In this document: piece after piece, positions 1 through 64,000 of the stretch
How the letters are laid out: every line of letters starts with the position of its first letter
Position numbering within the stretch: the first letter of the stretch is position 1
Assembly (NCBI GenBank): GCA_036272915.1
Contig: DATAXV010000112.1
Coordinates: forward strand, 22,510-86,509
Length of the DNA: 64,000 nt
Reading direction: 5' to 3'
Origin: Candidatus Dormiibacterota bacterium
Lineage (GTDB): Bacteria > Chloroflexota > Dormibacteria > Dormibacterales > Dormibacteraceae
Program-made: the position numbers and the translations under genes
Notes under the pieces: generated by a model
Told to the model about the DNA's origin: nothing
The model's input: only the letters and a program-made list of their open reading frames with translations
Database searches by the model: none

Positions 1-1040
1 ACAGCCTGATCGAGGACATGACGCTGCGGCCGACGCCGATCGACCTGGTCGAGGAGCCCGCCGACCGGCTGCGACGCTCCCTCGCCCGGCTCCTCCACGT
101 CCCCGCCGAGACGGTGGCGATCACCCGCAACACCGCGCACGGGCTCTCCCTCCTCGCCCAGGGCCTGGACTGGCAGCAGGGCGACAACCTGATCATCGGC
201 AAGGGCGACTACCGGGAGAACGTGCATCCCTGGCGGGCCCTCGCCGAGCGCGGGGTGGAGCTGCGCGAGGCGCCCGCGGTCGACGGCCGGATCACGCCCG
301 AGGCGGTCTTCGACCTGGTCGACGAGCGGACCCGCCTGATCTCCCTCAGCCACGTCCAGCATGCCAACGGGTTCCGGGTCGACCTGACCGCGATCGGCCG
401 CGAGTGCGACCGCCGCGGCATCGTCTTCGCCGTCGACGCCGTCCAGAGCGTTGGCGCACTCCAGCTCGACCTCTCCCAGCTGCCCGTCGACTTCCTCGCC
501 GCGGGCGCCTGCAAGTGGCTGATGGGTCCGATCGGGGCCGGCTTCTGCTACTGCCGCCCGGAGCTGCTCAAGCGCCTGGGGACGCCCCTCGCCGGGGTCC
601 GATCGACCACCCATCCCAAGGACTTCTTCTCCGCTCTCTTCGACGTCTCCGACGAGGCCAGGAGGATCGAGGAGTCGAGCGTCTCGCCGCTGGACATCGT
701 CGCCTTCGGCGTCGCCATTGACCTGCTCCTGGAGGTCGGCCCGGCCGTGGTCGAGAAGTGTGTGCTGGGACTGTCCCGACGCCTCGCCGAGGGCCTCGAC
801 CGGGAGGGCCTGGAGGTGGTCGGTCCCTGGCCGCGCGAGGACCGGGAGTCGAGCGGGATCGTCTCCTTCCGGCGGCCCGGCTCGACCCCAACCGAGATCG
901 TGCGCGAGCTCCGGTGCGCCGGTGTCGTCGGCCGCATCTACCCCGACTCGGTCCGGCTCTCGCCCCACTTCTACAACACCCAGGCCGAGATCGATCGGGT
1001 GGTGCAGATCCTGACTCCGGTCCGGATCTCGGCTCCCTGA
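1..1040 (+). CDS. class V aminotransferase-fold PLP enzyme (cysteine desulfurase / selenocysteine lyase-like); 5' end probably outside the window
   Basis: ORF 18..1040, with the frame open back to nt 3. Motifs ITRNTAHGLSLL, SLSHVQHANG and AVDAVQSVGA, plus the PLP-lysine context AAGACKWLMGP. The N-terminal part of the fold is missing if Met18 were the start. Confidence 0.7.
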   Translation, partial: SLIEDMTLRPTPIDLVEEPADRLRRSLARLLHVPAETVAITRNTAHGLSLLAQGLDWQQGDNLIIGKGDYRENVHPWRALAERGVELREAPAVDGRITPEAVFDLVDERTRLISLSHVQHANGFRVDLTAIGRECDRRGIVFAVDAVQSVGALQLDLSQLPVDFLAAGACKWLMGPIGAGFCYCRPELLKRLGTPLAGVRSTTHPKDFFSALFDVSDEARRIEESSVSPLDIVAFGVAIDLLLEVGPAVVEKCVLGLSRRLAEGLDREGLEVVGPWPREDRESSGIVSFRRPGSTPTEIVRELRCAGVVGRIYPDSVRLSPHFYNTQAEIDRVVQILTPVRISAP

Positions 1041-1059
1041 GCGGGCTCCGCCGGAGCAT

Positions 1060-2241
1060 ATGCCCGAAGCGGCGGAACCGGAGGCCGACCGGCCCCGGCT
1101 GGCGCGTCTGCCCTGGCGCCGGCCGCCGCGGATGCGGGCCGACGACGGAGACGGGGAGGAGCGCCGGGTCAGCTGGTTCGAGCTCTTCTGCGACCTCTTC
1201 TTCGTCGCCTCCATAGCCGAGCTCGGCTTCACCCTCCGCTCCGACTTCACCCCTGAGCGGCTGGTCGTCTACGCCGCCTTCTTCGTTCCCCTGTGGTGGC
1301 TGTGGGTCGTCTACACCTTCTACTTCGACCGCTTCGACACCGACGACCTCCCCCACCGGGCGATCGTGCTGGTGGGCATGTTCGGCGTCGCCCTGGTGGC
1401 GATGAGCCTGCCCCGCGCCCTGACCTCGGGAGGGCCGGCGTTCGTCGCCGGCTACCTGCTCGCGCGGGCCATGGTCGTCGCCCTCTACATCAGGGCCGCC
1501 CGGCACGTCCCGGCGGCCGGGCGGCTGGGCCGGAACTTCGGTGCCGGGTCGGCCGTCGCCGCGTGCGCCTGGATCGCCGGCCTGCTCCTGCCGGGACCGG
1601 GCCGCGAGGTGGCCTGGGCGGTGGCCGTGACCATCGAGCTATCGATACCGTTCGTGGCCAGGGTCGTGGTCGGCGGCACCCCCCGCCACGTATCGCACCT
1701 GACCGAGCGGTACGGGCTGTTCACGATCATCGTCCTCGGCGAGAGCGTCTACGGTGTCGTCGTCGGGCTGTCCGACGCCCGCCTCGACCTTGCCGCCGGC
1801 GCCGACGCGGCCGCCTGCTTCGTCATCGCCGCCGGCTTCTGGTGGATCTACTTCAACCTGGCCAGGGCCTTCGCCGTCCCCCGCTCCGGCTTCGCCACTC
1901 TGCAGGTCTTCGCCTTCGGGCACCTCGCCATCGCCATCGCGATCGCCGCCGCGGGTGCATCCGCGGCCGAGACCATCCAGGGGAGGCACCCGCTTTCGCA
2001 GGCGGCGCTCAGCGCCGGCGTCGCCCTCTTCCTCCTCGCCTGCTGGACGGTGCGCGTCTCCCTCGACCGCCGGACCGACCGGGTCGCCGTGGCCAGGGCG
2101 GCGGCCGGCGTCCTCGCCGCTCTGCTCGTCCCCGTCGGCCTGCTCCTGCCGCAGGTGCCCACCGTTTTCGCGACGGCGCTGCTGCTGGCCGGCGCCGCCC
2201 TCTTCGAGGTGTGGGAGGCGGCGCGACCAGAGCCCGCCTGA
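1060..2241 (+). CDS. low temperature requirement A (LtrA) family membrane protein
   Basis: Signature VSWFELFCDLFFVASIAELG near the N-terminus, followed by multiple hydrophobic helices. The ORF is intact. Confidence 0.75.
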   Translation: MPEAAEPEADRPRLARLPWRRPPRMRADDGDGEERRVSWFELFCDLFFVASIAELGFTLRSDFTPERLVVYAAFFVPLWWLWVVYTFYFDRFDTDDLPHRAIVLVGMFGVALVAMSLPRALTSGGPAFVAGYLLARAMVVALYIRAARHVPAAGRLGRNFGAGSAVAACAWIAGLLLPGPGREVAWAVAVTIELSIPFVARVVVGGTPRHVSHLTERYGLFTIIVLGESVYGVVVGLSDARLDLAAGADAAACFVIAAGFWWIYFNLARAFAVPRSGFATLQVFAFGHLAIAIAIAAAGASAAETIQGRHPLSQAALSAGVALFLLACWTVRVSLDRRTDRVAVARAAAGVLAALLVPVGLLLPQVPTVFATALLLAGAALFEVWEAARPEPA

Positions 2242-2249
2242 TCCGGGAC

Positions 2250-3605
2250 CTACTCGCGCACGGCGCTGATGTTCAGCCGGACGTAGTCGACGACGCACTC
2301 GCCCTGTCCACCACGCTCCCGGTCCCCGGCCACCATCTGAGCATGGACGGCGTCGACGAAGGCGGCGTGATCGCCGGCCGGGATGCGCTGCAGGTGGCTG
2401 CCCAGAACCACGCTGCGGAGGAAGGCGACGGGGTCGTCGGGGCGGACTTCGCGGGGCACCAGCCAGCAGCGGACCTCGGTGAAGCCGCTGTTCCGCAGGC
2501 GCTCCTCGGTCTCCTCGGCTCCGGCGAAATTCCAGGGCCCAGGCCAGCCGCCGAGGTACTCCCGCCACGGGCTCACCTGGCTCACCCTTCCGATCGCGGC
2601 CGTCATCAGGGCGGTGTTGCCGGCGCCTCCGCACTGCGCCTCGAGCCGGCCGCCCGACCGGAGCGCGGCGGCGAGGCGGGCGAACAGCCGGTCGTGGTCG
2701 GCGATCCAGTGGAAGACGGCCGAGGAGACGACGGCGTCGACCGGCCCGGAGAGCTCGAGGCGGGTCAGGTCCTGGACCCGGAGCTCAACCGAGGGCGGCA
2801 GCAGCCGGCGGGCCTCCTCGATCATCGACGGCGCGGCGTCGACACCGATGACGCGTCCTCGGGGCAGGCGCTCGAGCAGCTGGGCGGTCACCTTGCCGCT
2901 GCCACAGCCCGCATCGAGGACGGTCTCGTCACCCGCCAGCGACAGCCGGGAGATGACGTCCGCGCCCCAGCCGGCATGGGGCAGGGAGACCCGGTGGTAG
3001 GTCCCGGCCTCCCAATCCCGCGGCCGCCCTCCGTCGACCAGCTGGATCGTGCTGGGCCCCGGCCAGGGCAGTGTCTCCCGCTCCGTCTCGAACCGGTCGA
3101 TGCGGTCGGTCTGCTGCAGGGTCAGAGCGATGTCGTCGAGACCCTCGAGGAGGCGGCGCCGGGTCTCGGGATCGATCTCGAAGGGGAAGGTCCGGCCTCC
3201 GGAGGCGACCGTGCCGGCGGCCAGGTCGACGCGAGCCTCCCCGGCGCCGGCGACGGCGCGGCACTGCTCGTCGGGCAGGCGGATCGGAAGCAGCCCGACC
3301 TTCGTCGCGTTGGAGAAGAAGATGTCGCCGAAGCTGGGCGCGATCACGGCTCGGAAGCCGTAGTCCTGGATCGCCCACGCGGCGTGCTCGCGGGACGAGC
3401 CGCAGCCGAAGTTGCGGCCGGCGACCAGGATCGGGTTGGCGGGCAGATTCCAGCCCGGCGTTCTCGCCCAGTCGTGGAAGAGGAAGCGGCCGAACCCGGT
3501 CCTCTCGATCCCCTTCAGGAACTGCTTGGGGATGATCTGGTCGGTGTCGACGTCGCCGCGGGGCAGGTCCGAGACCGGGCCCTCGATCACCTTCACGGGA
3601 TCCAT
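2250..3605 (-). CDS. leuD: 3-isopropylmalate dehydratase small subunit (LeuD) fused to a class I SAM-dependent methyltransferase
   Basis: N-terminal ~195 aa carry LeuD motifs: DVDTDQIIPKQFLK, GRNFGCGSSREHAAWAIQDYGF, VIAPSFGDIFFSN. The ORF continues without a stop into a methyltransferase domain with VLDAGCGSGKVTAQLLERLP, VIGVDAAPSMIEEAR and SSAVFHWI. Confidence 0.85.
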   Translation of the reverse strand: MDPVKVIEGPVSDLPRGDVDTDQIIPKQFLKGIERTGFGRFLFHDWARTPGWNLPANPILVAGRNFGCGSSREHAAWAIQDYGFRAVIAPSFGDIFFSNATKVGLLPIRLPDEQCRAVAGAGEARVDLAAGTVASGGRTFPFEIDPETRRRLLEGLDDIALTLQQTDRIDRFETERETLPWPGPSTIQLVDGGRPRDWEAGTYHRVSLPHAGWGADVISRLSLAGDETVLDAGCGSGKVTAQLLERLPRGRVIGVDAAPSMIEEARRLLPPSVELRVQDLTRLELSGPVDAVVSSAVFHWIADHDRLFARLAAALRSGGRLEAQCGGAGNTALMTAAIGRVSQVSPWREYLGGWPGPWNFAGAEETEERLRNSGFTEVRCWLVPREVRPDDPVAFLRSVVLGSHLQRIPAGDHAAFVDAVHAQMVAGDRERGGQGECVVDYVRLNISAVRE

Positions 3606-3618
3606 GTCGCTCCTCCTC

Positions 3619-4898
3619 TCAGCCTCGCGCCGGAACCGTGGCCGGCCATTCGCGGACGTCGACGAAGCGGCCTGCGATGGCCGCCGCGGCCGCCATCTCG
3701 GGGGAGACCAGATGGGTGCGAGCCCCCCTCCCCTGGCGGCCCTCGAAGTTGCGGTTCGAGGTCGAGGCGACCCGCTCGCCAGGCGCGGCGACGTCGGGGT
3801 TCATGCCCAGGCACATCGAGCACCCGGCGGCGCGCCAGTCGAAGCCGGCGTCGATGAAGATGCGGTCGAGGCCCTCGGCCTCGGCCGCCCGCTTGACCCC
3901 GGCCGAACCGGGCACGACCATGGCCTCCACGGAGCCGGCCACCCGGTGCCCCCTGACCACCTCGGCGGCCGCTCGAAGATCGCCCAGGCGGCCGTTGGTG
4001 CAGGAGCCGATGAAGACCCGGTCCAGCGAGAGATCCTCGATCCGCTCCCCACCGCGGAGGCCCATGTACTCCAAGGCCCGTGCCGCGGCGGCGCGATCGT
4101 CGGCCTCCTCGAACTCGTCGGCGCGAGGCACGGCCCCGTCGACCCCGACCACCATCCCCGGTGTCGTGCCCCACGTCACCCGCGGTGAGAGATTCGCCAG
4201 GTCCACCGTCTCCTCCCGGTCGAAGCTCACGTCGGGATCGGATCGGAGCTCCCGCCAGTCCGCCACCGCCGCCTCCCAGGCGGCGCCGCGGGGAGCGCCT
4301 GGCCGGCCGTCGAGGTAGGCGAAGGTGGTGTCGTCCGGCGCGATCATCCCCGCCCGGCTGCCCGCCTCCTCGGTCATGTTGCAGATCGTCATCCGGCCCT
4401 CCATGGCGAGCTCGGTGACGGCTTCGCCGGCGTACTCGACTGGCTGGCGAGCACGTGCTCGACCTCGCTGGTTCCTATGCCGAAGGCGAGCGCGCCGAAG
4501 GCGCCGTGGGTGCTGGTGTGGGAGTCGCCGCAGACGATGGTCATGCCCGGCTGGGTCAGGCCGAGCTCGGGGCCGATCACGTGGACGATGCCCTGGTGCT
4601 CGGATCCAAGTGAGAAGACCGGCACCCCGAACTCGGCGCAGTTGCGCTCCAGCGCCTCGACCTGGAGACGGGAGAGGGCGTCCTTGATCGCCGCCGCCGA
4701 CCGCGTGCCGTCGGTCGGCACGTTGTGGTCGGCGGTGGCCACGGTCCGGTCCGGACGGCGGACGCGGCGTCCCGCCTGGCGGAGGCCGTCGAAGGCCTGC
4801 GGACTGGTCACCTCGTGGATGAGGTGGAGGTCGATGTAGATCAGCCCGTCGGCGCCCTCGTGGGACTCCCACACCTTGTCGAAGAGAGATCGGGGCAT
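3619..4898 (-). pseudogene. leuC: 3-isopropylmalate dehydratase large subunit (LeuC) disrupted by an internal out-of-frame deletion
   Basis: The N-terminal part (track ORF 4389..4898) is LeuC up to [14 protein letters not shown]. The C-terminal part (3' end of track ORF 3619..5325) resumes in another frame at [22 protein letters not shown] and runs to the normal C-terminus, including GSCTNGR and CSMCLGMN. The two parts abut at about nt 4438-4441. Confidence 0.8.
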
Positions 4899-4910
4899 GA
4901 CTGTCTCCTG

Positions 4911-6128
4911 CTACCTGATCGCGTCCGGTGACCGGCGAGCCGGGGCCGGCCCGGTCTCGGGAAGCGGCGTGACGGGGACGGCGGCGACCGCCACCAGCGC
5001 CGCCAGGAGGAAGGCCGAGGCGTAGCCGGCGACGCCGATCAGGGCGCCGACGGCGGGGGGCGCGATCGAGGCGACCAGGTTCTGGCCGGTGTTCTGGGCC
5101 CCGAGCGCCCGGCCCGACCAGCGGACGCCGGCCAGCTCGGCGACCGAGGTGAAGGCGAGGCCGTTGTCGCTCGAGGTGAGGCCGCAGGCGAGGATCAGCA
5201 GCGGGTCGGCGACCCAGGCCGTGATCGACCAGACCGCGCAGCCGGCCAGGGCCGCCATCACCACCGCCGTCGCCGCCGCCAGCTGGCGCACCGGGCGGAG
5301 GCGGCTGCCGACGTGATCGGACCACCGGCCGACTCCGATCCGCATCAGGACGGCGACGATCTGGCCAAGGGCCATCACCCGTCCCGCCGCGGTCGGCGTC
5401 AGGTGCTGCGTGGAGACCAGGAAGACCAGCCCGAAGGCACCGACGGTGAACTGCGGCCAGACCAGCAGCGCGCTGGCCGCATGCACGCGCCAGAGCGTCG
5501 GCGTGCGGTAGGGCGAGCCGGAGGGCGGCGCCTCCCGGGCCGCCGCGGCCGCCGGCCGGGGCGGATCCACCACGAGCAGAACGATGAGCAGGGCGACCAC
5601 GCCGGTCAGGGCGGCGGTGAAGATCAGCGGGCCGCGGATCCCGGCGGCGTGAGCCAGCGGCGGGACCGCGAGCGCCGCGATCGCCATGCCCAGCGGGGTC
5701 GACGTCTGGCGGACGCCCATGGCCAGCCCACGCCCCTGCGCGCTGAACCAGCCCATGACCAGCCGGCCGCTGGAGGCGAAGGCGGACGCGCCGGCGAGAC
5801 CGGCCAGGACGAAGGCGGCGCCCAGCTCCATCGTGCCCCTGGCCGCCAGCGCCAGCAGCAGCGCCGCCATGGCCGCGAAGAGGCCGGCGGCCAGGACCCG
5901 GCGCTCGCCGTGGCGATCGGCGGCGGCGCCCCAGGCGTAAAGGGCGGCGACCAGTCCGGCGGTGGGACAGGCGACGACCAGGCCGGCCTGGGCCAGCGAC
6001 AGGTGGTCGGACGACCTGAGCTCGGGGATGAGGTAGGGCACGCCGTAGACGAAGACGCAGGCCGCCGCCTGCCCTCCGGTGCCCAGCGCCAGCATCAGCC
6101 AGCGCCGGCCGCTCGGGCCAGCTGCCAT
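4911..6128 (-). CDS. MFS transporter
   Basis: 405-aa polytopic hydrophobic protein with a 12-helix-like pattern. It sits between the XRE-cupin regulator and leuC with 4-12 nt spacers. Confidence 0.8.
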
Positions 6129-6132
6129 CCGG

Positions 6133-6747
6133 TCAGCTGCGCCGCAGCCCGGCGCTGACGACGGCCAGCAGGACGGCGCCGTCAGGCCCGGGGTTGATGA
6201 AGTGATGCGCGAGGTCGGCGTCGAAGGTCACGCAGTCACCCTCGGCCAGGTGGTGGTCGACGCCGTCGCAGTGCAGGATCACCGAGCCCCGCTCGACCAG
6301 TGCGATCTCGCGGCTGCCCGGCTCGTGCATGGGAGGGTCGCCGGCACGCCCGGTCCGAGCCCCGGGGCGCAGCTCGTGGCGGGTCAGCTCGCAGCGCTGG
6401 CCGGGGAGCGGCGGCGAGAGGATCTCGACCGCGTGCCCGGAGCCCTGGGTGCCGCCCCGCCTGCGCTCACCGCGTCGAACGATGGTGACCGTTCCGCCCT
6501 CGTCCAGGCGGAGAAGCTGGCTCAGCCGCAGGTCGAGGCCGCTGGCGATGCGGGCGGCGACCTGCAGCGTGGGCGAGGTCTCCCCCCGCTCGACCTGACT
6601 GAGGGTCGTCGCCGAGACGCCGCAGCGCTCGGCCAGGTCGCGCAGCGAGAGACCCATGTTCTCGCGGAGGGCCCTCACCCGGGAACCGATCTCGATCCGC
6701 TCGGTCTCGGTCGCGGGTGGCACTGCCAGGTCGAGGTGCGTGGTCAC
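6133..6747 (-). CDS. XRE-family HTH regulator with a C-terminal cupin domain
   Basis: HTH segment IGSRVRALRENMGLSLRDLAERCGVSATTLSQVERGETSP. The C-terminal beta-rich segment with HEPGSREIALVERGSVILH...GDCVTFDADLAHHFIN is typical of cupin sensor domains. GTG start. Confidence 0.85.
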   Translation of the reverse strand: MTTHLDLAVPPATETERIEIGSRVRALRENMGLSLRDLAERCGVSATTLSQVERGETSPTLQVAARIASGLDLRLSQLLRLDEGGTVTIVRRGERRRGGTQGSGHAVEILSPPLPGQRCELTRHELRPGARTGRAGDPPMHEPGSREIALVERGSVILHCDGVDHHLAEGDCVTFDADLAHHFINPGPDGAVLLAVVSAGLRRS

Positions 6748-6788
6748 GAACGTACGGTATCACGTTCATCCGTACAGAATCACGTTCA
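6748..6788. promoter_or_regulatory. candidate operator: ACGTTC-containing inverted and direct repeats immediately upstream of the XRE-cupin gene
   Basis: GAACGT(6748-6753)-N8-ACGTTC(6762-6767) is an inverted repeat. ATCACGTTCA occurs twice as a direct repeat (6759-6768 and 6779-6788). Confidence 0.35.
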
Positions 6789-6796
6789 GCGGTGGG

Positions 6797-8308
6797 CTAC
6801 CAGTCGCCGGGGGGCGGGGGGAGTTCGGGACCGGGTTTCCGGTGGCTCGGCGGGACGGGCGGAGCCGGCCGTCCGCCCTCTCGGGCGAGCCCGCCGAGGA
6901 TCGCCCGGGTCAGGGCGGCGCGGTCGTCCAGCAGCTCGGTCGCGGCCCGGGCGAGGGCGGGACCGTCGACGCGCAGCGGCCCTGTCGGCTGCCCCTCGGC
7001 GGCGATCAGCGCGGCGCGTCTGACCACCTCACGAAGGTAGGTGGCGGTGCAGCCCTCGGTCGCCGCCACCGCCGGCTCCAGGTCGGCCTCACCGAGCTGG
7101 CCGAGCCCGACGGCACCTCCATACAGCCGGAAGAGCCGCACCCTGCCCTCCGGATCGGGAGCCTCGATCGGCACCGCCGCGTCCACCCGTCCCGGTCGCT
7201 CGGCCAGCGCCCGCTCCAGGATGTCGACACGGTTCGTGGTGAGAAGGAAGGTCACGTCGACGTCGTCGCCGAGCCCATCGATGTGATTGAGGACCTCGAA
7301 GAGCAGGGGATTGCCGCCGGGAGGCCCGAAGGAGCGGTCGGCGGCGACCAGGTCCACGTCCTCGAGGATCACGACCGCGGGCTGCAGCGACCGCGCCAGG
7401 CCGCAGACGTAGCTGATGTTGCGGTAGGCCTCGCCGGAGAGGATGAAGGTGGTGACGCCCGGCATCTGAGCGAGGAGGTAGCGGACGGTGTGGGTCTTGC
7501 CGGTGCCGGGCGGGCCGTAGAGCAGCACACCGCGCTTCAGGTGCTGGCCGGCCTCCCGAAGCCGGGACCGGAGCTCGGCGATGCCGAGGACGTGCCGCTC
7601 GATCTGGTCGAGCGTCGCCTCCGGCAGCACCAGCTCCGAGCGGGCCATGACCGGACGCCTGATGAACCGGAGCCCGCCATAGCCGTTCCTGGAGCCTCCG
7701 AAGGCGAGAACCTGGCCGCGCAGGACGCTGCGCTCCACGCTGATCCGGATGACCTCGCTCAGGAACGCTCGCCCGTGATCGGGATCGGCCGCGATCAGCT
7801 CCAGCTGCCCGCTCGGGCTCGGGTTCTGCCGGTCCGAGCCGCGGAGCAGAAGCGCCAGCGGCCGGCCCCGGTCGCTCAGCAGGAAGAGGCCGATGCGGAC
7901 GCAGCTGCGTGTGGTGTCCGGCGAGTCGGCGCAATCGACGTAGTCGACCGGACCCACGCCGACGCCGAGGTCACCGGTCAGCAGCTCGCTCAGCGGGGTG
8001 CCGCGGCGGTGGGGCCCGGTGATGCCGAGCAGCTCCTTGCGGCGATCGTCCGCCTCCTCGGTCCAGGCGGCGAGGGCGGCGTCGATGTCGACCAGCTGGG
8101 CCATCGGGAATTCGTGGGTGACCACCGGCAGCTGTCGCGGATCGCTCCCGAGGTGCTGCCCCAGCCGGCGGACGAGCTCACCACCGGTCGGGTCGTGGAC
8201 CAGGAGGTGGAGATCTCGCACGATCTGCTGCATGCCCGCGGCGAGCCGCCGCAGCTCCTCCTCGGGCAGGGGCCGGAGGCCGGAACCGTCCTCCATGGCC
8301 CCGAGCAT
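6797..8308 (-). CDS. AAA+ ATPase with a ~250-aa N-terminal domain of unknown function
   Basis: Walker A GVLLYGPPGTGKTH, Walker B AVVILEDVDL and second region of homology TTNRVDILERALAERPGRVD. The N-terminal half was not recognised. Confidence 0.8.
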   Translation of the reverse strand: MLGAMEDGSGLRPLPEEELRRLAAGMQQIVRDLHLLVHDPTGGELVRRLGQHLGSDPRQLPVVTHEFPMAQLVDIDAALAAWTEEADDRRKELLGITGPHRRGTPLSELLTGDLGVGVGPVDYVDCADSPDTTRSCVRIGLFLLSDRGRPLALLLRGSDRQNPSPSGQLELIAADPDHGRAFLSEVIRISVERSVLRGQVLAFGGSRNGYGGLRFIRRPVMARSELVLPEATLDQIERHVLGIAELRSRLREAGQHLKRGVLLYGPPGTGKTHTVRYLLAQMPGVTTFILSGEAYRNISYVCGLARSLQPAVVILEDVDLVAADRSFGPPGGNPLLFEVLNHIDGLGDDVDVTFLLTTNRVDILERALAERPGRVDAAVPIEAPDPEGRVRLFRLYGGAVGLGQLGEADLEPAVAATEGCTATYLREVVRRAALIAAEGQPTGPLRVDGPALARAATELLDDRAALTRAILGGLAREGGRPAPPVPPSHRKPGPELPPPPGDW

Positions 8309-8344
8309 AGACCGATACAGCCGGATTGCCTCCTCAGATCCGGA

Positions 8345-8797
8345 TCAGCCGGAGGTCGCGACGAGCGCCTCCCCGTCCACGGTCAGCGTGACCTCGACGT
8401 TGCCCCTGACGGCGTTGGAGTACGGGCAGAGCTGGTGAGCACGCTCCATCAGCGACGAGGCGTCCTCTCGGGACTGCCCGTGGGCGCTGAGATCGAGGGC
8501 GACCTCGAGCCCGAAGCCGCCGTGGCCGGTGGGACCGATGCCGACCCGGGCGGTCACCCGGGAACCGGAGAGGTCGAGATGCCGGCCGGTCGCGGAGGCG
8601 AGAAGCGCGGACTGGAAACAGGCCGCGTAGCCCGCCGCGAAGAGCTCCTCGGGGTTGGTGCCCTCGCCGCCCTTGCCACCCATCGAGTCGGGCACGGCGA
8701 GGTCGAGGTCGAGCCTTCCGTCGCTGCTCCGGACGTGCCCGCTCCGCCCTCCCTCGGCGACCGCCTCAGCGCGGTACAGGACTCTCAAATCGGACAT
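8345..8797 (-). CDS. ohr: organic hydroperoxide resistance protein (Ohr/OsmC family)
   Basis: GTNPEELFAAGYAACF and AHQLCPYSNA carry the two conserved peroxidatic/resolving Cys contexts. The 150-aa length fits the family. Confidence 0.85.
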   Translation of the reverse strand: MSDLRVLYRAEAVAEGGRSGHVRSSDGRLDLDLAVPDSMGGKGGEGTNPEELFAAGYAACFQSALLASATGRHLDLSGSRVTARVGIGPTGHGGFGLEVALDLSAHGQSREDASSLMERAHQLCPYSNAVRGNVEVTLTVDGEALVATSG

Positions 8798-8945
8798 GCC
8801 GACCTCCTCTTCGCGGCCCCTCGAGGACGGACCACAGCCGCGATCGCTGAACGGGGACGGAGTCCGCGCCGTCCTTGATGACCATTGGTCGATAGGAACT
8901 CGATTGGGTGCCGAAGATTCCCCGCTTCTCTGCTACAATCGCGCC

Positions 8946-9086
8946 AGCCTCTGGACGGAGGCAGGGGATCGAGGCCGGTCATCCAGGGGTGCATTCCCGG
9001 GATTCGAAGCCTCGAATTATGTTCGCTTCTCAAGGGAGCCGCCCGGGAGGATGCTGCGTCAGCAACATCCCCCGGGTTTCTCTTTT
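8946..9086 (+). ncRNA. candidate small RNA, bounded by a promoter-like extended -10 and an intrinsic terminator
   Basis: TGCTACAAT at 8931-8939, then about 140 nt with local hairpins (for example ATTCGA-AGCC-TCGAAT), then the terminator at 9042-9086. There is no plus-strand CDS downstream. The RNA family was not recognised. Confidence 0.2.
9042..9086 (+). terminator. rho-independent terminator-like hairpin with a T-tract on the plus strand
   Basis: CCCGGGAGGATGCTG / CAACATCCCCCGGG forms a stem of about 11 bp with one bulged A, followed by TTTCTCTTTT. It lies 12 nt beyond the pckA stop on the opposite strand, so it may also act as a tail-less terminator for pckA. Confidence 0.45.
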
Positions 9087-9097
9087 CCCGGGCTTGC

Positions 9098-10648
9098 TCA
9101 GTCGTCCAGGCGGGCGAGGGCCTTGTCGAAGCGCTCCTTGAGGTCCGCCGCCTGCCGGTCGTAGCCCTCGGGGTCGTCCCACGACTCGCGGATTCGGAGC
9201 AGCTCCGCCGGCACGCCCGGCACCTCGACCGGCACCGCCAGCCCGAACGGTCCCTGGCGCCGGGTCTCGACCCGGTCCAGCCGGCCCTCGACCACGGCGC
9301 TGACGATGGCCCGCGTCGGCTCCAGGGCGATGCGCTCCCCCTTCCCGGCGCCGCCTCCGACCAGACCCGTGTTGAGCATCCAGACTCCCGAGCCGTGCTC
9401 GCGGACCCGGTCCACCAGCAGGTCGGCGTAGACGCTGGGCGCGAGGGGAAGGAAGGGGGCCGCGAAGCAGGTGCTGAAGGTGGGTTCGACCCCACCCAGC
9501 CCGCGCTCGGTCCCGGCCACCTTGGAGGTGTAGCCGGCGAGGAAGAAGAACCGCACCTGCTCGGGGTCGAGTCTCGCCACCGGAGGCAGCACGCCAAAGC
9601 TGTCGTAGGAGAGAAACAGGACCTGCGAGGGGTGCGGGCCGCAGCCGGACGGCTCCACCCCGGGGATCGCCTCCAGCGGGTAGGCGGCCCTGGTGTTCTC
9701 GGTGAGCCGGCCGTCGTCGTAGTCGGGCACTCGGGTCACGGGGTCGAAGACGACGTTCTCGAGGACGCTGCCGAACCGGTTGGCGGCGGCCCAGATCTGC
9801 GGCTCACCGGCCTCCGACAGCCGGATCGTCTTGGCGTAGCAGCCACCCTCGAAGTTGAACACGCCGGTATCGCTCCAGCCGTGCTCATCATCGCCGATCA
9901 GGCGGCGCGACGGATCCGAGGCGAGCGTGGTCTTGCCGGTGCCGGAGAGGCCGAAGAAGAGCGCGCTGTCACCGTCGCGGCCGAGGTTGGCCGAGCAGTG
10001 CATGGGCAGCACGCCGCGCTGTGGCAGCAGGTAGTTGAGCACGCTGAACACGGCCTTCTTGATCTCGCCCGCGTACCGGGTGCCGCCGATCAGGACCATC
10101 GGCCCGCTCATGTCCATGCAGATGAAGGTCGACGTGCGGGTCTGGTCCCGTCCCGGGTCGGCGCGCAGCGAGGGCAGGCAGACCACGGTCAGGTCGGGCT
10201 CGAAGGAGGCCAGGTCCTCGGCCGGCGGGCAGCGCAGGAGGTGGCGGATGAAGAGCGCGTGCCAGGCGAGCTCGGTGATCACCCGGACCCGCAGCCGGTG
10301 CCGCTCGTCGGCGCAGGTGTACAGGTCCTGGACGCACAGCTCGTGCTGGGCCACGAACACGCGGGACCGGTCGTAGAGGCGCCGGAAGCCGGCCTCGCTG
10401 ATCGACTGGTTGCCGCCGTGCCACCAGATCCGGTCGCGGGACGAGTCCTCGAGGACGAAGAACTTGTCCTTGGGAGCGCGGCCGGTGTGCTCACCGGTCT
10501 CCGCCGAGAGGGCGCCGCTCGAGACGACGCTCGCCTCCTGCCGGCGGAGGGCCAGCTCGTAGAGCTGGGGGTCACTGAGGTTGTGCCAGACCCGGACCGG
10601 TGAGGTCACGCCGACGCCGGCCAGGGGAGACCGTTCCCGCAGTTTCAT
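9098..10648 (-). CDS. pckA: phosphoenolpyruvate carboxykinase (ATP)
   Basis: FFGLSGTGKTTLASD kinase-1a loop, IGDDEHGW and GGCYAK motifs. 516 aa. Confidence 0.9.
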   Translation of the reverse strand: MKLRERSPLAGVGVTSPVRVWHNLSDPQLYELALRRQEASVVSSGALSAETGEHTGRAPKDKFFVLEDSSRDRIWWHGGNQSISEAGFRRLYDRSRVFVAQHELCVQDLYTCADERHRLRVRVITELAWHALFIRHLLRCPPAEDLASFEPDLTVVCLPSLRADPGRDQTRTSTFICMDMSGPMVLIGGTRYAGEIKKAVFSVLNYLLPQRGVLPMHCSANLGRDGDSALFFGLSGTGKTTLASDPSRRLIGDDEHGWSDTGVFNFEGGCYAKTIRLSEAGEPQIWAAANRFGSVLENVVFDPVTRVPDYDDGRLTENTRAAYPLEAIPGVEPSGCGPHPSQVLFLSYDSFGVLPPVARLDPEQVRFFFLAGYTSKVAGTERGLGGVEPTFSTCFAAPFLPLAPSVYADLLVDRVREHGSGVWMLNTGLVGGGAGKGERIALEPTRAIVSAVVEGRLDRVETRRQGPFGLAVPVEVPGVPAELLRIRESWDDPEGYDRQAADLKERFDKALARLDD

Positions 10649-10679
10649 CTCGCCATGATAGGGGCGGTCGGGCGCCGGC

Positions 10680-12656
10680 TCATCCGGCGGCTCGATACAC
10701 CTTCCGCTTCTGGCGGTGGGCGACGTAGTCGACCAGCACGTACTCGCCCAGCCGTTCCGGCGACACGAAGAACGCCCGTCCCCGGTTGATCCTGGTCATC
10801 TGCGTGACGAACTCGGCGAGATAGGGGCCGCGCTCGAGCATGAAGGTGTTGATCACGATGCGGTCTCGCGTACACCGCTGCACCTCCTTCAGCGTCTCCT
10901 GGATCGTGCGGAAGGTCGGCGGGTAGGCGAAGCAGACCCGCCCGTTCTCCAGGTGCGCGGTGGGCTCGCCGTCGGTGACCATGATGATCTGGCGGTTGCC
11001 CCGGTGCCGGCCCAGGAGCGAGCGGGCCAGCTGAAAGCCGTGCTGCATGTTGGTCCCGTAGACGTAGTCGTTCAGGGATATCCCGGGAAGGCTGTTGGGC
11101 TCGAGCAGCACCGCCTGGTTGGAGAAGCCGACCACATACAGATGGTCGCGTGGGAAGCGGCTGCGGATCAGTGCGTCCAATGCCATCGCGACCTTCTTGG
11201 CCGCCAGGAAGCATCCGCGCAGGAACATCGACCGGCTCATGTCGATCATCAGCACGGTCGACGCCTGGGTGCTGTGGTCGGTCCGGTGGACGATGAAGTC
11301 GGTCGGCGCGAGCTTGACCGGGACGCCCGGACCCTCGCGGACCATGGCGTCGAACAGGGACTCCTTGAGGTCGGGATCGAACGGGTCCCCGAACTCGTAG
11401 GGCTTGAGCTCGTCGGCGCGATCGACGCCGAGGCCGGCGCCGCGCATCTGGTGCTGTCCGAAGCGGCTCTTCTCGAGCTGGGCAAAGATGTCGCGCAGCG
11501 CCGCCTGACCGATCCGTCGCATTCCCCGCGGGGTCAGCTCCAGCCGGCGGCCCCGCCGCTCCAGGTAGCCGGCGCGCTCCAGCACCTCGGTCACCTGGCC
11601 CAGCCGGTCCATCTGGCGGGCCGCGTCGGGCCCCAGCATCTGCTCGAGCAGGCCGCGCTCGATGTCGTCGAGCCGGAAGCTCCCTCGCTCCAGCTGCGAC
11701 TCCAGGCGGTCCATCTGCTGCAGCTGGTCCATCAGGCCCATCGCCTGCTGCAGGTCGAGCGGCTCGTCGCCGAAGAACGGGTAGCGCTCGGCCAGCTCCG
11801 AGGGCGGCATCATCCGCTGCATCAGAGCCGCCAGCCGGGCCAGCTCGAGGCGAAGCGAGTCGTCCTGGAGGAGCTGGTCCATCATGTCCTGCAGCTCGGC
11901 CCGCGCCTCCGGCGAGAGCGAGCGGAGCAGCGACTCCATCTGCGCCATCTGACGCTGCAGGTGCTCGAGCAGCTGGTCGAGGTTCTCGATCCCGGGCGGG
12001 AAGAACTTGCCGAAGCGGTCCATGAACTCGGAGAAGTTGGGCTGCTCCCCGCGCTGGCGCTGCTGGATCATCTTGTTCAGCTCGCTGACCATCTCCCGGA
12101 TCTCGGAGACGTCCTGCTGAGTCATGTTGCCGATCGACTGCTTCATGCCCTGGAACATCTGCTGCTGCATCTGCTGACGCAGCTGCTCCATGAGCTGGTC
12201 GAACTTCTCCCGCGCCTGCTCGTCCATGAACTCGTAGTCGCGGAGCTGCTTCATGCGGCCGCCGACATCGTCGGGCAGCCGGTCCAGCTGCTCGCGGCGC
12301 TGGTGGGCCATCCGCCGCATCAGGCGCTTAGCGTCCTCGGCCGCCTCCCGCTCCTTGCGGTCGATGCCTGAGCGCTCGGTGTCGACCACGTCCTGCAGCT
12401 GCTCCCGGATCTTCTCCAGGGTGCTGTCCAGGTTGTAGCGCGAGAGCTCCTCCTCGCGGCGCTCGCGCAGCTGCTTGAGCAGCTCGTCGAGGCCGGAGAG
12501 GTCCTGGTCGCCCCAGCGGTAGAGACGCTGGAGCGCGGCGCGCAGGTCGCCGTAGCTCATGTAGTCATCGGACAGCGACTGCAGCAGCTGGTCGGGATCG
12601 AGATCGTCCAGGTGCTGGGTGCCGTCCCACCGGGAGTAGCGGAAGGAGCCTCCCAT
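10680..12656 (-). CDS. VWA-domain protein with a long Gln/Glu/Arg-rich coiled-coil-like N-terminal region
   Basis: Only the 3' 1977 nt of the 1274-aa track ORF look coding, starting at MGGSFRYSRWDG (ATG 12656). The C-terminal VWA domain has MIDAS motif VLMIDMSRSM and IIMVTDGEPT. The upstream part of the track ORF is antisense to the carboxyltransferase gene. Confidence 0.8.
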   Translation of the reverse strand: MGGSFRYSRWDGTQHLDDLDPDQLLQSLSDDYMSYGDLRAALQRLYRWGDQDLSGLDELLKQLRERREEELSRYNLDSTLEKIREQLQDVVDTERSGIDRKEREAAEDAKRLMRRMAHQRREQLDRLPDDVGGRMKQLRDYEFMDEQAREKFDQLMEQLRQQMQQQMFQGMKQSIGNMTQQDVSEIREMVSELNKMIQQRQRGEQPNFSEFMDRFGKFFPPGIENLDQLLEHLQRQMAQMESLLRSLSPEARAELQDMMDQLLQDDSLRLELARLAALMQRMMPPSELAERYPFFGDEPLDLQQAMGLMDQLQQMDRLESQLERGSFRLDDIERGLLEQMLGPDAARQMDRLGQVTEVLERAGYLERRGRRLELTPRGMRRIGQAALRDIFAQLEKSRFGQHQMRGAGLGVDRADELKPYEFGDPFDPDLKESLFDAMVREGPGVPVKLAPTDFIVHRTDHSTQASTVLMIDMSRSMFLRGCFLAAKKVAMALDALIRSRFPRDHLYVVGFSNQAVLLEPNSLPGISLNDYVYGTNMQHGFQLARSLLGRHRGNRQIIMVTDGEPTAHLENGRVCFAYPPTFRTIQETLKEVQRCTRDRIVINTFMLERGPYLAEFVTQMTRINRGRAFFVSPERLGEYVLVDYVAHRQKRKVYRAAG

Positions 12657-12773
12657 ACCCGGAGCATACGACGCGGATTCCGGACCCACCTTGGCGAGTC
12701 CGGCCAAGGCCGTGGCCTCCCGTCCAGTGTGGATGCGCGCCTCCGATGACGGCGGAAGGTCAAGATTAGGGGC

Positions 12774-14417
12774 GTGTCCGAGCAGAAACCACGGGGCCTG
12801 AGCCCCATCCGGCGGACGCCGCCGGAGCTCAACCCCGTCCCCGAGACCGACGGCGCCGAGACCCCCCGCTCCGCCTCCGAGCAGAAGCTCAACCTCTACC
12901 GGAAGCGCCGCTACGACGTCCTCCACCGGGAGACCGAGGCTGGCGCCAGGCGCAGGGCCCAGGGCAAGCCGCAGGCGCGGGAGCGGATCGCCGCGCTGCT
13001 CGATAAGGGCAGCTTCGTCGAGCTCGACCTCTTCGCCACCAGCCGGGCGACCGCGTTCGGGATGGATCGCAAGCGGGTGCCCGGCGACGGCGTGGTCGCC
13101 GGCTTCGGGACCGTGGACGGGCGGCAGCTGGCCGTGTACGCCTACGACCCGGCCGTGCTCGGCGGCTCGCTCGGCGAGGTCACGGCGGAGAAGATCGTCA
13201 AGGTCCAGGAGATGGCCCTCCGCAACCGCATCCCGATCCTCGGCATCAACGACTCCGGCGGCGCCCGGATTCAGGAGGGGGTGGTCGCGCTCGCCGGCTA
13301 CTCCGACATCTTCCTGCGCAACGTCCGCTCCTCCGGCGTCGTCCCCCAGCTGAGCGTGATCGCCGGGCCCTGCACCGGGGGCGCCGTCTACTCGCCGGCC
13401 ATCACCGATTTCATCTTCATCGTCAACCAGTCCGGCTACATGTTCATCACCGGCCCCGAGGTCATCAAGGTCACCACCGGCGAGGACGTGACCTTCGACC
13501 AGCTCGGCGGCGGCGAGGTCCACAACTCGCGGTCCGGCGTCGCCCACTTCCTGGCCGAGTCGGAGCAGGAGTGCTGGGACTCGGTCCGCGAGCTGCTCTC
13601 CTATCTCCCTCTGAACAACCAGGAGCGCCCGCCCTTCCGGGCCACCGACGACGATCCCGAGCGGGCCGACCCCGAGCTGCAGACGCTGGTTCCGGACAGC
13701 CCCAACCTCCCCTACGACATGCGCGAGGTGATCACGCGGCTGCTCGACGACCGCCGCTTCCTCGAGGTCCAGCCCTTCTTCGCGCCCAACATCGTGGTCG
13801 GCCTGGGACGGCTCGGCGGCAACGTGATCGGCGTCGTCGGCAATCAGCCCAAGGTGCTGGCCGGAGCCATCGACATCCAGGCCTCGGTCAAGGCGGCCCG
13901 CTTCATCCGCTTCTGCGACGCCTTCGGCATCCCCATCCTCTCCCTGGTCGACGTGCCCGGCTACCTGCCCGGCACCGTCCAGGAGCATGAGGGGATCATC
14001 CGCCACGGCGCCAAACTGCTCTACGCCTACGCCGAGGCGACGGTGCCCAAGCTGACCGTCATCACCCGGAAGGACTACGGCGGCGCCTACTGCGTCATGT
14101 CGCCCAAGCAGATGGGCGCCGACTTCAACTTCGCCTGGCCGACGGCGGAGATCGCGGTCATGGGCCCGGAGGCGGCGGTGAACGTCGTCTACCGGCGCGA
14201 GCTCGCCGCCGCCCCCGATCCCGCCGCCCGGCGCAAGGAGCTGGTCGAGCGCTACATCGCCGAGTTCGCCAACCCCTGGATCGCCGCGGAGCGCGGGTAC
14301 ATCGACGACGTGATCGAGCCCAAGGAGACCCGGCGGGAGCTGGTCCGGGCCCTCGAGCTCTGCCAGCGAAAGGTGGTCGAGCGCCCGCCGCGCAAGCACG
14401 GCAACATGCCCCTCTGA
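12774..14417 (+). CDS. acyl-CoA carboxylase carboxyltransferase (beta) subunit, propionyl-/acetyl-CoA type
   Basis: Motifs LGGSLGEV, NDSGGARIQEG, IAGPCTGGAVYSPA, and RKDYGGAYCVM in the second half-domain. GTG start. Confidence 0.9.
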   Translation: MSEQKPRGLSPIRRTPPELNPVPETDGAETPRSASEQKLNLYRKRRYDVLHRETEAGARRRAQGKPQARERIAALLDKGSFVELDLFATSRATAFGMDRKRVPGDGVVAGFGTVDGRQLAVYAYDPAVLGGSLGEVTAEKIVKVQEMALRNRIPILGINDSGGARIQEGVVALAGYSDIFLRNVRSSGVVPQLSVIAGPCTGGAVYSPAITDFIFIVNQSGYMFITGPEVIKVTTGEDVTFDQLGGGEVHNSRSGVAHFLAESEQECWDSVRELLSYLPLNNQERPPFRATDDDPERADPELQTLVPDSPNLPYDMREVITRLLDDRRFLEVQPFFAPNIVVGLGRLGGNVIGVVGNQPKVLAGAIDIQASVKAARFIRFCDAFGIPILSLVDVPGYLPGTVQEHEGIIRHGAKLLYAYAEATVPKLTVITRKDYGGAYCVMSPKQMGADFNFAWPTAEIAVMGPEAAVNVVYRRELAAAPDPAARRKELVERYIAEFANPWIAAERGYIDDVIEPKETRRELVRALELCQRKVVERPPRKHGNMPL

Positions 14418-14421
14418 CGAG

Positions 14422-15843
14422 GTGACCCCGTCCCGCCGGTGGATGACGCTGGTCATCTGCTGCTCGGCCCTGTTCATGGTCACCCTGGACAACACGGTGG
14501 TCAACGTGGCCCTGCCCTCGCTGCAGCGGGAGCTCCACCCGGGTGAGGCCGGGCTGCAGTGGGTCGTCGACGCTTACATCCTCTCTCGCGGCGTCTTCCT
14601 CTTCGCCGGCGGGGCGTACGGCGACCGCTTCGGCCGGCGCACCTTCTTCCGCCTCGGCCTCTGCGTTTTCACCGTCGCCTCCCTGGCCTGCAGCGTCGCC
14701 CCCACCACGCTGCTGCTGATCGTCTTCCGCTGCGTCCAGGGCGCCGGCGGGGCGATGATGACCCCCTCCTCGCTGGCCATCGTCAGCAACGTCTTCACTA
14801 GCTCCCGGGAGCGCGCCCAGGCGCTTGGCATCTGGAGCGCGTCGACCGGGCTCTCCACCGCCGCAGGCCCGGTCGTCGGCGGCCTCCTGGTCGAGGCGGT
14901 GGGCTGGCGGGGCGTGTTCTGGATCAACATCCCGATCGGGGTCGTCGTCCTCATCGCCACGCGGTTCATCCCGGACTCGCGCGCCGAGCAGTCGCGGCCG
15001 CTGGACGTCGCCGGGCAGCTGGCCATGATCGTCTGCCTGGGCTCTCTGATCTACGCCCTGATCGACGCCCCCAGCGCCGGCTGGGGGTCGCCGACGGTGG
15101 TCGGGCTGCTCGTCCTCTTCGCCGCGGCGACGGTCTTCTTCATCGCCGTCGAGCGCCGCAACCCGCAGCCCATGCTGCCGCTTCACATCTTCCGCAACCC
15201 CTCCCTGGTCGGGGCCGTGTGCATCGCCATCAACGCCTTCCTGTGCCTGGGTGCCTTCGTCTTCTTCAACTCGCTCTACCTGCAGGACGTGCGAGGTCTC
15301 TCGCCGCTGCAGGCGGGCCTGCTGACCGTGCCCACGACCGTCGCCACGCTGGTCCTCTCCCCCATCTCCGGACGGCTCACCGGGACCAGGGGGACACGGC
15401 TGCCGGCCACCCTGGCCTGTGCCCTGATCTCCCTTGGCATGGCCATACAGGCCGCCGTCATCTCGCCCACCACCAACCTGGGACTGCTGTTACTCGGCTA
15501 CATGGTCCTCGGCTGCGGCACCGGGCTGGTCAACGCCCCCGCCACCAACGCCGCCGTCTCCAGCCTGCCGCGCAGCCAGTCGGGCGTGGCCGGAGCGACC
15601 ACCAGCACCGCTCGCCAGATCGGCACCAGCCTGGGCGTGGCCCTGATCGGGTCGATCATCTTCAGCATCTCCCGCACGCCGCTGGAGGGGGCCGGAGAGC
15701 GGGTGTCGGCGGCGGTCGCCACCGGCTACACCGACGGCCTCCGCGCCGGCTATGCCCTCGCCGCCGTCATCGCCCTGGGCTGCACCGTGCTCTCGCTGCT
15801 CATCTTCCGAAATGAGCGGAGGGACGACTCACCCACGGCCTGA
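14422..15843 (+). CDS. MFS transporter, DHA2 (EmrB/QacA-like, 14-TMS) drug:H+ antiporter family
   Basis: N-terminal LFMVTLDNTVVNVALPSLQREL plus the GGAYGDRFGRR motif. 473 aa with about 14 hydrophobic segments. Confidence 0.85.
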   Translation: MTPSRRWMTLVICCSALFMVTLDNTVVNVALPSLQRELHPGEAGLQWVVDAYILSRGVFLFAGGAYGDRFGRRTFFRLGLCVFTVASLACSVAPTTLLLIVFRCVQGAGGAMMTPSSLAIVSNVFTSSRERAQALGIWSASTGLSTAAGPVVGGLLVEAVGWRGVFWINIPIGVVVLIATRFIPDSRAEQSRPLDVAGQLAMIVCLGSLIYALIDAPSAGWGSPTVVGLLVLFAAATVFFIAVERRNPQPMLPLHIFRNPSLVGAVCIAINAFLCLGAFVFFNSLYLQDVRGLSPLQAGLLTVPTTVATLVLSPISGRLTGTRGTRLPATLACALISLGMAIQAAVISPTTNLGLLLLGYMVLGCGTGLVNAPATNAAVSSLPRSQSGVAGATTSTARQIGTSLGVALIGSIIFSISRTPLEGAGERVSAAVATGYTDGLRAGYALAAVIALGCTVLSLLIFRNERRDDSPTA

Positions 15844-15880
15844 CCGGCGGCCCGTGGATCCCCCCAGGACGGCGGGGCGA

Positions 15881-16444
15881 TCAGGGCCGGGGACGCAGAC
15901 CGTCGAGGAGGACGGTGACGTAGGCGTCGGCGAGGTCTCCCGACGGCGGCCGGGTGCGCGCGACGGCCAGGGCGGTCTGGCTGATCAGGATCCCGACGAC
16001 GGCCGGATCGAGGTCGGCACGGATGGCGCCGTCGTGCCGCGCCCCGTCGCTCATCTCCTCCACGGCTGCGACCAGACCCGCGCGCAGGACGGTGGTGGCG
16101 GGCAGGTCGAGTACGTCCAGCTGGTCACTGAGGCCGTGGTAGGAGGTCTGGAAGGCGATCAGCTCGCGGAGGAACGTGCGCAGGGCCTGGTAGGGCGTGG
16201 TCTCGGTGAGGAGGACGCGCGCGCGTTGGACGACCGGCTCGAGCAGGCGTGAGATGGCGGCGTCGACCAGGGCGTCCTTGCCGCCGTAGGCGCGGACGAC
16301 GGTCGCCGCTCCGAGGCCCGCCCTGCTGGCGATGGCCTCGACGGTGAGGGTCGTGTCCGATCCGGCCAGAAGCGCCATCGCGGCGTCCAGGGCGAGCTGA
16401 CGATTGCGCACGGCGTCGGCGCGCCTTCCGGCCTGGGCTGGCAT
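15881..16444 (-). CDS. TetR family transcriptional regulator
   Basis: N-terminal HTH AVRNRQLALDAAMALLAGSDTTLTVEAIASRAGLGAATVVRAYGGKDAL. Start placed at MPAQAG (16444); the track start at 16468 lies inside a palindrome that looks like an operator. Confidence 0.8.
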   Translation of the reverse strand: MPAQAGRRADAVRNRQLALDAAMALLAGSDTTLTVEAIASRAGLGAATVVRAYGGKDALVDAAISRLLEPVVQRARVLLTETTPYQALRTFLRELIAFQTSYHGLSDQLDVLDLPATTVLRAGLVAAVEEMSDGARHDGAIRADLDPAVVGILISQTALAVARTRPPSGDLADAYVTVLLDGLRPRP

Positions 16445-16446
16445 TG

Positions 16447-16483
16447 ACAAATGGAATGCTCCTTCCATATACTCAAATGGAAT
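16447..16483. promoter_or_regulatory. candidate TetR operator in the tetR / monooxygenase divergent spacer
   Basis: Perfect inverted repeat ATGGAA-N6-TTCCAT (16451-16468). CAAATGGAAT occurs twice as a direct repeat (16448-16457 and 16474-16483). The spacer is locally AT-rich. Confidence 0.35.
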
Positions 16484-16519
16484 CTACGTTTCAGTTAAGT
16501 GTAGCGTGAGGAGCCTCTG

Positions 16520-17689
16520 ATGAACGAGCGGATCCTGATCTCTGGCGCGAGCATCGCCGGGCTGACCCTGGCCCACTGGCTGAACCGGCTCGGGTTCCAG
16601 CCCACCGTCGTCGAGCGGGCCCCGGCGCTGCGCGCCGGCGGCAACGGGGTGGACGTGCGCGGCCATGCCGCCGCGGTCGCGGAGCGGATGGGGATCATGC
16701 CCCAGGTCCGCGAGCTGGCCGCGGACGTGCTCGGCATCAAGTTCGTCGACGCGGGCGACCGGTCGGTCGCCCGCGTCGACACCCGGGACCCCGGCTCGGT
16801 GGAGATCATGCGGGGTGACCTGGTGGCACTCCTCCGCACGGTGACCGACGTGGAGATCCTGTTCGGAGACTCCATCCAGGCCCTGGAGCAGGACGACGAA
16901 GGGGTGACCGTCACCTTCGAGAAGGCACCAGAGCGCCGGTTTGCCCTGGTCGCCGGCGCCGACGGCCTGCACTCCCAGGTGCGGCGCCTGGCGTTCGGGC
17001 CGGATGAGGAGTTCATTCAGCACCGGGGCCACTACTTCGCGTTCGCCAACGCCGATGCGGCGCTCGGCGAGGACCGCTGGATGACGATGTTCAACACGCC
17101 TGGCCGCATGGCCGGGATCTACCGATCGGGGAACCATGCGCAGGCCAAGGCGTACTTCACCTTCCGCTCTGCGCCGCGGGACGTCGACCACCGGGACCTG
17201 TCCGCGCAGAAGCAGATCGTCAGTGAAGCGTTCGGGGACGACACGTCCTGGCGGACCGGGGAACTGCTCGATTCAGCCCTGGCCGATCCCGACTTCTACT
17301 TCGACGCCCTCGCGCAGGTGCACATGGGGTCGTGGTCCGCCGGCCGCGTTGTGCTCGTCGGCGACGCTGCCTGGTGCGCCTCCCCGGTCTCGGGCGCCGG
17401 CGCTGAGCTGGCCCTGGTAGGCGCCTACAGGCTGGCCGGGGAGCTCGCCGCCGCCGGAGGCCAGCACCGTCTCGCCTTCGGCCGCTACGATGCGGCACTC
17501 CGCCCGCTGGTCACGGCCAGGCAGAGGATCGGGCCCAATATCCGCCTCATGGTGCCCGGCTCAGACGGCGCCCGGTGCGTGCGCGACGCCCTGGCCCGTC
17601 TGCCACTGCTGAAGGGCATGGGTGTGGTGGAACGCTACGCGCAGGCCAGGAATGCCCGTCCCCTGCCTGAGTACGCCAGGGTCCGGTAA
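16520..17689 (+). CDS. FAD-dependent monooxygenase (group A flavoprotein)
   Basis: N-terminal dinucleotide fold ILISGASIAGLTLAHWL, ADGLHS and VLVGDAAWCASPVSGAGAELAL motifs. GAGGAG RBS lies 6 nt before the ATG. Confidence 0.85.
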   Translation: MNERILISGASIAGLTLAHWLNRLGFQPTVVERAPALRAGGNGVDVRGHAAAVAERMGIMPQVRELAADVLGIKFVDAGDRSVARVDTRDPGSVEIMRGDLVALLRTVTDVEILFGDSIQALEQDDEGVTVTFEKAPERRFALVAGADGLHSQVRRLAFGPDEEFIQHRGHYFAFANADAALGEDRWMTMFNTPGRMAGIYRSGNHAQAKAYFTFRSAPRDVDHRDLSAQKQIVSEAFGDDTSWRTGELLDSALADPDFYFDALAQVHMGSWSAGRVVLVGDAAWCASPVSGAGAELALVGAYRLAGELAAAGGQHRLAFGRYDAALRPLVTARQRIGPNIRLMVPGSDGARCVRDALARLPLLKGMGVVERYAQARNARPLPEYARVR

Positions 17690-17931
17690 CGCGGCAGCTG
17701 TGGAGTCCCCCGACGGCTGCCTCCTGGCGACTGGGGGATGCTTGCCGTCGGCAAGGCGCACCGGGATCGGTGGATGACCCGCTCGACGCTGATCCTCCAG
17801 GTCCGGTTCGACGGCGAGCCGGCCTTCGTCGAGACCCGGTGATGACCTTCACCACCGCCGACAAGCGGGCGGCCATACAGGGGTCGTCCTCGACGCGCCG
17901 GCGATGGGCTTCTCAGGGTGGTCGCCCGGCC

Positions 17932-19329
17932 TCAGCCGTTCTCGTCGATGTAGCTCTGGTAGTCCTGGCTGGTCCGCAGGTAGGCCGGTGGCCTGCCGCC
18001 CCGCTGGTCCTCGCGCGCGATCAACTGCGCCTGGACCTCCTGGAGGTGGGAGGGCTGGGCCGCCTGCTCGCTCGGCGTCGGAGGTGGCGTCGGCGCGGTG
18101 ACGCCCGACATCGGGTCGTCGGTGCGGGCCGTGCCCAGGGAGAGAGCGGCGGCGACCGTCGGGGCGGCGGCATCGCGCTTGGTCAACGGGGGCAGCGACC
18201 AGCGCTGCTCGACCGTGGCCAGAATGCTGGTGTGGTCGAGCGGCGTCCCCGAGGCGGGGACCCGAAAGACGCTGCCGGCGGGGATCAGCGGGCTGACCAG
18301 GATCGTCGGCACCCGGGGCCCGAAGCGCGTGAAGTCGAAGCCGAACTCGCCGACCGTGCTGTCCGGCGGGGCCGCGCCCCAGGGCGGGGCGACGTGGTCG
18401 TAGCAGCCGCCGTGCTCGTCGTAGGTGAGGATGAAGAGCGTCGAGTCCCAGTCCGGCCCGTCGCGGAGCGCCCGGTAGGTGTCCAGGATCATCTGCTCGC
18501 CGAGGGCGACGTCGTAGTTGGGGTGCTGGCTGTTGCCGGTCGAGCTCCAGCTCGGCTCGAGGAACGCGTAGGCGGGAAGGGTGCCGCCGGCGGCGTCGGA
18601 CTGGAAGTCGGCGAAGAGCCCGTAGTCGGAGGCCGGCGCCGAGGAGGTGTCGGGGAAGTCGAGCTTGGTCAGGGGCGAGCTGGTGTACCCGTAGATCTTC
18701 CAGGAGACCTGGTGCTGAGTCATCAGGCCGAAGATCGAGGGGCAGGTGTAGGTCTTGGTGGCGTCGTCCATGTGCCCCTGGCTGGTGCCGGCGCAGAGGA
18801 AGGCGCGGTTGGGCAGGGTCATGGTCGGCGCCGATCCGAACCAGTGGTCGCAGACGGCGAAGCCCCGGCCCAGCGCCGACAGCACCGGCAGCGTGGTCGG
18901 GTCGTAGCAGCCCATGATCATGTCCGGCGTGGTGCCGGGCACCACGTACCAGCCGTCGGACTTGTTCTGGGCGATGGCCTGGACGTAGTCGGTGACCCAG
19001 CCGGTCATCGCCGGCACCGCGCCGTCGGCCGGCGCCGATGACGATCCATAGAGCTGTGCGTTGGTGGCCGCGTACCCCTCGCCGGGATCGGCGCCGGGCA
19101 TGAAGTAGGCGTTCTCGGTGCTGGGCAGGATCCGGTAGACGCCCACCTGGTTGCCGCTGCCGTCGGGACAGCTCTCGTTGCCGGTCAGGCCCTCGAAGGC
19201 GTCGCCCGACGGCGAGACGTTGCCGCCGTCGGTGTAGAGGAAGCCGAGCATGTGGTCGAGCGACCGGTTCTCCAGCATGAGAACGACGAAGTGGTCGATC
19301 GATGACAGCCCGTCAGCCATGCACTTCAC
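17932..19329 (-). CDS. phosphoesterase family protein (phospholipase C / acid phosphatase AcpA type)
   Basis: IDHFVVLMLENRSLDHMLG, and later TYDEHGGCYDHVAPP, are typical of the phosphoesterase (PLC/AcpA) family. Confidence 0.8.
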   Translation of the reverse strand: MKCMADGLSSIDHFVVLMLENRSLDHMLGFLYTDGGNVSPSGDAFEGLTGNESCPDGSGNQVGVYRILPSTENAYFMPGADPGEGYAATNAQLYGSSSAPADGAVPAMTGWVTDYVQAIAQNKSDGWYVVPGTTPDMIMGCYDPTTLPVLSALGRGFAVCDHWFGSAPTMTLPNRAFLCAGTSQGHMDDATKTYTCPSIFGLMTQHQVSWKIYGYTSSPLTKLDFPDTSSAPASDYGLFADFQSDAAGGTLPAYAFLEPSWSSTGNSQHPNYDVALGEQMILDTYRALRDGPDWDSTLFILTYDEHGGCYDHVAPPWGAAPPDSTVGEFGFDFTRFGPRVPTILVSPLIPAGSVFRVPASGTPLDHTSILATVEQRWSLPPLTKRDAAAPTVAAALSLGTARTDDPMSGVTAPTPPPTPSEQAAQPSHLQEVQAQLIAREDQRGGRPPAYLRTSQDYQSYIDENG

Positions 19330-19444
19330 CCCCTCCCGGCGCCGGTCCTGGGCGGCGGCGGGACAATCCGCTGGACGTCACGCAGGGAGTCTGACACGGC
19401 GCCCCTCCGGGTTTGGTAAAGGGAGGGCCAAGGCGGGCCTGGCC

Positions 19445-19915
19445 TCACTGACCGGCGAACCAGCCGGGCACGTCGACCCGAAACGCGTCCACCGGCGTGA
19501 CCCGCCGGAGATCCTCCTCAAGAGCGCGGAGCCGGTCCCTCCCAAGACGCTCGGCCCAGCCGGCGTGGAGGCGCTCGAGGATGCGCGCCGACCGGACCAG
19601 GCTGTCGACGCCCCGGTCGGTGAGCCGGACCACGCGGCGCCGGGCGTCGCCCGAGTCGAGGAAGCGTTCGACGTAGCCCAGCCGCTGGAGCCCGTCGATC
19701 GCCTTCCCCGCCGCCTGCTTGGAGATCCCGAGACGGCGTCCCAGCTCAACCGCCGTGGTGCCGTCGTCGCCGATCGCCTGGAGGACGAAGCCGTGCATGG
19801 GCCGGAGGCCGGGATGGCCCTGGCGCGCCAGCTCGGCGTTCAGATCGTCGATCAGGACGCGGAAGCCGAGGAGCAGGCGCAGCGGGAGCTCGAACGGAGG
19901 AGGATCGCTTGACAT
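19445..19915 (-). CDS. MarR family transcriptional regulator
   Basis: Winged-helix segment LGISKQAAGKAIDGLQRLGYVERFLDSGDARRRVVRLTDRG. Confidence 0.85.
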   Translation of the reverse strand: MSSDPPPFELPLRLLLGFRVLIDDLNAELARQGHPGLRPMHGFVLQAIGDDGTTAVELGRRLGISKQAAGKAIDGLQRLGYVERFLDSGDARRRVVRLTDRGVDSLVRSARILERLHAGWAERLGRDRLRALEEDLRRVTPVDAFRVDVPGWFAGQ

Positions 19916-19948
19916 AGATCGACAACCTCATTTACCGTCTAGACAACC
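19916..19948. promoter_or_regulatory. candidate MarR operator (direct repeats) in the marR / cupin divergent spacer
   Basis: TAGATCGACAACC and TCTAGACAACC share TAGA..GACAACC. GACAACC sits at 19921-19927 and 19942-19948. Confidence 0.3.
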
Positions 19949-19977
19949 ACATTGCCCATTCTAGGAGGTACCACCCG

Positions 19978-20355
19978 ATGCCCGTGATCAGGAGCGCCGA
20001 CCGCCGTCTCACCGAGACGCCCAACGCGGTGATGACCACCTTCGCCTCGCCCACGCTGGGAGGCGCCGAGCGCCCGGTGTGGCGTGTCGACATGCGCGCC
20101 GGTGCCGAGGGGCCCCTGCACGTGTTCGACGTCGAGCAGGTCTGGATCGTGATCGATGGAGCCGCCCGCGTCGAGATCGGCGACGAGATCCACACCCTCG
20201 CCGCTGGCGACACGGTGGTGATCCCCTCCGGGCGGCTCCGCCGCATCCTCGCCGATCCCAACCACGGCCTTGCCGCCATCGTCACCGCCGCCCCCGGCGC
20301 CCGCGCCTCGCTGCCGGACGGGACCGACCGCGGCGTGCCCGGCTGGATCGCCTGA
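19978..20355 (+). CDS. cupin domain protein
   Basis: 125 aa. GPLHVFDVEQVWIVIDGAARVEIGDEIHTLAAGDTVVIPSG matches the two-motif cupin pattern. AGGAGG RBS upstream. Confidence 0.7.
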   Translation: MPVIRSADRRLTETPNAVMTTFASPTLGGAERPVWRVDMRAGAEGPLHVFDVEQVWIVIDGAARVEIGDEIHTLAAGDTVVIPSGRLRRILADPNHGLAAIVTAAPGARASLPDGTDRGVPGWIA

Positions 20356-20371
20356 CCCCTGAGACCTAACG

Positions 20372-20408
20372 GGGAGGAACGGATCAACCAGAAACATCCG
20401 CTCCTCCC
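20372..20408 (+). terminator. hairpin after the cupin gene (tail-less terminator candidate)
   Basis: GGGAGGAACGGAT-N11-ATCCGCTCCTCCC gives 12 bp with one mismatch, 17 nt after the stop codon. There is no clear T-tract. Confidence 0.35.
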
Positions 20409-20561
20409 TCGGCTTGGTCCAGACGCAGGACGGAGGTGGTCTGACCGCTGCTCCTTGGCAAATCGTGCGCGCTTTCTTGGTCGGCTATTGCCATGTGACG
20501 TCCACGATTGAGGCATGATGTCGTGTTCCCGTGAGCGATCCGTCCCTGTCCAGGCGCTCAC

Positions 20562-22055
20562 TTGATCGGCGGACCAAGCCGCCCCAGATCGGGGTGGAGC
20601 AGACGAGATGTGTTGAAGAGCGCCGCGGTGATCGGCGCCGCCTCGCTCACGACCGCCGCCTGCAATCCGTTCGCCACCGAGAAGGCGGCCACCGGTCCGG
20701 CCAGCGTGCGCAGGTTTCATTCCCGCCCCGACCTGGTGGTGCCGACCATCAAAGTGCTGCAGGGCACCGAGGAGACCCCCACCGGCTACATCTTCGGCAA
20801 CGTGCACGCCCCGAAGCTGACCAGCGGCCCGCTTATCGTCGACGGTCGAGGTGAGCTGGTCTGGTTCCAGCCCGTACCCGGGAAGTACGTGGCCGACCTC
20901 AACGTCCAGACCTATGAGGGCCGGCCCGTCCTGACCTGGTGGCAGGGGGACATCATCTCGGGTCATGGCCAGGGGACCTGCGTGATCGCCGACTTCTCCT
21001 ACCGCCAGCTGGCCGCCGTCCAGGCTCACAACGGCCTCATGGCGGACCTTCACGATTTCCAACTCACCGCCGGAGGGACCGCTCTGATCACCGCCTATGC
21101 CACCGCCGACGCGGATCTTTCCGGCATCGGCGGGCCCAGAAAGGGCCGGGTCCTGAACGGGGTGATACAGGAGATCGATCTGGCCAGCGGCGAGCTCGTC
21201 TTCGAGTGGCGCAGCCTCGACCACGTCGCCATCACAGAGACCCACTCAAAGTGGACCAAGTCTTCGACAGCTCAGGGGCCGTTCGATTACTTCCACATCA
21301 ATTCGATCGATGTCGATGCGGACGGCAACCTGCTGATCAGCGCCAGAAATACCTGGGCCCTCTACAAGATCGATCGACAGAGCGGTGCCGTGATCTGGCG
21401 GCTGGGGGGCAGGAAGAGCGATTTCGCCATGGGGAAGGGCACCAACTTCGAGTGGCAGCACGATGCCCGCCACCATCCCGACGGGGTCATCACTGTTTTC
21501 GACGACGCCGCCGCTCCCCAGGAGGAGCCCCGATCGCGAGGGCTCAAGCTGACCGTCGACGAGCAGTCGATGGTCGTATCCCTGGCCGACCAGTACACCA
21601 ATGGAAGCGTCCTCACCAGCAGTCAGGGCAACGTGCAGGTACTGCCCGACTCGAACGTCTTCGTGGGCTGGGGGGCGGAGCCCAGGTACACCGGCTTCAC
21701 CTCAGCCGGCAGGATCATCTACGACGCTCGGTTTCTCATCGCCAACCAGTCCTACCGCACCTTCAACCTACCCTGGACCGGTCTACCCTCCGAGGCGCCG
21801 ACCGCGGTTGTCGAGCAGGGCTCGCACTCCGGCGTCATCGTCTATGCAAGCTGGAATGGAGCCACCGAGGTCGCCAGCTGGCAGGTCCTGGGTGGTTCCG
21901 ACGCTCAGCACCTCGCCCTGCTTGGCGCGGCCGCCCGGAGCGGCTTCGAGACCGCGATCGGGATCGCCGACGTCAAGCCTTACATCGTGGCGCGCGCATT
22001 CGACTCGGCCGGCGCCATCCTCGGTAGTTCGGGACCTGCGCCGACCACGACCTGA
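20562..22055 (+). CDS. arylsulfotransferase (ASST)-like beta-propeller protein with a Tat/lipoprotein-type signal
   Basis: Twin-arginine SRRDVLKSAAVIGAASLTTAAC at the N-terminus. The repetitive beta-rich body with HDFQLT...ALIT and FHINSIDVD motifs recalls the ASST family. TTG start. Confidence 0.6.
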   Translation: MIGGPSRPRSGWSRRDVLKSAAVIGAASLTTAACNPFATEKAATGPASVRRFHSRPDLVVPTIKVLQGTEETPTGYIFGNVHAPKLTSGPLIVDGRGELVWFQPVPGKYVADLNVQTYEGRPVLTWWQGDIISGHGQGTCVIADFSYRQLAAVQAHNGLMADLHDFQLTAGGTALITAYATADADLSGIGGPRKGRVLNGVIQEIDLASGELVFEWRSLDHVAITETHSKWTKSSTAQGPFDYFHINSIDVDADGNLLISARNTWALYKIDRQSGAVIWRLGGRKSDFAMGKGTNFEWQHDARHHPDGVITVFDDAAAPQEEPRSRGLKLTVDEQSMVVSLADQYTNGSVLTSSQGNVQVLPDSNVFVGWGAEPRYTGFTSAGRIIYDARFLIANQSYRTFNLPWTGLPSEAPTAVVEQGSHSGVIVYASWNGATEVASWQVLGGSDAQHLALLGAAARSGFETAIGIADVKPYIVARAFDSAGAILGSSGPAPTTT

Positions 22056-22513
22056 TGAAGAGGGAGCCGGTCCTGATGACGCCTGCGGGGGTGATGGTTC
22101 TCGAGGGTGAGCTCTGGGATCTGCGGTACCGCCTCATCCCCGAGATAGCCGACCAGCTGCGCGATATGCGCGGTGTCGGCGAGGGCGGCGAGTACCGGGG
22201 CCTCTTGGACGAGCAGCTCCGACTCCGTGAACGCCTGGCCGAGCTGCAGTTGCTCCTGGGCAATGTGATGGTGCTGGAGCCACGGCCGAACGGGCGCGCC
22301 CAACCTGGGTCGTGGGTCGTGCTCCGCCACGACGATAGCGGCGAAGAGCATTACCGCCTGGTGGGCACCGCCGAGGCGGACCCGGCCCGGGGATATCTAT
22401 CGATCAGCTCCCCCCTCGGCAGGGCAGCAATCGGCCATCGCTCAGGCGATGAAGTGAGGTGGCGCTCACCCGATGGCGCGGTTCACTCGGCCGTGGTGGT
22501 GGAGGTCGGTTAG
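22055..22513 (+). CDS. GreA/GreB-family transcription elongation factor-like protein
   Basis: C-terminal domain GSWVVLRHDDSGEEHYRLVGTAEADPARGYLSISSPLGRAAIGHRSGDEV. The ATG overlaps the upstream stop (ATGA). Confidence 0.75.
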   Translation: MKREPVLMTPAGVMVLEGELWDLRYRLIPEIADQLRDMRGVGEGGEYRGLLDEQLRLRERLAELQLLLGNVMVLEPRPNGRAQPGSWVVLRHDDSGEEHYRLVGTAEADPARGYLSISSPLGRAAIGHRSGDEVRWRSPDGAVHSAVVVEVG

Positions 22514-22639
22514 GAGGGGGAATCCACCGTCGCGGAGGCCGATCGGCGTCGTGACAGGCCCATATACGACCGGAGACGCCAGTCGCCGCCACGGCGCGAC
22601 TCGATCCGTAAGCCGCGATGAGAATGGCCGCGGCGGTCG

Positions 22640-23240
22640 TGTGTCGATGGGGCTGCCCGTGGCGCCGGCCACCGGAGAGGAAGCGCCGCGGTGGCCTGCC
22701 CGCTTCCTCGCCGGTCGCCGCCCCAACACCAGGGCCGCCTATGCGGCCGACCTCCGCGGCTTCGGCGCCTGGGCCCTCCAACACCACTGCCCAGCCCGCG
22801 AGGTGACGGACACGCAGACGGGCGAGGCCCGGAGAGGGCCTCCAAGCGCCGGAACCGGTGCCGCCAGCGGCCTCGCCCTCGACTTCCTCAACCAGCTGCG
22901 CCAAGCGGGCCGCTCCGCGGCCACCATCAACCGCCGCCTGGCCGCCCTCCGCGCCCTCATCAAGCTCGCCCGACTGTTCGGCGCCGTCTCCTGGACGCTG
23001 GAGGTATCGCGATCAGGCGATGATCTTGTCCCGAGTACGCCTCACTGGCAGATCCGGCGTGGGCGGCTCATGTCCACCAGCTCGCGCACGCGGGCCGGCT
23101 ATGCGCCGCGTCGTGGAGAGCGGCGCATCACCGCGTGGGCGCCGCGGCGAAGGCCTTCCCCACGGACCAGAACCTCGGCCCCGGCCCTCCGGCGTGCCTC
23201 AGGCAGCGTTCTCAGCGCCTGTGCGATGCTGAATTGAAGA
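22640..23240 (+). pseudogene. degraded tyrosine recombinase (Xer/phage-integrase family) remnant
   Basis: Frame 1 encodes an N-terminal SAM-like domain: RPNTRAAYAADLRGFGAWA ... GRSAATINRRLAALRALIKLARL. A second frame continues with RDQAMILSRVRLTG, which resembles the start of the catalytic domain. The rest of that domain is absent or unrecognisable. Confidence 0.35.
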
Positions 23241-23442
23241 AGCACGTGCAGCCTGAGGACAAGCCGGGTTCAACAAGGGCCGCTCCCGCGGCCGCCTCCG
23301 CCGGACCCGCTCCGGCGAGCCTCGCACCTCCTCCCCGCCGACGGGGACGGCCGGCGATTCGCCTCCTCCCCGCCCTCACGCGCACCCAGCCGGACCGCCC
23401 CTGCGGCGCCCAGCACCCATCCACACGACGAAGGAGAAGGAT

Positions 23443-24459
23443 GTGACGGAAGTGATGCGGGCCGCGACACTGGTCGGCCCTGGACAGGTCGAGGTGGAGA
23501 AGGTTCCCGTTCCCGATCTCGGCGAGGCCGAGGTCCTGGTCCGGACCCGTCTGGCCGCCATCTGCGGCAGCGACCTCCACGCCATCTTCGGCAGCAACGG
23601 ACCCGGCAACTACCCCGGCCCTCCCGGCTATCCCGGCCACGAGGCGCTGGGGCAGGTGATCGAGAGCCGCACGCCCGAGTATCGCGCCGGTCAGTGGGTG
23701 CTGACAGTTCCCCAGGGCATCGACGCCCACTGCTGGGCCGATCACCAGGCTCTGGCCGTGGACCATCTGATCCCCCTCCCCGAGGGACAGCCCGAGGAGC
23801 TGCTGATGGCGCAGCAGCTGGGCACCGTCATCTACGCCCTGAAGCGATTCTGGCCCGGCCCCGGCGACGGCACCGCGCTCGTGGTCGGGAGCGGCAGCGC
23901 CGGTCTCCACTTCATCCAGCTGCTCAAGCAGCGCGGGTTCTCCCGCGTGATCGCCGCCGACCTGACCCCGCACCGCCTCGAGCTCGCCCGCGAGCTGGGC
24001 GCCGACGAGACCATCCTCGTCCCCGACCAGAGGATCGTCGACTCGGTCATGGAGCTGACCGGCGGACGCGGCGTCGAGCTCGCCATCGAGGCCGCCGGAC
24101 ATGACGAGTCCCGGGTCCAGGTCATGCGCTCGATCGCGAAGTACGGGCGGATCGGCTTCTTCGGGCTCCCGGAGAGCCGGGAGGACTCCACCTATCCGTT
24201 CCGGCACCTCTTCCGCAAGCTTCCGACGATCGAGTTCTCGGTCGGGACTCAGTACGAGCCGGGGCTGGCCTCGTTCCGGGAGGCCCTGGAGCTGGTCGCG
24301 GCCGGAGGAATCGACGTGCGGCGCCACGTGACGCACCGCTTCGCGATCGAGGACGTGGCGCGCGCCCTCGACATCGCGCGCACCCGGGAGGACGGTGCGG
24401 TCAAGGTCCTGGTCACGTTCGACGAGGAGTCCGCGCGGCACAGCCAGAACGGCGCCTGA
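23443..24459 (+). CDS. zinc-dependent alcohol/polyol dehydrogenase (MDR family)
   Basis: AICGSDLH, GHEALGQV and VVGSGSAGL motifs. AAGGAG RBS lies 6 nt upstream of the GTG. Confidence 0.85.
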   Translation: MTEVMRAATLVGPGQVEVEKVPVPDLGEAEVLVRTRLAAICGSDLHAIFGSNGPGNYPGPPGYPGHEALGQVIESRTPEYRAGQWVLTVPQGIDAHCWADHQALAVDHLIPLPEGQPEELLMAQQLGTVIYALKRFWPGPGDGTALVVGSGSAGLHFIQLLKQRGFSRVIAADLTPHRLELARELGADETILVPDQRIVDSVMELTGGRGVELAIEAAGHDESRVQVMRSIAKYGRIGFFGLPESREDSTYPFRHLFRKLPTIEFSVGTQYEPGLASFREALELVAAGGIDVRRHVTHRFAIEDVARALDIARTREDGAVKVLVTFDEESARHSQNGA

Positions 24460-24463
24460 GGGA

Positions 24464-25420
24464 TCAGCCGGGGGCGGTCGTCCGCCTCACCTCGACCTCG
24501 TCGAGCGACGGGAATTGGGCACCGTCGCGCTCGCAGGTGATGGCCGAGCAGGTGGCGGCGAACGCCCCCGCCGCTCGCCACCCGGCCGCGTCCACGCGCT
24601 CCAGCGAACCCCGGTCGGTGACGCCGCGGGCGAGGAGCGCCGCCAGCAGGCCGGCGGTGTAGGCGTCTCCGGCCCCGATCGTGTCGACGGGCGTGCAGGG
24701 CTGGGCCGGGACCGTCTCGGTGCCGCCGGGCAGGTGGATCGTGCTGCCGGCCGCACCTCGGGTGAGCACGATCACGGCCGGCCCGCCACCGCCGAGCAGC
24801 GCGGCCGGGTCGGGCGCGCAGACCTCGGCGTCCTCGTTGCTGAGGCGGACGATGTCGGCCAGCTGGAGGCAGTGGCGCAGGAGCGCCCGGTACTCGTCCC
24901 AGTCGCGGACGAGGTTGGGCCTGACGTTCGGGTCGAAGGACAGCAGGACCCTCGAGCGCAGCGCCTCGGCGATCCCGAGGACGGTGCTGCGGAACGGCTC
25001 GAAGAGCAGCGCCACCGAGCCGAAGTGGAAGACGGTTAGCTCGCCCATCCGCTCCAGCGGGAGGTCCTCCGGCGCCAGCTGCGGGGAGGCGGTGCCGACG
25101 AAGTGGAAGGCATAGCGAGCGTCCCGCCCCTGGAAGTCGACGAAGGCGAGCGAGCTCGGCTCCTCGCGGTCGACCGTGAGCTCCGCCGACGCGCCGCACT
25201 CGCGGAGGTGATCCCGAAAGCGGCGGCCGAAGGCGTCGGTGGACAGGCAGCTGGCGAATCCGGCTCCGACCCCCAGCCGGGCCAGGGCGACGGCGACGTT
25301 GAACGGGGACCCGCCCAGGTGGGCGCGGAAGGCGAGCCCGTCGACCTCATCGCCGAGGGGCGTGAGGTCGACGACCGCCTCGCCGGCGGAGGCGACCCGA
25401 AGACCGGGTCCGGCGATCAC
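24464..25420 (-). CDS. PfkB-family carbohydrate kinase
   Basis: GGSPFNVAVALARLG near the N-terminus and DTIGAGDAYTAGLL near the C-terminus. Confidence 0.85.
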   Translation of the reverse strand: MIAGPGLRVASAGEAVVDLTPLGDEVDGLAFRAHLGGSPFNVAVALARLGVGAGFASCLSTDAFGRRFRDHLRECGASAELTVDREEPSSLAFVDFQGRDARYAFHFVGTASPQLAPEDLPLERMGELTVFHFGSVALLFEPFRSTVLGIAEALRSRVLLSFDPNVRPNLVRDWDEYRALLRHCLQLADIVRLSNEDAEVCAPDPAALLGGGGPAVIVLTRGAAGSTIHLPGGTETVPAQPCTPVDTIGAGDAYTAGLLAALLARGVTDRGSLERVDAAGWRAAGAFAATCSAITCERDGAQFPSLDEVEVRRTTAPG

Positions 25421-25630
25421 CGGGCGGTCGCTTCGATGGGATCAGGCATGCGACGAATCTTGCCGCATCGCGTCGCGGCGTCGCCTCCGGTCAGACGCCC
25501 GAACCGGGTGTCTCCAGCCTCCGCGCTCGGTCCCGCTCGAGCAGGTGCGGCCCCAGCTCCTCGGATGCCACACTGTCGCCGCAGAAGCGGGCGCCGCGGG
25601 CGGGGCTCCTGCCGGCGCCCCGCCCGTGGC

Positions 25631-26749
25631 TCAGGAAGCGGCCTCGCCCTGGGGCTCGGTGACCTCGGCCCGGGCCAGCGGCAGATCGACCCGCTGGCCG
25701 GTCTCGGCCGACCGGTAGATGGCGAGCACGAGCTCCAGCGCGTCGCGCCCGTCGGCTCCCGTGAACTGCAGCGGCGTGCCGTCGAGCACGGAGTCGACGA
25801 GGTGGGCGAACTTCCGGTAGTGCCGTTCGGCCAGCGCCGGCTCCGGCCCTCCCAGCTGGCGCCAGCCGCGGAGGACATCCGGCTCCTCGATGTGTTTCGT
25901 GTAGAGCTCGACGCCGTCGTTCTCGCGGCGGGTCATGATCGACCCCTCCGAGCCGTCGATCGACATCCCTCCATGGCCGGCGGCGACCGCCCAGCCCGCG
26001 TACCAGACACCCATCGCGCCGCTCTCGAACTGGAGTGTGATCGCGGCGGTGTCCTCGACGTCGACATCGGAGACGAGGATGTCCTTACCGGCAAGCTCCG
26101 AAACCCGGCCCTTCACCACGACCTCCTTCCGGAAGGTGGCGGTGGCGGCGTAGACGGATTTGACCGGGCCCATGAGCCAGATCAGGTTGTGTGCCGTGTA
26201 GATCCCCCAGTCCATGAGGACTCCGCCCCCGGCCTGGGCCTTGTGCATGAACCAGGGGGTGTAGTGGCCGGAGGGGCCGACGCCGATCGTGGAGGTGCCC
26301 ATGACCCTCCCGACCATCCCGTCGTCGAGCAGTTGCTTGACCAGCGGCAGCTGGTTGCCGAAGCGCTGCTGGTAGCCCATCGTGAACTTGACGCCGGCCT
26401 TCTCGCAGGCGGCCACCATCGCGTCCGCCTCCTCGACGGTCAGCGCGATCGGCTTCTCGCAGAGCACGTGCTTGCCCGCCTCGGCGGCGGCGATCACCTG
26501 CTCGGCGTGCGCCTGGGGCCAGGTCGCCACGGTGACCATCTCGATGTCGGGTCGCGCGATCAGCTCACGGAAGTCCGTGTATGCGTGCTCGACGCCGAAC
26601 TCGTCCGCCGCCTCCTTGGCTCGGACCGGGTCGAGGTCGGCCACGGCCACTACCTTCGCTCGCGGGTTCCGCACCAGGTTGGGCAGATGCTGCCGCCGGG
26701 CTATGAGCCCACATCCGATGACGCCGACGCCGAGCTGCCGTTCCGTCAT
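25631..26749 (-). CDS. Gfo/Idh/MocA family oxidoreductase
   Basis: LGVGVIGCGLIARRQHLPNL Rossmann N-terminus and the HVLCEKP motif. Confidence 0.85.
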   Translation of the reverse strand: MTERQLGVGVIGCGLIARRQHLPNLVRNPRAKVVAVADLDPVRAKEAADEFGVEHAYTDFRELIARPDIEMVTVATWPQAHAEQVIAAAEAGKHVLCEKPIALTVEEADAMVAACEKAGVKFTMGYQQRFGNQLPLVKQLLDDGMVGRVMGTSTIGVGPSGHYTPWFMHKAQAGGGVLMDWGIYTAHNLIWLMGPVKSVYAATATFRKEVVVKGRVSELAGKDILVSDVDVEDTAAITLQFESGAMGVWYAGWAVAAGHGGMSIDGSEGSIMTRRENDGVELYTKHIEEPDVLRGWRQLGGPEPALAERHYRKFAHLVDSVLDGTPLQFTGADGRDALELVLAIYRSAETGQRVDLPLARAEVTEPQGEAAS

Positions 26750-26832
26750 GCTGGCTCCTCCGATGGTTGCGGGCCGGTGTTTGTACTAACAATCAAAGGT
26801 ACCAACGCCGCGAGCGGACCGTCAGAAGGGGC

Positions 26833-28032
26833 TCAGTCGTCGATCGCGGCGTAGGCACAGGTCCAGAAGTCGCGCATCACCGCGGTCTGGAGCGGCGAGG
26901 TCATGCTCCGCTGAGTGAGCAGGATTCCGATCAGTCCCTCGACCGGATCGGTGTGCAAGGAGGCGCCGGTCCCGCCCTCCCAGCCGAAGCGCCCGGGGAG
27001 CGAGGAGAGCTCAGTGCGGCGGAGGTCGACCGCGAGCCCCATCCCCCACCCCGACCGGCCGGCGAAGAACATCGGATTGTCCGCCCGCTGCTGATCGGTG
27101 AGCTGGTCGGTGGTCATCAGCTCCACCGACGACCGGGAGAGGATGCGCGTCCCCCCGTGCCGGCCGCGGTTGAGCAGCATCGTCGAGAAGGTGAGCAGGT
27201 CGTCCGCGGTCGAGACCATCCCGCCGCCTCCCGATGGGAAGGAGGGCGGCCGGGTCAGCTGCGCCTCACCGGCCGCGCCCGTCTCCACCAGGGCCCCGGA
27301 GACCGGATCGGGGCGGTAGGCGGCGGGCAGCCGCTCGACCTTGGCCGGAGGGACGTGGAACCCGGTGTCGGCCATGCCCAGCGGGGAGAGGAGGCGCTCC
27401 TCCATCAGCTCCGGGAGGGGCCTGCCCGCGGCGCGGGCGAGGAGCACGCCGAGCACGTCGGACGAGACGTGGTACATCCAGCCCTCGCCGGGCTGGTGGA
27501 CCAGGGGGAGGGTGCCCAGGCGCCGCATGTACTCGTCCGGACCGAACGGTGCCGAATCGGGACCGGGTGACAGCCTCGCCTCCGCGATCGCGCGCTGGAT
27601 GGGCAGCGAGCCGCGCGGCGCCAGGATCATGCCGAGCCCCATGCGGTTGGTCAGGAGGTCGCGCAGGGTGATCGGCCGACGGGCGGGAACGGTGTCGTCC
27701 ACCGGCCCGTCCAGCTGTCGCAGGACGCGCCGGCCGGCGAGCTCCGGCAGCAGCGGATCGACGGCGTCGTCCAGCCGGATCCCGCAGTCCTCGACCAGGA
27801 TCAAGGCCACCGTGGCCAGCATCTGCTTGGTCAGGGAGGCGATGCGGAAGATGGCGTCGCGGCGCATGGCGACGGTCCCGCCCGCCTCCATGGCTCCCAG
27901 CACCTCGACCTGGACCTCGCCCCTGCGGGCCACCACCGCGACCAGGCCGGGCACCTCGCCGCGCTGGACGTAACCGGCGAGGACATCGTGAAGCCGCCGG
28001 AGCCCTGAGGCCGACAGATTTGATGCGGTCAT
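26833..28032 (-). CDS. serine hydrolase (beta-lactamase / class C-like family)
   Basis: Start placed at MTASNLSASG (ATG 28032) with a GGAGAAGGG RBS. SxxK motif FRIASLTKQ. The upstream 140 codons of the track ORF are not supported. Confidence 0.8.
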   Translation of the reverse strand: MTASNLSASGLRRLHDVLAGYVQRGEVPGLVAVVARRGEVQVEVLGAMEAGGTVAMRRDAIFRIASLTKQMLATVALILVEDCGIRLDDAVDPLLPELAGRRVLRQLDGPVDDTVPARRPITLRDLLTNRMGLGMILAPRGSLPIQRAIAEARLSPGPDSAPFGPDEYMRRLGTLPLVHQPGEGWMYHVSSDVLGVLLARAAGRPLPELMEERLLSPLGMADTGFHVPPAKVERLPAAYRPDPVSGALVETGAAGEAQLTRPPSFPSGGGGMVSTADDLLTFSTMLLNRGRHGGTRILSRSSVELMTTDQLTDQQRADNPMFFAGRSGWGMGLAVDLRRTELSSLPGRFGWEGGTGASLHTDPVEGLIGILLTQRSMTSPLQTAVMRDFWTCAYAAIDD

Positions 28033-28324
28033 CCCTTCTCCTTCAAGACCTGGACGGCGAGCCGCCCCGGGACCGGCCGGTCCCGGCTCCGACCAGACCT
28101 CATTCTCAGGCGTGAGCGCACGCGGGCAACGCGGAGCCGGCCGGTTCGGGCGCGGCCACAATAGATGAAAGCGCTGCCACTCGCGCGGGAGTGGCGACGC
28201 CGCGCACCGTGCCGGGCCCGCCTCCCGATCGCCGACGCCGTGGGCCTGGCGCGCGGACGACGGTGGCCAGGATCGACTCCTCGCGGCCGGGGAGGGGAGG
28301 AGGAGACATGCACAGGAGGCGCCG

Positions 28325-29353
28325 ATGCCCAGGGAGCTGATCGCGGTATCGACGGGACGCATCGAGTTCCGCGAGTACGAGGAGCCGTCTCTGGCGGCGA
28401 CCCAGGTGCGGGTCAGGACCGACTTCGCCGCGGCCAAGCACGGGACCGAGGGGGCCATGGTCCGCGGCTACGCCGCCGCGCGGGGCCCCTGGGATGAGGA
28501 GCTGCAGCTCTTCGACACCTCCCGCGCGGCCGCCTCGGCGGCCCCGGTGGCGGTGGGCAACATGTTCGTCGGCACCGCGGTCGAGGTCGGGTCCGAGATC
28601 AGCGGCATCAGGACCGGTGACCGCGTCCTCGGTTACGGGCGGTTCAGCGAGAGCCACACGGTCGAGGCGGAGGCCCTGCGAGTGGTGCCCGCCGGTGTCG
28701 ACTGGAGGTCGGCGGTGTGTCTCGACCCGGCCGACTTCGCTCTCGGGGCGGTGCGTGACGGCGGGGTCCGGGTCGGCGACGCGGTGGCCGTCTTCGGGCT
28801 GGGGGCGATCGGGCTGATGGTCGTCCAGATCGCTCGCATGGCCGGCGCCAGCCCGGTCATCGCCGTGGATCCGCTGAGCCGGCGGCGGCAGGTCGCCGCC
28901 GGGCTTGGAGCCGACCTCACCCTCGACCCGACCGCCGTCGACGCCGGTCGCGAGATCAAGGCCTCGACCAGCGGCAGGGGCGTCGACGTCGCCATCGAGT
29001 ACAGCGGCAACGCGGCCGCGCTGCAGGCGGCGCTTCGCGGCATCGGCTTTCGTGGCACCGTCGTCGCGGGCGCCTTCCCGGCGCCCTATCCGGCTGGTCT
29101 CGACTTCGGCGCCGAGGCCCACCTCAACATCCCCAGGATCGTCTTCTCCAGGGCCAACAGCGAGCCTGGGAGAGACGATCCGCGATGGACCGAGGCCAGG
29201 CTCTACGACACCTGCTGGCGATGGATCTGCGACGGACGGCTGCGGGGCGAGAGCGTGGTCGACCCCGTGGTCCCATTCGACGACCTTCCCGGCGCCTACG
29301 AGATGATCCTGAGCGCTCCCGAGGGCGCCATCAAGCTGGGGGCACAGCGATGA
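28325..29353 (+). CDS. MDR-superfamily dehydrogenase-like protein lacking obvious zinc ligands
   Basis: GDRVLG and VAVFGLGAIGLMVVQIARMAGA nucleotide-binding motifs, and an overall MDR layout. Confidence 0.7.
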   Translation: MPRELIAVSTGRIEFREYEEPSLAATQVRVRTDFAAAKHGTEGAMVRGYAAARGPWDEELQLFDTSRAAASAAPVAVGNMFVGTAVEVGSEISGIRTGDRVLGYGRFSESHTVEAEALRVVPAGVDWRSAVCLDPADFALGAVRDGGVRVGDAVAVFGLGAIGLMVVQIARMAGASPVIAVDPLSRRRQVAAGLGADLTLDPTAVDAGREIKASTSGRGVDVAIEYSGNAAALQAALRGIGFRGTVVAGAFPAPYPAGLDFGAEAHLNIPRIVFSRANSEPGRDDPRWTEARLYDTCWRWICDGRLRGESVVDPVVPFDDLPGAYEMILSAPEGAIKLGAQR

Positions 29354-30135
29354 CCACTCCGATCCGGCAGTCCTTCGCCCTCGATCTCTTCCTTCGCGAC
29401 GGCCTCACCCTGGACGAGCTGCTGGCCGGCGCCGGCGCCATCGGCTACCAGGCCGTGGACGTCTTCTTCCCGTCTCCCGAGCGCCTGGAGGAGATCCACC
29501 GGACGGCGCAGTGCCACGGCATCTCGATCTCCTCGCTGTGCGGTCATCACGACCTCGTCCACGGGCTCAACGACGCCACCCAGCACGAGCGCATCCGCAC
29601 CGAGCTGCGGGAGACGATCGCCGCCGCCGAGCGCTACGGGATCCCCGGCCTGATCACCTTCTCCGGCTCCGCGGAGGGACGGGGCGACGACGAGGCCATC
29701 GAAGCCTGCGCCGAGGGTCTGGCCCCGGTGGTGAGGATGGCCGAGGACGCCGGCGTGAACCTCAACATGGAGCTTCTCAACAGCCGGCGCGACCACCCCG
29801 ACTACCAGTGCGACCACACCGTCTGGGGGCAGCGGCTCTGCGACGCCGTCGGCTCACCCCGCGTGACCCTCCTCTACGACATCTATCACATGCAGATCAT
29901 GGAGGGCGACCTGATCGACACCATCCGGTCGCACATCGGCAGCATCACCCACATCCACACCGCCGGGAACCCGGGCCGGGGCATGGTCGACGACGGCCAG
30001 GAGATCAACTACCCGGCCGTTTGCCGCGCCATCGCCGAGACCGGCTACACCGGCTTCGTCGCCCACGAGCTGAAGACCGACCTGCCTCCGCTCGAGGCGC
30101 TGAGGATCTGCCACCGGATCTGCGACGTGCCCTGA
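29350..30135 (+). CDS. sugar phosphate isomerase/epimerase (xylose isomerase-like TIM barrel, hydroxypyruvate isomerase-like)
   Basis: Start at MTTPIRQSF (ATG 29350), overlapping the upstream stop as ATGA. Motifs LNMELLN and THIHTAGNPGRG. Confidence 0.8.
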   Translation: MTTPIRQSFALDLFLRDGLTLDELLAGAGAIGYQAVDVFFPSPERLEEIHRTAQCHGISISSLCGHHDLVHGLNDATQHERIRTELRETIAAAERYGIPGLITFSGSAEGRGDDEAIEACAEGLAPVVRMAEDAGVNLNMELLNSRRDHPDYQCDHTVWGQRLCDAVGSPRVTLLYDIYHMQIMEGDLIDTIRSHIGSITHIHTAGNPGRGMVDDGQEINYPAVCRAIAETGYTGFVAHELKTDLPPLEALRICHRICDVP

Positions 30136-30303
30136 GAGCGGCCGGCGCCGGGGGCGGACGGTGCTCGGGGCTGGCCGCTCACCCTCGCCGCGGCGAGGTC
30201 GGAGACTTCCGTGCCGAGCGCTGAAATGACCGTGGTGGTTGCGAGGGGCGGCGGGCCGTAGACTGTCCGCGAACACCACCCACCCTAGCGAGGCTAGCAA
30301 ATC

Positions 30304-31053
30304 GTGAAGATCTTCGCCACCTACAACATCAAGGGAGGGGTGGGAAAGACGTCTGCCGCCGTCAACCTCGCCTACCTGGCCGCCAACAGCGGGCGCCGGA
30401 CGCTGCTCTGGGACCTCGATCCACAGGGTGCCGCCACCTACGTCTACCAGGTCAAGGCGCGCGTCAAGCACGGCGGCAAAGCGCTGATCACCGGCAAGCG
30501 CCCTCTCGACGGCGCCATCCGCGAGACCGCCTTCGAGCTTCTCGACCTGCTGCCGGCGGACTTCGACTACCGCAACATGGACCTCGAACTGGACAGCGCG
30601 AAGAAGCCGACGAGGCGTCTGGCCCGCGTGCTGTCGTCGCTCGAGGGCACGTACGACGTGGTCTTTCTCGACTGCCCACCGAGCATCTCGCTGGTCTCGG
30701 AGAACGTCATGCACGCGGCCGACACCCTACTCGTACCGATCATCCCAACCACACTGTCGGTGCGGACGCTCGAGCAGGTGGAGCGCTTCATCGACAGCTT
30801 CGACGGCAGCCGGCCGTCGGTGCTCGCCTTCTTCTCCATGGTCGACGGGCGCAAGCGGCTGCATCGCGAGACGATGGAGCGCCTCTGGCGGGATCGCAGC
30901 GACATCGCCAGCACGACCATCCCCGCCCTCTCCGTCGTCGAGCAGATGACCGTCCGGCAGGCACCGGTGCTCGTCTTCGCGCCCAAGAGCCAGCCGTCCC
31001 TTGCCTACGCGCAGCTCTGGGAGGAGGTGGTCCAGCGCGACGGGGACCGCTGA
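30304..31053 (+). CDS. ParA/Soj-family ATPase (orphan; no parB seen nearby)
   Basis: Deviant Walker A NIKGGVGKTSAAVNLA, then LLWDLDPQG and VFLDCPPS. GTG start. Confidence 0.85.
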   Translation: MKIFATYNIKGGVGKTSAAVNLAYLAANSGRRTLLWDLDPQGAATYVYQVKARVKHGGKALITGKRPLDGAIRETAFELLDLLPADFDYRNMDLELDSAKKPTRRLARVLSSLEGTYDVVFLDCPPSISLVSENVMHAADTLLVPIIPTTLSVRTLEQVERFIDSFDGSRPSVLAFFSMVDGRKRLHRETMERLWRDRSDIASTTIPALSVVEQMTVRQAPVLVFAPKSQPSLAYAQLWEEVVQRDGDR

Positions 31054-31084
31054 GGCGAAGGGGCACCCCGCGCCGGTTGGGTGA

Positions 31085-31360
31085 TCAGGGGATCGCGACC
31101 GCGACGCGCCGGACCTCCACCTGGTCGATGACGACGCCGGGCGCTGTCCACGCGCCGGTCGACTCCATCATCGCCCTCGCCTGCCCCTCGGTCTCGAACA
31201 TGACCACGGCGAAGCCGCGACCGTCGGCCGGCTCCAGCCAGTAGCCGCGGGCGAAGCCCTCCGAGGACCGGATCTCGGGCAGGATCTTGTCGGTCAGCAC
31301 CGCCGCGGCGGCGGGTGCCAGGGCGGGGTCGACGGTGAGCCAGACGACGGCTGCGTACAT
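31085..31360 (-). CDS. small hypothetical protein (ferredoxin-like / ABM-like fold guessed)
   Basis: Start at MYAAVVW (ATG 31360) with a GGAGGA RBS. 91 aa with good GC3 bias. No diagnostic motif. Confidence 0.5.
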   Translation of the reverse strand: MYAAVVWLTVDPALAPAAAAVLTDKILPEIRSSEGFARGYWLEPADGRGFAVVMFETEGQARAMMESTGAWTAPGVVIDQVEVRRVAVAIP

Positions 31361-31541
31361 GGATGTCCTCCATTCGTCCTGTGTCGCGTGAGCAAGCCCC
31401 ACGAGCTTTGACGACCGAGGCTGCGGCCCAAACTCATCGCCGAACCGGGAGCGATCGTCGCCGGCCCTCACCCGACCCCCGGCTCACCGGTGCTCCGGCC
31501 CGTGAAGCGTGGGGTGCGTCACGGCGATACGCTAACTCGCA

Positions 31542-32798
31542 ATGGAACCCTGGTTCACCTCGGCCAAACTCGGAATCTTCATCCACTGGGGCATCTATGC
31601 CGTCAAGGGTGTGCCCGAGTCGTGGTCCTTCTTCAACGGGGAGATCGGCTACGACGACTACATGGACCAGCTCCAGGGATTCACGGCGAGCCACTTCGAC
31701 CCCGACCAGTGGGCGGAGCTCTTCCTCCGCGCCGGCGCCCGGTATGCCGTCCTGACCTCCAAGCATCACGACGGTGTCGCCCTCTTCGACACCAGGCAGA
31801 GCGAACTCTCCACCGTCCGGCGAACGCCGGCCGGCCGCGATCTCGTGCGCGAGTTCGTCGATGCCATGCGCCGCCACGATCTCCGGGTCGGGCTCTACTT
31901 CTCACACCTCGACTGGTCCCACCCCGACTACGCCACCGTCCGCAGGCACGAGGCGGGCGACCGTCAGCTCAATCGATTCTCGGCACCCCCGCCCGGAGAG
32001 GAGGATCCGGAGCGCTGGGAGCGGTTCCTGCAGTTCCACCGGGCCCAGGTCGAGGAGGTTATCCGCGCCTACCACCCGGACCTGCTCTGGTTCGACGGCG
32101 AGTGGGAGCGCGACGAGCCCCAGTGGCGGATGCGCGAGCTGCGCGAGCAGATCCGGCAGTGGGATCCGCACGCCATCGTCAACGGCCGGATGCTGGGCTT
32201 CGGCGATTACGCGACGCCCGAGCAGGGCATCCCCATCGAGCCGCCCGAGGGGCCCTGGGAGCTCTGTCTCACCATCAACGACTCCTGGGGCTGGCAGGGC
32301 GGGGACCGCAATCACAAGTCGGTCCGCCAGCTGGTCCGCATCCTCGCCGAGACCGTCGGCGCCGGCGGCAACCTGCTGCTCGACGTCGGGCCCCACGAGG
32401 ACGGCACCATCACCGAGGAGCAGCGGGAGCGCCTCGAGGGTCTCGGCCTGTGGGTCGACCGCCATGCCGAGGCGATCTACGACACGCGACGAGGCCTGCC
32501 CTGCGGCCACTTCCACGGCGCCTCCACGCTGACCCCCGACCGCCGGACGCTCTACCTCTTCCTGTTCGACCGCCCCAACGAGCACGTCGTGCTGAGGGGC
32601 CTCCAGACCCCGATCCATCACGTGCGCGTCGTCGGCAGCGCCAGCAAGCTGCGCCACCGCCTCTACGGCGGCCTCGGCGAGGTACCCGGCCTGGTCTACA
32701 TCGACATCGCCGACGGGCACCTCGACCCGCTGACGACCGTCCTCGCCGTCGAGTTCGAGCAACCGCTCGAGCTCTACCGTGGGAAGGGCCGGGACTGA
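31542..32798 (+). CDS. alpha-L-fucosidase (GH29)
   Basis: KLGIFIHWGIYAV, YAVLTSKHHDGVALFDT and WFDGEW motifs. Confidence 0.85.
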   Translation: MEPWFTSAKLGIFIHWGIYAVKGVPESWSFFNGEIGYDDYMDQLQGFTASHFDPDQWAELFLRAGARYAVLTSKHHDGVALFDTRQSELSTVRRTPAGRDLVREFVDAMRRHDLRVGLYFSHLDWSHPDYATVRRHEAGDRQLNRFSAPPPGEEDPERWERFLQFHRAQVEEVIRAYHPDLLWFDGEWERDEPQWRMRELREQIRQWDPHAIVNGRMLGFGDYATPEQGIPIEPPEGPWELCLTINDSWGWQGGDRNHKSVRQLVRILAETVGAGGNLLLDVGPHEDGTITEEQRERLEGLGLWVDRHAEAIYDTRRGLPCGHFHGASTLTPDRRTLYLFLFDRPNEHVVLRGLQTPIHHVRVVGSASKLRHRLYGGLGEVPGLVYIDIADGHLDPLTTVLAVEFEQPLELYRGKGRD

Positions 32799-32863
32799 CC
32801 TCGGCCGGCCTTCACCGGGGCGCTGGGATCGGGCGGTGCGCCTGTGCTATCACTGGGCGCGCG

Positions 32864-33382
32864 ATGACTGAGCCGTGGGAGCCGCCGATCCGAGTGATCC
32901 CGTCGGCGCGCCGTACGCGGACGATATCGGCGCGGATGGTCGCGGGCACGCTCGAGCTCCGCGTACCCGCCTCGATGTCGGAGGCGGAGCGGGGCCGGTG
33001 GGTCGAGCGGATGCGCGAGCGCCTCCGCCGCCAGGTGCGGAGGACCAGGAACGACGTCGACCTGGAGGACCGCGCGCAGCGTCTCAACCAGCGCCACTTC
33101 CACGGCGCGCTGCGCTGGAACGGCGTGGCCTGGGCCGAGCAGGAGAGCCGCTGGGGGTCCTGCTCACCGGCGGCGGGCGGGATCCGCATCTCCTCCCGTG
33201 CCGCCGAGCTGCCCCCGTGGGTGCTCGACTACATCCTCGTCCACGAGCTCGCCCACCTCCGCGAGCCGGGGCACGGGCCCGAGTTCTGGGCCCTGTGCAA
33301 CCGCTACTCGCTGACCGAGCGTGCCCGCGGCTACCTGATGGCCGTCGACCATCTCCGGGGACAGCAGGAGCTCACGGAGTGA
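32864..33382 (+). CDS. YgjP-like (DUF45) metal-dependent hydrolase
   Basis: Only the 3' 519 nt of track ORF 31490..33382 are credible, from MTEPWEPP. Motifs WGSCS and the zinc motif HELAHL. Confidence 0.75.
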   Translation: MTEPWEPPIRVIPSARRTRTISARMVAGTLELRVPASMSEAERGRWVERMRERLRRQVRRTRNDVDLEDRAQRLNQRHFHGALRWNGVAWAEQESRWGSCSPAAGGIRISSRAAELPPWVLDYILVHELAHLREPGHGPEFWALCNRYSLTERARGYLMAVDHLRGQQELTE

Positions 33383-34409
33383 GGACGATCTTCACCGCCT
33401 GACGGGCGTCGAACAGCCGGTAGGCCTCCTCCGCCTCGGCCAGCTTCATGCGGTGGCTGATGATCCGCGAGGGATCGATCCTCCCCGCCGCCAGCAGGTC
33501 GAGCAGCGGCCGCATGCGGGGCTGCACGTTGCACCAGCCCGACCGGAAGGTGAGATCGCGCAGCCAGGCGTGCATGTAGGGGAAGTCGCCGCCCACCTGC
33601 GAGGGCACGCCGACGCAGGACACGGTCCCGCCGCCGCGGACGCATTCGATGGCCGTCTCGATCGCCGACGGCACGCCCACGCACTCGATGCTGGCATCGA
33701 CCCCGAGGTCTCCGGTCTGGGCGCGCAGCGCCTCCACCGGGTGGGTGCGCGAGGCGTCGACCGGGATCGCCCCCAGGCTCCTCGCCACCTCCAGGCGCTC
33801 GGCGACCATGTCCACAGCGAAGATGCGGGCCGGCCCGAAGAGCTGGGCGGCCATGATCGCGAGCAGGCCGACCGGCCCGGCGCCGACCACGGCCACGGTG
33901 TCGCCCGGATGAATGTCCGCGCGCTCGGCGCCGAACATGGCCGTGGCCAGCCCATCGCCGACGAAGATCGCGTTCTCGTCCGAGACCTCGTCCGGGATCA
34001 CCTCGAGGGTGTGGTCGGCGAAGGGCACCACGCAGTATTCGGACTGGCCGCCGCCCAGATCGCCGAGGAACTCGCCGTGCCCGAACGTCCCCTTGTGCTC
34101 GCACTGCGAGTACCAGCCCCGCCGGCACAGGCGGCAGGCGCCGCAGGCGCTGAAGAAGGAGGCGACCACGCGCTGGCCTGGCTCGAACCGGGTGACGGCG
34201 CCTCCCACCTCCTCGACCACGCCCACGAACTCGTGCCCGATCTGCGCGCCCTGCTGCACCGGGGTGGCACCGTGCAGCAGGTGCAGGTCGGAGCCGCAGA
34301 TGGCGCTGAGCGTGATCCTGACCAGGACCTGGTGGGACTCGTTCAGCGACGGGCGGTCGACCTCCTCGACCGCGAACCGGCCGACATCCTGGAACGTCAC
34401 TGCCTTCAT
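33372..34409 (-). CDS. zinc-dependent alcohol dehydrogenase (MDR family)
   Basis: Start at MKAVTFQD (ATG 34409). Motifs AICGSDLH, GHEFVGVV, CGACRLCRRG and VVGAGPVGL. Confidence 0.85.
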   Translation of the reverse strand: MKAVTFQDVGRFAVEEVDRPSLNESHQVLVRITLSAICGSDLHLLHGATPVQQGAQIGHEFVGVVEEVGGAVTRFEPGQRVVASFFSACGACRLCRRGWYSQCEHKGTFGHGEFLGDLGGGQSEYCVVPFADHTLEVIPDEVSDENAIFVGDGLATAMFGAERADIHPGDTVAVVGAGPVGLLAIMAAQLFGPARIFAVDMVAERLEVARSLGAIPVDASRTHPVEALRAQTGDLGVDASIECVGVPSAIETAIECVRGGGTVSCVGVPSQVGGDFPYMHAWLRDLTFRSGWCNVQPRMRPLLDLLAAGRIDPSRIISHRMKLAEAEEAYRLFDARQAVKIVLTP

Positions 34410-34419
34410 CGGGACCAGT

Positions 34420-35019
34420 CTAGAGGCGCCGGGGCGGCTTCTCCTCCGCCTCGCCCGAAGCAAGGAGCCGGACTCCGACCCAGGCCTCGACGGCCTCGAT
34501 CGATGGCTCGTAGCCGCTGGTGGTGTCGACGCGCAGCACGGGAACGCCGAGGTCGGGCGGCTCGGCCGCGGCGAGGTCGGGAGACGTCCAGTCGCGGTAG
34601 TCGTCCGGGCCCAGCTCGGCGTAGCCGGCGTCGAAGTGCACCCAGTGTCGCGAGGGTCCCCGGAGCCGGACGCGGTTGAACAGCGTTCGCCGGTCGGTGT
34701 CGCACTGGAGCAGCGCGGCGCGGGCCGAGGCGACCAGAGGGCGGATGCCGTCGACGACGTCGCCGTGGAACGGCGCCTCCAGGATCGCCCCCAGGCCGAG
34801 GTCGAGATGGCGGCGGGCGAGCGCGAGGATGACGGCGAAGCTGGCCTCGCCGAGGCGGACCGAGTCCTCCCGCGCCGGGGCGCCGAGGACATCGGCCATC
34901 CCCTCCTTGATCGTGTCCTTGTCGAGCACGGGCATGCGCAGTCGCCTGGCGAGCAGCGCCGCCTGCGTCGACTTCCCGGCCCCGGCCGCACCGTTGACGA
35001 GGAGCAGGGACGCCGTCAT
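34420..35019 (-). CDS. P-loop NTPase / kinase-like protein
   Basis: Start at MTASLLLVNG (ATG 35019). Walker A GAAGAGKST. 199 aa. Confidence 0.65.
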   Translation of the reverse strand: MTASLLLVNGAAGAGKSTQAALLARRLRMPVLDKDTIKEGMADVLGAPAREDSVRLGEASFAVILALARRHLDLGLGAILEAPFHGDVVDGIRPLVASARAALLQCDTDRRTLFNRVRLRGPSRHWVHFDAGYAELGPDDYRDWTSPDLAAAEPPDLGVPVLRVDTTSGYEPSIEAVEAWVGVRLLASGEAEEKPPRRL

Positions 35020-35166
35020 CGGACCCGCTCCCCCCTCGCACCGCGCACCCGACGTCCCCTCACCTGACTCTCTCCGAACATCCGAGGGAGGATAGCCGGA
35101 GGGCCGCCGTCGCATCGTACAAACGGTCCACAGATCGAGCAGTTCACCGCATAAGCTGGGGGCGAA

Positions 35167-35964
35167 GTGTTGAGGCTGAAAGGCGCCGTGGTCCTGGTCA
35201 CCGGCGCATCCAGCGGGATCGGCGAGGCCACCGCCCTCGCCTTCGCCCGCCGCAAGGCCCGAATCGCCCTCTGCGCCCGCCGCGTCGACCGCCTCAACGC
35301 CGTCGCCGAGCGCTGCCGCCAGGCCGGGGCCAGGGAGGTGGTGGTTCGCAAGGCCGACATCAGCCGGCCGGTCGAGGCTCGCTCCTTCGTCTACGCGGCG
35401 CTGCAGGCCTACGACCAGATCGACATCGTCGTCAACAACGCCGGCATCGGCTGGCGGGGCCGGCTGGTGGAGATGCCCGAGGAGGACGCGACCTCGCTCA
35501 TGCACACCAACGTGCTGGGCAGCCTCTGGGTGATCCAGGCCGCCCTCCCCTCGATGATGTCGAGAGGCTCGGGCATCATCATCAACGTCGCCTCGGTGGT
35601 CGGCTTCCGCGCCATCCCCTACTCCGCGGCCTACTCGGCCTCCAAGTACGCGCTGGTCGGGATGTCGCACGCGCTGCGCGGCGAGCTCAGCGGCACCGGC
35701 GTCAAGGTGTCCGTCGTGTACCCGGGGACCACCGCCACCGAGTTCTTCGGCGAGGAGGGAGCCGAGGGTCCCATCGTCCACTCGGCGCAGCACGTCGCCA
35801 ACGCGATCATCCGGACCGCGCGATGGCCACGCCGGGACACGATCATCCTTCCCTACCGCCTGGCCAAGCTCGCCGAGCCGATCTTCGGCGGCCTCCTCGA
35901 CCACGTCCTCGGCGAATTCCGGCGACGCCAGTACCCCGAGCTGCACCAGCCGCCGCTCGACTGA
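35167..35964 (+). CDS. short-chain dehydrogenase/reductase (SDR)
   Basis: Motifs VTGASSGIG, NNAG and YSASKYA. Confidence 0.85.
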   Translation: MLRLKGAVVLVTGASSGIGEATALAFARRKARIALCARRVDRLNAVAERCRQAGAREVVVRKADISRPVEARSFVYAALQAYDQIDIVVNNAGIGWRGRLVEMPEEDATSLMHTNVLGSLWVIQAALPSMMSRGSGIIINVASVVGFRAIPYSAAYSASKYALVGMSHALRGELSGTGVKVSVVYPGTTATEFFGEEGAEGPIVHSAQHVANAIIRTARWPRRDTIILPYRLAKLAEPIFGGLLDHVLGEFRRRQYPELHQPPLD

Positions 35965-36249
35965 ATCCGCACGCCGACCGGCGCTTCCAGGACAACGGGA
36001 TGTTCCGCTCAGGACCAAGCGGGACTATCATCTCCGCAGGCTCCCGCCGCAGCGTGCTTCCCCTCAGTCACCGGCGTGTACCGGAAGGTGGATGCCGTTC
36101 ACCAGGCGGTCAAAATCGACCCCTCGATCCGGCGTGGATCGCGGGGCTCAGACGGATCCGGTCGGAGCCGTACGGCCTCCGACGGGGCGGCGTGGGGCGA
36201 ACCGGTGGCGTGGGGTGTTAACGGCGAAGCGATTCGTGGAGGCGATGCA

Positions 36250-36522
36250 ATGGTCTTTGACAAGCAGTCAGTGATCGATCACATCAGCCAGGTGGCCGGC
36301 TCCGATCAGGCCCAACAGGCCCTGCAGTCTCTCCCCGACCAGGTCGATACCGAGCTGCACGGCGACATCCTCCAGAAGCTGGGTGTCGATCCGCAGCAGA
36401 TGGTGAGCCAGCTCGGCGGTGAGCTCGGCGGCAAGTTTGGCGACTCGCAGCTGGGCTCGCAGCTCGGGAACGACGTCGGCAACATGTTCGGCGGCGGCGG
36501 GAACAAGAACCAGCAGAACTGA
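36250..36522 (+). CDS. small Gly/Gln-rich hypothetical protein
   Basis: ATG 36250 preceded by GGAGG. 90 aa with a low-complexity C-terminus. Confidence 0.4.
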   Translation: MVFDKQSVIDHISQVAGSDQAQQALQSLPDQVDTELHGDILQKLGVDPQQMVSQLGGELGGKFGDSQLGSQLGNDVGNMFGGGGNKNQQN

Positions 36523-36589
36523 GGCATCGGGCCCACCGCACCTGCGGTGGTCTGGCGACATCCACCCAGCACCGGCCGGAGGTAAGGAA

Positions 36590-36811
36590 ATGGCAGATCA
36601 CGTCGAGAACGATCTCGCGAAGCTCAAGGGCATCAAGTCGCACTATGCGGAGATGCTGAAGAGCATCGGCGTCGACTCGATCAGGGAGCTCCGGCATCGC
36701 AACCCGGGACACCTGAAGCAGATGATCGAGGAGCGCCATGGCGCGGTCGTCGGTCTCTCCGAGAAGGAATGCGAGACGTGGATCGAGGAGGCCAAGGCCT
36801 TCCCCGAATGA
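36590..36811 (+). CDS. small helix-hairpin-helix-like protein (DUF4332-like)
   Basis: GGAGGTAAGGAA RBS before ATG 36590. The LKGIKSHYAEMLKSIGVDSIRELR segment resembles an HhH motif. Confidence 0.5.
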   Translation: MADHVENDLAKLKGIKSHYAEMLKSIGVDSIRELRHRNPGHLKQMIEERHGAVVGLSEKECETWIEEAKAFPE

Positions 36812-36905
36812 AGCGCGGGAAGCTCCGGGCGGAGTGACATGACGCCCGGCACCCGCGCCGCTGGACCATGGGTGAGGGCCGCCCCGCCGGCGGTCCGATC
36901 CCGGT

Positions 36906-37226
36906 TCAGGCGGTTGCCTTCTCCGTCCTGTCGCTGTTCACGTACCGGCAGATGCCGGGCTGGAACTCGCGCAGCCGGAGATCCTCCATCTTGCCGGCGA
37001 GGAAGCCGGTCTTGATGGCCAGCCCCCGCGCTCCCCTGGCCTTCTCGTAGGGGAACCGGTAGAGATAGCGGGAATCGACCAGCAGGCAGACCTCCAGCTT
37101 CTCACCCTCGGGCTCGAGGACGTACTTGTAGCAGGGGACCGTCCGGCGGGTGATGTCGCGCTTGGAGTACCCGTTGATGCGGCCCAGCAGCAGGTCGATA
37201 GGCGATCTCATCTCCATCGCAATCAT
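36906..37226 (-). CDS. hypothetical protein
   Basis: 106-aa intact ORF with strong third-position GC bias, 16 nt downstream of the radical SAM gene on the same strand. Confidence 0.5.
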   Translation of the reverse strand: MIAMEMRSPIDLLLGRINGYSKRDITRRTVPCYKYVLEPEGEKLEVCLLVDSRYLYRFPYEKARGARGLAIKTGFLAGKMEDLRLREFQPGICRYVNSDRTEKATA

Positions 37227-37242
37227 AGATCCTGGCCCGACC

Positions 37243-38169
37243 TCAGCCGGGCAGCAGGCTCAGCTGCTGCGGGGCCGGCGCCGGGCGGATGACCGGCCGC
37301 GGCGCGGCATCCGGCGCGGTCGCCGCCCACATCGCCGCCACCCGATCCTGCAGCGGCGCCGTCATCGACGAGGGCAGGTAGGCGCGCCCGGCGTAGTCCC
37401 GGCGGTACCGGGACACCAGCTCCGGCCAGTAGCGCTCGACGGAGGCCAGGAAATGCTCCCGGGTGCCCTCGCGAAGGTAGAGGAGGTTGCTCCAGACGTA
37501 CCGGGCGCCGGACTCGCGGGCCGCCCGCACGACCTCCTCGAGCTGCTCGGGGCGGTCGCTCAGCCCGGGCAGGATCGGGGCCATGCTGATGCCGCAGCGG
37601 ATGCCGGCGGCGGCCAGCCGCTCAAGCGCCCGCAGTCGCTGGCGTGGCGGCGCCGTCCCCGGCTCGCTGCGCCGCCAGACGTCGTGATCGAGGGTGGGGA
37701 TGCTGAAGGTCACGCTGACCTCCGCCCTCCGGGCCAGGTCGGTGAGGACGTCGATGTCTCGCACCACCATCGGTCCCCGGGTGATCAGGCTGGCCGGCGA
37801 GGCGGCGGCGGCGAAGGCGCCGAGGCAGCCGCGGGTCAACCGGAAGCGGCCCTCGGCCGGCTGGTAGGGGTCGGTGGCGGCGCCGACGGCGACCTGCTCG
37901 CGGCCCCAGCTCGGGCGGGCCAGCTCGGCGCGGAGCACCTGGGCGATGTTGACCTTGACCCGGATCGAGCGTCCGTAGGCGTCGCCGGAGGGCCGTTGGG
38001 CGCGGCGCTCGAAGGCGCGGACGTAGCAGAAGGTGCAGCGATGCTCGCACCCGGTGTACGGGTTCAGCGACCAGCGGAAGGGCATCCCCTTGACCGCGTT
38101 CAGCGCCGACTTGCAGGGCTGCTCGTCATACGCGACCGGCGGGCGTCGTGGCTCGGGATCCACCAACAC
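37243..38169 (-). CDS. radical SAM protein (SplB / Rv2578c-like DNA repair photolyase family)
   Basis: NPYTGCEHRCTFCY is a CxxxCxxC radical SAM motif in the context typical of SPL-like proteins. Confidence 0.8.
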   Translation of the reverse strand: MLVDPEPRRPPVAYDEQPCKSALNAVKGMPFRWSLNPYTGCEHRCTFCYVRAFERRAQRPSGDAYGRSIRVKVNIAQVLRAELARPSWGREQVAVGAATDPYQPAEGRFRLTRGCLGAFAAAASPASLITRGPMVVRDIDVLTDLARRAEVSVTFSIPTLDHDVWRRSEPGTAPPRQRLRALERLAAAGIRCGISMAPILPGLSDRPEQLEEVVRAARESGARYVWSNLLYLREGTREHFLASVERYWPELVSRYRRDYAGRAYLPSSMTAPLQDRVAAMWAATAPDAAPRPVIRPAPAPQQLSLLPG

Positions 38170-38196
38170 CCATCATAGAACAGACGTTCGGAACCG

Positions 38197-38889
38197 TCAG
38201 CCGGGTTTGACCGAGGAGGAGGGGCAGTAGTCGTTGAGGGCGCAGGCCTCGCAGCGCGGCCGCTTGGCGTCGCAAACCCTCCTGCCGTGAAGGATCAGCC
38301 GGAGGGACAGCCCGGTCCACTCGACCGGGGGCACCATCCGGCACACGATCTGCTCGATCTTGACCGGGTCGGGCGTGTTGACCAGGCGAAGGCGGTTGCT
38401 GAGCCGGGTCACGTGGGTGTCGACCGCGAAGCCGGGGATGTCGAAGGCGACGCCGAGGATGACGTTGGCGGTCTTCCGGCCGACCCCGGGGAGGGTGACC
38501 AGGTCGTCCATGTTGCGCGGCACCTCGCCGCCGAAGCGCTCGACGAGGCCCCGGGCGCAGAGGATGATCGACTCCGTCTTGGCGCGGAAGAAGCCGGTCG
38601 GCTTGATCAGAATCTCGACCTCGCCGGGCACGGCGTCCGCCAGGTCGGCCGGCGTCGGGTAGCGCCGGAAGAGCTCGGGCGTGACCAGGTTGACCGACCT
38701 GTCGGTGGTCTGGGCGGAGAGGATCGTCGCGATCGCGAGCTCGAACGCGTTGCGATGGATCAGCTCGCAGGCGGCAGGGTACATCTCGGCCAGCCGGCGC
38801 ACGGTCTCCAGAGCCCGCTCCCGAGCCCCGACCGGCGCGCGCAGCGGCGGCTTCCGGCGCCGCTTGGTGGTGGCGCGGTCAACCGGCAA
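38197..38889 (-). CDS. nth: endonuclease III
   Basis: HhH-GPD segment LPGVGRKTANV, catalytic D in DTHV, and the C-terminal 4Fe-4S cluster CxxxxxxCxxCxxxxxC (CDAKRPRCEACALNDYC). Confidence 0.9.
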   Translation of the reverse strand: MPVDRATTKRRRKPPLRAPVGARERALETVRRLAEMYPAACELIHRNAFELAIATILSAQTTDRSVNLVTPELFRRYPTPADLADAVPGEVEILIKPTGFFRAKTESIILCARGLVERFGGEVPRNMDDLVTLPGVGRKTANVILGVAFDIPGFAVDTHVTRLSNRLRLVNTPDPVKIEQIVCRMVPPVEWTGLSLRLILHGRRVCDAKRPRCEACALNDYCPSSSVKPG

Positions 38890-39331
38890 GGAGACGCCTG
38901 GCGATGGCCGCGATCCGCCCCTGCTCGGCCTTGCCGGCGAGTCGCTCGCGCGCCGCCTTCATCACCGAGCCCATGTCGCGCGGCGAGGTGGCGCCGAGCT
39001 GGGTGACGACGGCCCGGACCTCGCGCTCCAGCTCGGCCTCGTCCATCTCGGCGGGGAGGTACGCGGAGAGCAGCTCGCCCTCCTTTCTCTCGCTCCGCGC
39101 CGACTCCTCCCGCCCGGCGGCGGCGAACGCCTCGGCGGCCTCCTGGCGGCGCTTGAGCTCGCGACGGACGACCCGCATCGCCGCCTCCTCGTCGAGCACG
39201 CCGGCGCCGGGCTCCTTGGCGGCGGTGACCAGCTCGCTCTTGAGCAGGCCCAGCGTGCGCACGGCGAGATCGTCGCGGCGCCGCCGGGCGGCGATGAGGT
39301 CGGCGTCGATGCGTTCGGTGAAGGCGGACAT
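38879..39331 (-). CDS. GatB/YqeY domain protein
   Basis: 150 aa. The segments DLAVRTLGLLKSEL... and MGSVMKAARERLAGKAEQGRI are typical of YqeY. Confidence 0.75.
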   Translation of the reverse strand: MSAFTERIDADLIAARRRRDDLAVRTLGLLKSELVTAAKEPGAGVLDEEAAMRVVRRELKRRQEAAEAFAAAGREESARSERKEGELLSAYLPAEMDEAELEREVRAVVTQLGATSPRDMGSVMKAARERLAGKAEQGRIAAIARRLLAG

Positions 39332-39357
39332 GGCTGCTATCTCTTCCTCGGTCAGTG

Positions 39358-40287
39358 TCAGTGGGCCTCGGCGTCCATGATGCCAGCCATGATCCGGCCG
39401 GCCAGGGCGCGGGTGGTCTCTCGGTCGCGCATCACGGTGTCGGCGACGAGGACGCGGCAGCCGACCGCCTCGACCTGGGCGCGGCGGTCCTCGTCGACGG
39501 CGTCGAGCACGAACCAGCCCGCCTGACCGCGGTACTCGGCGGCGACACGCTCGGGCGTCGCCTCGCCGCGCAGCAGCCGCAGCATCTCCGCGGTCGGGCC
39601 CTTCAGGGCGCGCCCGCCGACCAGCGGCGTGACCGCCACCGTCCGCTCCGGGCGGAGGCAGGGGCCGAGCAGGGAGAGGATGGGGCCGATGCTGATCAGC
39701 GGGTTGGAGGGCCCGATCACGACCAGGTCCGCCTCCTCCACCGCCGCCCTCGCCTCCGGGGCGGGGCGCGCCTGCTCCAGGCCGTCGAACTCGATGGCTT
39801 CGAGCTTCGGATGCAGCCGCTCGCGGACGAAGTACTCCTGGAAGGAGAGGCGACCGCGATCGGTCACGAAGAAGGTGCGGAGGCTGTCGTCGGTCGCCGG
39901 CAGCACGTGGCTGGCGATTCCCAGGCGGCGGGACAGCTCGGCGATCACGTCGGTCAGGCGCCGGCCCTGGCTGAGCCGAGCCGTCCGGAAGACGTGGAAG
40001 GCGAGGTCCCGGTCGCCGAGGTGGAACCAGGTCGATTCACCGAGACGCCCCATCTGGTCGAGGACGGCGCTGGTGTCGTCGACGACGCCATAGCCCCTGG
40101 CCTCGTCGAAGATGCCGCCCAGGCGGAAGAGGACGGCGTCGGTGTCCGGGCAGATGCGCAGTCCCCAGTGGTCGAGGTCGTCGCCGGGGTTGGTCACGAT
40201 CGAGAGGTCGCCGGGGGCCAGCAGTTCCTGGAAGCCGCCCGCCAGCCGGGCGCCTCCCGTCCCTCCGGCGAGGAGGGTCACCTTCAT
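39358..40287 (-). CDS. cofD: 2-phospho-L-lactate transferase (F420 biosynthesis)
   Basis: Start at MKVTLLAGGTGGARL (ATG 40287). The GPSNPLISIGPIL motif is present. Confidence 0.85.
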   Translation of the reverse strand: MKVTLLAGGTGGARLAGGFQELLAPGDLSIVTNPGDDLDHWGLRICPDTDAVLFRLGGIFDEARGYGVVDDTSAVLDQMGRLGESTWFHLGDRDLAFHVFRTARLSQGRRLTDVIAELSRRLGIASHVLPATDDSLRTFFVTDRGRLSFQEYFVRERLHPKLEAIEFDGLEQARPAPEARAAVEEADLVVIGPSNPLISIGPILSLLGPCLRPERTVAVTPLVGGRALKGPTAEMLRLLRGEATPERVAAEYRGQAGWFVLDAVDEDRRAQVEAVGCRVLVADTVMRDRETTRALAGRIMAGIMDAEAH

Positions 40288-40379
40288 TCGCGCAATGATG
40301 CCGCTCCCGGCCCCCACTCCGCCGACCGCGAGCGTCCCGGCGACATCGTTCCGACACAGTTGCGGCCGACGATCCGCTC

Positions 40380-41073
40380 ATGTCCACGCCGCTCGGCGCC
40401 GCCGGCACGCCCCGCCCGCCGGGGATGGCGATGCCGGCACTCGTGTGGCTGGCCGGCCTGGTCGTGTTCTTCGGTGGCCAGATCGTGGTCGGACAGGCCT
40501 GGCTTCCCGGCTACAGCTGGACGCGCTTCAACATCAGCGACCTGGGCGCCGTCGGCTGCGGTCCGGCGCGACGGCGCCGGCTACGCCTGCTCCCCGCTGC
40601 ACTCCCTGATGAACATCTGCTTCGCCGTCACCGGCGTCCTCATCATCCTCGGCGTGCTGCTGGCGCAGCATGCCTGGGGGACGTCGTTCTGGACCCATGT
40701 CTCCAGAGGTCTGCTGCTGCTGGCCGGGGCCGCCTACGTGCTGGTCGCGCGCGAGCCGGAGGACGTGAACCTCGACCTGCACGTGCTCGGCGCCCTCGTC
40801 ATCCTCTTCCTCGGCAACACCGGGCTGATCCTCGCCGGGCTGGTGCCGGGCAGGGCGCCGCTGGCGCGGATCAGGGGGTGGTCGATCGGGCTCGGCCTCC
40901 TCGGCCTGACCGCCTCCGTTCTGTTTCTCGGGCACCACTACCTCTTCCTGGGCATGGGCGGGATGGAGCGGGTCGCCGTCTATCCCCTGTCCGCCTGGAC
41001 GCTGATCGCGGCCCTCGGCGTGCTCCTGCCCGCTCGAGCGGCGCAGCCCACGGCCGGGCCGGTCCCGACCTGA
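40380..41073 (+). pseudogene. DUF998 family membrane protein with a frameshift
   Basis: The first TM helix and YSWTRFNISDLGAVGCGP lie in the frame of 40380. The continuation DGAGYACSPLHSLMNICFAVTG and four more TM helices lie in the frame ending at 41073. The switch falls between about 40555 and 40580. Confidence 0.55.
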
Positions 41074-41418
41074 GGCGGAGGGATGAGGTGTGGAAGGACG
41101 CCCCGCCGGACGCCCTTCCACGGAGAACGGAAAGAGGTGCTAGAGGAGAGATCCAGGGTGCTTCGAGCGGTCGTCGACGGACGTCACCCGCCCCGGATGC
41201 CGCCGCCAGACCGGCGGCGACGGGGTCGATGCGGCCGGTTCGCCGGCCGCCGCCACGAGCATCAGCGAGCTCACGCCCATCTCCTCCGAACCCGCATGTT
41301 GTAGGAACCCGCACTGAGGAATACACCGAGGCGTTACGCACCCACGGGCGGCGTCGATCGGCTGCGGCCCCGGACCTCGTCGCGTGGGCCTCCGGCGGCG
41401 AAGTACAGTGGCGACGAG

Positions 41419-42735
41419 ATGGCAGACCTGGAGCAGGAGTACCGCCGTCATTTCGCCGCCTCGGGTTCGCTCGCCAGCCGGGCGCGCGAGGTGCTGCCGG
41501 ACGGCCTGACCCACGACAGCCGGCGCTTCGCCCCCCATCCCGTGTACATCGCCCGATCCGAGGGTCCGTACAAGTGGACGGAGGAGGGCGATCGCCTGAT
41601 CGACTACGGGATGGGCCATGGGGCGCTGATCCTCGGACACGCCAACCCCGCCGTGGTCAGGGCCGTCCAGGACCAGGTGGCGAAGGGCACGCACTTCTCC
41701 GCCTCCCACCGCCTGGAGGTTGAGTGGGCGGAGCGCGTCCGGCGGCTGGTGCCCAGCGCCGAGCTGGTCCGCTTCACCGCCAGCGGCACCGAGGCGACGA
41801 TGCTGGCCATGCGGCTGGCCCGGGCGCGCACCGGCCGCCCCCGCATCCTCAAGCTCCAGGGGCACTTCCACGGCTGGCACGACGAGGCCCTCGTCGGCAG
41901 CCGGATGCCCTTCGACGAGCTCCCCTCGCTCGGTCTCAACCCGGGCACGGTGGAGATGGCGAAGGCGATCCCGCAGAACGACGTGGAGTCGCTCGAGCGC
42001 GAGCTGGCCACCGAGCAGTACGCGGCCATGATCCTGGAGCCGAGCGGCGCGTCCTGGGCGACGGTGCCGCTGGCCGAGGGCTATCTGGAGGCGGTGCGGC
42101 GCGCGACCGCGTCGACGGGCACGGTCCTCATCTTCGACGAGGTCATCACCGGCTTCCGGCTGGCGCCTGGCGGCGCCCAGGAGCACTTCGGGATCACGCC
42201 CGACCTCACCTGTCTGGCCAAGATCCTGGGCGGCGGCCTCCCCGGTGGCGCGGTCGCCGGCTCGGAGCCGATCGTCGGCCTGCTCCGCTTCGACGGAGCC
42301 GGCAAGCGGGTCGTCCAGCAGGGCACGTTCAACGCCAACCCGCTCTCCGCCGCCGCCGGCATCGCCGCGCTCGACCAGATCGTCGACGGCGCCCCGCAGC
42401 GACGGGCGACGGCGCTGGCCGAGCGGCTCTGCGCGAGGGTGAACCAGATGCTCGAGTCGCTGGACCTGCCCGGGTGCGCCTGGAACGTCGGCTCCCTCTT
42501 CCACATTCATGTCGGCGACACCTGCCCGATCTGGATCGAGGAGGGGAAGATCGCCGGGGAGCTGGACGTCCCCGCGCTGCTCACCGGCATGCCCCACCTC
42601 CACGAGGTCAGGGAGGGTCTTCTGCTCAAGGGCGTCGACCTCTTCAGGGACGGCGGTCTGGTCTCGGCCGTCCACACCGAGGCCGACATCGACCACACCA
42701 TACAGGCGCTGGCGGAGACGCTCCAGGAGCTCTGA
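41419..42735 (+). CDS. class III aminotransferase (glutamate-1-semialdehyde 2,1-aminomutase-like)
   Basis: Motifs FTASGTEATMLAMRLAR, IFDEVITGFR and CLAKILGGGLP (PLP lysine). Confidence 0.85.
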   Translation: MADLEQEYRRHFAASGSLASRAREVLPDGLTHDSRRFAPHPVYIARSEGPYKWTEEGDRLIDYGMGHGALILGHANPAVVRAVQDQVAKGTHFSASHRLEVEWAERVRRLVPSAELVRFTASGTEATMLAMRLARARTGRPRILKLQGHFHGWHDEALVGSRMPFDELPSLGLNPGTVEMAKAIPQNDVESLERELATEQYAAMILEPSGASWATVPLAEGYLEAVRRATASTGTVLIFDEVITGFRLAPGGAQEHFGITPDLTCLAKILGGGLPGGAVAGSEPIVGLLRFDGAGKRVVQQGTFNANPLSAAAGIAALDQIVDGAPQRRATALAERLCARVNQMLESLDLPGCAWNVGSLFHIHVGDTCPIWIEEGKIAGELDVPALLTGMPHLHEVREGLLLKGVDLFRDGGLVSAVHTEADIDHTIQALAETLQEL

Positions 42736-42764
42736 AACGGAGCTCCTGCAGCCGGATCAGGCGG

Positions 42765-43244
42765 TCAGCCCGCCTTCCGGATGATCTCCATCGCCTCGCG
42801 GACATGGCGCTGCGCGTCCAGCTGCGAGGAGAAGAGGTGGCGGATGACGCGCTCCCGGTCGACGACGTAGGTGACCCGGCCCGGCATCAGCCCGAGCAGC
42901 GAGCGGGCACCGTACCTCTTGCGCACCTTGCCCCCCTCGTCGCTGAGCAGGATGAAGGGGAGCTGGTGGTGGCCGGCGAAGGCCTGGTGCGATGAGACCG
43001 AGTCGGAGCTGACGCCCACCACCTCGGCCCCCGCCTTGCTGAACACCTCGTAGCTGTCGCGGAAGGCACAGGCCTCGGCGGTGCAGCCGGGGGTCTCGTC
43101 CTTGGGATAGAAATAGAGGACCACCGCCTTCTCCTTGACCAGCTCGGAGAGGGTGACGTCCTTGCCGTTCTGATCGGGAAGGGTGAAGTCCGGGGCGAGC
43201 GATCCGACCTCGGGCCGGACCACCGCAGCCGCTTGGTCACTCAT
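42765..43244 (-). CDS. bcp: thiol peroxidase / peroxiredoxin Bcp
   Basis: The motif FYPKDETPGCTAEAC is present. Confidence 0.85.
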   Translation of the reverse strand: MSDQAAAVVRPEVGSLAPDFTLPDQNGKDVTLSELVKEKAVVLYFYPKDETPGCTAEACAFRDSYEVFSKAGAEVVGVSSDSVSSHQAFAGHHQLPFILLSDEGGKVRKRYGARSLLGLMPGRVTYVVDRERVIRHLFSSQLDAQRHVREAMEIIRKAG

Positions 43245-43255
43245 GACTCAGAACG

Positions 43256-43933
43256 TTACGGCAGGCGCCAGTCGATGGGCGGCGCCCCGAGCTCCTCCAG
43301 CAACCGGTTGGTCCGGCTGAAGGGCTTCGACCCGAAGAACCCGGCGTGGGCGGAGAGCGGGCTGGGGTGGGCGGACTCGATGCACGGGATGTCCTCGAGC
43401 ATCGGCACCAGCGATCGCGCATCCCGACCCCAGAGGATCGCCACCAGCGGCTCGGTGCGCATGGCCAGGGACCGGATCGCCTGCTCGGTCACCTCCTCCC
43501 AGCCCTTGCCCCGGTGCGAGGCCGGCTTGCCCGGCTCCACCGTCAGCGACCGGTTGAGGAGCAGCACGCCCCGCTCGGCCCAGGGGCTCAGGTCGCCGGT
43601 GGACGGCGTCGGGAAGCCGAGGTCGTCGGTGTACTCCTTGAAGATGTTGACCAGGCTGGCCGGGATCCGCCTCACGTCCGGGGCCACCGAGAAGCAGAGG
43701 CCGACGGGGTGTCCCGGGGTCGGATAGGGATCCTGGCCGACCAGCAGCACGCGCACGTCGTCGAAGGGCTGGTAGAAGGCGCGGAGGACGTTGGCGCCGG
43801 CGGGAAGATAGCGCCGGCCGGCGGCGACCTCGGCGCGGAGGAAGTCGCCCATCAGACCGATCTGGCCGGCGACCGGCTCCAGGGCCTCGGTCCAGCCGGC
43901 GTCCATCACCTTCGGGAGAGCTCGAGGGGCCAC
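43256..43933 (-). CDS. ung: uracil-DNA glycosylase (family 1)
   Basis: Motifs [22 protein letters not shown] and HPSPLSA. Confidence 0.9.
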
Positions 43934-44021
43934 GGGCCCAGATCATAGCGCCGATCACCGAAGGCCTCGGTCGGGCCGCGGCGGGCCCGGGGCGCTCGGC
44001 GCGAGCGCCCCGGGGCGGCGG

Positions 44022-44603
44022 CTATGCGGTTCGGACGGACTGGTAGGTGAGGAGGGCAAGGCTCTGACCGACGGTCCTGGCGTGGAGGAGGCGCATAGGT
44101 TTCATGCTGCTGGTCTCGCCGAAGAGGCGCCGCCCGGCCCCGACCACCAGCGGGTAGGTCATCAGGCGAAGCTCGTCGACGAGGTCGTGCTCGATCAGCG
44201 TCGGCACGAGCCGTCCGCTCGCGTAGACGACGATCTCGCCGCTCACCTGCTGCTTCAGCGTCGAGACCTCGTCCACCACCTCGCCCTTCAGCACCGTCGA
44301 GTTGCTCCAGGCGAGGGGGTTCTCGAGGGTGGTGGAGACGACGTACTTGGGCATGCGGTTGAGCCGGTCCGGCAGCGCCCCACCGCGGGATGGGAACCGT
44401 GCGACGAAGTACTCGTAGCTGCGCCGGCCCAGCAGCAGCGCCTCGGCGCCCTGCGCCTCGGCGGTCAGCGCCTGGAACCACTCCTCGCGATCCCCCTCCT
44501 CGATTCGGGCGAACCAGTCGCCGCGCCCCAGGTCCTCCACACCCGTCGGGTCCTGGACGACCCCGTCGAGAGAGATGTTCTCGCTAACAACTATCCGTCC
44601 CAT
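44022..44603 (-). CDS. dihydrofolate reductase-family (RibD C-terminal domain) protein
   Basis: ISLDGVV at the N-terminus. The length and pattern fit the RibD_C family. Confidence 0.75.
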   Translation of the reverse strand: MGRIVVSENISLDGVVQDPTGVEDLGRGDWFARIEEGDREEWFQALTAEAQGAEALLLGRRSYEYFVARFPSRGGALPDRLNRMPKYVVSTTLENPLAWSNSTVLKGEVVDEVSTLKQQVSGEIVVYASGRLVPTLIEHDLVDELRLMTYPLVVGAGRRLFGETSSMKPMRLLHARTVGQSLALLTYQSVRTA

Positions 44604-44733
44604 GTCGGTTCTCCTTTGATGGCGTTGTCGGGTACCACTGGTGTAGAAACCGCGACATCGGAGAACTGGGCGCGCATCGACCGCTCAGTTGGCCCCCCGG
44701 CCGGTGTCCATACGGACGGAAGTGCGACACAGT

Positions 44734-45766
44734 ATGGAAAGAGGTGAAGCGACGGCGGTGGCAGGCGACCTGATGTCCCGAGCCCGCGCGGGTGACAGCG
44801 ACGCGTTCCGACAGCTGACCGAGCCCTATCAGCGCGAGCTGGAGGTGCACTGCTACCGGATGCTGGGCTCGCTCCAGGACGCCGAGGACGCCCTGCAGGA
44901 CACGCTGCTGGCCGCCTGGCAGGGCCTCGACGGGTTCCAGGGGCGCGCGTCGATCCGCACCTGGCTCTATCGGATCGCCACCAACCGGTGCCTCAACGCG
45001 CGCCGATCCGCGAGCCGGCGCCCGGCCATGGAGTGGAACCTGCCCAACGTCGAACCGCCCGAGCCGACCCGGCTCGGCGAGGTCGTCTGGCTCGAGCCGT
45101 ACCCCGACGCCCGCCTCGAGAGTGCGATGGACGCGCGGCCGGGCCCCGAGGCCCGCTACGAGCAGGCCGAGTCCATCTCGCTCGCGTTCGTCACCGCACT
45201 CCAGGTCCTGCCCCCCCCGGCAGCTCGCCGTGCTCGTCCTGCGCGACGTCCTCGGACTCCACGCGGGCGAGGTGGCCGACATGCTCGACTCGACCGTCGA
45301 ATCCGTCAACAGCGCCCTCAAGCGAGCCCGGGCCACGCTGCAGCGCAGGCTCCCGCCGGCCGCCGACCGGGAGCCGCCTCCAGGCCTCGACTCACCCTCC
45401 GAGGACGCGATCGTGGAGAGGTTCGTCCGCGCCTGGGAGACCGCCGATCTCGACGCGCTGGTCGCCCTTCTGACCGACGACGTCTTCATCTCGATGCCGC
45501 CGATACCCCTGGAGTACGAGGGGCGTGACGTCGCCGCCCGCTTCTGCGCCACCATCTTCCGCGCCGGCCGGAGGTTCGAGCTCGTGCGGACGCGGGCCAA
45601 CGGCCAGCCCGCCTTCGGCGCGTACCTGCGCGACCCCGACGGCATCAGCCACGGGGCCGGGCTCTACGTCCTGACCCTCACCGGCGATCGAATCGGCGCC
45701 ATGAGCCGCTTCGACAACGACCTGCTCCCCCGGTTCGGGCTACCGCGATCGCTCCCAAGCCGATAG
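44734..45766 (+). pseudogene. ECF sigma factor with a SnoaL-like C-terminal extension (ECF41/SigJ-like), frameshifted at a C8 homopolymer
   Basis: Sigma-2 region AFRQLTEPYQRELEVHCYRMLGSLQDAEDALQDTLLAAW lies in frame 1, up to ALQVLPPP. Sigma-4 RQLAVLVLRDVLGLHAGEVADMLDSTVESVNSALKRAR and the ~130-aa extension lie in the next frame. The junction is CCCCCCCC at 45211-45218. Confidence 0.75.
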
Positions 45767-45846
45767 CCGCCGGCGCCGCGGCGCTGTCGCGCGCCCGACC
45801 GGGCCGGACTCGCTCGCGAACGGGTCTTGGTACGATCCGGGCCACG

Positions 45847-48800
45847 GTGCCCGATTTTCTCGACGCCGTCGCCTCTCGCACCGTCGTCTTCGACGGCGGC
45901 ATGGGGGCGACGCTGGAGATGTTCGATCTCACCCCGCAGGACTACGGCGGCCTCCAGGGCAAATGCCACGAGGCGCTCGTCCTGAATCGCCCCGACGTGA
46001 TCGAGGGCGTGCATCTCTCGATGCTCGACGCCGGAGCCGACGTCCTCGAGACCTGTACCTTCCAGGCCTCGCGGCTGAAGCTCGCCGAGTGGGGCCTGGA
46101 GGCGCACACGCTGGAGATCAACCGCCGGGCAGCGGAGATCGCGCGGAGGGCGGCCGGATCCCATCGCTTCGTCGCCGGCTCGATCGGGCCCACCGGACAG
46201 CTCCCCGCCTCGGACGATCCCAGCCTCGGCCAGATGACCTTCGCCGACCTGGTCCCGATCTTCCGGGAGCAGGCCGAGGGGCTGCTGGTGGGTGGTGCCG
46301 ATCTCCTCATCATCGAGACCGCCCAGGACATCCTCGAGGTCAAGGCGGCGATCTTCGGCGCCCGGGAGGCGTTCCGCGCCACCGGCCGCGAGGTGCCCAT
46401 CCAGTGCAGCGTATCCCTGCTCGCCCAGGGCGGGACCATGCTCCTGGGCACCCCCATCGACGCCGTGCTGACCACGCTCGAGGGGCTGCGCGTCGATGTC
46501 GTCGGCCTCAACTGCTCGACCGGGCCGGAGGCGATGCGGGACGCGATCCGCTTCCTCGGCGAGAACAGCACCCGCCCGATCCACTGCATTCCCAACGCCG
46601 GCATCCCGCTCCAGGGCCCGAACGGCGAGACCATCTTCCCGGAGGGGCCCGAGCCCTTCTCGGCGACGCTCGGTGAGTACGTGGAGCGGTTCGGTGTCGG
46701 CATCGTCGGCGGCTGCTGCGGCACCACCCCCGACCACATCCGCGCGGTGGTGGAGAGGGTCCGGCCGGTCGCGGTCCGGCCCCGGCCGCCGGCGGGAGAG
46801 GCGCGGCTCTCGAGCATGATCAGCTCCGCGCCGCTGGCCCAGGAGCCCGCCCCCACCATCGTCGGCGAGCGGGTCAACTCCCAGGGCTCACGGCGGGCCA
46901 AGCGCATGCTCCTCGCCGACGACTACGACGGCCTGCTGCGCATCGCCGAGGACCAGGTCCAGGGCGGCGCCCACGTCCTCGACATCTGCGTCGCCCTGAC
47001 CGAGCGCCAGGACGAGGCCGAGCAGATGCGCCAGCTCTGCAAGCGCATCTCGCTAACGCAGCCGGCGCCGATCCAGATCGACTCGACCGAGCCCGACGTC
47101 CTTCGGATCGCCCTCGAGCAGATCCCCGGGCGCCCGATCATCAACTCGATCAACCTCGAGGCGGGCCGGGCCAAGCTCGACCTGGTCACGCCGATGGCGA
47201 TCGCCCACGGCGCCGCGCTGATCGCCCTCACCATCGACGAGGTGGGGATGGCCAAGACCGCCGAGCGCAAGCTCGAGGTCGCCCGGCGCATCCACCAGCT
47301 GGCCTGCGAGGAGCACGGCCTGGATCCCCGCTTCCTGATCTTCGACGCGCTCACCTTCACCCTGACCACCGGCGACCAGGAGTGGCGGCACTCGGCGATC
47401 GAGACCATCGAGGGCATCCGGCGGATCAAGGCGGAGCTGCCCGAGGTGCGCACCTCGCTCGGCGTCTCCAACGTCTCCTTCGGCATCTCGCCCCGCGCCC
47501 GCGCGGTGCTCAACTCCGTCTTCCTCCACCACTGCGTCGAGGCCGGGCTGGACCTGGCCATGGTCCATCCCAACGACATCACGCCCTACCCCGAGATCCC
47601 GGCTGACGAGCGCGAGCTCTGCGACGACCTCGTGCTGGACCGTCGCGACGACGCCCTCGAGCGGCTCATCGGCCACTTCGAGGCGCAGGGTGGCGAGCAG
47701 GCCGTGGAGATGGCGGACGCGACCGAGGGGATGGAGCCGGAGGAGGCCCTCCACCACCACATCCTCCGCCGCCGCAAGGAGGGCGTCGAGGACTGGATCG
47801 ACCGCTCGGTGGAGAAGATCGGCGCCGTCCCGACACTGAACGACGTACTGCTGCCGGCGATGAAGGAGGTCGGCGACAAGTTCGGGGCCGGCGAGCTGAT
47901 CCTGCCCTTCGTCCTCCAGTCGGCGGAGGTCATGAAGCGCGCGGTGGCCCGGCTCGAGCGCTACCTGGATCGGATCGAGGGCTACACCAAGGGCACGGTG
48001 ATCCTGGCCACCGTCTTCGGCGACGTCCACGACATCGGCAAGTCGCTCGTCAACACCATCCTCAGCAACAACGGCTACACGGTCGTCGACCTCGGCAAGC
48101 AGGTGCCGATCGGCACCATCGTCGACGCTGCCAAGGAGCACAAGGCGACGGCGATCGGCCTGTCGGCGCTGCTCGTCTCAACCTCGAAGCAGATGCCGCT
48201 CTGCGTCGCCGAGCTGCACCAGCAGGGCCTCGACTTCCCGGTCCTGCTCGGCGGCGCCGCCATCAACCGCGACTTCGGCCTCCGCTGCCTCTACCCCATG
48301 GGACAGGAGTCGGACGAGGTCTACGAGCCCGGCGTCTTCTACTGCAAGGACGCCTTCGAGGGGCTCCACCACATGGAGGAGCTGGTCGATCCGGACGCGC
48401 GGGCGAGGCTCCTCGGCCAGGTCAGGGAGCAGGCGCGCCGGCTCAGGGAGCGACCTGCCGCCGCGCCCGCCGCGCCCACCGACGACGACTCGGTGCGCTC
48501 GGCCGCCCGGATCGACGTGCCGGTGCCGACGCCACCGTACTGGGGCGCCCGCGAGATCCCGGTCGGACTCGACGAGATCTACCCGCACATCGACACCCAC
48601 GTCCTCTTCAAGCTGCACTGGGGTGGCCGCGGCGTGAAGGGCGAGGCCTGGCAGCGGCTGGTGGGCGACGACTTCATGCCGCGTCTGGAGCGGATGTGGC
48701 AGGAGCAGGACTACCTCTGCCCTCGGGCAAAGCTGGGCTACTTCCCCTGCAACTCCTCCGGCAACGAGGTGATCCTCTGGGACCCGGAGGATCCGGATCG

Positions 48801-49383
48801 AGAGCTGGAGCGGCTCGTCTTCCCCCGCCAGCCCGCCCACGACCGGATCTGCCTGGCCGACTTCTTCCGCCCGCTGGAGACCGGCGTGCGCGACGTCTGC
48901 GCCCTCCAGGCGGTCACCATCGGCGACGACGCGACCGCGCGCTCCAAGCTTCTCGAGGCGGAGGGAGAGTTCGCCGAGCAGCTCTTCGTCCACGGCCTTT
49001 CCGTGCAGACGGCGGAGGCGACCGCCGAGTGGCTGCACGCCCGGGTCCGTCGCGACCTCGGCATCGAGCCGGACCAGGGCCGGCGCTACTCCTGGGGCTA
49101 CCCGGCCTGCCCCGAGCAGTCGGAGCACGAGAAGGTCTTCCGCCTGCTCGACGCGCCGTCGATCGGGCTGCGCCTGTCGGGTGGCTTCGCCCTGGAGCCG
49201 GAGCAGTCGACGGTGGCGCTGATCGTCCACCACCCCCAGGCCCTCTACTTCGCGATGCGGTCGGGCAAGCTGCAGGACCGCAAGATGCCGGACGAGGTGA
49301 TCGCCGGCTCCAGGCGGGACCCGCGCCTCTATCTCGCCGACGAGGGGGCCACGGAGGGGGCCACGGAGCCGCTCGAGGTCTGA
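45847..49383 (+). CDS. metH: cobalamin-dependent methionine synthase
   Basis: 1178 aa with the full Hcy-, pterin-, B12- (DVHDIGK) and AdoMet-activation-domain order. Confidence 0.95.
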   Translation: MPDFLDAVASRTVVFDGGMGATLEMFDLTPQDYGGLQGKCHEALVLNRPDVIEGVHLSMLDAGADVLETCTFQASRLKLAEWGLEAHTLEINRRAAEIARRAAGSHRFVAGSIGPTGQLPASDDPSLGQMTFADLVPIFREQAEGLLVGGADLLIIETAQDILEVKAAIFGAREAFRATGREVPIQCSVSLLAQGGTMLLGTPIDAVLTTLEGLRVDVVGLNCSTGPEAMRDAIRFLGENSTRPIHCIPNAGIPLQGPNGETIFPEGPEPFSATLGEYVERFGVGIVGGCCGTTPDHIRAVVERVRPVAVRPRPPAGEARLSSMISSAPLAQEPAPTIVGERVNSQGSRRAKRMLLADDYDGLLRIAEDQVQGGAHVLDICVALTERQDEAEQMRQLCKRISLTQPAPIQIDSTEPDVLRIALEQIPGRPIINSINLEAGRAKLDLVTPMAIAHGAALIALTIDEVGMAKTAERKLEVARRIHQLACEEHGLDPRFLIFDALTFTLTTGDQEWRHSAIETIEGIRRIKAELPEVRTSLGVSNVSFGISPRARAVLNSVFLHHCVEAGLDLAMVHPNDITPYPEIPADERELCDDLVLDRRDDALERLIGHFEAQGGEQAVEMADATEGMEPEEALHHHILRRRKEGVEDWIDRSVEKIGAVPTLNDVLLPAMKEVGDKFGAGELILPFVLQSAEVMKRAVARLERYLDRIEGYTKGTVILATVFGDVHDIGKSLVNTILSNNGYTVVDLGKQVPIGTIVDAAKEHKATAIGLSALLVSTSKQMPLCVAELHQQGLDFPVLLGGAAINRDFGLRCLYPMGQESDEVYEPGVFYCKDAFEGLHHMEELVDPDARARLLGQVREQARRLRERPAAAPAAPTDDDSVRSAARIDVPVPTPPYWGAREIPVGLDEIYPHIDTHVLFKLHWGGRGVKGEAWQRLVGDDFMPRLERMWQEQDYLCPRAKLGYFPCNSSGNEVILWDPEDPDRELERLVFPRQPAHDRICLADFFRPLETGVRDVCALQAVTIGDDATARSKLLEAEGEFAEQLFVHGLSVQTAEATAEWLHARVRRDLGIEPDQGRRYSWGYPACPEQSEHEKVFRLLDAPSIGLRLSGGFALEPEQSTVALIVHHPQALYFAMRSGKLQDRKMPDEVIAGSRRDPRLYLADEGATEGATEPLEV

Positions 49384-50279
49384 CCGCCGGCGATCGCGAT
49401 CAGCCGGCTCGCCGCCGGGCTGAGCGTTCTCCCGTTGTCCCAGACGGCCCGGATCGTCCGCTCCAGCCGGAGGTCGGCGCAGGGCACCGCCGCCAGCTGG
49501 CCGGCCCTGATCTCCGACTCCACGGCGAGAGCCGAGATGACGGCAGGCCCGGTGCCGGCGATGGCCACCGCCTTGATCGCCGTGGTCGACGCCAGCTCCA
49601 TCAGAGGGCGGACCTCGAAACCGTGCTCGGCGAGCGCGTCGGTGAGGATGTCCCTGGTCCCCGACCCCGGCTCGCGCAGCACGACGGGAGTGCGCGACAG
49701 CTCGCCCGCGGTGACCGGCCGGCGGCGCCGGGCCCAGCGGTGATCGCGGCCGACGACGATCACCAGGCGGTCGGGCATGAGGTCGCGGGACCGCAGCCGC
49801 CCCGGCGGTCGCGGCCCCTCGATGAAGCCCAGATCGACCTCCCCCTGGGCGACCAGGTCGGCGACGTGGGCCGTGTTGCCCATCTCCAGGGAGACGTCGA
49901 CGGCGGGAAGGGCGGCCGCCAGCTGCCGCAGCCATCCCGGGATCAGGTACTCGGCCACGGTCAGGCTCGCCGCCAGGCGCAGGTGGGAGCGCTCGTCCGA
50001 GCGCAGGGCGGCGGTGCCGGCCAGGAGCGAGCGCATCTCGTGCAGGACGGCCCCCGCCCACTCCGCGGTCGCGGTCCCGGCCGGGGTCAGTCGCGATCCG
50101 GTGCGGACGCGTTCGAGCAGCCTCAGACCGAGCACCCGCTCCAGGGCGCGCAGGCGCATGCTCGCCGCCGGCTGGCTGACGTGGTGGGCCTCGGCGGCGG
50201 CGCTGATCGAGCCGAGCTCGCCGACCGAGACGAGCAGGTCCAGCGCCGCCAGATCCGGCGCCGGCTGCGACAGTGGCAT
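49329..50279 (-). CDS. LysR family transcriptional regulator
   Basis: HTH GSISAAAEAHHVSQPAASMRLRALERVLG. The 3' end overlaps the metH 3' end convergently by 55 nt. Confidence 0.85.
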   Translation of the reverse strand: MPLSQPAPDLAALDLLVSVGELGSISAAAEAHHVSQPAASMRLRALERVLGLRLLERVRTGSRLTPAGTATAEWAGAVLHEMRSLLAGTAALRSDERSHLRLAASLTVAEYLIPGWLRQLAAALPAVDVSLEMGNTAHVADLVAQGEVDLGFIEGPRPPGRLRSRDLMPDRLVIVVGRDHRWARRRRPVTAGELSRTPVVLREPGSGTRDILTDALAEHGFEVRPLMELASTTAIKAVAIAGTGPAVISALAVESEIRAGQLAAVPCADLRLERTIRAVWDNGRTLSPAASRLIAIAGGQTSSGSVAPSVAPSSAR

Positions 50280-50349
50280 AAGGGAACCTTATAACGGGAT
50301 CAGCGGAACATCGGTTCCAGGCCGGTCCAGCGCGCCCCAGCATGGAGGC

Positions 50350-51465
50350 ATGTCCGCCAGCTCGAGGCCATCCCGGATCCCGGGTCGGAGCGCTCGCGCA
50401 CCGATCGAGATCCCCCATCTCGGGCGGCTCGGCGGGCTGCTCCCGGGTGTCGCCGCGGCGGCGGTGATCGCGGCGGTGGCGACACTGCTCGGCAGAATGC
50501 TGCCGGTCGTCGGCGCCCCCGTCATCGCCATCCTCATCGGGATCGCGGTCTCGACCGCGGTGCCCGCCTCGGACCGCCTCCGCCCCGGCCTGGCCTTCAC
50601 GGGCAAGCGCGTGCTCCAGGGGTCGATCGTGATCCTCGGCCTTGGCCTCTCGCTGGGCCAGGTGCTGTCCACCGGCCTGAGCTCGCTGCCCGTGCTCCTG
50701 GGCACGCTGGTGATCGCGCTGGCCGTGGCCTGGGTCGTCGGCCGGGCGCTGGGGCTGCGCTCCAGCGTCAGAACCCTGATCGGCGTCGGGACCGCCATCT
50801 GCGGCGCGTCCGCGATCGCGGCGGTGGATGCCGTGATCGGCGCCGCCGGGGCGGATGTGAGCTACGCGGTCGCCACCATCTTCACCTTCAACGTCGTCGC
50901 CGTCCTCCTCTACCCCACCCTCGGCCACCTTCTCGGCCTCTCCCAGCACGCCTTCGGCCTCTGGGCCGGCACCGCCATCAACGACACCTCCTCGGTGGTC
51001 GCGGCTTCCACCATCTACGGCCACGCCGCCGCCACCTACGGCGTCGTCGTCAAGCTCACCCGGACGCTGGCCATCATCCCCATCTGCCTGGGCCTGGCGG
51101 TGTGGCGCGGCATGAGCGCCAGGCGGGGCGAGGTCGCCGAGCAGGTGACGGTCGGTGAGGGTGGCCGGCCGGGACCGCGGCCCGGGTTCCAGCTCCGCCA
51201 GGTGGTGCCGGTGTTCATCCTCGGCTTCGTCGCCGCGGTCGCCGTCAACACCGTCGGTCTGGTCCCGGGACACTGGCACGCGGCCCTCTCCGAACTGGCC
51301 ACGTGGATGATCACCGCCGCCCTCGCCGCGATCGGCCTCTCGACCCGCCTGGACAGCATCCGCCGCGCCGGCCTGCGCCCGATCCTCCTCGGCGGCGTCC
51401 TCTGGGCCACCGTCGGCGTCACCAGCCTCACCCTCCAGGGCCTGACCGGATCGGTCCGGCTCTGA
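50350..51465 (+). CDS. YeiH/UPF0324 family membrane protein (putative sulfate exporter family)
   Basis: Start at MSASSRP (ATG 50350, GGAGG RBS). The GTAICGASAIAA motif is present. It is divergent from the LysR gene, as in yeiE-yeiH pairs. Confidence 0.8.
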   Translation: MSASSRPSRIPGRSARAPIEIPHLGRLGGLLPGVAAAAVIAAVATLLGRMLPVVGAPVIAILIGIAVSTAVPASDRLRPGLAFTGKRVLQGSIVILGLGLSLGQVLSTGLSSLPVLLGTLVIALAVAWVVGRALGLRSSVRTLIGVGTAICGASAIAAVDAVIGAAGADVSYAVATIFTFNVVAVLLYPTLGHLLGLSQHAFGLWAGTAINDTSSVVAASTIYGHAAATYGVVVKLTRTLAIIPICLGLAVWRGMSARRGEVAEQVTVGEGGRPGPRPGFQLRQVVPVFILGFVAAVAVNTVGLVPGHWHAALSELATWMITAALAAIGLSTRLDSIRRAGLRPILLGGVLWATVGVTSLTLQGLTGSVRL

Positions 51466-51560
51466 CCGCCTCCAGGCCCTGCCGAATATTTGCCTAGGTG
51501 ACCCGCGAAGAGGGCATCCCTTACGCTGTTGATCGAGCGCACCCCAGAGGTGCGACAGCC

Positions 51561-52841
51561 ATGGATGCGGGATCTGGACCACCAATTTGGGCACGGCGGA
51601 TCAGGCAGTACCGGATGCTCGGTGCCTGGTCGCAGCAGGATCTGGCCGGGGAGCTGAACCGGCTGGATCCGCAGGCGCGGCTGGACGGGAACACGGTCAG
51701 CAGATGGGAGCGGGGCCTGTACCGCCCCAGCCCCTTCTACGCCCGGCTGCTGGCGAGCTGCTTCCATGTGACCCCGGCCGAGCTGGCGCTGGTGGACACC
51801 GGATCACAGGAGGACTTCGTGCACCGACGTGACTTCCTGCGCGACTCGATGGGGATGGCCGCCGCGATCGGATCGGCCGCCGCCGTGCCCATCGAGAGGA
51901 TCCAGCACGTCTTCGGCGGTCGGGCGGGCGTGGACGCCCAATCGGTGTCGGCGATGGCGGACGTCCTCCTCTCACTGGAGAAGCTGCAGCGCCACATCGC
52001 GCCCGCCGCCCTGCTCGGCCCCGCCGTCGGCCATCTCCAGGCGATGACCGCCGCCCTGCGCTCGTCGATGTCGGGCGGCCTCCGGCGTGGGCTCTCCTCG
52101 ATGGCCGCGGAGACGGCCTGCATGGTCGGTTCGCTCAAGCACGCCAGCGGCGACCCCGACGGCGCCGTCCACTACTTCGAGCTGGGCCTCCGGGCGGCTC
52201 GGGAGGGGGACGACGACGCCATGGGCGTCTACATCGCCGGTCAGCGGGCGATGTGCGAGCGCGACGACGGGCGGATCTCGGTCGCCGACTCCGAGCGGAT
52301 CTTCTCGGAGGGGGCATACGGCTTCAGCGCCCAGGCGGCGACGACGCCGGCCCGCGTCTGGCTGCTCGCCAAGGCGGCCGACGCGCACGCCCAGATGGGT
52401 GACGAGAGCGCGGCGATGCGCGCGCTGGACTCGGCGCGGGAACTGCTCAACCGCCGCCAGGTGGAGGGGGAGCCGGTGCGTCCCCGGACGGCGCCGTCGA
52501 GCTGGGACCAGCGGTGGCTGGACGGCGAGGTCGGGACCACCCTGTCGCGACTGGGTGCCACCGACCGGGCCCGTGACGCGCTCGACGCCGCGCTGGTCGC
52601 GATCACTCCCGAGCTGCGGATCGATCAGCTCTGGCTGCTGCTGGCCAAATCCCGCACCTACATCGACGACCGTGAGCCGGAGGAGGCGTCGCGCCTCGCC
52701 CTGCAGGTGCTGGCCGAGGCTCGACAGCTGAACTACCCGCCGCTGATGGCGGAGGTGCAGACGCTGGGCGAGAGGCTCCGGTACTGGCGGCGGAGGCCGC
52801 GGGTGGGCGAGCTCCGCGAGGCCCTCGCCGAGATCGCCTGA
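51561..52841 (+). CDS. XRE-family HTH regulator with a long helical (TPR-like) C-terminal domain
   Basis: HTH IRQYRMLGAWSQQDLAGELN...NTVSRWERG. Start placed at MDAGSGPP. Confidence 0.7.
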   Translation: MDAGSGPPIWARRIRQYRMLGAWSQQDLAGELNRLDPQARLDGNTVSRWERGLYRPSPFYARLLASCFHVTPAELALVDTGSQEDFVHRRDFLRDSMGMAAAIGSAAAVPIERIQHVFGGRAGVDAQSVSAMADVLLSLEKLQRHIAPAALLGPAVGHLQAMTAALRSSMSGGLRRGLSSMAAETACMVGSLKHASGDPDGAVHYFELGLRAAREGDDDAMGVYIAGQRAMCERDDGRISVADSERIFSEGAYGFSAQAATTPARVWLLAKAADAHAQMGDESAAMRALDSARELLNRRQVEGEPVRPRTAPSSWDQRWLDGEVGTTLSRLGATDRARDALDAALVAITPELRIDQLWLLLAKSRTYIDDREPEEASRLALQVLAEARQLNYPPLMAEVQTLGERLRYWRRRPRVGELREALAEIA

Positions 52842-52856
52842 CCGGAGCCGGCCGGA

Positions 52857-53009
52857 TCAGCCCAGGTAGAGACCGGCCACCTGCATCGCCTGGGCGCACT
52901 CGCGGTCGCAGTAGCCCTGGCCCTCGGGAAGATCGCGGCCGCACCAGGAGCAGCGCGGCTCGGTGCTGTCCGCTCCGCCTAGGACGAGCTCGATACGCCT
53001 CCTGGCCAT
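52857..53009 (-). CDS. possible small zinc-ribbon protein
   Basis: 50 codons, MARRRIELVLGG...CSWC...CDREC. GAGGG lies 4 nt upstream. Support is weak. Confidence 0.25.
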   Translation of the reverse strand: MARRRIELVLGGADSTEPRCSWCGRDLPEGQGYCDRECAQAMQVAGLYLG

Positions 53010-53482
53010 GACCCTCACCGTCTCCGCCTTCCACACCCTGCGCCTGCTCGTGATCGCCACGTCGCACCTCCCGACACCCGAACTGCCTGATCCATATCTC
53101 ACGGTAGGAGCGACCGGGGAAACGGTCTTCGTCAGGTGCGCACGAAGGAAGGCGCCGGAATCTAAGGGATCCGCCCGGGTCGGGCCGGCCCTTACAACCT
53201 GCCTCCCTGGCCGGGGATCAGGGCTCGGCGACTCGCTGCACCACGGGGTTGACCGAGCCGAGTCCTCGGCTGATCGGCGTGGGCGGCATCGTGCTTCTCT
53301 GCCTGGCCGCACCGACAGTTCGCGGTAGTCCGCTCTTCCTGCTGCTGACGGGCGTGCTCCTGCTGGCTCGGTCGCCGGCCACACGTACACGAAATGCCAC
53401 ACCACGGCGCTCTGAGCCGCCCAGCCATGACTCCCACCTGCCGATCAGGTGTCAGATGAGAAGGCTCGCGCCCCTGCTGAGA

Positions 53483-54385
53483 TCAGACCGGAGAGAGCTC
53501 ACCAACCCGAGCCTCGGTCAGCGCGGCGCGAATCTCGTCCCGCAGTCCCGGCCCCGCGGGCTGAAGCGGACGCCGAGGATAGCCGACCGCGCGGCCCTGG
53601 AGATTGATCGCGCATTTCAGACGGGTGGTCATGTCCGGCCGGTCCAGCACCCGCCAAACCGGAAGCAGGCGCTCGTGCAGGTCAAGCGCGGTGGTCAGGT
53701 CCTGAGCCTGGCACGCGTCCCAGAGTTTGACCGATAGCCCAGGCGCCACGCTCAGAATGCCGGCCACGGCGCCGTGCGCCCCGAGGAGATAGGACGCGTG
53801 TAGAAGGGCGTCGACAGCGCTCAGAACCCTCAGCCCGCTTCCGGTCTTACGAACGGCTCGCAGGAGGTCGGCGAGCTTGTGAATGTCGCCTCCACTCTGC
53901 TTGACGGCCACGACCCATTGCAGATCTGCGAGCCGAATCAGGGTCTCCGGCATGATGGTGTTCCAGGGCACGACGTTGTAGATGACGATCGGGAGGCGGA
54001 CGGCCTCTCCGATCTCCTCGTAGTAGCCGATGGTTCCCTCGACATCAGGCGCGAACAGGTAGTGGACCGGTGTGATCTGCAAACCGTCCACACCGGCGTC
54101 TTTCAGCGCTTTCCCGTACCGGATCACGGCCCTCGTCGAGTCCTGGATGATCCCGCTCACCACCGGGACCCGGCCCCCGGCCTCCTCGACGGCGATCCTG
54201 GCCAACTGGAGCGATTCCGCCTCGGTCAGGGTGTGGCCCTCACCCGTGCTACCGCTGACCGTCAAACCGTGAACACCCGCGTCCAGGCAGTACCGCACCT
54301 CGTCACGGAACGCCCCCTCATCGATGTCCTCGTTGCGGTCGAACGGCGTCACGAGTGGTGGAATCACGCCCTTCAGATCCAGCAT
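53483..54385 (-). CDS. dihydrodipicolinate synthase / N-acetylneuraminate lyase family (DapA-like) aldolase
   Basis: Start at MLDLKGVIPPLVTPF (ATG 54385, GGAGG 8 nt upstream). Motifs GSTGEG, IVIYNVP and the Schiff-base Lys in VAVKQSGGD. Confidence 0.8.
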   Translation of the reverse strand: MLDLKGVIPPLVTPFDRNEDIDEGAFRDEVRYCLDAGVHGLTVSGSTGEGHTLTEAESLQLARIAVEEAGGRVPVVSGIIQDSTRAVIRYGKALKDAGVDGLQITPVHYLFAPDVEGTIGYYEEIGEAVRLPIVIYNVVPWNTIMPETLIRLADLQWVVAVKQSGGDIHKLADLLRAVRKTGSGLRVLSAVDALLHASYLLGAHGAVAGILSVAPGLSVKLWDACQAQDLTTALDLHERLLPVWRVLDRPDMTTRLKCAINLQGRAVGYPRRPLQPAGPGLRDEIRAALTEARVGELSPV

Positions 54386-54553
54386 TTCGAGTACCTCCGT
54401 CGATCGGGTGGCCATATCTGCGACGCGTACGCGTATTGCCGCTCCCGGAGCTGATCCGAGGAAGGCCTGAGTCCCTTCTGGCGGCGGCGAGGATACGCCT
54501 GTGTTGAGCATAGCCAACGACGACTGGGGAGCGATCCGGCCCTGAGCCGACCG

Positions 54554-55744
54554 TCATGGCAGGCGCCTCCGGAGCTCGGCGATCAGGGCCTCGACGCCCA
54601 TCTCACGCTGCTCGTCGCCCAGCCGCACGGCGAGCGTGTCGCTGGCCTGCTCCCGGTCGCCCATCACCGCCACGCAGGGGACGCGCCGCTCGGCCGCCGC
54701 CCGGATCTGTGCCGGCAGGCGCTCGCTTCCGTCACCGACCTCGACTCGGAAGCCCACCTCCCGGAGACGGGAGGCGGCGCTCCGGGCCGCCCCCACGTGC
54801 CGGCCCGCGATCGGCGCGACCGCCACCTGCACCGGCGCCAGGAAGAGCGGCAGCCACCCCCGCGTCTCCTCCAGCAGGAGGCCGAGGAAGCGTTCGAAGG
54901 AACCGGCGATGGCGCGATGGATGACGACCGGCGCCTCCCGCGCGCCCCGCTCGTTGACATACGCGCAGCCGAAGCGTTGGGGCATGAACTGGTCGATCTG
55001 GAGCGTGCCCGTCTGCCAGGGCCGGCCCTGGCCGTCGCGCATCAGGATGTCGAGCTTGGGCGCGTAGAAGGCACCCTCCCCCTCGACCACCTCGTAGCCG
55101 CCGGGCGCGATCTGATCGACGATGCAGCGCAGCAGCTCCGTCGACCGCCTCCATTCGGCGTCGTCGCCGATGTGGTCCCTGGGCGCCGTCCCCAGGCGCA
55201 GCTCGAACTCGAGGCCGAAGAGCCGGTACAGCCCGCGCGCGAACTCGAGGACCCGGCCGAACTCCTCCTCCACCTGGGACGGGGCCACGAAGATGTGCGT
55301 GTCGTCCTGGCGGAGGCTCTGCACCCGGAAGAGACCGGACAGCACGCCGGAGAGCTCGTTCCGGTGAAGGACATCCTCGCAGAACCAGCGAAGGGGGAGC
55401 TCGCGATAGCTGTGAGGTCGGGAGGCGAAGAGCAGCATCGAGCAGGGGCAGTTGCTCGGCTTGATGCCGAATCGCCGGTCGCCGGCTGTCGCGAAGAACA
55501 TCGACTCCTCGTAGTGGGGGACGTGGCCGGACGTCTCGTACACGGAGACGTCGGCCAGCTGCGGGGTGGAGATCTCCTGGTAGCCGTTTCGGAGGTGCTC
55601 GCGCAGGAAGTACTCGCGGAGCGCCCGGATCACGGTCATCCCCCGCGGCAGCCAGTAGGCCATGCCCGGGGAGGTGGCCTCGAAGTGAGCAAGGTCCAGC
55701 TCCTGCAGCCAGTGACGGTGGTTGACCTCCTGGTCGGCATCCAT
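54554..55744 (-). CDS. threonyl-tRNA synthetase paralogue lacking the N-terminal TGS and editing domains (catalytic core plus anticodon-binding domain only)
   Basis: Begins at the start of the class II core: HRHWLQELDLAHFEATSPGMAYWLPRG. Motifs KPSNCPC, YRELPLR, HRNELSGVLSGLFRVQSLRQDDTHIF, GAFYAPKLD, QTGTLQIDQFMPQRF and VIHRAIAGSFERF. The Zn-ligand positions Cys/His/His are conserved. Confidence 0.85.
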   Translation of the reverse strand: MDADQEVNHRHWLQELDLAHFEATSPGMAYWLPRGMTVIRALREYFLREHLRNGYQEISTPQLADVSVYETSGHVPHYEESMFFATAGDRRFGIKPSNCPCSMLLFASRPHSYRELPLRWFCEDVLHRNELSGVLSGLFRVQSLRQDDTHIFVAPSQVEEEFGRVLEFARGLYRLFGLEFELRLGTAPRDHIGDDAEWRRSTELLRCIVDQIAPGGYEVVEGEGAFYAPKLDILMRDGQGRPWQTGTLQIDQFMPQRFGCAYVNERGAREAPVVIHRAIAGSFERFLGLLLEETRGWLPLFLAPVQVAVAPIAGRHVGAARSAASRLREVGFRVEVGDGSERLPAQIRAAAERRVPCVAVMGDREQASDTLAVRLGDEQREMGVEALIAELRRRLP

Positions 55745-55764
55745 GTCGAATCTCCTCAGAAATG

Positions 55765-55795
55765 AAAAAAGCCCCCGCCCTGTTCGGGCGGGGGC
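55765..55795 (-). terminator. rho-independent terminator 20 nt upstream of the ThrRS-like start codon
   Basis: On the minus strand, GCCCCCGCCC-GAACA-GGGCGGGGGC is a perfect 10-bp stem followed by TTTTTT. Then comes CATTTCTGAGGAGATTCGAC and the ATG. Confidence 0.85.
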
Positions 55796-55810
55796 TTCCT
55801 GGCTCCTTCG

Positions 55811-55903
55811 CTAGCCTGCAGGCGGTGCGTGCAGGCGCGAGCAGCTTGCCCCCACGGCAGTGGTCGTAGTGAAGGAGCTGAACCGGACCACGTGCTGTCG
55901 CAT
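55811..55903 (-). CDS. candidate Thr-rich leader peptide (30 aa)
   Basis: MRQHVVRFSSFTTTTAVGASCSRLHAPPAG, with ACT ACG ACC ACT at 55870..55859. Its stop is 15 nt before the terminator 5' arm. The SD is weak (AAGG). Confidence 0.45.
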   Translation of the reverse strand: MRQHVVRFSSFTTTTAVGASCSRLHAPPAG

Positions 55904-56004
55904 CGCCTTGCCCGGCATTGTGCCATGGATCGTCCCCCGCCGCCGATCCCTCCGTCGAGGGCGGCTCCACAGTGAGCCCGGCCGCCGGAGGAGGCGGGCG
56001 GAGG

Positions 56005-57411
56005 TCACTCGCCGGCAGCCTCGACCGGAGCGGGCGCAGGCCTGGGGGCGATCCGGCGGAGCACGTAGTAGAGGACCGCGGCGACGGCGAAACCGACGTA
56101 GAAGGCGATGTCGGCGCCGTGCAGCGCGCTCGCCACCGGTCCGACCACGATCGACGTGTTCATGAAGGGGACCATGGCGCCGAAGCCGACGACGAAGGCG
56201 ACCAGCGCCGGCCAGCCGCTGGCCAGGTTGCGGAAGGCCAGCGCCGAGCGCAGGAGGGAGGGGCGGTAGCGGCCCCGGCTGTAGAGCCAGTCGATCATCA
56301 CCACCGCGCTGAAGGGCGAGAGCCAGTAGCCGACGAAGAGCAGGACGTTCTCGAAGCGCGTCGAGGTGTCGCCTCCATTGATCCACATGATCGCGGCGAA
56401 GGCCACGACCACCACCGCGGCCGAGATCAGGGGCCGCTTGACCCGCGCGCCCAGGGTCTGGAGGGCAAGGGCGCCGGAGTAGTCGTTCATCGCCGAGGAG
56501 ACGATCGAGGCGAACATGATCGCCACCAGGGCCAGCCCGCTGAGCAGCCCGCCGCCCATCAGCGAGCTCACGCCGGCCGCCGTCTGGTTGGCGACGATGC
56601 TGGCCGCGGCGAGACCGATGGTCATCACCCACACATAGGAGAGGACCATGCCCGCCATGGTGTAGCCGAAGACACCCAGCGTCGAGGAGCTCGGCTTCAT
56701 GTAGCGGCTGTAGTCGGAGGCGTAGGAGGCCCAGGAGATTGCCCCGGAGAGGGCGACCGTCACCATCAGGACGAAGGCCCCGATCAGGGCGCCGCCGCTG
56801 ACGGTGTCGTGGGGCAGCGCGACGTGGTGCTGGAAGATCCGCACGGTGAGGACCAGGAAGAGGGCGATCATGACCAGCGCGCCCCACTTCTCGACCTGGT
56901 GGACCAGCTCGTAGCCGTAGATGCTGATGACACCCTCGCAGGCGAGCACGAGCAGCGCGCCCGCCCAGAAGGGGATGTGGAGGAGGAGGTGGGCGGCCTG
57001 GGCCCCGAAGAGCGCGGTGAGCGCTATCCAGCCGATGGTCGAGAACCACTGCACCACCGCCGGCAGCACCACCGACTTGCCGAACGGCATTCGCGCCAGC
57101 GGGAGCTGCCCGGTGCCGGTCTTCGGCCCCCAGGTGCAGAGGATCGCCACCGGCAGGGTCCCGAGCACGATGCCCAGGACGATGGCGACCAGGCCGAGCC
57201 CGAAGCCAAGCCCGAAGGTCACGGCGAGGGTGCCGATGAAGATCCCGGAGATCTCCATGTTGGGCGTGAACCATACGGTGAACATCCGCCAGATGCCGCC
57301 ATAGCGGCTGTCCTCGGGAATCGGCGCCATCCCCTGCGTCTCGAGGACGGTGTCGCCGGTCCGGGCCGGCCGCGCCCCCTCGTAGGCGGTGAGCTCGTCG
57401 GCGGCGCTCAC
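56005..57411 (-). CDS. NCS1 (purine-cytosine / CytX-like) permease
   Basis: Start placed at GTG 57411, overlapping the tenA-like stop as GTGA. 468 aa, 12-TMS pattern, with the WFTPNMEISG and SDYSRY motifs. The upstream part of the 644-aa track ORF is not supported. Confidence 0.85.
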   Translation of the reverse strand: MSAADELTAYEGARPARTGDTVLETQGMAPIPEDSRYGGIWRMFTVWFTPNMEISGIFIGTLAVTFGLGFGLGLVAIVLGIVLGTLPVAILCTWGPKTGTGQLPLARMPFGKSVVLPAVVQWFSTIGWIALTALFGAQAAHLLLHIPFWAGALLVLACEGVISIYGYELVHQVEKWGALVMIALFLVLTVRIFQHHVALPHDTVSGGALIGAFVLMVTVALSGAISWASYASDYSRYMKPSSSTLGVFGYTMAGMVLSYVWVMTIGLAAASIVANQTAAGVSSLMGGGLLSGLALVAIMFASIVSSAMNDYSGALALQTLGARVKRPLISAAVVVVAFAAIMWINGGDTSTRFENVLLFVGYWLSPFSAVVMIDWLYSRGRYRPSLLRSALAFRNLASGWPALVAFVVGFGAMVPFMNTSIVVGPVASALHGADIAFYVGFAVAAVLYYVLRRIAPRPAPAPVEAAGE

Positions 57412-58070
57412 TGGTGCGCCTCCAGGGCGGGCCAGCCCTCCTGGCGCCAGCACATCTCCCAGAAGGCGACCTCCCACTTGACCACGTTGCGGAAGATCGG
57501 CGCCAGACGCGCCGAGGTGGGCGCCGAGGGCGTGCCGGCAAGCTCGTCGAAGCGGTCGCAGAGGTCGCCGACCAGCTCGCGGAAGCCGGACCCGGTCCAG
57601 TTCTCCACCCAGCCGCGCCAGCGGGAATCGGGCGGGACCGAGGGCAGCACCACCGACCACGTGTCGAGGTAGGAGCGCTCGACCGCGCAGACCGCCGCCA
57701 TCCCCTCGAGCAGGCCGGAGGCGGCGCAACTCTGCACGTAGGCGCCATAGCCGAGGCAGACCGGCCACTCCTCGTCCACGACCGGCGCTCCGAGCGAGGC
57801 CAGCGTCTCCGCCAGCTGCCGGGGTTCGCGCTCCACGTCCTCGCCGAGGCGGGCGAGCAGCCGTTCGAGCTCGGGCGGCGGCGCCGACGCGCGGAGCGCC
57901 ATCAACGCCCGTCCCTCGAGCAGGCAGAAGAGCCGGCACTGCTGCGCCCAGGCGATCAGCGCCGGCTCAGGCAGGGTCCCGGCGGCCAGGCCGCGCACCC
58001 AGGGGTGACCGGCCATCGCCGCCCACAGGTCGCGGTTGCCGTCGACGAGCGTCTCCGTATAACCGCTCAT
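57408..58070 (-). CDS. tenA: TenA/PqqC-like (thiaminase II / aminopyrimidine aminohydrolase family) protein
   Basis: Start at MSGYTETL (ATG 58070). Helical protein with the HPWVRGLAAGTL N-terminal motif and a C-terminal EVAFWEM. It lies downstream of a TPP riboswitch. Confidence 0.7.
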   Translation of the reverse strand: MSGYTETLVDGNRDLWAAMAGHPWVRGLAAGTLPEPALIAWAQQCRLFCLLEGRALMALRASAPPPELERLLARLGEDVEREPRQLAETLASLGAPVVDEEWPVCLGYGAYVQSCAASGLLEGMAAVCAVERSYLDTWSVVLPSVPPDSRWRGWVENWTGSGFRELVGDLCDRFDELAGTPSAPTSARLAPIFRNVVKWEVAFWEMCWRQEGWPALEAHQ

Positions 58071-58171
58071 GGCCGGTTCCCGCCGATCGCAGACCACAGC
58101 GCGCGCGATCCTCGGGGCGGGCGCGGAGCGCGCAGGCGCGCTCCCGTATGAGCGCTGTGAGCGTCACTCAT
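58067..58171 (-). CDS. candidate 34-codon upstream ORF coupled to tenA
   Basis: ATG 58171 lies 7 nt after GGAGGA at the 3' edge of the riboswitch. The peptide is MSDAHSAHTGARLRAPRPPRGSRALWSAIGGNRP. Its TGA overlaps the tenA ATG (ATGA). Confidence 0.3.
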   Translation of the reverse strand: MSDAHSAHTGARLRAPRPPRGSRALWSAIGGNRP

Positions 58172-58268
58172 GTTCTCTTCCTCCGCCGGTTTAACCCGGA
58201 TCAGGTTCTACGGTCGGCACCTCAGCGGTGCCCTCTCAGCCCGGCTGGGCTCCCGTGGTGAGTGCAAA
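58172..58268 (-). promoter_or_regulatory. TPP (THI-box) riboswitch
   Basis: The minus strand reads GGGAGCCCAGCCGGGCUGAGAGGGCACCGCUGAGGUGCCGACCGUAGAACCUGAUCCGGGUUAAACCGGCGGAGGAAGAG. This contains the conserved CUGAGA and ACCUGAUCCGG...ACCGGCG..AGG elements. Confidence 0.85.
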
Positions 58269-58340
58269 GACTGTACCTGCCCGAGCGCCTCCGACGCGAA
58301 CGCCGCCCGCCTTGCGGCGGGCGCCACGGGGTCCGGGCGA

Positions 58341-59075
58341 TCAGCGGAAGAGGTCGCTCTCGGCGTCGCGGAGCAGCTCGCGGCCGGTGCCGGCGGGGCC
58401 TTCGTCGACGTACCCGCGGACGATGACCACGGGGACCCGGCGGGTCTTGCCGGAGACCAGTTCAGCGGCGGACGCGAGCTCATCGGCGACGGCGATGATG
58501 GTCGCGTGGAGCTCGCGGCCGTGGTCGTCGAACGACCCGCGCAGGTCCGCGAGCGGGGCCAGCCCGGCGACACCCAGAGCGACGTTGACGATGCCGGTGC
58601 GCCAGGGCCGGCCGAAGGTGTCGGAGACGATGATGGCGACCTCGCGGCCGGTGAGCTCCCGGACCCGGGCCTGGATCTCGGCAGCGCTGCGATCCGCGTC
58701 CTCGGGCAGGAGGAGCACGCTGTCCTCGCCGGGGACGTTCGACTGGTCGACGCCTGCGTTGGCGCAGACGAAGCCCTGGCGCGTCTCCACGATCAGCACC
58801 CGCTCCTGGCGGACGATGCGGACGCTCTCGTCGAGCACCACCTGGACCATGCGCGGGTCTCGATCGGTCCCCTCGGAAATGGTCGCGGCCTGCTCGCTGG
58901 GTGTGACCTCGGCGAGCTGACGGACGCGCCCCTCGGACTTGGACACGACCTTCTGAGCCACCACCAGCACGTCACCGTCCTCGACCGCGGCACACTCCAC
59001 GATCAGCTCCCCAAGATCATCCCCCTTCTCGATCTCGGGCATGCCCTCGACCGGGAGTAGGGTCAACGCGGTCAT
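58341..59075 (-). CDS. cofE: coenzyme F420:L-glutamate ligase
   Basis: Motifs VVAQKVVSKSEGR, GFVCANAGVD, DTFGRPWR and AAELV.GK. Confidence 0.85.
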   Translation of the reverse strand: MTALTLLPVEGMPEIEKGDDLGELIVECAAVEDGDVLVVAQKVVSKSEGRVRQLAEVTPSEQAATISEGTDRDPRMVQVVLDESVRIVRQERVLIVETRQGFVCANAGVDQSNVPGEDSVLLLPEDADRSAAEIQARVRELTGREVAIIVSDTFGRPWRTGIVNVALGVAGLAPLADLRGSFDDHGRELHATIIAVADELASAAELVSGKTRRVPVVIVRGYVDEGPAGTGRELLRDAESDLFR

Positions 59076-59677
59076 TTCTGTCGGGCGAGCATTGCCAGGT
59101 CGCTCGGCTCGTCCAGGTCCAGGGCGAGGGCCGGCGACTCGTGAAGGGCGAAGGCGACACCCCGCGCCCGAGCCGTGCGCTCGAACTTGCGCAGAGAGTC
59201 ATCGCCGAAGTGGAGGTCGATGATGTCGGGAGGTGCGAGGTACAGCGCGTTGGTCCCGCCCCGCCCGGTGGCGGGCGCGGCCAGGACCGCCGGGCTGCCC
59301 ATCTGCACGCCGACCTCGAGCATGTCCCCCAGCTCGGAGCTCGAGACCAGAGGCAGGTCGCTGGAGAGCAGGAGCAGGCTCGTCGCCCCCTGTGCGAGGG
59401 CATGGCTGATGCCGAGCATCGCCGCCGCGTTCTGCCCGCGCGGCTCCTCCTCGAGCAGGATGTCCGCTCCCTCCTCGCGGGCGAGGTCCGCGGCCGCCTC
59501 GCTGCCGCAGACGGCGAGGACATGACCGTTGGCGCGGGCCGCACCGAGCGCGCGGCGGGCGTTGCCCCGGGCCAGCTCTCGGCGGGCGCCGGGATCGAGC
59601 GCCGGGCGTAGCCGCTGCTTGGCGGCGGCGAAATCCTTGATCAGCACCACCAGCCAGGTGGCGTTCGAATCGCTCAT
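59072..59677 (-). CDS. cofC: 2-phospho-L-lactate / PEP guanylyltransferase (F420 biosynthesis)
   Basis: WLVVLIKDFAAAKQRL N-terminus and LLLSSDLPLV. It overlaps cofE by 4 nt. Confidence 0.8.
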   Translation of the reverse strand: MSDSNATWLVVLIKDFAAAKQRLRPALDPGARRELARGNARRALGAARANGHVLAVCGSEAAADLAREEGADILLEEEPRGQNAAAMLGISHALAQGATSLLLLSSDLPLVSSSELGDMLEVGVQMGSPAVLAAPATGRGGTNALYLAPPDIIDLHFGDDSLRKFERTARARGVAFALHESPALALDLDEPSDLAMLARQK

Positions 59678-59868
59678 CGGCGCGCCCTCGGGAAATAGCG
59701 CCGCCAGCTGAAGGCCAGGCCGGCCACCGCCGAGATGGCGACCAGGATGCCGAGCGGGACGAGGCTGCTCCAGCCACCGAGGGTGCTCACCCCGGAGAGC
59801 AGAAGCATCACCAGGAGGACCACCGCCAGCACGATCATGACCACCAGGGAGACGGCGCGGTGCTTCAT
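59674..59868 (-). CDS. small two-helix membrane protein, translationally coupled to cofC
   Basis: MKHRAVSLVVMIVLAVVLLVMLLLSG...LVPLGILVAISAVAGLAF. Its stop overlaps the cofC ATG (ATGA). Confidence 0.5.
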   Translation of the reverse strand: MKHRAVSLVVMIVLAVVLLVMLLLSGVSTLGGWSSLVPLGILVAISAVAGLAFSWRRYFPRARR

Positions 59869-59928
59869 TGCCGCCAAGCTTACCCGCGCGCCTTCGGCGG
59901 GCGGGCGCGCGCGCTAGAGTCAGCGCTC

Positions 59929-60558
59929 GTGCGGGTCATCAGACTGGCGATCACCCCTTCGACCCAGGACGTGGCCAGGCGTCTGCCCGTCGGCAGCGCC
60001 GTCGTGGCCGACCATCAGACGTCGGGCCGGGGCCGGCTCGGCCGGGCCTGGGACTCGCCACCCGGAGCCAGCCTGCTCGCCTCGTTCGTCCTCCCCTTCC
60101 GGGATCTCGCCCTCTTCGCGGCCGGCGTCGCCGCCGCCCGCGCCTGCGGTCCCGAGGTCCGCCTCAAGTGGCCCAACGACCTCTACGTCGAGGGACAGAA
60201 GCTGGCCGGCCTGCTCGCCGAGCGCCATGGCGACCGGTGCGTGGTCGGGATCGGCATCAACCTGAGCTGGGCCCCCGAGGGCGCGGCAATGCTCGATCGG
60301 GATCGCGAGGAGTTGCTCGCCGACCTCGCTGGGGAGCTGGAAGACTGGTTCGGCGCGACCGACGAGGCCATCCTCGGCGCCTGGCGGGAACGGTCGATGA
60401 CGCTCGGGTCATGGGTGCGGATCGAGCTCGACGGCGACCGGTTCGAAGGCCTGGCCGAGGCCATCGAGAACGACGGCGCGCTGATCGTCGGGGGGCGTCG
60501 GGTGACGGTCGGCGACGTGGTTCACCTCCGGCCAGCTCCACCACTCGCGGCCGGTTGA
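59929..60558 (+). CDS. birA: biotin--[acetyl-CoA-carboxylase] ligase (class I, no N-terminal HTH)
   Basis: Motifs QTSGRGRLGRAW, KWPNDLY and KLAGLLAE. Start tentatively placed at GTG 59929. Confidence 0.8.
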   Translation: MRVIRLAITPSTQDVARRLPVGSAVVADHQTSGRGRLGRAWDSPPGASLLASFVLPFRDLALFAAGVAAARACGPEVRLKWPNDLYVEGQKLAGLLAERHGDRCVVGIGINLSWAPEGAAMLDRDREELLADLAGELEDWFGATDEAILGAWRERSMTLGSWVRIELDGDRFEGLAEAIENDGALIVGGRRVTVGDVVHLRPAPPLAAG

Positions 60559-60590
60559 GCGGTTCGGCGACTATACTCGGCACCGCTCTC

Positions 60591-62150
60591 TTGACTGCGT
60601 ACGACATTCCACAGGCCCAGTACTTCGAGGATCTCCCGCTCGGCGGCGAGTGGGTTACGCGCGGCCGCACCATCACCGAGGCGGACCTCGCCTCGTACAT
60701 GGCACTGGCCGGCGACTTCAACCCTCTCTACGCCGACCGCAGCTACGCCCAGCAGGGTCCCCATCGCGGCGTGATCCTGCCCGGCGCGATGATCGCCGCC
60801 GTGGCCATGGGCCTCGGAGCGATGGATGTCCCCCTCTGCCACGCAGTGGCGCTGGTCGGTGCGACCTGGCGCTTCGTCCATCCGGCACGCGTCGGCTGCA
60901 CCGTTCGCGCCCGCTGGCGGCTGGGCATCAAGCGGCCGGTCGAGAAGCCGGAATGGGGCCTGGCCGCCTGGCAGATCGAGGTCATGGACGAGAACTGCGA
61001 GCTCATCGCGGTCGGTGAGGCGGTGCGGCTGATCGAGCGCCGGCCGACGGCGGTCCCGGAGGCCGCGCCGGCCGAGGCACCGAGCGAGCAGACGTCGAGC
61101 CGCAGGCGCCGCCGCCGTCGCTCGAGCAGCAACGGCCGCGAGACGGATCAGCAGACACCGGCGGAGCGACCGGCTTCTGCGGTCGAGCAGACACCGGCGA
61201 AGCGACCGGCTCCCGCGGCTGAGCAGACACCGGCGGAGCGACCGGCTCCCGCGGCTGAGCAGACACCAGCGGAGCGACCGGCTCCCGCAGTCGAGCAGCC
61301 ACCGGCGGAGCGACCGGCTCCCGCGGTTGAGCAGACACCCGAGCGGCCGGCCCCAGTGCCCGAACGGACGCCCGCCGAGCAGCCGGTGCCCGCTCCGGTC
61401 GCCGCACAAGCGCAGGTCCCTGCGGCCACCTCCGAGCCGTCCGCGCCCACACCTCGGCGGCGGACGCTGCGGTTTTCCGTCCACAGACAGGAGCAGGAAT
61501 CCGAGGTCACACCCGAGGCTCCTCAGGCGATGGAGTCGGCCGCCGAGCCCAGCCCGACACCTGAGGCAGAGACCCCAGCTCCGGCCGAGTCTCCTGCGCC
61601 GCGGTCGCGCCGCCGCCGCTCCAGCGGTAGATCGACCAGGACGCAGGTATCGGCCGAGGCGGCCACAGAGCCCGCACCGGCACAGCCCGTGCCACAGGGG
61701 ACTACGCCGTTGGCACAGGAGGCCGCGGCGCCGGCACCGCCCGCGGAGCCACTTTCCGCACCTGAGCCCGAGATGGCCGCCCAGCCGGCGGTCGAGGCGT
61801 CGGTGACGGAGCAGGTGGAGGCTCCACCCGCGGAGGCTGCCGTGACCGAGCCGCCCCCGACCGGGGCGAAGCCGGCTCCGCGCCGGACCACGCGGAGGCG
61901 CCGCGCCCCTGCCAAGGCCGTCGATGAGACGGCAGCGGCACCGGAGGCCGCGCTCCCCTCACCGGACGCCGCCGCTCCGACCTCCGAGGCTGCCAGCCCG
62001 GCATCGGATGCGGTCACCCCGGCCGAGGCGGCGCCCGTCGAAGCTCCAGAGACCCCGGCCGCGGAGGAGCCCAAGCCTGCTCCGCGACGCCGGCGAACTC
62101 CGGCTCGCCGCAAGCCCGTCGAGCCGACCGAGCCCCCGCCCGCCGAGTAG
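60591..62150 (+). CDS. MaoC-like (hotdog fold) dehydratase with a ~370-aa Pro/Ala/Glu-rich, Arg-cluster-containing disordered C-terminal region
   Basis: N-terminal ~150 aa carry TITEADLASYMALAGDFNPLYAD, typical of MaoC. The tail contains repeats such as EQTPAERPAPAA and clusters RRRRRRR, RSRRRR, RRTTRRRR and RRRRTPARRK. Start tentatively TTG 60591; the upstream part of the 760-aa track ORF overlaps birA out of frame. Confidence 0.7.
   Translation: MTAYDIPQAQYFEDLPLGGEWVTRGRTITEADLASYMALAGDFNPLYADRSYAQQGPHRGVILPGAMIAAVAMGLGAMDVPLCHAVALVGATWRFVHPARVGCTVRARWRLGIKRPVEKPEWGLAAWQIEVMDENCELIAVGEAVRLIERRPTAVPEAAPAEAPSEQTSSRRRRRRRSSSNGRETDQQTPAERPASAVEQTPAKRPAPAAEQTPAERPAPAAEQTPAERPAPAVEQPPAERPAPAVEQTPERPAPVPERTPAEQPVPAPVAAQAQVPAATSEPSAPTPRRRTLRFSVHRQEQESEVTPEAPQAMESAAEPSPTPEAETPAPAESPAPRSRRRRSSGRSTRTQVSAEAATEPAPAQPVPQGTTPLAQEAAAPAPPAEPLSAPEPEMAAQPAVEASVTEQVEAPPAEAAVTEPPPTGAKPAPRRTTRRRRAPAKAVDETAAAPEAALPSPDAAAPTSEAASPASDAVTPAEAAPVEAPETPAAEEPKPAPRRRRTPARRKPVEPTEPPPAE
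61149..61360 (+). repeat. 36-bp tandem repeat array inside the MaoC-tail coding region
   Basis: The unit is GAGCAGACACCGGCGGAGCGACCGGCTCCCGCGGCT. Copies start at 61149, 61185, 61221, 61257 and 61293, with a degenerate sixth from 61329. Copies differ by 0-4 nt. Confidence 0.85.
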
Positions 62151-62175
62151 GCGGCCCCGTCAGGCGCACGACCCC

Positions 62176-62968
62176 TCACTCCGAGCCGACCACCATCTCC
62201 CGCATCATCCGGCCGTTGCCGGACATGGGTCCCCCGTCGACTCCGAGCACGACGCCGGTGACTCAGGCGGCGTCATCGGAGGCGAGGAAGAGCCCCGGCC
62301 CGGCGACATCGTCCGACTCGCCACCCGGCCCCATCGGGCACCACTGCGCCATCCGCTCCATCACCTCCGGATCCCTCCGCTTCCGGCCCTCCCAGGCGGG
62401 GGTCCGGATGGTGCCGGGCGTGATCGCGTCGCAGCGCACTCCGCGAGGTCCCGTAGCGCACGGCGATCGAGTTGGTGAGGCTGATGACGCCACCTTGGCA
62501 GCGCTGTAGGCCTCATTCCCGGACATCGCCAGGCCGTTCACCGAGGTGATGTTGACGATCGAACACGAACCCTGGGCGACCATCGGCCGGAGGGCGCGCG
62601 GCAGCAGCCGTAGCCCCCGCCGCCCGGATCAACCGCCACCTCCTGCTCCCAGTCTTGGAGGCGATCCACCCGGCAGATGGCGGCGCCGTTGACGAGGACA
62701 TCGATCCGCCCGAATCGCTCGACCGTCCGCTCGACCATCGCCCCTGCTTCGTCAGGGCTGGCACACGTCGGCGGCGAACCCCTCGGCGCGACCGGGTTGT
62801 CCGGTGATCCCCGCCGCCACCTGGCCCGCCCTGTCGCCGTCCCAGTAGGCGACGAGCACGGCCGCCCCTTCGCCGGCGAGGCGGCGAGGCGGCGAAGGGG
62901 CGAACGATCACGCTGCCGATCCCGCTCGCGCCGCCCGTGACCACCACGCCTCTGTCCTTGAACCGCAT
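62176..62968 (-). pseudogene. multiply disrupted short-chain dehydrogenase/reductase gene
   Basis: SDR segments are spread over all three minus-strand frames: MRFKDRGVVVTGGASGIGS; LAGEGAAVLVAYWDGD...; DEAGAMVERTVERFGRIDVLVNGAAI; RPMVAQGSCSIVNITSVNG...YSAAK. There is also a TGA where the conserved Trp of ASDDAAWVTG is expected (62263-62265). Confidence 0.75.
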
Positions 62969-63032
62969 CTCCCGATCCTGGTGGCCGCTGGAGGTCACGC
63001 GGCCCTCCGGTGGTAGCATCTTCCCTAAGAAG

Positions 63033-63443
63033 ATGGCTTTTGCTCACAGCGAAACCCCTGAACACGTGCGGTCCACGCTAGGCGCGATCCTTCGCCGACA
63101 CCGGGAGGTCCGGGAACGCCGACTGGCTGAAGTCGCGGGTCCCGCCGGCATCTCCGTCGCCTTTCTCTCCGAGGTCGAGCGTGGGCGCAAGGAAATCTCG
63201 GTGGAGAAGCTCCTGGCCCTGTCCCGCGCGCTCGAGGTAACCATCGCCGACCTCTACCTGGAGCTGGCGCGCGAGCTCGGAGCGCGGGCCTCACTGCCCT
63301 CCTCGTGGGACGACAACCCGCGCGTGCACCTGGAAGCCGCCTGTCGCTCAATGGACCTCGACGCGCTGCGGACGGTGGCTCGCTTCTCCTCCTTCGTGGC
63401 GATGACCGAGCAGCCGCGAAGGCGGATCGGCTTCACGTCATGA
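63033..63443 (+). CDS. ClgR/PopR-like XRE-family HTH regulator
   Basis: LRRHREVRERRLAEVAGPAGISVAFLSEVERGRKEISVEKLLALSRALEVTIADL resembles the actinobacterial Clp gene regulator. Start at MAFAHSE (ATG 63033). Confidence 0.75.
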   Translation: MAFAHSETPEHVRSTLGAILRRHREVRERRLAEVAGPAGISVAFLSEVERGRKEISVEKLLALSRALEVTIADLYLELARELGARASLPSSWDDNPRVHLEAACRSMDLDALRTVARFSSFVAMTEQPRRRIGFTS

Positions 63444-64000
63444 GCCTCGGCCGGCCTCCGTTCCCAGGAGGCGACATCCATTCCCGGCTTCTGCAGGACC
63501 GGATCGTCATGCTCGGTCCTCCCCTGGACGCGGAGGCCGCCGCTGCCGTGGTCGGTCAGCTGCTCCTGCTCGAGGCCAGGAAGCCCGGAAAGGACATCGG
63601 CCTCTACGTCAACAGCGCCGGCGGACCGCTGGACGCGGCCCTCGGCGTCTACGACGTGATGCAGTCGATCGACTCCGACGTCTGCACGCTCTGCACCGGC
63701 CAGGCCGCCGGCACCGCCGCCATGCTCCTCGCCGCTGGTGCGCCCGGCAAGCGGATGGCGCTGGCGCACGCCCGGATCGTACTTCAGCAGCCGTCGTCAG
63801 GCCCGATCGAGGGCCGCGCCAGCCAGGTCGCGGTGCTCGCCCACGAGCTCCTTCGCGGGCGGGATCGCCTGATCGAGATCCTCTCCCAGCATTGCGGCAG
63901 GCACAGAGAGCAGGTCGAGGGCGAGCTCGAGCGCGAATACCACATGACACCCGAGCAGGCCGTCGCCTGGGGCGTGATCGACGGCATAGCCGGCCGCAAT
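63440..64000 (+). CDS. ClpP-family protein with a substituted catalytic triad (ClpR-like); 3' end at or beyond the window edge
   Basis: The ATG overlaps the upstream stop (ATGA). It is collinear with ClpP: RIVMLGPPLD, DIGLYVNSAGG, YDVMQSI. However it reads GQAAGTAAMLL instead of GQAASMG, IVLQQP instead of IMIHQP, and LEREYHM instead of TERDRF. This ORF is absent from the supplied track because no stop lies inside the window. Confidence 0.85.
   Translation, partial: MSLGRPPFPGGDIHSRLLQDRIVMLGPPLDAEAAAAVVGQLLLLEARKPGKDIGLYVNSAGGPLDAALGVYDVMQSIDSDVCTLCTGQAAGTAAMLLAAGAPGKRMALAHARIVLQQPSSGPIEGRASQVAVLAHELLRGRDRLIEILSQHCGRHREQVEGELEREYHMTPEQAVAWGVIDGIAGRN

What the first reader, a model, noticed from the sequence alone, without database searches (positions are those of the whole stretch)
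54554..55744. Editing-domain-less threonyl-tRNA synthetase paralogue
The 396-aa protein starts precisely where the class II catalytic core of ThrRS begins (HRHWLQELDLAHFE..SPGMAYWLPRG). It retains motif 2/3 elements, the Thr-recognising zinc ligand positions (NCPC, QDDTHIF, VIHRAI) and an anticodon-binding domain. It lacks the ~240-aa TGS/N2 editing region of bacterial ThrRS. It lies in an accessory context: after a thiamine-salvage pair, before a DapA-family aldolase, and behind its own attenuator. This suggests a specialised function. Candidates are a stress- or starvation-induced ThrRS, a resistance-type duplicate, or an aminoacyl-tRNA/aminoacyl-AMP supplier for a secondary reaction. A housekeeping role seems less likely.
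Basis: partly seen in the sequence, partly recalled or inferred. Interest (0 to 1): 0.6.

Follow-up and report, generated by a model that had tools for sequence, protein, structure and literature searches.

The report
Threonine-attenuated spare ThrRS without proofreading
This soil bacterium (candidate phylum Dormibacterota) carries, besides its normal threonyl-tRNA synthetase, a second copy that lacks the proofreading half. A threonine-codon mini-gene and terminator precede it and should switch it on only when charged threonine tRNA runs short. This copy also carries an alanine at a position where that change makes the E. coli enzyme resistant to natural ThrRS inhibitors.

Summary
Window 54554-55744 (minus strand) encodes an intact 396-aa ThrRS catalytic core plus anticodon-binding domain, with every zinc and catalytic residue present and no TGS or editing domain.

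It is a paralogue. The same genome has a full-length thrS that is only about 38% identical, and only about 3 related genomes in the samples searched carry the short copy.

The 260-nt upstream spacer holds a 30-codon leader ORF with four consecutive Thr codons. A conserved G-run, a hairpin ending at the stop codon and a 15-bp terminator follow. All 14 loci of this clade have the same layout, while the flanking genes differ, so the unit is leader plus gene.

A separate actinomycete clade of short ThrRS (Streptomyces thrS2) also has Thr-run leaders. One was annotated in passing in S. lividans (thrL-thrS).

Best reading: a spare ThrRS controlled by ribosome-mediated attenuation and induced when Thr-tRNA charging drops.

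New here: the window protein has Ser, Ala and Met at E. coli positions Met332, Gly463 and Leu489. G463A confers obafluorin and borrelidin resistance in E. coli ThrRS. This is a lead towards an inducible resistance copy, not proof.

The mechanism is classical and the editing-less target is essentially unstudied.

The parts
54554..55744 (-). Short thrS (delta-N ThrRS): class II catalytic core plus anticodon-binding domain, 396 aa
   Evidence: ORF; Pfam and NCBIfam matches; PDB ThrRS matches at E 1e-88 with the same boundaries as E. coli 242-642 constructs; family alignment with invariant catalytic residues.
55752..55757 (-). Shine-Dalgarno GAGGAG, 7 nt before the ATG at 55744
   Evidence: Read directly from the sequence. 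It is not part of the terminator stem, so control is transcriptional.
55765..55800 (-). Intrinsic terminator AGGAAGCCCCCGCCC-GAACA-GGGCGGGGGCUUUUUU (15 pairs plus U6)
   Evidence: Consensus scan: one of only 2 terminator-like sites in 5.1 kb. It forms in every fold. The outer pairs covary across 14 loci.
55811..55903 (-). Leader ORF thrL-like, 30 codons: MRQHVVRFSSFTTTTAVGASCSRLHAPPAG*
   Evidence: Equivalent ORFs with 3-5 consecutive Thr codons lie upstream of all 14 clade members examined.
55859..55870 (-). Regulatory codons ACU ACG ACC ACU (Thr x4)
   Evidence: ACU makes up about 1 of 85 Thr codons in six genes of the window, yet fills 2 of the 4 leader Thr codons.
55848..55855 (-). G-run GUGGGGGC, the candidate antiterminator strand, complementary to GCCCCCGC (55788-55795) in the terminator 5' arm
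   Evidence: GGGGG is invariant, lying 4-5 nt after the last Thr codon in 13 of 14 loci; L192 has GGCGGG, which pairs in a shifted register. It pairs with the 5' arm in truncated-transcript folds with a ribosome masked at Thr1 or Thr2 in 10 of 12 loci. The energy control was not significant, so this pairing is inferred.
55814..55836 (-). Hairpin P2 (GCCUGCA...UGCAGGC) ending at the leader stop codon
   Evidence: Three of 7 pairs show changes on both sides across 14 loci, and 94% of cells are paired.
55917..55922 (-). Possible -10 box CACAAT, 13 nt before the leader ATG
   Evidence: Sequence only. In most relatives a TANNNT hexamer lies 6-7 nt before the leader start codon, which suggests leaderless leader mRNAs. 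The sigma-70 consensus scan found nothing. Weak evidence.

Best explanation
The unit is promoter + Thr-codon leader ORF + terminator + a ThrRS gene that lacks the N-terminal domains. It is an auxiliary threonyl-tRNA synthetase under ribosome-mediated transcription attenuation.

When Thr-tRNA(Thr) is plentiful, the ribosome runs through the four Thr codons to the leader stop. The 15-bp terminator then forms and transcription ends 20 nt before the thrS start.

When charging of tRNA(Thr) falls, the ribosome stalls at the first Thr codons. Possible causes are threonine starvation, or failure or inhibition of the housekeeping ThrRS. The G-run just beyond the stalled ribosome then pairs with the C-run of the terminator's 5' arm. 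RNA polymerase reads through and the spare enzyme is made.

The enzyme has every residue needed to activate threonine and charge tRNA(Thr), but it cannot hydrolyse Ser-tRNA(Thr) itself. The only editing domain of that kind in the genome belongs to the housekeeping ThrRS, which would have to proofread in trans if anything does.

Shown here: the gene, the paralogy, the leader ORF, the terminator, and their conservation as a unit. Inferred: the antiterminator pairing, induction by low charging, enzyme activity, and trans-editing.
For: - **Intact enzyme.** It passes the TIGR00418 cut-off on the core alone. C334, H385, H511, R363, E365, D383, Y462, K465, Q484 and R520 (E. coli numbering) are invariant in all 46 clade members; the roles of the residues it names (Cys334, His385, His511, Gln381, Asp383, Tyr462, Gln484) are taken from PMC9880928, the others from my own knowledge. 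Its boundaries equal the active E. coli 242-642 constructs.
- **Paralogue.** A full-length thrS lies in the same genome. Four other carrier genomes (three Dormibacterota MAGs and one labelled Terriglobales) also have a full-length copy.
- **Sporadic distribution.** One other genome of 36 in the family carries it. The leader model gives strong hits in 2 of 151 genomes of the class, and only one hit in the own genome.
- **Foreign origin.** The clade is monophyletic (SH-aLRT 100) and sits among full-length ThrRS of other phyla, far from the host's own ThrRS.
- **Conserved leader.** In 14 of 14 loci, at 52-88% protein identity and in different neighbourhoods, the order is the same: Thr run, G-run, hairpin, stop, terminator. 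The hairpin and terminator are supported by compensatory changes; 0 of 500 shuffles reach the observed covariation score.
- **Precedent.** The S. lividans RNA-seq reannotation lists a leaderless thrL upstream of a thrS (PMC8079986). Short thrS2 genes of Streptomyces, Microbispora, Dactylosporangium and Kitasatospora have ...TTTP..VPAR* leaders. S. coelicolor thrS2 belongs to the WblC regulon, which is induced by translation inhibitors (PMC7157823).
Against: - No expression data could be obtained.
- The terminator is so stable that equilibrium folds always keep it.
- The G-run/C-run duplex is no stronger than duplexes formed by shuffled leader segments (25/500 to 476/500 shuffles as good). The antiterminator therefore rests on positional and sequence invariance, not on energy or covariation.
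- In one subclade the G-run can also close a local hairpin, which complicates the simple model.
- It is unclear why more ThrRS would help under true threonine starvation.
- Thr depletion of the protein is only mild: 3.0% against 3.9% in the core of the host's own ThrRS.
Confidence: 0.8

Rival explanations
1. Inducible inhibitor-resistant ThrRS. This is a sharper version of the best explanation, not exclusive of it. The spare enzyme exists to keep tRNA(Thr) charged when a natural ThrRS inhibitor of the borrelidin or obafluorin kind blocks the housekeeping enzyme. The attenuator acts as the drug sensor, as in Streptomyces TrpRS1 and indolmycin.
For: - The window protein has Ala at E. coli Gly463, Ser at Met332 and Met at Leu489.
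- Gly463 is G in 84 of 85 full-length ThrRS here and 94 of 95 in the representative set, but Ala in 26 of 46 clade members, with at least 9 changes on the tree.
- Met332 is M in 85 of 85 and 95 of 95 full-length enzymes, but is replaced in 38 of 46 clade members and 7 of 7 actinomycete short copies.
- PMC11252418 shows that G463S and G463A in E. coli ThrRS abolish obafluorin inhibition and lower borrelidin inhibition more than 20-fold without loss of activation activity. It also shows that the immunity ThrRS ObaO has Ser463 and Met489.
- Met332 moves to accommodate obafluorin (PMC9880928).
- The carriers come from soil-type metagenomes and the distribution is sporadic, as expected after horizontal transfer.
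Against: - 20 of 46 clade members keep Gly463.
- 20 other short-ThrRS clusters from other lineages keep Met332 (19 of 20) and Gly463 (20 of 20), so resistance cannot explain the short architecture in general.
- L489M alone did not confer obafluorin resistance.
- No biosynthetic cluster lies next to the gene.
- No inhibitor was tested on this protein.
- The substitutions could instead reflect relaxed or compensatory evolution after loss of the N-terminal domains.
Confidence: 0.3
2. Programmed low-fidelity charging. The editing-less enzyme is switched on under threonine starvation so that tRNA(Thr) is charged partly with serine, which keeps ribosomes moving at the price of Ser-for-Thr errors.
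For: - The protein has no editing domain.
- No free-standing tRNA_SAD editing factor is found in the 93%-complete genome.
- Induction is predicted exactly when Thr is scarce.
- An editing-impaired ThrRS (Anabaena T2) produces Ser-tRNA(Thr) (PMC4787780).
Against: - The housekeeping ThrRS is present with its editing domain and could edit in trans, as shown for Anabaena T1.
- There is no evidence that mistranslation is beneficial here.
- This cannot be tested from sequence.
Confidence: 0.08
3. Non-translational role. The protein supplies Thr-AMP or Thr-tRNA to a secondary reaction together with the neighbouring DapA-like aldolase or the thiamine-salvage genes.
For: - The gene lies next to a DapA-family gene and a TPP-riboswitch tenA-NCS1 pair.
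- Truncated aaRS paralogues with biosynthetic roles are known in general.
Against: - The neighbours are not conserved. The closest relative (88% identity, L185) has no dapA gene downstream. L189 has the gene directly between cofE and the HTH regulator, and other relatives sit after cysO-cysM-mec clusters.
- The anticodon-binding domain and all tRNA-charging residues are kept.
- The gene has its own promoter, leader and terminator, and a 168-nt spacer separates it from the DapA-like gene.
Confidence: 0.03
4. The gene is the lineage's ordinary housekeeping ThrRS, or a fragment of a broken full-length gene.
For: None beyond the bare fact that it scores as thrS.
Against: - A full-length thrS is present in the same genome.
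- Relatives use full-length enzymes.
- The N-terminus is the same in 46 family members.
- The upstream DNA is a conserved leader and terminator, not a decayed coding region.
- Two apparently 'short' database entries that really are fragments (P0062/L195 with an N-gap, and L106) look different.
Confidence: 0.01

Closest known systems
Engineered E. coli delta-N ThrRS (residues 242-642; PDB 1EVK/1EVL, 4HWO, 8H98 and others)
   Same: Same domain content and almost the same boundaries: window residues 8-393 align with construct residues 2-389. The construct has amino-acid activation activity in assays (PMC11252418). From my own knowledge (Dock-Bregeon et al. 2000) it charges tRNA(Thr) but mischarges serine.
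   Different: The construct is a laboratory truncation. The window gene is natural and conserved, with its own regulation, is about 40% identical, and carries S332, A463 and M489.
Streptomyces thrL-thrS2 (S. lividans SLIV_19412/19410; S. coelicolor thrS2 = SCO3778 by my inference, which the papers read do not state)
   Same: A second, short ThrRS (profile positions 166-564) sits beside a full-length thrS and is preceded by a short, often leaderless ORF with a Thr run and a GC hairpin (PMC8079986). It belongs to the antibiotic-stress WblC regulon (PMC7157823).
   Different: It forms a separate clade, 38-40% identical, that groups with actinomycete and Dormibacterota housekeeping ThrRS rather than with the window's clade. 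Its leader and terminator sequences differ and the hairpin lacks a clear U-tract. It keeps Gly463 and has Ser332 and Gln489. That SLIV_19410 itself is short is inferred from orthologues; I did not read its sequence.
S. coelicolor TrpRS1 (indolmycin-resistant auxiliary TrpRS under a Trp-codon attenuator)
   Same: Same logic: an auxiliary aaRS paralogue behind a leader-peptide attenuator with codons for its own amino acid, so that inhibition of the housekeeping enzyme induces the spare one. Attenuators upstream of trpS and leuS in Streptomyces are reported in PMC1262725, and TrpRS1 resistance is listed in PMC9437257. The attenuation experiments of Vecchione and Sello (2010) are my own knowledge.
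   Different: A different amino acid and enzyme class. TrpRS has no editing domain to lose. Resistance is demonstrated there and only suggested here.
ObaO and BorO, immunity ThrRS of obafluorin and borrelidin producers
   Same: A second ThrRS beside the housekeeping one. ObaO has Ser at Gly463 and Met at Leu489, and the window protein has Ala and Met at these positions. G463A is experimentally equivalent to G463S (PMC11252418).
   Different: ObaO is full-length (construct residues 241-637 for the core) and encoded in the producer's gene cluster. No leader-peptide attenuator is described for it in the papers read. The window gene lacks the editing half and has no cluster nearby.
Bacillus subtilis thrZ (spare ThrRS induced when ThrS activity or threonine is limiting)
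   Same: A normally silent second ThrRS is switched on by a drop in tRNA(Thr) charging (my own knowledge: Putzer et al. 1990/1992; the thrS/thrZ duplication is mentioned in PMC1475646).
   Different: thrZ is full-length with an editing domain and is controlled by a T-box riboswitch. No T-box was found here.
Anabaena T1/T2 ThrRS pair; crenarchaeal ThrRS-cat/ThrRS-ed; yeast mitochondrial MST1
   Same: These are natural ThrRS with impaired or absent cis-editing. In Anabaena the stress-induced T2 mischarges serine and the housekeeping T1 edits in trans (PMC4787780).
   Different: T2 keeps a degenerate editing domain and is zinc-regulated. The crenarchaeal system has a dedicated free-standing editing protein, and none is found here. 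The archaeal-type thrS model scores far below its cut-off (166 against 484 bits).

Membership tests
Threonyl-tRNA synthetase (bacterial type, TIGR00418) | Whole-protein score above the curated equivalog cut-off | tested here: met
   393.3 bits against 383.65, although only profile positions 170-563 are matched.
Threonyl-tRNA synthetase (bacterial type, TIGR00418) | Active-site zinc ligands Cys334/His385/His511 and threonine/ATP-binding residues (R363, E365, Q381, D383, Y462, K465, Q484, R520) | tested here: met
   All are present in the window protein and invariant or nearly so in 46 clade members. The roles of Cys334, His385, His511, Gln381, Asp383, Tyr462 and Gln484 come from PMC9880928; those of R363, E365, K465 and R520 are my own knowledge.
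Threonyl-tRNA synthetase (bacterial type, TIGR00418) | Class IIa anticodon-binding domain | tested here: met
   PF03129, residues 306-393, E 2.1e-13.
Threonyl-tRNA synthetase (bacterial type, TIGR00418) | N-terminal TGS (N1) and editing (N2, tRNA_SAD) domains | tested here: not met
   No PF02824 or PF07973 match. The protein starts at the equivalent of E. coli residue ~236, and the upstream DNA is the leader and terminator.
Threonyl-tRNA synthetase (bacterial type, TIGR00418) | Aminoacylation of tRNA(Thr) | not testable with these tools
   Needs an enzyme assay.
Leader-peptide (ribosome-mediated) transcription attenuator | Short ORF with a run of codons for the regulating amino acid | tested here: met
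   A 30-codon ORF with 4 consecutive Thr codons. Runs of 3-5 Thr codons occur in 14 of 14 related loci.
Leader-peptide (ribosome-mediated) transcription attenuator | Intrinsic terminator between the leader ORF and the regulated gene | tested here: met
   A 15-pair stem plus U6 at 55800-55765, conserved with compensatory changes.
Leader-peptide (ribosome-mediated) transcription attenuator | Alternative antiterminator pairing that depends on where the ribosome stalls | tested here: inconclusive
   The G-run pairs with the terminator 5' arm in 10 of 12 masked, truncated folds, and the G-run is invariant at the RNA level. However, the pairs never vary and the duplex energy is not better than shuffles.
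Leader-peptide (ribosome-mediated) transcription attenuator | Read-through increases when the cognate charged tRNA is limiting | not testable with these tools
This needs reporter or Term-seq experiments.
Rfam Thr_leader (RF00506, gammaproteobacterial thrL) | Match at or above the gathering score | tested here: not met
   23.5 bits against 55, E 0.5. This is a functional analogue, not a member.
T-box-controlled aaRS genes (thrS/thrZ of Bacillus) | T-box leader RNA upstream | tested here: not met
   No T-box match in the permissive or gathering Rfam scans.
Immunity/resistance ThrRS (ObaO type) | Second ThrRS copy with a non-glycine residue at E. coli position 463 | tested here: met
   A228 in the motif FYAPK. 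The host's own ThrRS has FYGPK.
Immunity/resistance ThrRS (ObaO type) | Encoded within or next to the inhibitor's biosynthetic gene cluster | tested here: not met
   The neighbours are a TenA-like gene, an NCS1 permease, a DapA-like gene, cofE and an HTH regulator. No PKS, NRPS or beta-lactone genes lie within about 5 kb.
Immunity/resistance ThrRS (ObaO type) | Measured insensitivity to the inhibitor | not testable with these tools
   Needs an enzyme or growth assay.
Crenarchaeal split ThrRS (ThrRS-cat + ThrRS-ed) | Partner gene for a free-standing editing protein; archaeal-type catalytic sequence | tested here: not met
   tRNA_SAD is found only in the full-length ThrRS and in an AlaRS-sized frame. 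The archaeal thrS model NF003068 scores 166 bits against a cut-off of 484.

The most novel reading that the evidence does not exclude
The leader plus delta-N thrS cassette of this clade is a horizontally mobile, self-sensing resistance module against natural ThrRS inhibitors. The drug lowers Thr-tRNA charging, and the Thr-codon leader converts that drop into read-through. A conformationally stiffened core enzyme (Ala463, with no Met332) is then made. It needs no editing domain of its own, because the drug-blocked housekeeping ThrRS still has a working editing site and proofreads Ser-tRNA(Thr) in trans.
Probability: 0.25. Interest if true: 0.8.

Novelty: new variant of a known kind. Interest (0 to 1): 0.6.

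Why it matters
ThrRS is the textbook case of a synthetase that needs proofreading against serine. Natural bacterial copies that do without the editing domain are absent from the reviews I could read: PMC9437257 lists only Anabaena T2 and metazoan ThrRS-L. Here such a copy is coupled to a conserved threonine-sensing attenuator, and the pairing recurs in at least two separate clades (Dormibacterota-type and actinomycete thrS2).

Three questions become directly testable:
- How do cells trade translational fidelity against charging capacity under stress?
- Can a housekeeping synthetase serve as a trans-editor for a minimal paralogue?
- Do environmental bacteria carry inducible, target-replacement resistance to ThrRS inhibitors, which are under development as anti-infectives?

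The Ala463 signature gives a concrete, cheap experiment.

The leader is also an uncatalogued RNA element. It has no Rfam family, and a covariance model built here finds it specifically.

Tried and rejected
- **Metagenome scan.** Only L105 was useful, so I used exact-protein look-ups instead. Two of these returned no DNA because the files were too large.
- **Back-translated S. lividans thrL pattern.** No hit among the species representatives.
- **False 'short' hits.** P0062/L195 and L106 looked short but are a gapped scaffold and a full-length gene. Both were excluded.
- **Equilibrium folding with a masked ribosome.** It never removes the terminator. Only truncated, co-transcriptional folds show the alternative pairing.
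- **Duplex-energy control against shuffles.** Not significant, so I do not claim energetic support for the antiterminator.
- **'Threonine-free enzyme' idea from earlier notes.** Here the depletion is only mild: 3.0% Thr, clade mean 2.7%, against 3.7-4.2% in full-length cores. Some unrelated short clusters do have 0-0.2% Thr.
- **Pocket substitutions as a general feature of short ThrRS.** Rejected: 20 other short clusters keep Met332 and Gly463.
- **Functional link to the thiamine genes or the DapA-like gene.** Rejected because the neighbourhoods are not conserved.
- **T-box or known Rfam leader.** Rejected.
- **Structure prediction.** Not run, because the sequence match to solved ThrRS cores is unambiguous.
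Full report
**Observation.** The ORF at 54554-55744 lies on the minus strand and encodes 396 aa.
- Pfam finds only the class II core (tRNA-synt_2b, residues 88-293) and the class IIa anticodon-binding domain (306-393).
- The curated thrS model TIGR00418 is passed (393.3 bits against 383.65), although only profile positions 170-563 of 565 are matched.
- Against solved structures the protein aligns with E. coli ThrRS residues 243-630, and end to end with the crystallised 242-642 constructs.
C99, H150 and H276 are the zinc ligands (E. coli C334, H385, H511; window numbering + 235).
- The 260 nt upstream contain no remnant of an N-terminal coding region.

**Paralogy and distribution.**
- The window's genome is a 5.0-Mb MAG, 93% complete. 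It has a full-length thrS on another contig (C110:10236-11894, 688 bits). The core of that thrS is only about 38% identical to the short protein.
- A genome of the same family turned out to be a named 'Candidatus Dormiibacterota' MAG (compare), so the host is a Dormibacterota bacterium.
- Among 36 same-family genomes only that one other carries the short form.
- A covariance model of the leader gives strong hits in only 2 of 151 genomes of the class, and exactly one in the own genome.
- Four other carrier genomes (three Dormibacterota MAGs and one labelled Terriglobales) all have a full-length thrS as well.
- Metagenomes hold a family of 392-410-aa proteins, 52-88% identical to the window's.

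**Phylogeny (quick ML trees).**
- This family (46 rows) is monophyletic (SH-aLRT 100). It nests among full-length ThrRS of other phyla, with Myxococcota-type enzymes closest at 47-50% identity. It is far from the Dormibacterota housekeeping enzymes, which fits horizontal acquisition.
- Actinomycetes have their own short ThrRS, thrS2 (Streptomyces, Microbispora, Dactylosporangium, Kitasatospora). It forms a separate clade next to the actinomycete and Dormibacterota housekeeping enzymes.
- On this tree the short architecture therefore arose at least twice. The caveat is that the search was short and long branches meet.

**The leader.** Between the NCS1 permease stop (56005) and the thrS start (55744), read on the minus strand, lie in order:
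- a possible -10 box, CACAAT;
- a 30-codon ORF (55903-55811), MRQHVVRFSSFTTTTAVGASCSRLHAPPAG, with four consecutive Thr codons ACU ACG ACC ACU (55870-55859);
- a G-run, GUGGGGGC (55855-55848);
- a 7-bp hairpin that ends at the stop codon (55836-55814);
- a 15-pair terminator with U6 (55800-55765);
- the RBS GAGGAG and the ATG.

ACU is about 1 in 85 Thr codons in six genes of the window, but 2 of the 4 leader Thr codons.

The same order of elements precedes all 14 clade members for which I obtained DNA. They carry 3-5 consecutive Thr codons, for example MSRRFCTLTTTQLGA..., MQVAISFHVATTTTAKGA... and MSALVSRPVTTTTNRGT....

In the alignment the Thr codons, the GGGGG and the terminator core are invariant. 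The hairpin and the outer terminator pairs show compensatory changes: 7 pairs change on both sides, and 0 of 500 shuffles reach the covariation score.

In most relatives a TANNNT hexamer lies 6-7 nt before the leader start codon, which suggests leaderless leader transcripts.

The gene neighbourhoods differ completely between loci. The contexts seen are cofE/HTH, cysO-cysM-mec, and others. In L189 the short thrS sits directly between cofE and the HTH regulator, whereas in the window the thiamine pair and the DapA-like gene are interposed. The conserved unit is therefore leader plus gene, and the 'accessory context' is incidental.

**Mechanism.**
- Equilibrium folds always keep the very stable terminator.
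- In folds of the transcript cut before the 3' arm, with a ribosome masked on the first or second Thr codon, the G-run pairs with GCCCCCGC of the 5' arm in 10 of 12 loci. With the ribosome on the third Thr codon the G-run is covered.
- The spacing fits: the G-run starts 13-20 nt after the first Thr codon.
- In L192 the G-run reads GGCGGG and pairs in a shifted register with CCCGCC.
- The Gly codon in the run is GGG in every one of the 13 loci that have it, and the preceding codon always ends in G. This points to an RNA-level constraint.
- Against this, the pairs never vary, and the duplex is no stronger than duplexes made by shuffled leader segments.

I therefore regard attenuation as well supported by anatomy and conservation, and the specific antiterminator as inferred.

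**Link to the literature.**
- Actinomycete thrS2 genes are also preceded by Thr-run leaders (MQRAHVSRTTTPETVPAR, MKRRAAARTTTPESVPAR and others) and a GC hairpin.
- The S. lividans RNA-seq reannotation lists a leaderless thrL (MKRVRPFLETTPGFVPAR) upstream of 'thrS' SLIV_19410, with an unclear terminator (PMC8079986).
- S. coelicolor thrS2 is named among WblC/WhiB7-activated genes (PMC7157823). SCO3778, called threonyl tRNA synthetase, has a sigma-E site (PMC10771440); that thrS2 is SCO3778 is my inference.
- None of these papers mentions the missing editing domain.
- A 2022 review of duplicated aaRS lists only Anabaena T2 and ThrRS-L for ThrRS (PMC9437257).
- Classical attenuators upstream of trpS and leuS in Streptomyces were predicted in 2005, with none for threonine (PMC1262725).

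The kind of system (an attenuator-controlled auxiliary aaRS) is therefore known. The editing-less ThrRS target and this leader family are not described in what I could search.

**Editing.** tRNA_SAD domains occur in the genome only in the full-length ThrRS and in an AlaRS-sized frame. No free-standing editing factor of the AlaX or ThrRS-ed kind was found. Proofreading of Ser-tRNA(Thr), if any, would have to come in trans from the housekeeping ThrRS, as shown for Anabaena T1 acting on T2 products (PMC4787780).

**A new lead: pocket substitutions.**
- All catalytic residues are invariant, but three pocket positions differ. The window protein reads IKPSNCP / FYAPK / QFMP where its own housekeeping enzyme reads LRPMNCP / FYGPK / FQLP. 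In E. coli terms these are Ser332, Ala463 and Met489.
- Gly463 is G in 84 of 85 and 94 of 95 full-length ThrRS, but Ala in 26 of 46 clade members, with at least 9 changes on the tree.
- Met332 is M in all 180 full-length sequences examined, but replaced in 38 of 46 clade members and in 7 of 7 actinomycete short copies.
- PMC11252418 shows that G463S or G463A makes E. coli ThrRS insensitive to obafluorin and more than 20-fold less sensitive to borrelidin without loss of activation activity. It also shows that the immunity enzyme ObaO has Ser463 and Met489.
- PMC9880928 notes that Met332 moves to accommodate obafluorin.
- Combined with an attenuator that fires when charging drops, this fits an inducible target-replacement resistance, like indolmycin-resistant TrpRS1.
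- The limits are clear. 20 of 46 members keep Gly463. 20 unrelated short-ThrRS clusters keep Met332 and Gly463. There is no biosynthetic cluster nearby, and nothing was assayed.

**Other tests.** Threonine content is only mildly reduced: 3.0% in the window protein and a clade mean of 2.7%, against 3.7-4.2% in full-length cores. This clade is therefore not the 'threonine-free' type that earlier notes describe, although some unrelated short clusters have 0-0.2% Thr.

**Verdict.** The best explanation is an auxiliary ThrRS without the N-terminal domains, under a Thr-codon leader-peptide attenuator and induced by low Thr-tRNA charging (confidence 0.8). An inhibitor-resistance role is a plausible sharpening (about 0.25-0.3). 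Earlier notes of this scan report the same module in several other phyla. I treated them as leads and tested what I could here.

Noticed in passing
window 58162-58266 (-), 57408-58097 (-), 56005-57330 (-): A TPP riboswitch (53.0 bits, just under the 54.3 gathering score, E 1.7e-8) precedes a TenA-like gene and an NCS1/CytX-like permease. The permease most likely starts at the ATG at 57330 (MAPIPEDSRYGG...), not at the start of the 644-aa ORF. This thiamine-salvage pair is absent from the corresponding place in relatives (L189).
   Followed up: partly
window 53483-54385 (-): The DapA-family gene is below every equivalog cut-off (dapA 158 bits against 206). Its likely start is the ATG at 54385 with a GGAGG RBS, which leaves a 168-nt spacer after thrS. 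The gene is missing downstream of the closest relative's thrS (L185), so it is probably an independent insertion or loss.
   Followed up: partly
L302 (G034:C70:30071-30196), 1501-1626: A related genome has another leader-like element with the same GCCCCCGCC...GGCGGGGGC terminator. Its short ORF reads MSTRVPIMSITILALAGAG... and is rich in Ile and Leu, so it may be a branched-chain amino-acid attenuator of the same build. Several weaker hits of the leader model in other relatives were not examined.
   Followed up: no
L290 (Streptomyces albogriseolus), about 140 nt upstream of the short thrS2: The thrL-like leader reads ACGACGA-GCCGG, one base short of its S. werraensis orthologue. This shifts the frame after two Thr codons. 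It is either an assembly error or a decayed leader.
   Followed up: no
leader ORFs of 14 loci (alignment A2, columns 78-96): The leader peptides end in ...PPAG* or ...PPAR*, and the actinomycete thrS2 leaders end in ...VPAR*. The Pro-rich end overlaps the 3' strand of hairpin P2, so it may be an RNA constraint. It could also slow the ribosome at the stop codon next to the terminator.
   Followed up: no
P0154, P0156, P0162, P0218, P0269 (representative clusters): Some unrelated short ThrRS clusters contain 0-0.2% threonine, that is, almost no Thr codons in the gene for the enzyme that charges tRNA(Thr). This is not the case in the window's clade.
   Followed up: partly
P0062 / L195 411-1640: This database 'short ThrRS' is an artefact. 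The contig has a run of N inside a full-length thrS, and the N-terminal part is coded upstream.
   Followed up: yes

Follow-up and report, generated by a model that had tools for sequence, protein, structure and literature searches.

A predicted threonine-codon attenuator upstream of a truncated threonyl-tRNA synthetase gene in Dormibacterota

The DNA analysed here (the window, a stretch of 64,000 nucleotides from Candidatus Dormiibacterota) carries on its minus strand a gene for an N-terminally truncated threonyl-tRNA synthetase (ThrRS) of 396 amino acids. Pfam found only the class II catalytic core and the anticodon-binding domain in this protein (PF00587 and PF03129); the TGS and editing domains are absent. 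The window matches a metagenome-assembled genome (MAG) of Candidatus Dormibacteraeota; the protein is identical to HEX4214102.1 of that lineage, and aligns with residues 243–630 of E. coli ThrRS. No second ThrRS is encoded within the 64-kb window. The next gene downstream belongs to the DHDPS family. No terminator-like site was seen between the two genes, and the DHDPS-family gene is possibly co-transcribed with the ThrRS gene, in the window's genome only; it does not occupy this position in related loci.

The features of the 260-nt spacer upstream of the ThrRS gene are listed in Table 1. A preliminary description of this DNA had placed in the spacer a leader open reading frame (ORF) with four threonine codons, the G-run GUGGGGGC, a terminator and a GAGGAG Shine-Dalgarno sequence, with 20 nt between the U-tract and the ATG of the ThrRS-like gene (55744). 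Each of these coordinates on the minus strand was verified to the base. The spacer folds more stably than dinucleotide shuffles of the same sequence (z = -4.3).

Table 1. Positions of the leader elements and adjoining genes in the window.
Feature	Position	Strand	Basis
Leader ORF, 30 codons plus TAG, MRQHVVRFSSFTTTTAVGASCSRLHAPPAG	55811..55903	minus	coordinates checked
Leader ATG	55903..55901	minus	
Leader stop codon TAG	55813..55811	minus	
Four tandem Thr codons ACU ACG ACC ACU, proposed sensing codons	55859..55870	minus	coordinates checked
G-run GUGGGGGC, predicted antiterminator strand (5'), can pair with GCCCCCGC in the 5' arm of the terminator	55848..55855	minus	coordinates and folds
Stem P1, 5' strand GCGACAGC, overlaps the G of the start codon; partner 55845..55837	55894..55901	minus	fold of nascent untranslated RNA
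Stem P1, 3' strand GCUGCUCGC	55837..55845	minus	fold of nascent untranslated RNA
GCUCCUUC, adjoins the Thr codons on their 5' side; partner GAAGGAGC (55809..55802)	55871..55878	minus	MFE fold
Hairpin H: GCCUGC, 11-nt loop, GCAGGC; ends 1 nt before the stop codon	55814..55836	minus	RNAalifold consensus, covariation
15-nt spacer from stop codon to terminator core; contains GAAGGAGC (55809..55802) and GCCAGG	55796..55810	minus	
Intrinsic terminator, extended stem 55800..55766, core GCCCCCGCCC-GAACA-GGGCGGGGGC	55765..55800	minus	
Parts of the terminator core: GCCCCCGCCC; loop GAACA; GGGCGGGGGC; U6	55795..55786 (GCCCCCGCCC); 55780..55771 (GGGCGGGGGC); 55770..55765 (U6)	minus	
GAGGAG, Shine-Dalgarno of the ThrRS-like gene	55752..55757	minus	GGAGG-like motifs in relatives
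CACAAT, candidate -10 hexamer of the leader transcript, 13 nt 5' of the leader ATG	55917..55922	minus	inferred
Gene for the truncated ThrRS of 396 aa (class II catalytic core, anticodon-binding domain)	54554..55744	minus	Pfam PF00587, PF03129
DHDPS-family gene, 36 nt downstream of the ThrRS gene	53483..54517	minus	Pfam PF00701

Both strands of the 64-kb window were scanned for hairpins of at least 8 bp with at least 6 G-C pairs, followed by a T-rich tail. The terminator in front of the ThrRS gene was the sole strong intrinsic terminator detected. Its hairpin has 15 pairs, 10 of them G-C, with A-U pairs extending it to 55800, and a calculated energy of -31.1 kcal/mol.

Homologous loci were collected by protein searches. 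A single-protein search of genome contigs yielded no relative, and its alignment-based repeat gave 5 loci of the family together with 75 canonical thrS loci; in a metagenome search, L086 was the only family locus among the matches listed, the others being canonical ThrRS. Altogether, 15 further distinct loci encode the same N-terminally truncated ThrRS, with 51–88% identity to the window's protein. One candidate, P0062, was set aside: this 'short' ThrRS, with the canonical Gly and Leu, proved to be a canonical enzyme whose gene is split or frameshifted, a tRNA_SAD ORF lying immediately 5' of it, and is not a member of the family. The comparisons below refer to the resulting 16 distinct loci (the window, L001, L004-L010, L086, L166-L168, L171, L172 and L174).

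All 15 further loci carry the same type of leader, with an ORF, a threonine run, a G-run, a hairpin and a terminator core. The preliminary description had made conservation of the ORF in related leaders a check on its proposal, and an equivalent ORF was found at every one of the 16 loci; it has 26–30 codons and an ATG or GTG start, and is predicted to be translated. Each leader contains 3–5 consecutive ACN codons. At the three of these codons that can be aligned throughout, A and C are invariant and the wobble positions vary. A run of at least five Gs (GGCGGG in L007) follows 3–6 nt 3' of the last threonine codon in 16/16 leaders, and the spacer between stop codon and terminator core is 15–17 nt long in all of them. 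Outside the threonine run and the positions used in RNA pairing, the leader peptide is not conserved between clades, and for this reason a RiPP precursor and a functional micropeptide were both rejected as readings.

The terminator is equally constant. All 16 leaders have a hairpin of -28 to -41 kcal/mol followed by a U-rich tail; the motif occurs once per family locus and at none of 154 other thrS loci. Nine pairs of the terminator core are invariant in 16/16 leaders and the lower part of the stem covaries. The invariance of the core fits a three-way constraint in which G-run, 5' arm and 3' arm all take part. The genes adjoining the loci vary, and some upstream genes are transcribed in the opposite direction; hence the terminator is part of the leader and not of an upstream gene. 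Across the loci the U-tract is separated from the ThrRS start codon by about 20–35 nt, with the Shine-Dalgarno sequence inside this gap, which probably leaves no room for a promoter after the terminator. The lack of promoter space, remarked on in the preliminary description for the window, is thus conserved across all 16 distinct loci.

These observations bear on the possibility that the leader is a small independent gene with a constitutive terminator, the ThrRS gene being expressed by unregulated, leaky read-through or from a promoter overlapping the terminator. Such an arrangement would agree with the terminator being far stabler than any alternative fold, and with the outcome of a strict sigma-70 consensus scan, which identified no promoter in the 260-nt spacer. 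However, an independent gene would leave unexplained why its peptide varies between clades outside the threonine run and the RNA-pairing positions, why a G-run complementary to the terminator arm holds its position and why the terminator core is invariant, and a promoter would have to fit a gap already taken up by the Shine-Dalgarno sequence. We therefore consider this explanation very unlikely.

The helices of the leader were examined by consensus folding. Covariation in homologous leaders had also been named as a check in the preliminary description, and covariation was seen both in hairpin H and in the lower part of the terminator stem. In the RNAalifold consensus 97.5% of the cells of hairpin H are paired; one of its pairs is C-G in 8 leaders and G-C in 8, and another is U-A in 11 and C-G in 3. 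For the two helices together the covariation score was 0.229 against 0.135 in shuffles, a value reached by 0/500 shuffles, although the 16 leader sequences are kin and shuffle statistics overstate their independence. Stem P1 and the hairpin formed by the G-run and the C-run of the terminator 5' arm have moderate column support (65–79% of cells paired), partly because the window's clade aligns differently. GCUGCUCGC of stem P1 is aligned with GGCGCUCGC of the other clade, where GGCGCUCGC pairs with GUGAGCGCC. Stems containing the start codon are also predicted in the other clades, with differing sequences. The stem between GCUCCUUC and GAAGGAGC shows a compensatory change in L004, where GCUUCUUC pairs with GAAGAAGC. 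The G5:C5 core of the antiterminator is invariant and occurs in three registers between clades, its lower stem being clade-specific. As an invariant core that is able to slip register allows no covariation test, the antiterminator was assessed by per-sequence masked folding and shuffles in place of column-wise covariation.

A covariance model of the leader scored 93–130 bits at 17 family loci (the 16 distinct leaders and L170, which has a near-identical copy of the leader of L007), and 17 bits at the best non-family thrS locus. The whole window gave no match to Rfam at gathering thresholds, and a more permissive search produced sub-threshold hits only, which were due to the terminator. In a search of 601 nt the Thr_leader family (RF00506) scored 23.5 bits, against a threshold of 55, with E = 0.043, and the aligned part was mainly the terminator; the window element is therefore not a member of Thr_leader. 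No T-box leader reached the gathering threshold in the window, and none was found for the region even with E values up to 10 allowed.

ThrRS genes in Firmicutes are controlled by T-boxes, and this precedent, together with the highly structured leader and its covarying helices, could suggest a sensor made of RNA only, such as a riboswitch, a T-box-like element or another tRNA-binding leader, with an ACC or ACU triplet as specifier and the ORF incidental. Against this, Thr_leader was the best relevant Rfam family and fell well short of its gathering score, as stated above. The start codon keeps a constant spacing to a -10-like box, the stop-to-terminator distance is likewise fixed, and the frame with its tandem threonine codons is intact in every leader. 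The intact frame, the threonine run and the fixed spacings therefore point to a translated leader and not to a specifier loop, and a sensor of this kind seems extremely improbable.

The likely start of the leader transcript differs between clades. Of the 13 loci that do not belong to the window's clade, 12 have a TANNNT hexamer 6–7 nt 5' of the leader start codon, which implies that the leader mRNAs of those loci are leaderless. In the window's clade both the leader promoter and its Shine-Dalgarno sequence are weak or ambiguous: an AAGG lies just 2 nt 5' of the ATG, and the candidate hexamer CACAAT is kept in L001 and L004, the two closest relatives.

Equilibrium folding of the full leader always favoured the terminator and cannot discriminate between regulatory states; read-through must therefore rest entirely on kinetics. 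We folded transcripts ending before the terminator 3' arm, with a ribosome masking different positions, and recorded the pairing probability of the C-run in the 5' arm. Pairing between the G-run and this C-run was predicted in folds of the pre-terminator transcript. With the A site on the first threonine codon (Thr1) the C-run was paired, via the G-run, at a probability of at least 0.86 in 14/16 leaders. The energy of sequestering the 5' arm ranged from -7.7 to -15.6 kcal/mol, with a mean z of -2.5 relative to dinucleotide shuffles. When the mask was placed at Thr3, Thr4 or the stop codon, pairing of the C-run was lower in most leaders. L007 and L008 were exceptions: with the mask at the stop codon, which covers the spacer between stop codon and terminator, their C-run remained paired at high probability, the pairings spanning the mask. 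In nascent untranslated RNA the G-run was itself paired, at a probability of 0.65–0.99, in 13/16 leaders. The ribosome-masked folds thus yield the three predicted states of a classical attenuator: stalls at Thr1 or Thr2 give the antiterminator, and the terminator results if the ribosome reaches the stop codon or if the leader is untranslated. As the G-run starts only 3–6 nt beyond the threonine codons, a ribosome on the third or fourth codon would occlude it, and antitermination is therefore expected from stalls at Thr1 and Thr2 only. Textbook attenuator leaders have a looser stall geometry.

The folds agree in part with the pairings proposed in the preliminary description. Its antiterminator, GUGGGGGC with GCCCCCGC, is the structure that the folds give for a ribosome halted at the first threonine codons. 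Its second pairing, CAGCU-CCUUC with GGGGG-CA-AGCUG, is absent from the predicted folds; AGCUG is instead part of a stem with the start-proximal GCGACAGC, and GCUCCUUC, which falls inside the predicted footprint of a ribosome stalled at the threonine codons, pairs instead with GAAGGAGC 3' of the stop codon.

Taken together, the comparative and folding evidence supports the earlier proposal of a threonine-sensing attenuator gating the ThrRS-like gene. We conclude that the element is very probably a classical ribosome-mediated transcription attenuator that senses charged tRNA-Thr and gates the gene for the truncated, editing-less ThrRS. A short transcript would begin just 5' of the leader start codon, or exactly there in most relatives. 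If no ribosome engages it, its 5' end, including the start codon, would pair with the segment 3' of the G-run, which would lock the G-run away and let the very stable terminator form. Where Thr-tRNA is plentiful, and provided that transcription and translation are coupled in this phylum as we assume, a ribosome translating the leader would reach the stop codon, 15 nt 5' of the terminator core, covering the spacer and keeping the G-run apart from the terminator 5' arm; the terminator would again form and transcription would end at the U-tract. Where Thr-tRNA is scarce, the ribosome would stall with the first or second threonine codon in the A site, masking the upstream partner strands and leaving the G-run free. 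The G-run and its flanking bases, which pair to the spacer, would then capture the C-run of the 5' arm before RNA polymerase has synthesised the 3' arm, and the polymerase would read through into the ThrRS gene.

In the masked folds any well-placed stall would trigger this architecture, and the response need not be specific to threonine. The leader could then be an attenuator of translation stress or of ribosome-targeting drugs (of the ermC or uORF type), with stalling at a C-terminal Pro-Pro-Ala-(Arg/Gly)-stop or elsewhere; the peptide does end in PPA(R/G)-stop in 10/16 leaders, and in PP, two residues and stop in 11/16. However, PP is absent from 5/16 leaders, and a stall at the end of the ORF would cover the spacer and so favour termination, not read-through. 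The only feature common to all 16 peptides is the threonine run, with conservation at the level of codon type, and the regulated gene encodes ThrRS. A stress or drug sensor is thus improbable, and threonine specificity is the likelier property of the leader.

Feedback by the enzyme itself was also considered. E. coli ThrRS is a repressor of its own mRNA, acting by way of mimics of the anticodon arm (PMC2965389), and the window ThrRS retains its anticodon-binding domain, so that binding to a tRNA-like leader element, alone or besides attenuation, is conceivable. Such control hardly fits the leaders, in which none of the conserved hairpins was seen to have an anticodon-like NGU loop, their loops being variable or C-rich, and in which the Shine-Dalgarno sequence and start codon of the ThrRS gene lie outside all conserved helices. 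We give protein-mediated feedback very little credence.

Threonine-codon attenuation of a ThrRS gene had been described beforehand as apparently new. 'Undescribed' is too strong, as leader attenuation of aminoacyl-tRNA synthetase (aaRS) genes is known and a thrL-thrS candidate exists in Streptomyces lividans. The literature has documented or predicted cases of classical attenuation at pheST, at trpS and leuS of Streptomyces (PMC1262725) and at paralogues of hisS (PMC2965389). E. coli pheST (with its leader pheM) and Streptomyces trpS/leuS resemble the present case in that leader-peptide attenuation acts on an aaRS gene and not on a biosynthetic operon (PMC1262725). They concern other amino acids and lineages, whereas the window element precedes an editing-less ThrRS, and most of its relatives seem to be leaderless with the start codon inside a stem.

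A likeness in gene arrangement comes from an RNA-seq reannotation of S. lividans TK24, in which a leaderless short ORF with threonine codons, 'thrL' (MKRVRPFLETTPGFVPAR), lies directly upstream of thrS and was proposed as an attenuator (PMC8079986). That ORF has two threonine codons only and its authors found no clear terminator; the gene is described only as threonine-tRNA ligase, truncation being unmentioned (PMC8079986). The window family has 3–5 tandem threonine codons, a textbook terminator and comparative support, and shares no sequence similarity with 'thrL'. Leader ORFs with threonine runs were also observed 5' of canonical thrS in several Patescibacteria. Enterobacterial thrL (RF00506) has tandem threonine codons, alternative hairpins and a G+C-rich terminator with a U-tract in common with the window element; unlike it, thrL is led by a Shine-Dalgarno sequence, senses isoleucine codons too and controls thrABC biosynthesis. 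In mycobacteria, short polycysteine ORFs on leaderless mRNAs likewise use a run of codons for one amino acid to tune downstream genes (bioRxiv 10.1101/834739), but they sense cysteine, and their mechanism and targets differ; related cys leaders are without obvious terminators (PMC1262725). As far as we have found, the family described here is the best-supported candidate for a threonine-codon attenuator on a ThrRS gene, with 16 distinct loci, fixed geometry and covarying helices.

A functional parallel is offered by S. coelicolor trpRS1, according to the account in PMC4787780 of Vecchione & Sello (2010, J Bacteriol 192:3565). There too, the second aaRS gene of a soil bacterium with high GC content is preceded by a leader peptide with cognate codons and a terminator, and induction follows failure of cognate tRNA charging (PMC4787780). 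The differences are that trpRS1 responds to tryptophan, encodes a class I TrpRS and belongs to Actinomycetota, with a sequence unrelated to the window element; auxiliary status and drug insensitivity are putative for the window ThrRS.

The window ThrRS has Ala (its residue 228) at the position of E. coli Gly463 and Met at that of Leu489. E. coli ThrRS becomes resistant to obafluorin and borrelidin through either G463A or G463S, L489M by itself gives no resistance, and ObaO has Ser and Met at the two positions (PMC11252418). Ala463 occurs in 26/48 proteins of the short family, compared with 1/72 full-length relatives; Met489 is frequent in full-length relatives too (24/72). It is a tentative suggestion from these residues, and one we hold to be rather doubtful, that leader and gene form a self-inducing resistance module whose enzyme is insensitive to inhibitors of the obafluorin or borrelidin type. 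The attenuator would hold the gene off until the housekeeping ThrRS is poisoned or threonine runs short; uncharged tRNA-Thr would then stall the leader ribosome and switch on the editing-less ThrRS. The short ThrRS may in this way act as an inducible resistance determinant in soil communities. If so, the module would be a ThrRS counterpart of the Streptomyces TrpRS1/indolmycin system, spread through an uncultured soil phylum, and threonine-codon leaders in front of thrS, the Patescibacteria included, would represent a widespread and so far unrecognised class of aaRS control.

The editing domain of ThrRS clears Ser-tRNA-Thr. The regulated enzyme, which lacks this domain, is a natural match to the laboratory construct 'ΔN-ThrRS', which comprises E. 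coli residues 242-642 (PMC11252418), and its induction at times of Thr-tRNA scarcity would raise questions of translational fidelity under stress. As of 2010, demonstrated leader-peptide attenuation was said to be confined to Proteobacteria and Actinobacteria, Firmicutes having yielded candidates (PMC2965389). The predicted element would extend its reach to Dormibacterota, an uncultured soil phylum. To our knowledge this phylum is known from metagenomes only. At 140 nt the element is compact, and could possibly serve as a sensor of threonine charging for high-GC hosts.

The leader lies on the minus strand, in the spacer between the stop codon of an NCS1-type permease gene (ending at 56005) and the ATG of the ThrRS-like gene (55744). 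On checking the sequence, the leader ORF with its four Thr codons, the terminator, the GAGGAG sequence and the 20-nt gap between the U-tract and the ThrRS-like ATG were found exactly as the preliminary description had them. A pattern scan counts 15 pairs in the terminator hairpin, 10 of them G-C. No second hairpin of at least 8 bp with a T-rich tail was found on either strand of the 64-kb window (71% G+C); the leader terminator stands out because the source organism seems to make little use of canonical intrinsic terminators (one in 64 kb). The 260-nt spacer has a folding z-score of -4.3 relative to dinucleotide shuffles. It is confirmed that the leader and terminator are not there by chance. 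The first 100 nt past the permease stop codon (55904..56004, minus strand) also contain a long G+C-rich stem, CCUCCGCCCGCCUCCUCCGG ... GGAGGGAUCGGCGGCGGGGG, which lacks a U-tract and is not kept in the relatives; one possible role is in marking or stabilising the upstream transcript at its 3′ end.

Elements of the leader region in the window
Feature	Position	Strand	Basis
Leader ORF, 30 codons, MRQHVVRFSSFTTTTAVGASCSRLHAPPAG	ATG at 55903, TAG 55813..55811	-	sequence check
Four Thr codons in tandem, ACU ACG ACC ACU	55870..55859	-	
Terminator hairpin GCCCCCGCCC-GAACA-GGGCGGGGGC, then U6	U6 at 55770..55765	-	
GAGGAG Shine-Dalgarno (SD) sequence of the ThrRS-like gene	between U6 and ATG 55744	-	

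A protein search identified a family of ThrRS proteins of about 390-410 aa with 50-88% identity to that of the window. DNA for the family was obtained from exact-protein look-ups and an alignment-based scan of species-representative genomes, which found a member in four Dormibacterota MAGs and one MAG labelled Terriglobales, and also yielded 75 canonical full-length thrS loci that were used as controls. There were 16 distinct leaders in total, including one metagenome locus among the matches listed. All 16 have an ORF of 26-30 codons with three to five ACN codons in tandem about one-third of the way in, at least five G in a row (GGCGGG in one exception; the G-run) 3-6 nt past the last Thr codon, a hairpin ending at the stop codon (hairpin H), and a distance of 15-17 nt from stop codon to terminator core. 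The core itself is (G/A)CCCCCGCCC ... GGGCGGGGG(C/U), its loop varying between leaders; a U-rich tail follows and, 3′ of it, an SD and the ThrRS start in every locus. Three Thr codons keep their A and C throughout the alignment and vary at the wobble position (ACU, ACC, ACG), which is the signature of selection on codon identity. Neither a T-box nor a riboswitch finds support: nothing in Rfam matches, and the leaders conserve the start codon, the reading frame and the spacing of stop codon and terminator.

Neighbouring genes vary between loci, and in some the upstream genes are on the opposite strand, so leader and ThrRS gene form a unit of their own, and the terminator does not close an upstream operon. 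In one clade (L008, L009, L168, L171, L172 and partly L174) the unit lies directly 3′ of genes for a PLP enzyme of Cys/Met metabolism, a protein of 80 aa, a CysM-like (PALP) enzyme and a JAB/Mec-like protein, read as a cluster for CysO-type cysteine synthesis. The window differs from this clade in that the unit follows CofC-like, F420-ligase, TenA-family and permease genes on the same strand; a DHDPS-family gene lies 36 nt 3′ of the ThrRS-like gene, with no terminator between the two.

Of the 13 loci outside the window's clade (the window, L001 and L004), 12 have a TANNNT hexamer 6-7 nt 5′ of the leader ATG or GTG, implying leaderless leader mRNAs; leaderless leader peptides have been described in Streptomyces (PMC8079986). 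Within the window's clade the candidate -10 sequence is CACAAT, 13 nt 5′ of the leader start, and the SD is poor; these two elements are the weakest part of the anatomy. A palindrome, GGCACAATGCC, overlaps this candidate -10 (55914..55924 of the minus strand in the window; also in L001 and L004). A partial copy, CACAATGCCG, occurs inside CCACAATGCCGG in L005 (841-850), about 80 nt 5′ of the leader start codon, which is adjoined by a TACACT box of its own. The motif might bind a protein or act as a second element of the promoter.

The terminator motif is present once in each family locus, the 64-kb window included, and in none of 154 other thrS loci. A covariance model built on the 16 leaders was run against 17 family loci, the additional one being L170, whose leader is a near-identical copy of that of L007. 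Family loci scored 93-130 bits and the best non-family thrS control 17 bits. The sole further match of any weight (L167:74-209, 45.5 bits) belongs to a partial leader duplicate, now decayed, that runs directly into a 5′ fragment of the ThrRS gene (L167:38-360, plus strand) and lies about 2.8 kb 5′ of the real leader. In this duplicate the -10 has changed from TAGCCT to CAGCCT, the start codon from GTG to GTC and one Thr codon to ATG; the terminator, the SD and the first ThrRS codons are deleted.

Covariation among homologous leaders, named in the preliminary description as a test of the attenuator, was found with RNAalifold and explicit pair counts as compensatory changes in two helices, hairpin H and the lower terminator stem. 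In hairpin H, where 97.5% of cells are paired, one pair is C-G in 8 leaders and G-C in 8, and another is U-A in 11 and C-G in 3; in the lower terminator stem A-U, G-C and G-U replace one another among leaders. The whole-structure covariation score was 0.229 as against 0.135 in shuffles (reached by 0 of 500), and pairing fell from 89% to 41-61% when partners were shifted by 1-3 columns. Nine terminator-core pairs are identical in all 16 sequences, which fits a strand obliged to pair with two partners; the antiterminator core is invariant as well and so shows no covariation. Autoregulation by the enzyme, as in E. coli, is not supported by the leaders, in which no conserved anticodon-like loop was seen and the SD lies outside the conserved helices. 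It is unlikely that the ORF encodes a functional micropeptide, as conservation between clades is limited to the Thr run and to positions explained by RNA pairing.

A further stem, P1, is predicted between the extreme 5′ end, including the start codon, and a segment 3′ of the G-run. It is predicted in each clade from different sequences (GUGAGCGCC with GGCGCUCGC, GUGAGCA with UGCUCGC, AUGAGUGCAGC with GCUGCUCAU, and GCGACAGC with GCUGCUCGC in the window), with column statistics that are moderate only. In the window's clade GCUCCUUC (55878..55871) is also predicted to pair with GAAGGAGC (55809..55802), with a compensatory change in L004 (GCUUCUUC with GAAGAAGC). The loop of hairpin H (55821..55830 of the minus strand in the window; alignment columns 76-88, 13 in all) is of constant length and, by reading of the alignment, contains CCGCC in most leaders (10 of 16). 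The terminator 5′ arm has the same pentamer, and a decoy pseudoknot between the loop and GGCGG in the 3′ arm could therefore form. The pentamer also encodes Pro-Pro of the conserved C-terminal PPA(R/G)-stop; constraints on RNA and peptide are inseparable here.

Folded in full and at equilibrium, every leader ends up with the terminator (-28 to -41 kcal/mol), so the choice between states has to be kinetic, as in other attenuators. Antiterminator folds were computed on a transcript ending with the 5′ arm, the state before the 3′ arm is made, and a ribosome was mimicked by keeping 28 nt single-stranded, spanning positions -15 to +12 around the first base of the A site. The antiterminator proposed in the preliminary description, G-run against terminator 5′ arm, is predicted with a ribosome on the first Thr codon: the G-run pairs with its complement in the 5′ arm (the C-run), and flanking bases pair with the spacer. 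The paired probability of the C-run is then at least 0.86 in 14 of the 16 leaders, and is lower for stalls on the third or fourth Thr codon; the short distance from Thr run to G-run leaves the latter free only for stalls on the first two. With the ribosome at the stop codon, masking the spacer, C-run pairing is lower in most leaders, the exceptions being L007 (0.99) and L008 (0.84), through pairings across the mask. Sequestration of the 5′ arm amounts to -7.7 to -15.6 kcal/mol and is consistently stronger than after dinucleotide shuffling of the part upstream (mean z -2.5); no more than 7 of 200 shuffles were equally strong in 13 of the 16 leaders, which are related sequences and not independent trials. 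Without a ribosome the nascent RNA is predicted to form a P1-closed domain in which the G-run has a paired probability of 0.65-0.99 in 13 leaders and 0.42-0.56 in the window's clade.

The alternative-structure calculation therefore predicts the three states of a classical attenuator. Assuming that transcription and translation are coupled in the Dormibacterota phylum, absence of translation or full translation to the stop codon would lead to termination, and a stall at the regulatory Thr codons to read-through. The element shows every feature of the leader-peptide attenuator class that can be examined computationally, and we consider it probable that it is a Thr-codon transcription attenuator of the ThrRS-like gene. 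A general sensor of translation stress is improbable, since it would leave unexplained why the Thr run, in front of a ThrRS gene, is the only universal feature of the peptide.

Among aaRS genes, leader-peptide attenuation is established or predicted for gamma-proteobacterial pheST and Streptomyces trpS and leuS (PMC1262725), as well as for hisS paralogues of bacilli (PMC2965389). It is experimental for S. coelicolor trpRS1, which is auxiliary and indolmycin-resistant, according to the citation of Vecchione & Sello 2010 in PMC4787780. Reannotation of S. lividans from RNA-seq placed leaderless leader peptides before leuS, trpS, alaS and thrS; thrL, MKRVRPFLETTPGFVPAR, has two Thr codons and no clear terminator (PMC8079986). 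As thrL precedes thrS, the preliminary description goes slightly too far in taking a Thr leader on a ThrRS gene to be undescribed. The element described here would work in the same way as all of these and has no sequence relation to them; nor is it related in sequence to the thrL of enterobacteria, the score being 23.5 bits where 55 is needed for gathering.

Short ORFs with at least three consecutive Thr codons were also found no more than 320 nt upstream of 12 of 134 canonical full-length thrS loci, most of them from Patescibacteria (among them L039, L108, L089, L011, L012, L024, L037 and L074). Two look like classical Thr attenuators: in L039 (Paceibacterota, about 1000-1340) MNKQFALTTTTAL and a stop codon are followed by GGAGGGGUU ... 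GACCCCGC-CAA-GCGGGGU-U7, and in L108 MKIHFNSNCTTTTPF and a stop codon by GGAGGG ... CCCUCC-GAAA-GGAGGGC-U6. The leader ORF of L089 is MRFITTTSRTTTTTCN, ending at a stop codon. In five loci, four labelled Saccharibacteria or Saccharimonadales and one (L012) Patescibacteria group only, the Thr run is directly followed by a hairpin that has C-rich and G-rich arms (CCCC...GGGG in all but one) and the stop codon in its loop. Thr-codon leaders on thrS may thus be widespread.

The product of the ThrRS-like gene (396 aa) is identical to HEX4214102.1 of a Candidatus Dormibacteraeota MAG, and its Pfam matches are the class II catalytic core and an anticodon-binding domain, nothing more. It aligns to residues 243-630 of E. 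coli ThrRS, and so corresponds to the crystallised N-terminally truncated E. coli enzyme. By reading of the alignment, the Cys/His/His positions that we take to be zinc ligands are retained. Alignment to PDB sequences places Ala (GAFYAPK, residue 228) at the position of E. coli Gly463 and Met (QFMPQRF, residue 254) at that of Leu489. In ObaO, the ThrRS of obafluorin immunity, these positions are Ser and Met; E. coli ThrRS becomes resistant to both obafluorin and borrelidin with either G463S or G463A, and L489M alone gives no resistance (PMC11252418). Mutations of L489 raise the borrelidin Ki 300- to 1,000-fold, and the borrelidin producer's own ThrRS has Thr there (PMC4389257). Among the best 120 homologues, Ala463 occurs in 26 of 48 short and 1 of 72 full-length proteins; Met489 is common in full-length proteins too (24 of 72), and Gly and Leu, the canonical pair, are found in just two of the short proteins. 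One of these two, P0062 (409 aa), was rejected from the truncated family: just upstream, 19 nt from its gene (411-1640), lies an ORF that matches the tRNA_SAD editing domain (L175:2-391), so that P0062 is a split or frameshifted canonical ThrRS.

The patchy occurrence of the family, in only five species-representative genomes by a pattern-limited search, would fit an accessory gene. The residues at positions 463 and 489 and their distribution among homologues are no more than suggestive of a drug-insensitive auxiliary enzyme that would be induced when charging of Thr-tRNA fails. The element is notable for its phylum, for the quality of the comparative support and for the nature of the regulated enzyme, and its interest would grow if the reading as a resistance module, or the wider occurrence of Thr leaders on thrS, were true.

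What the first reader, a model, noticed from the sequence alone, without database searches (positions are those of the whole stretch)
63033..64000. ClgR-like regulator translationally coupled to a ClpP homologue lacking the Ser-His-Asp triad
The ClpP-like ORF is collinear with E. coli ClpP over its whole length. However, the nucleophile Ser is Gly (GQAAGTAAM, codon 63710-63712), the His is Gln (IVLQQP, codon 63785-63787) and the Asp is Glu (LEREYH, codon 63935-63937). Triad-less ClpP paralogues (ClpR) are established in cyanobacteria and plastids as non-catalytic ring subunits. I do not know of them as a standard feature of actinobacteria-like genomes. The gene overlaps (ATGA) an XRE regulator strongly resembling ClgR/PopR (FLSEVERGRKEISVEKLL). 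This echoes the Streptomyces popR-clpP3P4 arrangement, but with a dead protease. Possible roles include a regulatory or decoy ring subunit, a ClpX/ClpC adaptor sink, or part of a larger unit continuing past the window edge.
Basis: partly seen in the sequence, partly recalled or inferred. Interest (0 to 1): 0.6.

Follow-up and report, generated by a model that had tools for sequence, protein, structure and literature searches.

The report
Dead ClpP subunit with IGF-tailed regulator
An uncultured soil bacterium (phylum Dormibacterota) has an operon that encodes a ClgR-like regulator, a ClpP protease subunit that has lost its catalytic residues but is still kept by selection, and a working ClpP. 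This is an independent, regulator-linked origin of the "ClpR-type" dead protease subunit, and the regulator carries the same IGF peptide that Clp motors use to dock on ClpP.

Summary
An XRE gene (63033-63443) overlaps by ATGA a 187-aa ClpP homologue (63440-64003) that has Gly, Gln and Glu at the Ser-His-Asp positions.

The genome is a Candidatus Dormibacterota MAG, not an actinobacterium. Eleven bases past the dead gene's stop, just beyond the window end, lies a third gene: an intact ClpP of another orthogroup ("t4").

The regulator-clpP pair is phylum-wide. About 90 orthologues ("t3") are all Ser-His-Asp. Six lineages carry the dead form: this genome and five sets of metagenome contigs.
- The five lineages placed in a tree form one clade nested in t3, with active sisters.
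- All six share Ser>Gly, His>Gln and a lost N-terminal axial loop.
- Five of the six have t4 directly downstream.

Selection still acts on the gene. dN/dS is 0.24 (95% CI 0.15-0.36), differences favour third codon positions, and there are no indels.

Best reading: a ClpR-like non-catalytic partner of the downstream ClpP. Triad-less ClpPs are already reported in cyanobacteria, plastids, Actinoplanes and Streptomyces, so this is a new variant of a known kind.

The more novel point is that every regulator of this family ends in a disordered tail with an invariant IGF tripeptide, like the ClpX docking loop. This suggests direct regulator-ClpP contact, which remains untested.

The parts
63014..63019 (+). 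-10-like hexamer TAGCAT of the operon promoter
   Evidence: A TAnnnT hexamer stands at -19..-14 from the regulator's ATG in 87 distinct orthologous upstream regions. It lies in the only alignable stretch between this genome and its 80% relative in otherwise unalignable intergenic DNA. It implies a leader of only about 6 nt (inference).
63017..63035 (.). Perfect 7-bp dyad CATCTTC-N5-GAAGATG overlapping the -10 hexamer, the likely transcription start and the ATG; candidate autoregulatory operator
   Evidence: Seen. It is unique in the 5-Mb genome. Across the family there is a conserved T(T/C)GC(C/T) box at -13..-9 and a weak dyad centred at -7: 3.49 of 7 complementary pairs against 3.12 +/- 0.08 in column shuffles. 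It is not the published ClgR box. Function is inferred.
63033..63443 (+). ClgR-like XRE-family regulator, 136 aa
   Evidence: Pfam HTH_31/HTH_3. Best NCBIfam hit is ClgR at 55 bits, below the 170-bit cut-off. AF2 model has pLDDT 97 for residues 9-81. Foldseek best matches are the M. smegmatis XRE 5woq, C. glutamicum ClgR 3f51 and DdrO.
63318..63407 (+). C-terminal helical hairpin of the regulator (residues 96-125), specific to this family
   Evidence: AF2 helices 96-106 and 109-125, pLDDT about 82-86. Conserved L100, L107, L112, A116 and F118.
63426..63434 (+). Codons for the invariant Ile132-Gly133-Phe134 in the disordered C-terminal tail (RRRIGFTS)
   Evidence: I132, G133 and F134 are invariant in alignments of 15 and 56 orthologues. 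They are present in every full-length cluster representative read (10 of 10) from a scan of 1.84 billion representatives. Tail pLDDT is 46-69. The genome's own ClpX docking loop reads RRLIGFSS.
63440..64000 (+). Catalytically dead ClpP paralogue (187 aa; stop at 64001-64003, just outside the window)
   Evidence: Pfam CLP_protease 5.3e-55. AF2 pLDDT 90.9, pTM 0.85, residues 1-10 disordered. Nested in the regulator-linked ClpP clade. dN/dS 0.24.
63440..63475 (+). Degenerate, shortened N-terminus (MSLGRPPFPGGD) replacing the axial gating and unfoldase-contact loop
   Evidence: Conserved P4, V6, R12, G13, E14, R15, Y17 and Y20 (E. coli mature numbering) of active orthologues are absent or replaced. 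The same region is deleted or degenerate in the other dead lineages.
63710..63712 (+). Gly91 codon (GGC) at the nucleophile Ser position
   Evidence: Gly in all six dead lineages. Ser in 90 of 90 active orthologues.
63785..63787 (+). Gln116 codon (CAG) at the catalytic His position
   Evidence: LQQPS is invariant in the dead clade. His in 90 of 90 active orthologues.
63935..63937 (+). Glu166 codon (GAA) at the catalytic Asp position
   Evidence: Specific to this genome; the five other dead lineages keep Asp.

Best explanation
Window 63033-64000 holds the first two genes of a three-gene operon in a Candidatus Dormibacterota genome. The genes are a ClgR-like XRE regulator, a catalytically dead ClpP, and an intact ClpP of a different orthogroup (t4, C112:86524-87186, just past the window).

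The dead gene is a real pseudo-protease kept by selection (ClpR-like in function). It arose once from the phylum's own regulator-linked ClpP (t3). That lineage lost the N-terminal axial loops, the Ser and His of the triad, residues of the substrate or handle strand, and one aromatic residue of the unfoldase-docking pocket. It kept the ClpP fold and the Glu-Arg ring-ring sensor.

Most likely (inferred) it assembles with the co-transcribed active t4 ClpP as a non-cutting ring or as subunits that do not dock unfoldases. The core would then have fewer active sites and only the t4 face available to ClpX or ClpC.

The regulator probably autoregulates the operon from a dyad that overlaps the -10 hexamer and the start codon (inferred). 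Its invariant C-terminal IGF tail may contact a ClpP docking pocket (hypothesis).
For: Shown:
- Fold and dead triad.
- Operon layout with ATGA coupling, an 11-nt gap and GGAGGTGA before the intact clpP, and no internal terminator.
- The genome has four ClpP genes plus a weak partial Pfam hit, and also ClpX, ClpC and two ClpC/A-like ATPases with (I/L)GF loops.
- 76 of 76 complete regulator-linked ClpPs from other species are Ser-His-Asp with full N-termini and no second clpP within 2.5 kb.
- Six dead lineages share S>G and H>Q. The five in the tree form one clade (SH-aLRT 100) inside t3 (97). The regulator tree agrees.
- Five of the six have t4 directly downstream, and for the three lineages whose t4 gene is in the tree the t4 branching matches the dead subtree.
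- Purifying selection: dN/dS 0.236 (bootstrap 95% CI 0.146-0.360; neighbours 0.10-0.14); nucleotide differences 25/19/64 by codon position; no indel in 564 nt although the flanking intergenic DNA is unalignable.
- 52 of 87 positions conserved in t3 are kept, including G68, Y62, E169 and R170.

Precedents: ClpR forms rings or mixed rings with active ClpP (PMC7966870). Actinoplanes ClpP3 is triad-less, lacks pocket aromatics and has a disordered N-terminus (PMC13689560). Streptomyces ClpP1P2 is asymmetric (PMC9765437).
Against: - No direct evidence of assembly with t4 or any other ClpP.
- One dead lineage (L154) has no t4 immediately downstream.
- t4 exists without any dead partner in three related genera, so t4 does not need it.
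- The dead protein evolves much faster than its neighbours: stem branches of 1.7-3.9 substitutions per site, and 80% identity against 94% for t4 in the same species pair. That also fits relaxed constraint.
Confidence: 0.55

Rival explanations
1. The dead ClpP does not build the protease core. It is a regulatory partner of the XRE regulator: a ClpP-derived receptor or sink that binds the regulator's IGF tail (or the regulator as a whole). Regulator activity would then report the state of the Clp system.
For: - The regulator and the dead ClpP have overlapping stop and start codons in all six lineages.
- The IGF tail is invariant and disordered.
- Pocket residues L23, L48, Y62 and L114 are kept.
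- An analogous XRE + dead ClpP coupling has evolved separately in Acidimicrobiales beside a 74%-identical t4-type ClpP.
- Ser at pocket position 82 is invariant across the dead clade, which suggests a new constraint rather than drift.
Against: - The pocket is altered exactly where active orthologues are conserved: Tyr82>Ser in all lineages, plus Phe49>Leu/Arg and Val/Ile189>Ala in this genome.
- The IGF tail long predates the dead clade. It is equally conserved where the adjacent ClpP is active, so it was not evolved for the dead subunit.
Confidence: 0.17
2. It is a redundant copy on its way to loss. After t4 arrived downstream, the resident t3 ClpP became dispensable and is decaying slowly. 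The open frame persists partly by chance and partly because it carries the translational coupling and the ribosome-binding site for t4.
For: - Very long branches and a two-fold higher dN/dS than the neighbours.
- Related genera have regulator-t4 with no t3 at all, which could be the end-point after deletion.
- Neutral simulation leaves the frame open in 24% of trials at this divergence.
- A heavily frameshifted SDR gene lies next door, so decay does occur in this genome.
Against: - Six lineages that have diverged to about 53% protein identity all keep an intact frame of 179-189 aa, with 68 invariant columns in five of them.
- dN/dS 0.24 never approached 1 in 500 bootstraps.
- Third-position excess (25/19/64) and no indels.
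- The AF2 model is confident, pLDDT 91.
- The regulators linked to t4 alone are a more distant lineage (46-51% identity), not derived from the dead clade.
Confidence: 0.12
3. It is a negative regulator: it co-assembles with active ClpP subunits (t4, or the housekeeping t1/t2) to lower or switch off proteolysis under conditions set by the regulator.
For: - Ring-ring sensor residues E169 and R170 and most core positions are retained.
- The gene is placed under a dedicated stress-type regulator.
- Partial deactivation changes ClpXP behaviour in Listeria ClpP1/2 (PMC5361862, abstract listed).
Against: Sequence alone cannot separate this from the structural-partner reading. Constant co-transcription with t4 makes a pure inhibitor seem wasteful.
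Confidence: 0.1
4. The triad substitutions are sequencing or assembly errors, or the protein is still a peptidase that uses other residues.
For: The MAG has 242 contigs and a frameshifted neighbour gene.
Against: - The same Gly and Gln occur in five other lineages from independent samples.
- Gly and Gln cannot act as nucleophile and general base.
- The neighbouring oxyanion and substrate-strand residues are changed as well.
Confidence: 0.02

Closest known systems
ClpR of cyanobacteria, plastids and apicoplasts (for example the Synechococcus ClpP3/ClpR core and P. falciparum ClpR)
   Same: A ClpP homologue with the full fold but no catalytic triad, kept by selection and encoded alongside an active ClpP with which it is expected to build the core (PMC7966870).
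   Different: Independent origin: it nests among active Dormibacterota ClpPs. It has lost the N-terminal axial loop. It is translationally coupled to a dedicated XRE regulator. Assembly is untested.
Actinoplanes missouriensis ClpP3, and Streptomyces SCO7280, SGR6291 and Sven0839 (triad-less ClpPs of actinomycetes; PMC13689560, J Bacteriol 2026)
   Same: Non-cyanobacterial, triad-less ClpP paralogues in multi-ClpP genomes. ClpP3 also lacks pocket aromatics and has a disordered N-terminus. Its authors call it an inactive ClpR-type subunit.
   Different: Different phylum and a separate origin. Here Tyr62 is retained, the gene sits between a regulator and an active clpP, and the substitutions are Gly and Gln.
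Streptomyces popR-clpP3-clpP4, and ClgR regulons of Actinobacteria
   Same: A ClgR-type HTH regulator placed next to a pair of accessory clpP genes. The HTH domain is 41% identical to the C. glutamicum ClgR structure.
   Different: - By my own recall of the Streptomyces work (not checked here), both Streptomyces ClpPs have triads.
- ClgR and PopR carry a C-terminal Ala-Ala degron (also my own recall). This regulator has an extra helical hairpin and an IGF tail.
- It scores below the ClgR equivalog cut-off.
- The operator is not the ClgR box.
Acidimicrobiia cassette of XRE + dead ClpP (4-nt overlap) divergent from an active ClpP
   Same: - The active partner is the same t4-type ClpP: 74% identity, with the same GMGMSAAAM, IMIHQGSAG and VP(K/R)RGL features.
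- An XRE gene is translationally coupled to a dead ClpP.
   Different: - The dead subunits are only 32% identical and of separate origin.
- The Acidimicrobiales XRE is 89 aa and has no IGF tail.
- The genes are divergent, not co-directional.
- The LGF tail that earlier notes report on the dead copy was not seen in the six loci read here.
Asymmetric two-paralogue ClpP cores (M. tuberculosis and Streptomyces ClpP1P2, Listeria ClpP1/2)
   Same: Two co-transcribed ClpP paralogues with a division of labour; only one ring docks the unfoldase (PMC9765437; PMC4416901, listed).
   Different: In those cores both paralogues keep a triad. Here one paralogue lacks both catalysis and the docking features.

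Membership tests
ClpP family (Pfam PF00574 / MEROPS S14) | ClpP fold and full-length collinearity | tested here: met
   Pfam E=5.3e-55 over profile positions 8-180 of 182. PDB ClpP E=1.9e-52. AF2 pLDDT 90.9, pTM 0.85.
ClpP family (Pfam PF00574 / MEROPS S14) | Ser-His-Asp catalytic triad | tested here: not met
   Gly91, Gln116 and Glu166 at the aligned positions. All NCBIfam ClpP models score below their cut-offs. It is therefore a non-peptidase homologue.
ClpP family (Pfam PF00574 / MEROPS S14) | N-terminal axial loop and hydrophobic pocket for unfoldase docking | tested here: not met
   The N-terminal loop residues are lost. Pocket changes are Tyr82>Ser (clade-wide), Phe49>Leu and Val/Ile189>Ala. 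Y62, L23, L48 and L114 are kept.
ClpR (functional class: non-catalytic ClpP paralogue) | ClpP homologue lacking the triad yet maintained by selection | tested here: met
   dN/dS 0.236, CI 0.146-0.360. Six intact lineages. Codon-position bias and no indels.
ClpR (functional class: non-catalytic ClpP paralogue) | Assembles with active ClpP into the tetradecameric core | not testable with these tools
   Only indirect evidence: the same operon as an active ClpP and retained E169/R170 ring-ring sensor.
ClpR (cyanobacterial/plastid clade) | Descent from the cyanobacterial ClpR lineage | tested here: not met
   It nests inside the Dormibacterota regulator-linked ClpP clade, with triad-bearing sisters (SH-aLRT 97-100). 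Cyanobacterial sequences were not put in the tree.
ClgR (NCBIfam NF041677 equivalog) | Score above the curated cut-off | tested here: not met
   55 bits against a cut-off of 170, although ClgR is the best-scoring family.
ClgR (NCBIfam NF041677 equivalog) | ClgR-type HTH domain | tested here: met
   Foldseek against ClgR 3f51: 41% identity, rmsd 0.9 A over 71 residues, E=3e-5.
ClgR/PopR | C-terminal Ala-Ala degron for Clp-dependent turnover (this feature is from my own recall of the Streptomyces work) | tested here: not met
   It ends ...RRRIGFTS. Orthologues end (R/K)xIGF plus 2-12 residues.
ClgR/PopR | Binds a ClgR box and controls clp genes | tested here: inconclusive
   The family's conserved upstream element is TAnnnT-T(T/C)GC(C/T) with a weak dyad. 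Only the left half resembles the (T)TCGC half-site. The genome scan with the local dyad was uninformative.
Acidimicrobiia XRE + dead ClpP + ClpP cassette (scan notes) | t4-type active ClpP partner | tested here: met
   74% identity over 196 residues to the partner in an Acidimicrobiales MAG.
Acidimicrobiia XRE + dead ClpP + ClpP cassette (scan notes) | Orthologous dead ClpP and XRE | tested here: not met
   The dead subunits are 32% identical, against 52-56% to Dormibacterota t3. The XRE there is 89 aa and has no IGF tail.

The most novel reading that the evidence does not exclude
The regulator's invariant, disordered C-terminal (R/K)x-IGF tail mimics the ClpX/ClpC docking loop and inserts into the hydrophobic pocket of the ClpP encoded next to it. 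On this reading, a transcription factor reads free, unfoldase-unoccupied ClpP directly (by sequestration, gate opening or self-delivery), which closes a protein-level feedback loop on clpP transcription. In this lineage the loop would have been rewired around a dead ClpP plus a t4 ClpP. This parallels the C-terminal HbYX tails that dock activators on proteasomes (my own comparison, not checked here).
Probability: 0.3. Interest if true: 0.8.

Novelty: new variant of a known kind. Interest (0 to 1): 0.55.

Why it matters
ClpP is a central bacterial protease and an antibiotic target. How cells build and control multi-paralogue ClpP cores is still open outside a few model organisms.

This locus offers a natural before-and-after series in one phylum:
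- an active regulator-linked ClpP;
- an N-terminally truncated but still catalytic form (L017);
- a dead form, always linked to the same regulator and usually to the same active partner type.

The series can show which ClpP surfaces matter once catalysis is gone. It adds a third independent bacterial origin of ClpR-like subunits, and links it to a t4-type ClpP that also pairs with unrelated dead ClpPs in Acidimicrobiales. This hints that this ClpP type tends to work with a blank partner.

If the IGF tail of the regulator does dock on ClpP, it would be the first transcription factor found to use the unfoldase docking motif. It would also give a simple, testable mechanism for sensing protease capacity.

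Tried and rejected
- ClgR-box search: the family's conserved upstream element shares only a TTCGC-like half-site with the ClgR box. The dyad symmetry is weak across the family. Scanning the genome with the local dyad at up to 2 mismatches gave 217 mostly meaningless hits, and the exact site is unique, so no regulon could be defined.
- The terminator-like call on the dyad was rejected. It sits at the gene start, and its T-run is the Phe codon of the conserved M-x-F-A N-terminus.
- A dN/dS baseline from random t3 pairs was abandoned. NG86 dS saturates and gives a bimodal, inflated omega, so neighbouring genes of the same species pair served as baseline instead.
- Neutral open-frame simulation alone was not decisive (24% remain open).
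- Single-sequence scans for more dead relatives found only the 80% orthologue. The other lineages came from following closer regulator and t4 homologues.
- Pattern scans with the dead-clade alignment found no further Dormibacterota members. They did hit unrelated triad-defective ClpP2-type genes of Actinobacteria.
- The LGF tail that earlier notes report on Acidimicrobiia dead ClpPs was looked for in six loci and not seen.
- A hidden degenerate ClpP partner in the genera that have regulator-t4 only was looked for and not found.
Full report
**1. What is in the sequence**

The window is C112:22510-86509 of a 5.0-Mb, 70.7% G+C assembly of 242 contigs.

- ATG 63033 opens a 136-aa ORF with HTH_31/HTH_3 domains that ends at TGA 63441-63443.
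- ATG 63440 overlaps that stop (ATGA) and opens a 187-aa ORF matching Pfam CLP_protease at E=5.3e-55 over nearly the whole profile.
- Its stop lies three bases beyond the window.
- Alignment to E. coli ClpP puts Gly91 (63710-63712, GGC) at the nucleophile Ser, Gln116 (63785-63787, CAG) at His and Glu166 (63935-63937, GAA) at Asp.

**2. What lies beyond the window**

- Eleven nucleotides after the stop, preceded by GGAGGTGA, starts a 220-aa ClpP with an intact triad (GMGMSAAAM, IMIHQG, DIDRDYF) and a C-terminal extension.
- Split transketolase genes and ispH follow.
- No terminator-like site separates the three genes.
- The genome has two more intact ClpPs. One lies just upstream of the window on C112. 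The other lies on C229 between tig and clpX.
- It also has ClpX (docking loop RRLIGFSS), ClpC (LGF), two more ClpC/A-like ATPases (LGF, IGF) and ClpB.

**3. Which organism, and how general the module is**

Searching public genomes with an alignment of the regulator returned 150 relatives. Most of the 80 listed are titled Candidatus Dormibacterota or its older "Chloroflexi" label; a minority carry other phylum labels that I take to be bin mislabels. An earlier follow-up on the same genome reached the same assignment.

- In 76 of 76 complete loci the regulator is followed at once by a ClpP that has Ser-His-Asp and a full N-terminus ((I/V)PTV..GRGERAYDI). None has a second clpP within 2.5 kb.
- Trees of all ClpPs from 24 family relatives (plus some of the same class) give four orthogroups:
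  - t1, linked to tig;
  - t2;
  - t3, regulator-linked;
  - t4, regulator-linked in three genera, with the GMGMSAAAM motif.
- The dead protein belongs to t3 and its downstream neighbour to t4.

**4. The dead form is a clade, not an accident**

- An 80%-identical orthologue (P0002) lies on three contigs from three sequencing runs in the same regulator-dead-t4-tkt-tkt-ispH order. It has Gly and Gln but keeps Asp.
- Following closer regulator and t4 homologues found four more lineages: L158, L159/L160, L154 and L252. Each has a 179-189-aa ClpP overlapping the regulator's stop, with Ser>Gly, His>Gln, Asp kept, and a deleted or degenerate N-terminus.
- Three of these four are followed by t4 within 11-21 nt. 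L154 is not.
- The five sequences placed in a tree form one clade (SH-aLRT 100) inside t3 (97). Its nearest neighbours are a G020 ClpP and L017. L017 is a t3 protein that has already lost the N-terminal loop and overlaps its regulator's stop, but still has the triad.
- The regulator tree gives the same clade (support 86), with triad-bearing L155 and L157 as successive sisters.
- The regulator is not accelerated: the path from G000 to L158 is 0.30, against 5.35 for the dead ClpP.

A single loss followed by long retention is therefore the simplest history.

**5. Selection**

Between this genome and the 80% relative:
- The dead gene has dN 0.131, dS 0.56 and omega 0.236 (bootstrap 95% CI 0.146-0.360, maximum 0.43). 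The regulator has omega 0.105, t4 0.112 and the transketolase halves 0.125-0.143.
- The 108 nucleotide differences fall 25/19/64 by codon position.
- There is no indel in 564 nt, whereas the upstream intergenic DNA cannot be aligned beyond the last 30 nt or so.
- Across five dead lineages at 52-80% identity, 68 columns are invariant, including LQQPS and the Gly at the Ser position.

Constraint is relaxed about two-fold but clearly present.

**6. What was lost and what was kept**

Of 87 positions that are at least 90% conserved in t3, 52 survive in both close dead sequences.

The losses cluster in:
- the N-terminal axial loop (E. coli mature residues 4-20);
- the catalytic residues and their neighbours (P66, S/V69, P115);
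- the handle or substrate strand (G127, Q129, Q131, D134);
- part of the unfoldase pocket: Tyr82>Ser in all six dead lineages, and Phe49>Leu/Arg and Val/Ile189>Ala in this genome and its close relative.

Kept are the oxyanion Gly68, pocket residues L23, L48, Y62 and L114, and the Glu169-Arg170 ring-ring sensor.

The AF2 model is confident (pLDDT 90.9) except for residues 1-10.

The pattern fits a folded, oligomerising subunit that neither cuts nor docks an unfoldase.

**7. The regulator**

- ClgR is its best NCBIfam hit, but at 55 bits it is far below the equivalog cut-off of 170.
- The AF2 model has three parts: an HTH domain (residues 9-81, pLDDT 97), a helical hairpin (96-125) and a disordered tail (126-136).
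- Foldseek puts the HTH domain closest to a mycobacterial XRE (5woq), C. glutamicum ClgR (41% identity, rmsd 0.9 A) and DdrO.
- The tail reads RRRIGFTS. Ile-Gly-Phe is invariant in alignments of 15 and 56 orthologues, preceded by basic residues and followed by 2-12 variable residues.
- A profile search of 1.84 billion representative proteins found only about 33 clusters at E<=1e-30. Every full-length one read (10 of 10) carries the IGF tail. One further top hit looks frame-shifted, and four remoter hits (three of them keeping the helical hairpin) lack the tail.
- No paper in the searchable library describes a transcription factor with such a tail, or any Dormibacterota Clp system.

IGF/LGF is the tripeptide by which ClpX, ClpA and ClpC dock in the ClpP hydrophobic pocket (established knowledge, for example PMC8745299). 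Docking of the regulator on ClpP is a hypothesis from this resemblance, not a result.

**8. Promoter and operator**

- In 87 distinct upstream regions, a TAnnnT hexamer stands at -19..-14 from the ATG, followed by T(T/C)GC(C/T) at -13..-9.
- There is a weak dyad centred at -7: 3.49 of 7 complementary pairs against 3.12 +/- 0.08 after column shuffling.
- In this genome the dyad is perfect, CATCTTC-N5-GAAGATG (63017-63035). It is conserved in the 80% relative and unique in the genome.
- Its position over the -10 hexamer, the start site and the ATG suggests autorepression and a near-leaderless mRNA. This is inference only.
- It is not the published ClgR box.

**9. The active partner and a parallel in another phylum**

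- t4 has thousands of 70-83% identical relatives.
- One, in an Acidimicrobiales MAG, is 74% identical and shares the VP(K/R)RGL tail. It faces an 89-aa XRE gene that overlaps by 4 nt a 182-aa dead ClpP.
- That dead ClpP is only 32% identical to the one here.
- Earlier notes of this scan describe that Acidimicrobiia cassette many times.

So the same type of active ClpP is found beside independently derived dead ClpPs in two phyla, each coupled to an XRE gene.

- The earlier claim that the Acidimicrobiia dead copy ends in LGF was not borne out in the six loci I read.
- t4 also occurs with its regulator and no dead partner in three Dormibacterota genera.

**10. Comparison with what is known**

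- ClpR is defined as a ClpP homologue without the triad that joins active ClpP in the core (PMC7966870).
- A 2026 paper reports triad-less ClpP3 in Actinoplanes missouriensis. It has no pocket aromatics, a disordered N-terminus and a conditional phenotype. The paper also notes triad-less ClpPs in Streptomyces (PMC13689560).
- My pattern scans also hit ClpP2-type genes with defective triads in Acidimicrobiales MAGs and in metagenome contigs.

The dead subunit is therefore a new, independent variant of a known kind. It is not a member of the cyanobacterial ClpR clade, and the regulator is ClgR-like rather than ClgR.

**11. Verdict**

- Best explanation: a selected, non-catalytic ClpP partner in a regulator-dead ClpP-active ClpP operon. 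Confidence is 0.55 for the whole statement. I put the part "real, dead and maintained" at about 0.9; that figure is my own estimate.
- The main rivals are a regulatory receptor role, slow decay, and negative regulation.
- The most novel reading still open is direct docking of the IGF-tailed regulator on ClpP.

Noticed in passing
G000 contig C229:2397-2588 (minus strand), outside the window: A 63-aa stand-alone ORF with a ClpX-type zinc-ribbon (CSFCGK...YICSECV) sits between the tig-linked clpP and the full-length clpX. ClpX has its own zinc-binding domain (C229:1110-2381). It could be a duplicated ClpX N-domain acting as a competitor or adaptor.
   Followed up: no
L017:5001-5549 (JGI metagenome contig, locus of P0003): A regulator-linked ClpP that has already lost the N-terminal axial loop and overlaps the regulator's stop codon, but still has Ser-His-Asp. 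It is among the nearest neighbours of the dead clade in the tree and is a possible evolutionary intermediate.
   Followed up: partly
L181:2845-3579 and L191:2827-3579 (Acidimicrobiales MAGs); L245:1706-2827, L246 and L249 (metagenome contigs); L175 (Streptomyces galbus): ClpP2-type genes in clpP1-clpP2 operons with defective triads (S-Q-P, S-Q-A, G-Q-D, A-Q-D, S-Q-D, T-H-H). The four read from the start keep the full N-terminal loop, and three loci (L181, L191, L249) have a ClgR-like gene ending in Ala-Ala nearby. His>Gln recurs independently.
   Followed up: partly
L251:3130-4663 (Acidimicrobiales MAG GCA_035695125.1): An active ClpP 74% identical to this genome's t4 ClpP is divergently transcribed from an 89-aa XRE gene that overlaps a 182-aa dead ClpP. 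The intergenic region holds a GCTATC-N10-GATAGC palindrome. It is the same cassette that earlier notes of this scan describe.
   Followed up: partly
window 62176-63000, minus strand: The short-chain dehydrogenase gene upstream of the regulator is readable only by hopping between frames, so it is a pseudogene or carries assembly indels. An earlier first-reader note of this scan recorded the same thing.
   Followed up: no
L001:2600-2677 (= C112:87109-87186) and t4 orthologues: t4-type ClpPs share a conserved C-terminal extension that begins VP(K/R)RGL, in both Dormibacterota and Acidimicrobiales. Its function is unknown.
   Followed up: no
window 63033-63044 and orthologues: The regulator's invariant N-terminus M-x-F-A places a second TTCGC pentamer at +6..+10, 19 nt after the conserved T(T/C)GC(C/T) box at -13..-9. 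This could be a coding constraint or a second half-site.
   Followed up: no
L051 (G021:C35) and L071: In two relatives the regulator-linked ClpP is split over two overlapping frames. This is either a frameshift or an assembly error.
   Followed up: no
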